NCBI GenBank assembly: GCA_000934665.2
Contig: KZ538305.1
Coordinates: forward strand, 62,001-84,929
From: Catajapyx aquilonaris
Lineage: Eukaryota
DNA length: 22,929 nt
Direction of reading: 5' to 3'
The notes under the pieces were generated by a model. That model did no database searches and was not told the origin of the DNA. It saw only the letters and a list, made by a program, of their open reading frames with translations. Of the stretch, positions 1 to 22,929 are shown piece after piece. The position numbers and the translations under genes were made by a program. Every line of letters starts with the position of its first letter. Position 1 is the first letter of the stretch.

Positions 1-1439
1 ATTAAATAATGTGAAGCTAGTGCCATGGTAATCCCAGCATAAATTGTAAATTTGTTTCAGGTTTAGGCAAATTGATGTAGTGGTCACGTCCAAACGATAC
101 ACCGTTACGGCAGATTAGCCCTCCAAAGTGTTGACACATCGACCAAAAATAATGCAAAATAACAGGATAGTTTTTGGGATGGTATGTTATCTCCGTTTCA
201 CGCCCGGACCTGGCTGGCGGGGCTTGTTGACGCAACTCTGTGTGTGCAACCAGCAAGGTTCACTTAATTCTCATCTCACGGCGACAAACCGTTTGGGCCG
301 CGGTCCGCTTTATAAAATCCGGGGGAAACTTGCACTCGCTGCAAATCCAATTTGCAGCCAGTCGAGATGCGAGGGTAAGGAACACACTATTTCGCCACGG
401 AGACAACCCCAGCCTGGATGCAGAACAATAGACTTTGCAATTGACTCCAATCCCACAGAAAATAATTGGTTAGACTCACACCTACTGGCACCTTTTCTGA
501 ACAAGCAATCCACGATTTTCATTTAGATGTTGTCGGAAAAGCGGTGCATAAAAACTGCGAGCGAGCCCGGGTTTTCCTGAATCAATTTTATTGAAAGCTT
601 AGCCTAATCCAATAAGTGTAAAGAGAAGTCTGACGGTGAGTGAAACGTTTGCTTCCATAGGAAGTTTTGGGGGCCGAGTGTTGAGGGGTGGTGGGGGGGG
701 GGGGAAGGTTGCGCAGATTTCAATTAACCGACTTGAAGAGGAACATTTTCGGCGTGAAAGAGGGAAGCAAGGTTTTGAGGGCTTGCCTGCTTCTGAATCT
801 CCGGGAACCAATCCTTTATTTACTATCCTGGCTGCTCCCCATCTGATGGAGTTATTTAATGGAGGAAGTTTGGGACGGCGGTGAACACGCGTCCTGCTTC
901 ATTATGTGTCTCCGAATGTTGGCACATCAGGAGACAAAAGGGGCCCAAGCCTTTTGTGTCGATTTCTCCGCAAGGACGACCCCCCGGCTGGCTGGCTCTA
1001 TTGAGGCCTAGATAGGAGAACCTGAACACCTCCGCAAGATCGAAGTTCCAGATGTTAATAGACCCGAGCTAGACAAGCTTGGGCGGATGCGCCACTGTTT
1101 ACGGCCCTTGCTACGTGTTCCAAATGGATCGGCTGAAGTGTTTTTCGAGCCGGAAAAAAAACTGGAGGCCAAAGGATGTGACCTGTGAGGAAACGGAATG
1201 ATTTCCCCCGGAAACACGACCAGATATCGTGCCAAATGAGTCGAGCTTCTCCGATAAAGACTCCGAGCCCCGCTTTGCATTTTTGTGTGTCCCTGATATC
1301 CCGAAGACGGAAAAAAGAGCTTGTCTTTTCTCAAGTGTCTTTTCCGGAGCAATTTGTAAGTTGCAGAGCTTACCAGCCTAATCCCGTCGCACATGTAGCT
1401 TCAGAGGCAACGGCAGAGAAATATTATTCGAGATGCGCA

Positions 1440-1456
1440 CTCTCTCTCTCTCTCTC
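1440..1456. repeat. (CT)8 dinucleotide microsatellite
   Basis: CTCTCTCTCTCTCTCTC read directly. Confidence 0.9.
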
Positions 1457-4400
1457 ATTACCATCAGCAGCCTGGGAAGGGTTAGTATCAGAAGCACACA
1501 GCTATGGGAAAGGGGAACAGGAGCCAGGCCACCAAGTTAAGAGATTGGATGGTTGTTCGTGCAAGGAAGGTAGGCGAAGGAGGACCAAGATAATGTTGTC
1601 ATCACCTGTGGGAATTAAGCTCGCATTCTGCTTCCCAAACTAAACTAGTAAGCCGTAAAGGGAGGGCTTATCGAAGATAGAAACGCTCGTAAGTGTTCAT
1701 AAGGGCTGTTTGACGATGTGCAGCTTCGGGGCAAAACCGGAGCTCCTGTAACAAGATGTTACCCTCTTCTCTCTTTTTTAAAGAAAAAAAAGTGTGTATT
1801 CCAGCAGGGATCTCAAAGTTTGGAGAAATCTTGGCTGGCAAATCTGTCCCGTGTTGACGCCCCCCAATAGTGGCGTGACCTGCACTAATGCAGAATATCC
1901 AAAAAGAGTGTCCCGCAATGCGGAAGAAGCGCCAGCTTGGCAAAGGAAAAGGCGTCCGAAACACTAAACGCTTGGTTGTATTCTGCTGCTCCAAAAATTC
2001 TGTTTCTTTCTCTCAAGGCAATTCTTCACCACCGAGTGTCATTCGGGTTTGGAATCGTTTCCTTCACATCTAGAGGACAAGTCAGCCGCCATCTCCAGCA
2101 CCAGTATTCCTGCGATTGGAGATTTCATTTCACGGGCCCTGTCGAGAATTTCATTTGATACCATTTGTCCCCATCCTAGAGCCTTGAAATATATTTTTTT
2201 TCTCAGACCGAGACATCTGTTGCCATACGTGAAATTTTTTGTTTCAAACTTTTCAGAAAATGTGGGACACGTTGTAATCATTCGCTCTGCATGAACACAT
2301 TCGTGAATCATGTCTCCAGACAGCTCCATTGTGCCCGTGTTTGTGATAGCTGTGCCATTAATTTTGCAAAACTAGTGTACCGCAGCGTAAACATGCTGAT
2401 TATATTTCCACTTTAGCTCTTGTTTGAAACAAGCCGAACCTGAATACCTGCACAGCATGCTGCATTATGTGAGAGACCCTCCCCGGCACGAGTTGTTTTC
2501 AGTTAGGAAAGTTTCGAAAAATGCGATATCTAACCGCAGGTGTGCGAAAAGGTGTAAGTACAACAGAATGATATTCGCAAAGAGGGTTTTAAAATTCCTT
2601 CGAGGTTGGTTTTTTATTGGTTTGTATAGTGCACAGTAGCGTGACAGAGAAGCATCAATAGGCCTGTCAGTGAAGGAATTGTGCGGCCGAGTCGTGTAAG
2701 GAAATCTGTATCGGACTACCGTTGAAGGGATGGATCATCGATCTGGGGTGGACCAATTTATTGAAAAGTGCGAGGGAGGGTATTGGTTTCACTTAGAAAG
2801 GACTGAGTTTTAGAAATCTATTGGTGAATTGATTAGGCTGACTAGGTAATCACCGTGAGTAGTTAGCGATTTCTTCCTGCAGGAAAATTCACTTTCAAAG
2901 GACGTCAGGGGAGTGTATTTACTATGGAGCCCCTAAAATTCAGCTTTAATTGTGTTATTATTAAATCTAACTCCTTAAGTCCCTGAATGTGACGGGCTCT
3001 TGTAAAAGGCGCTTTTGCCTTCTCAGAGCAAACCAGTCAAGCGAATGAGGTTCTTTCCACGTTGAGGGCTTCCAAGTTTGATCCTGTTTATTACTCGGCG
3101 CCATGAGGTCTAATTAGCTGGAAAATTGCTGCGAATACTAATTAGCATGACTTAGGAAGGTAAACCACAAATAATTGGTGAAATATTATATACGATGTGG
3201 GAGGTTACCGGGTTTGAAGCAGGATTGAACCCAGGAGGCGAATGAAGGTACTACCGAGTGTGAGTTGATATTTAAAAAAAAACTTTTTCACGTCCGGTTT
3301 TAAATGCCTGTTCTTGTTAACTAATATATTTAATGTTTTATTTAAGGCCCAGTTTGAACCATGGAGGAATAGAGTCAGATCCGAAATTGCCCTACTTATT
3401 AATTGTTTCGTTGATTTTCTGCCAAATATCGATTTCAAATCCTCTTCATTATGGATATGGAGGTCGACTTTTTTTCGTCTTTAAAGAGAAAATTCCTTTA
3501 TGTAATATTAGCCTATCAGCGGGATGTCCCATTAGTATGAAACACTCTGCGTAATTATTCCAAGTCGGACCCGTTGCAAATAAATAAGTTATTACCTCCG
3601 GCTTTTTTTTGTAATACGCTGTTCAAGGGCCCAGGAGATGGGGGAGGTTGGGGAATAGAAGGCATTACGACCCATGCCAAAGGGCCACACGAATTATGTT
3701 TTCCCCTATCCTCAGAGCAGTCACTCGAAGCAAAACAGGATAATGGAACCTTTATTTAGTTTCCGGAAAGGACATATATAAATGAAACATTGAGCTCCCC
3801 AATATGTAGGACTGCTCCAGACACATGACAAGTAAAATTGAATATTGTGTCGGAGGGACCCAACTTGTTCAACAAGAGTAGTGAACAAAAAATGGTAGGA
3901 AGGGCGGGAGGTGTGCAGTATCTTCCCGCAGGAGGGAAACAAAGTTTGTGAAATATCCTAGGAGAGCCTCTTTGTTAGGAACCTACAAGCCTTGGTGAAC
4001 TTGCCTGCGGTAAATTCCACCTAGGGGTAAACTATGCGGCTTAGACTGCAGCAGGAACATTACCATGTCATTCATGAGATGAGTCAGAACTGCAGGACAT
4101 CAGTGGCTAGATTGGCCCAAAACAATTCTTGGGGGCTTACCTTCCAGGATAAGGTGCAATGCGGGTTGCCGAGTGGGTCTAATGGGCACGCAAACACTCA
4201 TCGCCGTATATGTCATTACCTGCTGGTTTCTCAGCATTTCTCCTCCCTACATTTTTGACTTCTTTTGAACCAATCTATCTGCTGGCCCCAAAATGATCTG
4301 CAGTTCTGACTCACCCTGCATAGAGATGTCCAAGGATTCTCCGAGAAATCCCGGAAGTGCCTTCGTATTTACAGCCTGGCGGTCCTCAATCGGATTCCAT

Positions 4401-5522
4401 CAGGAAAGCTCGTCGCTTTTCGGAGTGAACATTAGCGTAAGCGCATCACGGGCCGTTAGGACAGGGCAGATGTCAAACGGAAGAATTGTCACATCCGTGA
4501 GGTGAATTTGACCTCTCGAGGAAGGAAAAAAAAGAAGAGACGCATTGGCGTGTCGGCAGGGAATTACCGGTGGAGACTTTATGTCGTTGGTCGGTTGGAG
4601 CTGTGGGGGGGACTTTTATGCAGTTTCTTTTGCCAACCCTCACCATCTATCCCGCACGTGCTGCCCTTGCTTAAATCCTTCCTAGAGTCGTGCCATATAG
4701 CTAAACGGCCACCTCGCGCCCTACCCTCCACTTCCCAATGAATAGGAAATTACGACAAGGGGGAGCTGAAACCCACAAATTCTGGGTTCCATCTGACGGT
4801 GCGTTCTGCTATTTCTTTGCAATTCCAGCTCACGGTTCGTGACCTGAACACATAATGCACTGACCCTATCTCCTCAAATCCTTCACCGCCCTTTTTCCGT
4901 ATCCGTACGCGTCGACACACACTTTTATTCTTCATTCGGGGGAAATGCAGGGCTCAGTACCGGTCGACGAATGGGGAAAACGCTTGTCAGCTTCATTATG
5001 CGTCCAATGATGTAGTATCCGGGATTCATTACGATTTAAATTTTCCGGAATTGCGCATCGAAATGAGTTAGTGGAAATGGGGAGGTCCGTACGCATAAAC
5101 TGGCACGTTTTTCTGGTCAGTTTCGTAGCATCAAGGGCGGCAAGTATGCACTGACGAGCTTCAACATAAAAGCCAAATCAGTGCTGGAATAGCAAATATA
5201 TTTTTGCCACCTTCCTAGGCAACAATTGACCCAAACTTCCTCCTGAAACGTCTTACGAAGCAGTTTTGGTGCAGAGTTGTAGGAGGTGAATGAACCGGAT
5301 TTGAAACTCGGCCACTCCCTGTTTTTTGATCCAAGCAACGGGCCACAACCAGACTCGATTCCGACCACGAAATGTAAAGAGTTTATCTTCGATCCTGCAT
5401 TACAATCGACAGGTTGAAAGTCGCCAAAACCCATTGAGGAACAAAAACCGCTCAATTTATTTCTTCTTCAGTGGGCCGAAAGGGCACAACTCTTGCTGTG
5501 CTTCGGAATTTCTGTTTCTAAA

Positions 5523-5554
5523 GGGCTGGGAGAGAGATGGGGGAGGGGGAGGGG
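5523..5554 (+). other. G-quadruplex-forming motif (five G-tracts)
   Basis: GGG-CT-GGG-AGAGAGAT-GGGGG-A-GGGGG-A-GGGG. The motif is seen directly; folding is untested. Confidence 0.5.
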
Positions 5555-6160
5555 AAAGGAAGAATATGTGTTCCTATGCCTTGCAGATGAGCAATCTCAG
5601 GGATAAAAAATTTCATTTCGCGTTCCTGCATCAGTTATTGCCGCAAGTGAGTCAATATCTGAATTTTGGCGAGCATGCGTGAAACAAACTTTTAGGTTGT
5701 GTTTCCATACTATTGTATAGACAGACACTCTCAGGGAGTGAAGTTGCACCTGAATGATTTGATTTTGAAATCGAATTTTGAAGTGCATTGGATGGTTGTG
5801 CTTATAAAAATACACGTGCAGTGTGGGAATGTCACAAAAAATGTTTGCGGATCTGCAACTTCTGAATTTTAGAGCCTGCGGTGTACTGACCACTCGTGGT
5901 TCGGAGGGATTCGTGATGTGGTACTCAGAAGGCAATAAAAAATGACCACAATGAGTCTGGTATAGAACCACAAGCCTCAGTTAATATCCAAGGAAGAATG
6001 AGTGGCATCAAAATTCTCACGAGCTAAATATTTTCATAATTATTTGCATTCAGAAGACTTCACAATAAAGTGAAAGAGGCAGTGAATCGAAAAATTGTGG
6101 CAGTTACCTTGCCGACTATAAATTTGACGCCGAATCGTACGTCACAGTATGAGCGAAAGT

Positions 6161-6162
<2 letters not shown>

Positions 6163-6222
<60 letters not shown>

Positions 6223-6235
6223 TATTATTATTATT
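6163..6235. repeat. Compound microsatellite (AAT)20 followed by (TAT)4
   Basis: Read directly: 20 AAT units at 6163-6222, then TAT x4 at 6223-6234 plus T. This explains the poly-N/poly-Y ORF at 6070-6270. Confidence 0.98.
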
Positions 6236-6724
6236 GTCAATGCAGTTGGAATGCATTCATTTCTATATGATTATGAGTAAAAATATTGTATGGGTTTTGG
6301 TAGGTAATCCAATAGTGATGCGGCAAAATAATTTTGATCGTAATTATGACGTATGTAACTGTAGTGCAAAACTAATCATACGATGGTTACAAATTTTGTA
6401 GTTAATTAGTGTCTACTGTCAAAATTGTAACAATTTCATAATCGAGAAAAGGCAGTCTGTGTGACTAAATTAGTTCATAACTAGATATTATAATTACGTT
6501 TTAAAACTTGTACGTCCCATTTTATACTTTTTGTCCAATTTTGTTAAGGAATAGTCTGTTAATGACATACAATTGTGTTATACTGTGTATAGGTACAAAA
6601 CTGTACAGTGCATGTTGGGTTTGAGGCAGTAGGAATTGTGTTCTGGAGAGAGTGAGTGTCGAAACGTTGAAGGCTGAAAAAATGATGGACACGTTTTGAT
6701 AACATTACATGAGAAGATGATCAT

Positions 6725-6728
6725 AGAG
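6725..6728 (+). repeat. Target-site duplication, left copy (AGAG)
   Basis: TCAT-AGAG-GGGTCATTCC on the left and GGAATGACCC-AGAG-ATAG on the right. Confidence 0.8.
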
Positions 6729-7018
6729 GGGTCATTCCACTTCAATTCAAATTGGTGGTACGACCAACTCCGATTTCTTTGAAATTTTTCATACATGTAT
6801 ACATGGGGGACACATTGCAATATCCGAAGTTTGAGCTCCACATGAGGATATGGCTCTGAGATATGGCCGATTCAAAAATGGCGATTTTTGAGTTGCACAT
6901 TACTGCAATTATTATTTTTTCTCCGGAAGTAACACTCTCCACCAAATCAGTTTATATATTTTCTTGGAGACATTGAACCACAGAATCCAGGGAAATAATT
7001 CACATACATATATCTACA
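6729..7018 (+). repeat. Left terminal inverted repeat of the element (~290 bp)
   Basis: Aligns to the reverse complement of 7578-7874, with a 53-bp perfect block (6858-6910 vs 7688-7740) and further blocks such as ACATGGGGGACACATTGCAA, TTTCTCCGGAAGTAACACTCTCCACC and TTGAACCACAGAATCCAG. Inner boundary is approximate. Confidence 0.92.
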
Positions 7019-7577
7019 ACCTATCGGACAATGATAAATTAGCCAAATCTCAGTCAAATCTGCACTTTCAACATCATTTGTCTTAACTCATTACATCGCT
7101 CCAGTGAGCCGGAACTATACGAAATTTTGTCATCTTGCTGGGTAATGTACATTATAGCTGGGATTAAAATTTGAATGCGACAGTCCAAGGCCTTCATAAG
7201 GAAAAATAAATAAAATCCGGATTTTTCGCGAATTTGCGATTTTTTTGCCCAAAATTTCGGCAGGTGGGACTGTATTGATTTCGTCTTTTTGGACTTAAAA
7301 TGTGAAGGACATCATTCTATTTCAGGTCATATATGATACATTTGGTTTCCGACAATGATAAGTGCTTAGCGAAATCTTTATAGTGAAGCTCCAATTCTGC
7401 ATGTTGTGCTCAACCAGGGGAATCCCCTACTGTCGAATTGCGCGACAAATCTGCAGGAAACTACAGCATATGTGTAGACTGTGGTACATTTTAGCATATT
7501 CATCCATCCTCTCACTTATTTGTATGATAAAACATCGATGTTGATCATTTCCATAATATTCGGATGCTGGCTATTAC

Positions 7578-7874
7578 TGTATATGTAAGTTATATGAATT
7601 ATTTTTCTGGATTCTGTGGTTCAATACCTCCCAAGATAATATATAAATTGATTAGGTGGAGAGTGTTACTTCCGGAGAAAAAAAGAGAATTGCAGTAATG
7701 TGCAACTCAAAAATCGCCATTTTTGAATCGGCCATATCTCGGAGCCATATTGTCCTACGGAGCTCAAACTTCGGATTTTGCAATGTGTCCCCCATGTAGA
7801 CCTGTATAATAAATTTCAAGAAAATCGGAGTTGGTCGAGCCACCACATTTCCTGAATTAAAGGTGGAATGACCC
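7578..7874 (-). repeat. Right terminal inverted repeat of the element (~297 bp)
   Basis: Reverse complement of 6729-7018 with scattered substitutions and small indels. Inner boundary is approximate. Confidence 0.92.
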
Positions 7875-7878
7875 AGAG
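7875..7878 (+). repeat. Target-site duplication, right copy (AGAG)
   Basis: Immediately follows the terminal CCC and is identical to 6725-6728. Confidence 0.8.
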
Positions 7879-10800
7879 ATAGTGTGACCGTAGCGGGAGC
7901 ACGGACCGTTATGAACTGTCATGCCAAGTACTGTACGCCTCTGGTAAATAAGCTTTCCATCGACACGTAGATTTATCGCGAGTGCAGTTGTGACATCAAA
8001 TCTGAGGTGTCCAAGCCCACAAAACAGACGACTTATCGTCGTTCGGTGACTGTCGCGCTTACACTGTATAAGTCTGGCCCGCTCTGGCCGCTTTATCCTG
8101 TAACTATGTGTGTCGGACTAGTTTCAAAATTCTGGCCTGTGTTTGACAAACACACTCGGCTGCGCAACCTGAAGCAGATAGTTTGGTTGTCCCCATAACT
8201 CTGGAAGCCTCCAGACAGAAACCGAGGCGCAACTTAATACCCTTGTCCAAGAAAGCGGTGATGTATGCCCGAATTCATTCCGGACGTCAGCAGCCAGGCA
8301 ACGCAAGCCTCTTTTCCTCGACCCTTATAAATTCGGCGTGAAAACTTTTCCATTATGTGAAGCTGGGGTTTCATCCTTACACACGGAGCTGCGCTTCGAA
8401 ATAATAAGACTCACTCCTCGAATTTTTCCAACCTTCTTATCTTTCGCAAAGAGCCGTGCTCCACTGCTTCAGAAAAAAAAAATTGTCCAAAAGTTCAATC
8501 GGGTCGTTGGACTCATGTTCAGGCCAGTGGATGCTGCACTCAGATTCTGGGAAGCTGGGTCGTGGGGATAATAATATCTAGAAATCACCTGGAGTTTGGT
8601 TTCGGGTAGCAAAGAGAAGGAATTCCTCTCACGCTCAAGTTGCCAACAACAGAGGCGTCTCCTTTTCTTTTTTTTTTTCTTTTTCTGAAAGGAGGTTGCG
8701 ACTGCCCTCTTTAAACCCGGGTTTTTTTTCCGTGGTGTCTCCTATCTTGGCCTGGAGCGGATGTGAGGGGAAAACTGTCGAATTCACTTGCCGTGGGTTG
8801 GGTTTTAAACTCGGGGGCCCTGCCCGGAGGGGGATGTGATCCGTCATATTCAATTCGCATGGACCGCCGTCCGAAGGGTAATCTCGGGGCTCAAGGCGAA
8901 GGATCATCCGTCTTCCATTTCCAAGGAGCCGCTTCCAGGATATTAGTTGTTATGCGGATCTTGGTTCCAGTCCTACCCCCCTACCATATTACCGTGTATA
9001 GCCCCCAGGGTTGCATGGACTGCGATGCATGACCGGATTGTGCAATTTTTTTTTATTCTCTGCAGTCATTCACTGCGATAGTGTAGTCAGCAGTCACCGT
9101 AATTTCCGCCACTGTAAGGTACAGCTATGATGGATGGAGGCATCCTGCGAAGATCTTTTTGTAAGACTGTTCAACCTGTAAACTTCGTTTGTGTGACAAG
9201 AAAATTGAGGCTTATCCACTGTAGATTCGGGCATATGGCACGGCTGAGGAGACGAAACTAAGTTTCAGAGTACAGTATATAAGCACCTTCAAAGATTGTG
9301 AGGGAGGCTGAACACTGCCTCCTCATATGTATGTTGCAAAAGTGTGGCCAAGTCGGATTTTGAAAGGGCTAAGCTTGGGATGGGAAGGGTATATATGAAT
9401 ATTTAACTGCATGCAATTTGCATAAGGCTCTAGCTATCTCACGTCCTCAGCCCACGCTATACTTGGCTGTGGTTTGTTTCCGATATTGGATTTTGCGGAT
9501 TTTGGAAGTGATAGAGCAAACACGCAATTAGATTACGCGAGGATATGTCGGTCACCGAATGTTGATATGCCCTTGATGAAATTTTGTGCGAGAGACACTG
9601 AAATGAAATATGTGTCTGACTCTGCTGTTAAAGGTGTACTGTAACAGATGTGTCTGGCCTTAGTTGCCTGAGTAACAGTAAATTTTCAACAGAAGCGTGT
9701 GATACATGGACTGGGATGTTTCATTGTATATGAATCGATTTCTAGGTACCATTTCCGTAAACTGTTGTCGGGTTCTGTGTGTTTCGCGTGTTTCTGCTAA
9801 TTGCACGGTCTGCTAGCTGCCAACAAAATGATGCACAATTCTGTTGTCGCGTTGAATAATTAACAGTTTGATTTTCATGCTTCCAGCATACAAGTGTGAT
9901 TTTTGCAAAACGCATGGTATCAAATTAATTATCATATGTATTGATGCATTAGTAGCACGTTTAGTTGTGCATCCGCGATCGAGGTCAAAGGTCATCAATT
10001 TTTACCCCCCACTCCACCCCATGTTGTCAGCTTCCCAGGAACAAAGACACTGGAAATGACCCCTTTTTGTGACTGTACACACTTCATACCAGTCTCATCT
10101 GACTGAGGAGTGTATGCCTTTTCTTGAAGACTCCAAAAACTACTCCATTGTTTTGGAAAAGAAAGGAAATGAAGAGCAATCATTATAGTGCACTGCCTGC
10201 AGTTCCTCCGGAATAGAGAGCCTCCCGTCGAAATTTCTCCTAGAAATCCTTTCTGGTAACGCGCTCTATTCAGCTCGCAAGAGGCCCGGAGTTAAGATCC
10301 GGTAATTAGGGATCCGGAGCGAAAGTTTTTTTGTACAAAAAAAGTGAAGGTTGCAGAGTTATGCTCCAGTCTTTTTTGCACCATCGTCTCAGGAAAAGAT
10401 CATTTTTCCTACTCATTCGTCCATTTTTTGGGAAATGTCACATCAAATGTGGCAACTGCTGTGAGTCCAGATCTGAAATTACCGAGATGGGGAGGGAGGA
10501 GGAGGGGGCTAATGAATCCACCCCCGCTAACTGTGGATTTATGTGGCAGTGCAGATTAATCGTCGGTATGCCCACCAATAATGTGGCGGTTGAAACTCAT
10601 TTCCATCCGTTTCGGATGGCGCAGTAATTTGTGATTAACCTGTGCTTTCCGCCAGGTTTGCCCTAGAAGAGATACTAAACCCTAGGTCCTGTCGATTTCA
10701 CTTCCCCAGCACCCCGGGCCAATTGGAGAAAATCGGGTGGAAAAAAGTCCGACTCACTATTTTTTGGACTAATCAACAGTCCTGTGATAGGCGACAATTA

Positions 10801-12923
10801 TAATTGAGGTCATATGCTGTCTAACAAGATGAAGAAGATTTTTACTGAAAGGGAGTTTGCTATTGATGGATGATTGCAACTTGTGCCCAGCACTCCGATA
10901 ATACGGGGGCCTGGTTGCGTAGTAACACTTTAATTGGCCCATTTATTGCGATGAAATGTGCGGGGGCCAGACTCTGTGGTAAATCAATTTTTCTGCAGTG
11001 AATCCAGCAGGATACTTACTGTACCTAGTAGCCGGTAATGGTGTTTGGGTTTTTGCATTGCAACGACCGCGTTGGCTTGCCCTATGGCGCAGAATGGCCC
11101 ACCCAAATTTTGCAAAATATGAAACTCTTTGTCATTGCACAGCGCACTATAGCTCGCCGACTCCTGCTTTGCTGGGTGCTGTAATTGGGCTTTATTGTTA
11201 TTTATTAACCCTCTTATGTCAGGAGTTTCCAGTAAGCAGTGTCGCTCGTAAGCGCAATGAAAAACCTGTGCGTTAATTAGACCTCTGCGTGTTTTTACTG
11301 TGGGCTTCAACAATATAATCGAGCTGGTTCCATTTTTCATATCACTTTTTCTCAAGTGAAAATCAGAACATATATTACGCTCACAACGTTCAATGAGGCC
11401 ATTATTGTTACGCAATAAATCAGGTTATTTTTTACTGGGAATAAAATATGAGTACCGTAATATACCTCACGGGCTTGATGTACCCCGCAGTTGATGTGTA
11501 TACTCTGTGAATAGCGTTCATTTATAATGGTTCAATGCAGCTTACGTGGTTCTCTGCCAGACAAGCAGAGCATTGAATATGGAGGAAAATATTATGATTT
11601 GCGGACCCCTGTAATTGCTGCGCAGCTCATAGTTCCATGCAGTTATATTGATGTCGGCGGACACACTCTGATTTGATATTTCTCCTGCCTCTCCAGTAAG
11701 GCCTGCTTCTAAAAAATGTAACAATTGGCCGAAGCCTTCTGCATTGTTGATGACAACTGCTGTGCGGCTGTGGCCACACCGGGACCGGGCCTAATTTTTG
11801 GCGTCAGTTTTTCACAGCATCGCGACAGGCCCGGCGCTGACATTTTGGCGCAGGTTTGGCTGCAACTGGACTCCAACGATTTTTTTCTTCTTCTCTTTTT
11901 GATCCTAAACCCGCCCTTTTCCCCAGGAAGCCGGGCATTCGTTTTGGTCAGCTGCGGATCACTTTAGTGTGCCTTTTGGTGCATGCTTGCCTGCTGGACA
12001 AACGCCAATGGCTCTGCCGCATTGTTATCGATATTGATTCCCCCGGAACTGGCAGCATCAGTTTTGGAGCCTGGTACTGCTTGCGGAGGAGGCCTGTTAT
12101 GTGCAGGAGTATTTTTGGGTGGAAGGTGGTGCAGCACCATCGGAAGAAGTGGTCCACCATATGAGAGGATTGTGGCTGAAATATTTCGGTTTTTATTCCG
12201 ACTCTGGAGCTGGAGTGTACCAAAGGGAATGCGGTACCAATGTGGTGAATAATAAAAGACCTTTGCCGAACTGGCTCATGAATGACATGTGCAGGCACAG
12301 CCCGAAATAATAATTGCGTAATGAAAACATGCGCAGGCTTCCAGCACAATACAAGTCACTTATTTGAAGCTTAATGAATTCTGTTCGTGATCAGGCGTCT
12401 GTTTTCTCCATTGTACCGCTCGAAGGAAGCATTATGGAAATTACTCTGGTAGGAGTCACATTCAATCTCTTGCCTACTTCGCTTTCTCTTGGGCTCCCGA
12501 GACTTTCAGTTGCTTGTAGAGAATGGAGCCTCTCGTCCTGATAACAGCCGTTGTTTCGTTTCAAAGAGCATTTTAAAAGAAAAAAAAGGAATTGAAGTCG
12601 GAAAAGAAAGAAAGTAATGGCCGAGTGTTTTACACCTGACAGAACCCATTATTTTCCTCCGAGGCACGTGTGATCAGACCTGGTTTTAAACCTTATCAGC
12701 ATGTATGGCGTGTGTGAGTCAGGTGGTTTTTGCCCAACCTCACCAACCTACCTATTCCGAATTTTATCTCCCGCAAAGTCCATTTTCCGGCTGGGGGATG
12801 CTGTCGCGAATCCAATTTTGGGAAGCCATCGCCTTCACCTGTCCTTTCCAAACCGTATCGTGGATCCTCTGGGAGCCTTGACAAGGTGAAAGGTGCCGAG
12901 GACTGCAGACAGAACTAGTCGTC

Positions 12924-12941
12924 TACCTTTACCTTTACCTT
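12924..12941. repeat. (TACCTT)3 short tandem repeat
   Basis: TACCTTTACCTTTACCTT read directly. Confidence 0.8.
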
Positions 12942-14221
12942 GCTTCCTTCCAGGGAGTTTGTCATTCCCCTTGGCATATTTTAGTTCTTTTTTGAGACGT
13001 GTTTTTTGGCTGTTTGAGGAGCGAGCGGGCCCATTAGCGTGCGGAGAGGCAAAAGCGTTTTTACAAAGAGAAATGAAATGGAGGTGGGGAAGAGGACGGG
13101 TCTTAAATTAAAAGGGAGTGTTTTTGTGGGGAAAAAACTTTAATTCCTGTTTTTAACTTGTTTTGCATGCATTTTGGGGAGGCAGAAGCGGATTTGTTTA
13201 AAAAAAGCCGGATGTCACGCAGATTGAATTAACAGTCCATTATTGAAGGCGAAAACTGGATTTTTGTTAAAAACAGCCACGATGACAAGTTTGGCCAGAA
13301 TTGGCGCTGAAAACAAAAATGGCTTTATCTGGGCGTCGGACCAATTATGTGGGCTAGTTAATAAATATCTAACTTCGGATTAATTCAATAGTGTCACACA
13401 TTGGCAATAATTATTCTGAAAGTGCACCCTGTTGCAACTTTTATATCCCCATCCCCTCTAGCGTGCTATACGGTCGACTGAAATGCGAAAGAGGATTTGT
13501 AATTCGATGTTGTACGGTGTTTAATTACTGCTGCCAGTAAATAAATTAGCTGGAAAAAATTCACTAAGCCTCCCCAACATGTGCAGTAGACTGAACCCAT
13601 CGTTTGTGATTGGCAATGGAACTTCGCTCTAGACGTAAATATGTAGCCACACACAATTGCGCTCAATGCAATTTTGCTTGTCGATACCTGACAGTCTGCA
13701 GGACACTGGGCACTCTGAGTTAATGTGATTAAACTCTGACAATGCGTTTAGTCTCCATGAATTTCGGACAAGACTATCATTACAGGTAAATTTTTTAAAC
13801 AAATGATTTAAACGGATTTTGTGATCAGCCCGAACTTTGTGATGCATTTATCTGAAGATAGACCAATTTTATACCTTTAGAGAGTAATAGGACCCTTGTA
13901 CCCGCCGTATAATGAGCCATGGACCCTTCCTCCTGCATGTGGGTCTCCCAAGTGTGAGGTCGGCCTGGATCATCAGGCCAATATCCGAGCAGCTCCCAGA
14001 ACGCTCTCATCATGTTCTATCCAGGCTACCTTCCCCCCCTCCACACCCAACTGCCGACCCAGCATTGAGCTATGCGATCGATTAATCAATTAGTGCCTTC
14101 CGATCGGTGGTGGTGGTGGAGGAGAGGATGATGATGCACCCCACCGACCAACCTTTTCATCCCTATAGTATGTGTGCGTGTGGTGCATGAGATGAGCGGA
14201 ATGCTGATTTTTCATCAACTC

Positions 14222-14237
14222 TTTTTTTTTTTTTTTT
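14222..14237. repeat. Poly-T homopolymer (T16)
   Basis: Read directly; no recognisable SINE/LINE body or TSD attached. Confidence 0.85.
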
Positions 14238-14415
14238 GAGGAGCATCTTCAGGATTTTGGCGGATGGATTTATTGAGCGGATTAAACCGGGTCATCAAGT
14301 GTGAAATAGGGAGACTTTCGTGCTTCAAATTGGGTTACATAATTCGGAGCGGACTCTCATTAGGACGATTACTTAATGAGGATGGGTAGTGTCCAAGGTT
14401 ATTGCCATTTGGAGC

Positions 14416-14428
14416 GGNGGGGGGGGGG
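14416..14428. other. Poly-G run containing an ambiguous base (N at 14418); possible assembly join or uncertainty
   Basis: GGNGGGGGGGGGG, the only N in the window. Confidence 0.85.
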
Positions 14429-17400
14429 CTCTGTTTTGAGCAAGTTGCACTAACGTGGTGCTGTATTGAAAGACTCGGATATGATCATGAACCACACAGT
14501 CATTTTGCAATAATCGATGGAAAGTATAGTTTCTATGCAAAGTTGTGTAAAACCTGCTGTAAAAATTATCCTAAAATTGGATCACGGCATAGTCTACCAA
14601 CATGCACGAATTCCCGTACGCGTTAAAGATCTAAAATCAATGTTATTTTTTGAACAATATGGAAGTAGAACACAAATACGTTCTGCCCTAGATAACTAAC
14701 ATTTAGTGAGATATTTGGTGCTTGTCACATGATGTTCCCGGTGACAAAAAGTACATGAATGTTTTATGGATAATTTCACATCAATTACGGAATGGTTCTG
14801 CGGCTGCTTTGTAAAGATTATAACATGAAATTATTATGCACTGAAAGGGGTTGTTCGGGGTTATTAATGTTTGTCCAGCATACCGTAGGCCTATGTGGTT
14901 CCCTTTACCTGTACTACGCGTACGGCTGAATTAATGAAATGCACATACAGATCATATTCCGAAATGACCACTTTGTTTTATTAGCTGTAGTTTAATAATA
15001 TTGTATTAATAAAGAATCATTACATTCAATAAGTTGCGAGTTTGCTGTCCATTTTGGCTGCATGCTTGACTTTAAAGTAATTTACTTTGACTTGAATTAC
15101 ATAGTCTACATTTCAAAATTGTGATTAGTTCTGAAATACTGTCACTATACTGCCAATCATTCCAGGATTGCAATCAGGCCAGCAGTAATTATTGCATTGG
15201 TAATTTTGCCTGTGTATCTCAGTTTCGACAGACGAGTGACACATCACAGTTACATATACTCTATCTTTCACCGAAGCGCTCGAGTAATGTTTGTTGTTAG
15301 TAGTCATTGTGCCGCATTAATTAGCTAATTGCCACCGAAAAAAAAAACCTGCAGTGTGTCAGCTCTTTTGTCCCTAAAACAAGAAAAGGAACAAAAAAAA
15401 TCAACGCATGCAACAATTTGCTCTTCGCATTTAAAAACCACACATTGTCTACCCCAGCGTGCAATATAATTACGTACCGGCACTTAACAGGGCATCAGAT
15501 AACTACAAATTAGCAATAATTAGTGTTGAACGATGTACAAGCTATCAGAACTCGCCAGGAGGTACCAAACACATTGTTTAACATTTTGTGACCAGCCCTC
15601 ACTTTACCCATGCTAATTTTACAATAATCACTCCCGTTATTACATACTCGTACAGTAACCGAGAAAGTCCCTGGAAACATAAGGTCCGTCCTTTATTGTC
15701 CGGTGGGTCGAACCTGCAAGAGCAATCAACTTTGCTTTTGTGCTGACTGAATTTTTTTTTCAAAGAAAAGGAAAGAAAAAATGTTGAGCTTCTAGATGCG
15801 TTCGGCAGCGGTTATGAGCTCTTAGGAAGGGGGGGCCACATCAATATATGCTGTACGTGGGGCTATTTCATTCTGCTGTTATGACACTCGTATATCAAAC
15901 TCCGTATTTGGTCTGACAAGCTGGTGCATTATCACGCCCAGATTTCGGCCGAGGGCGACGCTTAACGCAGTTAAAACGGCGCCATTTCCAGTCCAGAATC
16001 ACATGACGGGGACGGAAAGACTTCACCTCGGAGCACATTTGCAAAGGGCTCAAATTGAACTGCAGTCAAGAAAGAGAGACAAATCATGTCCGGACCGTTT
16101 TTTCAACGTAGCAAAAAAATTTATGCAGAATTACACGGGTCAGCGTCTGATCTATGGGCTTGGCTCGGCGGATTTTTGTTGTTGCCGTTCATGCTAAGCC
16201 TCGAGCCGAGCCGTCATATCTCAAGTTGTCAAAATAAGACTTTCTTGCCAGGTCAAAAATGGAGGATGCAGAATGGTTATGACTTGCCACAGCTTTGTGT
16301 TGCTGGTACATATTTGTATTGCTGTGTGTGGAAATCAGCGTCGAGTAACCTAAAGAATTTTGCAAATATGATATGATCGCGAAATATTTGTGCAATGTGG
16401 CAGGATTGAAACACATTGTAATATCTGTACAGTGACTGACAGTCTGGGAATGTTCCCTTGCTTGCAATTCAGATCAGACTTCGCAGTGAGAAAGAGAAGC
16501 ACGTACTGTACGTTTCCGAACTACCCTTTATGGCAGGCGTATTTCCAGAACTGTAATAATTTCCCTGCGCTCTCCTCTTCACTCAAGCATGTAATGTTTT
16601 CCAACTCATCAGGGTGCATTCGGAAGACTAGGTTAAACTTGGGGTAGGTCTTAACTGCATATACACTGACTGCCCCATTCATCTAACTCATCAGTCTCTA
16701 AACAGCGCGGGGTAATATTCGCCGCTCTAGTTTCAGTGCTGCATTGCACTAGAGTTTTAATAAAGAAGGGCACGAAACTCGACGAGTGTTTGCCAAGTGG
16801 GCTCATCCGACTAATAAAGCTGCAACTAATTAATCCTCATTAAACTACTATCACGAGTCCCGCACAGCTAATAAAAATAGTGGCGCATCAGAACAGCAGT
16901 AAACTAATGAAAATATTTACAGCCTTATTCGCGCATAACTTTCGCGAGCGATTCAGCCTGGCAAAGGAGCATCGCCGTGTTACAAAAGCCTCTTTTCATT
17001 CCTGTTTACAAGAGCAGCGGGGAAGCAGGCCGGGCAATTTGGCTCTTCTGGAAACAGTGCGAGGTGACAATGGAAGAAGAGCAATGGGTCGAGGAGCAGG
17101 CCCAGGCAAGTGGCTTGGAAAGGAAGGCTCCATATAACCGTAGAGGATTGCAGGGGGTGAGAGAGATAGAGTTGGTACGTTCATAATGAGGCTGCTCCGG
17201 GTATTGATTGGCCCACATGCAGCTCTCATCGGAGAGTCTGAGCTGCAAGGTCTAGATGTTGGTGGTGCTCCAGACAGCAGGGCTTTCTCCTCTCCCAAAA
17301 AATGGTCGTCAATCCCGAGCATTTGAGAGGTTATGCTGGACATTCACCTTAACGAGCACGTTTTGTACTCCGGTTGAAGACCCGAAAAAATCCGGATCAA

Positions 17401-20400
17401 TAGGCACACTTCGCACAAGTTAGTGCAAATCTTATTAAAAGACGGGGATCAATTTTCTTCGAGGGAGAAGTGAACAGGTTCACTTAGCTAGATTACTACG
17501 TTTCATCGTATAGATCGTTACGAAGAATGGTGGAGCATACTTTCCTTAAAGAGGCACTACGTTCCTGATAATATGATTAAGCTGACATATTTCAGCCAAT
17601 TTGTGGGATTGCTTCTGACCCGGTCTCTACTTATATTGTCCTTTTTTATATTTCCTCGCACTGTTTCAGTTCCTACTGCCGGAGAAGGGGAAAAAATAGG
17701 ACAAAGTACTCGGTCCTCATTTGATGGACGCCCCCAGACTTCCTTCCTCTCATCACCAAACTTCTACACCATGACGGTGGAGAAAGATGGTTCCTTACTC
17801 TATTTTTTTGCTTTCCTTTTCTTTTGGAGGCTGTTACGGGTCTTGTCGAGTCCCAAAAGCACCTGCTTCCATTCTTATAATGAGGCAGGAGGCTTCCAAG
17901 GAAAGCCGGCAGGGGTTGAAGGATAGAAAAGGTTGCCAGTTCGAAACGAGGGGCGAACTACTACTCTTTTTTTTGGCTCTTTCTGATTGCCCCTATTTTC
18001 TAGCTGAAACTGATATGAACGGGTTCGTTAAGGAGGGAAATCCAAGCAGCCAAAAAGCTTGCCTTCCCTCTCCTTCCCAATTCTCCCTTCCAAGTTTGTA
18101 CAGCGGAATGGCCCTCCAGAGTAAAATTACACTTTGGCTGCCTTTTCAGTAATTTTTACTGCTGGAGGTACTCGAGCAAAGAGCGCACCCGGTATCCCAA
18201 ACGTACACTTCACTTTAATTAGATGGACACTCCGGCCCATGACCAGTCCGGTCTCATTTTTTGCCCATTATGAATGTCGCAATTTTTTGGGACGGAGGGT
18301 ACGACATATTTGATCTCATAATGCAAAATTGCTATTTTAAGACTGCACGAGTGAATGTAATTAATGGAAAGGAAATGGGTGCCGCTTGTACGTACTTCGA
18401 AAGGTTCCAGCGAAAATTAATGTTCAAAGCGAAATGATCATTGACAGCCCGGAAGCAATATCATAAACCAACCCCCCTTTGTGCAAAACATGTCCATTAT
18501 TTAGGTGTATTTGCGACCTCCAAATATTTGCTCGCCAAATGGCATCCGAAAGTGTCGCGCATGGGGACAGCACCTAAAAGGGAAGCTGTTGCGTGAAAGA
18601 GATTTTTGCGGCTTTACATGATGTTCAGGTTAAGGGATTCACGCCCCCCAAAGTGCTCGCCATAATTGACGCAGCTATTTGACTTCATGGAAACCTTCCA
18701 AGTGCTTCTGGGCAGAGTTAAATCCCAAGCGCACTCTTTATATGAATGTGAGTCCAAATTTGGATGTTCATATGACCTACCAACAAAACTATTCCAGCTC
18801 TAAGATTCTTACCTGGAGGCGTTATGTTACTGTAATTAGCGGATAAAATTTCTTAAACTGTGCATTGTTGAACAAAATATGGTTTGTTTCAATTGGATGT
18901 AAATTAATAATAGTGAAGGTGCATATTGTTTTATATTTTTATTACAAATAATAGTGCTATACTGATTTTCATTACCTTGCTCGAATCATTAATTTTCTAC
19001 GTATAACATGCAATGTTTTGAGAGCACAACATGTATCGTGATAAACGTGCAGTTGAAGTAAGGTAACGACCACGATCCGCACTTGGAATCGTACGGGTAA
19101 AAGATAAGGCAAGAGTGCGCTTCATTCGCTCGTAAAATAAAGAGAGCCATCTAAATGGCATTGTTAACAGTGAGAGGTAATTGCACTCAGCTATTTCCAG
19201 GAACCAGGAAATTCCTTTTCCCCCTGACATGAAAGTTTCAAGGAATTAGATAGAAACATAGGATTTCTCTCCACCGAAGCCAACAAGTTAAACATTTATC
19301 AGTGGAATTCCCAAATCGAATTTTTTCCCTCTCCACCTCTTTGTCTTTGTTCGCAGCCCAGCAAAGGATTGAGTGACTGAGATAAATGCGAAGATAATTA
19401 AAGTTTAAACTCTTAATTTTGGGCTATTTGATTGGACAGGTAGGAAAAATGACTGATTATTGCTTCTACCATATTTTCTTGGCCTTTTATATACCACGAG
19501 TTATACATAAATCTCAAGAAATGTATGGCCAGATTAGTGCTATGCACAAACGAATTTCTTGTAGCAAAGTGGCCCTCGTTGTCTGCCAACTCAATTTTTA
19601 GTAGAAGCTGAAGTCGTCCATATAACATGAGTACAAATCCCATTCAGTTTGTCTCCAGCGTCCGGAGAATTTTTGGAACTCAGCTCTGGGAAGCGTCTCG
19701 GTAATCAAATAATACTTCAGGTAAACTACTGCTGGCATCATTTCAGACTCGGATGATGTTTTTTTACCTCGTATTTTTTTCTTCTTCTTAAAAGCTTTGT
19801 TTTCTTTTTCTAGGAGCGTGAAGAGTCGCACTGAATCCAACCCATTTCAGATATGGTGTTCTTTCGAGTGTCGCCAAAGTTCCATGAAAGTAAACAATTG
19901 GGAGTGTTGAAACTTTGCCTCTTCACGAATTAAACTGTCTCTTTCTCCTCCCCCCAGCTCTTTGGTAGCTAATAGTCTGCAAGGTTGGGAGACTTTCTCC
20001 GGAATGGAAACGCCTTTATCTCCGAGGGGGGGGGGGGCTGGACCATTGTCGCCGATCGGTGGAAAGGGAAGGTTTGCTTTGTGCTAGTCCTCCGGAGTTT
20101 CCGATTACTTGGTGGAAGGGATTTGGACGAAAGTAGGTGATGGAGATAAGCGAACTATTATTTACGTGTGCGGAGTACCTTCAGAAAATTCGCAACCTCT
20201 GTGTCAGTGGGTCATGGCCGTCAAGATTTGATTGCGACCCATTGTTCCGTCTTGTCACGTGGTTGCTCCTTCTATATTGTCTTCGTTTCCTTTTCTCTTT
20301 TTTTTCTGGTGCTGGCGTGAAATTAATTGTTGGACGACAAGCAGAGAAACACCATCCCCCCGAGTGGATTGGCTGTTTGGCTGGCCCATTTTATGGGCAC

Positions 20401-22204
20401 TCTAAGCAGTTCATGCCGTTTCATGCACAGAGGCGCCTTTGTGGGTGGGCCGTTCAATTTGAGAGAGATATGCCGCCGGGGTATTAGGGACCTACCAAAG
20501 GGCCAGCAGACTCCTTTTTTGTCCTAAAAGAAGTGGAATAAACAACCGAAAGTAAAGGAGATTCCAGGCTCGTAGAACCACAAATGAAGAGCTAGAAGGT
20601 TTGTAATTTTGGTTGCTGCTTTTGTTTGCTTTATAGTCCAGAGTAATGTTGCAGGCTGTAGTTGAACCTCGGACATGCATGCTCGCACTTAGCCGCCTGT
20701 GTGCGAATATTAGGCTTATAATAGATGCGCATTATGTCGAGCAAATTATATTGCTGGCAGAATAGTGAGTCCGCGGTTATATGAACGTGGGCGCCATGTT
20801 TATTGCATAACTGATTGGCTCACATCATTGCAACCTATTGTGAGCGCTAATTACTTAATTTATGACGCAGTACTCACGTGCTTATTTCGGCTTCCAATTA
20901 CGATGACAATGTGTGTGCAGCTGCCGTGCACTATGCTCATGTCAAGACACATCACGAGTGTGATTAAATCGAAATACCCAATAAACTACAAATTTTTTGA
21001 TGCCATCCATTGAAACCGCAAAATTTTTACTGCACTAACTGAAGAATCTTCGTGGCTCAGACTGAAAATACACACCATACGTATGGAATTTCAGGAGCTG
21101 GCTTTAACTCCATTTTGAGAAAACATGTGCCCAAAATGGCGCCTGAGAAAATCCCCAGGAACTTCCCAAAATCCGATCCTCTCACGACCTTCTCCCCTTC
21201 CTCGCAGGACGGTAACCCTATGGCAATTCTATCAACCCTCTTTCAATGGTGGCCGGAAAACCATTATTTTGTTTGTAGGTTCCTTGGAGAGGCTGAGAGA
21301 TTGCTTCCGGAATCGGAGTCATCTTCTCTCGCGCTGTTGGAGGAACGAAAATTGTGTCGCTGGAAAAAAGAACTATAGGCTTATAACCATATCCGATTTC
21401 CAGCAGTTAACGTTGTACTGCGTAAATAATTGGAACCGAGCGACTGAAGCCCGGTTTTTTAAAAGGCGACATCAGGTTTCAGCGGATGTGGGGCATCCGA
21501 GAGTGATTTTTACCTTATCCTCACCCAAGTTGTGAGGCGGAATAAATTGTTCAGCAATTCCCGGAAGAATGGCCCCTTTTGCCTCTCGAGATTCATAGGT
21601 TTGAGGCGATGGCCTAGAAAGAGGGGGTAGCAAGAGAGAAGGAAACGCATTCTTCTTCAGCCCTTTTCCTATATACACCAACCACCATCCCCATTATCCT
21701 CCGGATGATAGATCAGCCCCATTTCGAAGCCTTCTAAAACTTTGTGGGTTTTCAATTAGAAACAGTCAATCCGAGCACAAAAAATGTAAAAAAAAGAGGG
21801 TAGAGATTCCATCCCCAAAAGGGAGTTAAAACAGATCCATTTTATATCCGAGGTTAGCAAAAGTTTGTGGGGGAGCTGGCAGTTGGGTGATTAATTTCCC
21901 CTGCAATGACCAGATATGGAAAACGAAAAGTCAAACTCGGTCTGTGGGTCTGCTGTGTTGAAGGCGAGATTTTGTACGAGGTTGTCCACTAAGCCTCAAT
22001 TTCCCTCGAAGCGCAAGGGAGAAAGCTTCTGGTATCCAAAATGGAGCTCGCGTGGGCTCAGTTGTAATATAATGAAGATTACTCTCTACTGATACGGAGT
22101 CTGCATTCTCTGGTCTCCTCTGGGACTCTGTGTATGTGAACAGGGACTAGATGAGATGGAAACCTCTTGCCATATTGTTGGAAACGCTTAGCGTGAGTGA
22201 TTTG

Positions 22205-22240
22205 CTAACTTGATATCTCATTTTCTCTTTGCAGGTAAGT
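22205..22240 (+). other. Candidate recursive splice site (ratchet point): 3' splice site directly abutting a 5' splice site
   Basis: CTAAC branch motif (22205-22209, branch A 22208, 26 nt before the acceptor G), tract TCTCATTTTCTCTTTG, CAG (22232-22234), then consensus donor GTAAGT (22235-22240). No other AG lies between branch point and acceptor. Confidence 0.7.
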
Positions 22241-22285
22241 GAATCTGGGATCTCGCAGAATGTGGTGGCTATACTCTTGCTAAAG
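22235..22285 (+). other. Candidate 51-nt cryptic RS-exon / microexon
   Basis: Bounded by the acceptor at 22234 and a strong donor AAG|GTAAGA (GT at 22286-22287). Open only in phase 0 (VSESGISQNVVAILLLK); the other two frames hit TAA or TGA at once. Confidence 0.5.
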
Positions 22286-22929
22286 GTAAGATGTAGAGAC
22301 TATTGAGTGCAAAGCAGCGAACAGAAATTATAGCCGGGGTTGAAACGGAAAAAAAGAAGAAAATGTCGTTATCCGAATTCAATAAATACAGTGGAGGAAA
22401 TGGAGGAGGCATCAAAATGTGAAGATACAGTGAATTTAATGGATTATGCATCTCGGAATTGATCTCGTTTCCAATACCTTTTGCCTTTTTCTGGTTACTA
22501 CGTCAGTGTAATGATATTGATTCCGTTCTGAACATCTTGGCTCTCACTTTCTAACTTTCTCCGACTTCTTTTTTCATCCGAGTTTCCTTTTCGAGTCCGA
22601 AACTTGATCCGCTTTTGAGCAGACTCGAGCTTCAGTGACTCTCTATTCTTCGTCAACTCTAGAAATGCAGATATCTCCACCTTTGCTTGCACATAAATTT
22701 GTATAGGGTACTACTTCACCGATGCAGTTTGATGCCCGATAAATGTGTCATCGCGCACTGTAAATCCCGACAGGAAAGAGGGGGAAAAAGTCGCTTCTGC
22801 ACTGAATCTCGACGCTTATACACTTTTTTTTATCTTGTAAAGTTCACTCCATATGCACTTTGTCTCTAAGTTTCTGGGGCGACGTCGGTGGACTGAATTC
22901 GAAGGATTTGCTTTCCGTTCTCTTTGGGG

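Follow-up and report, generated by a model that had tools for sequence, protein, structure and literature searches.

A candidate recursive splice site followed by a second donor at +51 in non-coding eukaryotic DNA

In a stretch of DNA of 22,929 nucleotides, referred to below as the window, a CAG acceptor directly abuts a GTAAGT donor with no bases between them (22232–22240, + strand), and a further donor is located 51 nt downstream. The observation is sound. Judged by its sequence anatomy the site is probably a splicing element and goes beyond a nice-looking motif; this upgrade follows from the presence of the predicted downstream donor, which played no part in the choice of the site. The best explanation, which we put forward tentatively, is that the site would serve as a skipped intronic ratchet point of the Drosophila kind. 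Three other readings are weighed against it, namely a chance look-alike, an expressed 51-nt cassette exon and the start of a small gene, and the remaining probability falls to readings beyond these four.

Results

The elements of the candidate site are listed in Table 1. An earlier note on this DNA had described a branch point, a pyrimidine tract, CAG and GTAAGT; all of them are located on the + strand exactly where the note had placed them and agree with it base for base. The CTAAC and its second A were read directly from the sequence. The nine bases CAG/GTAAGT (the slash marks the splice junction) are the sole 9/9 match to MAGGTRAGT on both strands of the window. At the intronic consensus positions the regenerated GTAAGT matches 6/6 and the downstream GTAAGA 5/6, the exonic half of the regenerated site being set by the upstream exon. 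The 51-nt unit enclosed by the acceptor and the downstream donor corresponds to 17 codons. One of its frames is open, and the remaining two are closed by TAA or TGA within GTAAGTGA.

The predicted RNA structure around the site shows nothing special (z = −0.12; 87 of 200 shuffles fold as well). On the − strand the site reads ACTTACCTG, which is the sequence of the 5′ end of U1 snRNA. A U1 pseudogene was rejected, since no U1 match was found.

Table 1. Features of the candidate site in the window, and eukaryote-like metagenome loci that carry an identical 20-base core
Feature	Sequence	Position	Strand	Remarks
Putative branch-point consensus CTAAC	window	22205–22209	+	candidate branch A (second A) at 22208, −27 from the 3′ splice site
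AG-free pyrimidine tract	window	22210–22231	+	14/17 pyrimidines at −20 to −4; TT at −5/−6 (22229–22230)
CAG, candidate ratchet-point 3′ splice site (acceptor)	window	22232–22234	+	one of the 6/1160 YAG sites that pass the literature-derived acceptor criteria
GTAAGT, putative 5′ splice site regenerated after the upstream exon joins at 22235	window	22235–22240	+	
Putative recursive (RS) exon, 51 nt	window	22235–22285	+	frame 1 open: VSESGISQNVVAILLLK
Downstream donor AAG/GTAAGA	window	22286–22291	+	8/9 to MAGGTRAGT; at +51; would bound the RS-exon and rival the regenerated GTAAGT
Upstream donor-like GTGAGT (AGC/GTGAGT)	window	22193–22198	+	7/9; 42 nt 5′ of the acceptor; not part of the ratchet-point model
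Identical 20-base core	L001	774–793		
Identical 20-base core	L002	1303–1322		
Identical 20-base core	L003	1501–1520	−	
Identical 20-base core	L006	1501–1520		
Identical 20-base core	L007	1501–1520		
Identical 20-base core	L009	535–554		

The nine-base motif taken by itself is weak evidence. YAGGTAAGT has one match on both strands of the window, 0.21 being expected, and at least one match is present in 17 of 100 dinucleotide shuffles; the 9-mer alone is therefore not significant. The ease with which the 9-mer arises in shuffles speaks for an unused look-alike, that is, a chance pseudo-exon in intergenic DNA, in antisense DNA or in DNA that the spliceosome ignores. It also speaks for this reading that the site was chosen by a search for this very motif, that pseudo-exon pairs are plentiful at relaxed thresholds (26 on the + strand and 21 on the − strand), and that the G over C skew of the window runs counter to what is typical of sense strands in flies. 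In a genome of 1 Gb, about 40 chance sites that combine the motif with an acceptor would be expected, counted on both strands, and about 3–12 that have the donor too.

The acceptor and the downstream donor are far less common than the motif. The acceptor criteria follow the fly literature and require at least 13 pyrimidines among the 17 positions −20 to −4, TT at −5/−6, no AG at −25 to −3, and a YTNAY branch A at −36 to −21. The six YAG sites that pass, among 1160 on the two strands, are split four to two between the + and the − strand. With stricter cut-offs, which were set post hoc by the candidate itself, one of 1161 YAG sites passes. In an ad hoc additive score the candidate ranks first among the 156 AG/GT junctions of the window (80 on the + strand, 76 on the − strand), six points clear, and this position as a clear outlier argues against a look-alike. 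The earlier claim that the site is the best + strand acceptor in 23 kb likewise holds under such rule-based scores, which are not species-trained. No second ratchet-like site is present on either strand of the 22.9 kb; this does not contradict the ratchet-point reading, yet it lends it no support. As for the donor, an 8/9 match within +25 to +100 is found for 1.9% (+ strand) to 2.3% (− strand) of the window positions and a 7/9 match for 14–15%. Of the six acceptors that pass, the candidate alone has a donor of 7/9 or better within 100 nt.

The chance expectation for the composite was estimated in two ways. An order-3 Markov model of the window was used to simulate 346,000,519 bases, and both strands were scanned. 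The simulated 346 Mb contained 5745 YAGGTRAGT, of which 14 passed the acceptor criteria; four of these also had a donor of at least 7/9, and one had a donor of at least 8/9. Per window, on both strands, chance yields 9.3e-4 sites with motif and acceptor, 2.7e-4 when a donor of at least 7/9 is added and 6.6e-5 when the donor is at least 8/9, figures that are to be read as orders of magnitude only, because the simulated counts are tiny (1–4 events) and the thresholds are partly post hoc. The simulation is matched by a factorised estimate based on frequencies in the window itself (six acceptors × 4.6e-4 for GTRAGT per position × 0.02–0.14 for the donor), GTRAGT being found at 21 of 45,858 positions on both strands. 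The composite of motif, acceptor and independently predicted downstream donor is rare and disfavours chance. A look-alike is further disfavoured by the enrichment of ratchet motifs on the sense strand of long introns, which the passages cited from PMC2773006 describe for five of the five invertebrates examined. We consider the look-alike unlikely, and place it first among the alternatives. In practice, the 9-mer alone is uninformative as a filter, and the 9-mer together with TT at −5/−6 and a donor less than 100 nt downstream is far more specific.

Three donor-like motifs follow one another at 22193, 22235 and 22286. A tandem duplication was rejected as their source: TRF found nothing across 22193–22291, and aligning the 42-nt unit with the 51-nt unit gave scores within the range of shuffles (0.28–0.35 of the nulls reach the observed score). 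Since the three motifs are not tandem copies, the downstream donor is an independent feature.

The first of these motifs allows the region to be read as the beginning of a small gene whose introns are very short. Such a gene would begin with the ATG at 22151 and have a first exon to 22192 (MRWKPLAILLETLS), a 42-nt intron at 22193–22234 (GTGAGT...CTAAC...CAG) and the 51-nt exon in phase. The ATG starts a 14-codon frame that ends exactly at the GTGAGT, which is a 7/9 donor (Table 1) of a rare type, given the low count of GTRAGT in the window, and the phase of this frame agrees with that of the open frame in the 51-nt unit. However, this arrangement was noticed post hoc, and many other coincidences of its kind would have been possible. 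No compact gene structure is present in the surrounding 23 kb, the 640 nt that remain beyond the 22286 donor contain no convincing acceptor, and the peptides are too short for searching. An intron of 42 nt is, moreover, shorter than usual for most animals. We regard the start of a small gene as very improbable.

The window is non-coding eukaryotic DNA. It contains one N (position 14418) and has a G+C content of 43.5%. Its longest stop-to-stop ORF encodes 153 aa. Among all 333 N-free stop-to-stop ORFs of at least 40 aa (93 + 90 + 150), none matched a Pfam family at or above the cut-off; the best match, to Trefoil (E 0.005, 17.1 bits, cut-off 21), was dismissed as about what is expected from 333 queries. 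A codon-position composition test of the 226 ORFs of at least 50 aa found no codon periodicity outside simple repeats, and flagged only a TAA microsatellite and a simple repeat at 1381–1537. The latter is of the CT/AG type and contains ORFs with strong three-base periodicity on both strands, which are false positives of the test. The former, a perfect (TAA)20 at 6162–6222, runs into its own complement of TTA-type repeats, so that 6157–6247 forms an AT-rich near-palindrome; in the kilobase that holds it, G+C drops to 0.32.

The most stop-poor stretch of the window is located at 11841–12355. It comprises five overlapping ORFs of 90–135 aa in three + frames and two − frames. The stretch showed no Pfam family, codon periodicity or real homologue. 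Its most protein-like frame, 12038–12307 (+), was compared with 1.84 billion representatives. The sole hit was a bacterial-looking repeat protein of 2015 aa, in which about ten copies of a weak 30-residue match scored at most 26.6 bits each, and this hit was read as spurious.

Upstream of the candidate site, 22.2 kb contain no detectable coding exon. The earlier description of the DNA as exon-free is borne out by the Pfam, codon-position and homologue searches, with room left for non-coding exons and lineage-specific genes.

No Rfam family reached its gathering score in the window, and no tRNAs were found in it. A permissive local Rfam scan gave a 19-bit match, which was discarded as chance against a gathering score of 50. 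A long inverted repeat is present at 6753–7006 and 7591–7845. Its arms of 215 nt are 90% complementary, an adjoining 41 nt are 88% complementary, and the spacer measures about 585–660 nt. Its arrangement is that of a foldback or MITE-like mobile element, and the ORFs that overlap it contain no Pfam family.

Composition does not decide which strand is transcribed. On the + strand T exceeds A (6689 versus 6265; positive in 10 of 12 2-kb bins) and G exceeds C (5228 versus 4746; 11 of 12 bins). According to the passages cited from PMC5786239, T exceeds A on the coding strand generally, and C exceeds G there in invertebrates, whereas G exceeds C in vertebrates. Under the fly pattern the two skews of the window disagree, and the strand signal is therefore ambiguous. 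GTRAGT occurs 15 times on the + strand and 6 times on the − strand, where composition alone predicts about 12 and 9, and AATAAA occurs 20 and 19 times. The observed/expected ratio of CpG, 0.80, argues against a typical CpG-depleted vertebrate. The earlier attribution of the DNA to a non-model invertebrate is a guess, on which the CpG ratio says no more than this.

Matches to the site were sought in metagenomes. A 28-mer across the site has no metagenome match. The 20-mer core, consisting of the pyrimidine tract, CAG and GTAAGT, is present at nine metagenome loci; in blastn only the 20–24-nt motif is shared, and none of the nine loci has flanks homologous to the window. Six of them are eukaryote-like (Table 1) and show no relation to one another beyond the motif. 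A 7/9 or better donor is located at +25 to +100 in four of these six (background in those loci 0.154, binomial p 0.0065), and a donor of at least 8/9 in two of them (background 0.042, p 0.023). This is a hint, with n = 6, that in other eukaryotes, too, the motif tends to stand at the start of a short exon-like unit, and the six loci may be ratchet-type sites in other uncharacterised eukaryotes. The remaining loci, L004, L005 and L008, represent one bacterial-type coding family, with ORFs of at least 549 aa that contain the 20-mer; two are near-identical contigs and the third is a relative with about 68% identity. The core string thus also occurs in ordinary coding DNA.

Discussion

The ratchet-point reading is built on the properties of such sites in flies. 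TT at −5/−6 is found in 196 of 197 fly ratchet points, compared with 43.76% of all fly introns; recursive branch points are located mostly at −36 to −21, with a peak at −30; the host introns are 11–133 kb long, and the segments removed per recursive step average 18 kb (Duff et al., 10.1101/006163). Fly ratchet points are described as being recognised via a cryptic RS-exon of about 50 nt that is generally out of frame or carries stops (passages cited from Joseph & Lai 2021, PMC8605326, and Pai et al. 2018, PMC6110457). Most fly RS sites have an additional 5′ splice site less than 100 nt downstream, and the RS-exon is skipped when the regenerated donor outcompetes the RS-exon donor, as stated in the cited part of Blazquez 2018 (PMC6224609). 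The acceptor/donor core of fly ratchet points is strongly conserved and the exon body poorly, whereas expressed RS-exons of the Ubx type are described, in the text consulted, as conserved in the body including wobble positions.

The earlier note had interpreted the site as a recursive splice site, which is supported in part. Its sequence anatomy does fit fly ratchet points, including a donor less than 100 nt downstream. What does not fit is the frame: the 51 nt are a multiple of 3 and contain an open frame, whereas the cryptic RS-exons of flies are "generally out of frame", a property that is not absolute. The same note had seen the mechanism in the zero exonic bases between acceptor and donor. 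This view is out of date, ratchet points now being held to act via a short cryptic exon (here 22235–22285).

We propose that the site would work as follows. During transcription of a long + strand intron, the spliceosome would define a short exon bounded by the acceptor at 22234/22235 and the donor at 22286. The acceptor would be recognised via the branch A at 22208 and a U2AF-friendly tract with TT at −5/−6. The upstream exon would then be joined to G22235, and the first part of the intron would leave as a lariat. The junction would recreate a 5′ splice site, .../GTAAGT, which with its 6/6 intronic matches is predicted to equal or beat the downstream GTAAGA. This regenerated site would drive the next step, in which the 51 nt and the remaining intron would be removed with no trace in the mRNA. 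The skipping of the 51 nt is predicted under the published rule of donor competition, because by its intronic positions the regenerated GTAAGT would equal or exceed the downstream GTAAGA in strength.

The same anatomy of acceptor and donor would be expected of an expressed or alternative cassette exon of 51 nt (22235–22285) that starts with a 5′ splice site, of the type of Ubx mI/mII or of the "annotated RS-exons" of deuterostomes. Such an exon would be spliced in, and the regenerated GTAAGT and the downstream GTAAGA would then decide whether it is retained in the mRNA. The frame of the unit speaks for this possibility; by our estimate, the in-frame 51 nt favour an expressed exon roughly 3 to 1. 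Ubx m1 and m2 are likewise 51 nt long and begin with GTAAGA, and according to the cited part of PMC6224609, deuterostomes from sea urchin to human commonly have annotated RS-exons. The two donors are near in strength, the downstream one matching 8/9, which makes inclusion plausible. On the other hand, the regenerated one would be the stronger of the two by its intronic positions, which predicts skipping, and the encoded peptide of 17 residues lacks any recognisable feature and is of insufficient length for a search. By our estimate, moreover, an open frame over 17 codons with a length divisible by 3 arises by chance in about 15% of cases. In flies, more than 500 skipped intronic ratchet points are set against fewer than 50 expressed RS-exons in the source as cited. 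The weight given to the two readings was derived from this fly ratio and lowered on account of the in-frame 51 nt and of the lineage. An expressed cassette exon is, in our judgement, also unlikely, and stands second among the alternatives.

A more far-reaching version can be formulated, in which the site would be a working recursive element in an animal lineage without prior RNA-shown recursive splicing and would carry a regulated 51-nt micro-exon similar to Ubx mI/mII, its inclusion being decided by competition between GTAAGT and GTAAGA after the first step. Judged from the sequence, we hold this version to be somewhat less probable still than a cassette exon as such.

If the skipped ratchet point that we favour is indeed used, it would be a clean and testable one outside the two well-studied systems, flies and mammals. 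Its visible cryptic-exon architecture could help to tell how general exon-defined recursive splicing is in animals that have long introns. The gain would be incremental, as a single site is concerned, the mechanism is known, and such sites have already been predicted computationally for other invertebrates. The passages cited from PMC2773006 give a 27.5-fold enrichment of ratchet motifs on the sense strand of long introns in fly and an enrichment of "several times" in mosquito, bee, beetle and sea urchin, and a ratchet site in locust has been proposed with support from a U2AF65 pull-down. The earlier expectation that the site would extend the known range of recursive splicing was overstated, the enrichment in mosquito, bee, beetle and sea urchin having been reported in 2009 and the locust site having been proposed. 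In a non-exhaustive literature search, no paper was found with RNA evidence for ratchet points in non-insect invertebrates.

Among the known systems, the intronic ratchet points of Drosophila share most with the candidate. In both, acceptor and donor abut at AG/GT with GTAAGT, the pyrimidine tract is strong and TT stands at −5/−6. The branch A near −30 has its counterpart in the candidate A at −27, the further donor about 50 nt downstream in the one at +51, and by its intronic positions the regenerated donor of the candidate would likewise equal or exceed the downstream one in strength. The DNA upstream appears free of exons over more than 20 kb, as in flies. The candidate differs from Drosophila in that its 51-nt unit is in frame. 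With Ubx mI/mII it shares a short, frame-preserving exon, here a putative one, of 51 nt (as in Ubx m1/m2) that starts with a 5′ splice site; the Ubx exons start with GTAAGA, whereas the candidate starts with the stronger GTAAGT. Vertebrate RS-exons (Sibley 2015, as given in a citing paper; Blazquez 2018, PMC6224609, as cited) resemble the mechanism proposed here in that exon definition comes first, after which the regenerated and the downstream 5′ splice sites compete. Unlike the skipped exon proposed for the candidate, the RS-exons of deuterostomes are mostly annotated and are kept in the mRNA via repression by the exon junction complex, according to the same part of PMC6224609. Intronic pseudo-exons or decoy exons, finally, also pair a good acceptor with a good donor, spaced as in exons, in non-coding DNA. 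As a rule they have no consensus donor at their start, whereas the candidate has one, which makes it rarer by a factor of about 1000 than ordinary pairs of this kind in the window.
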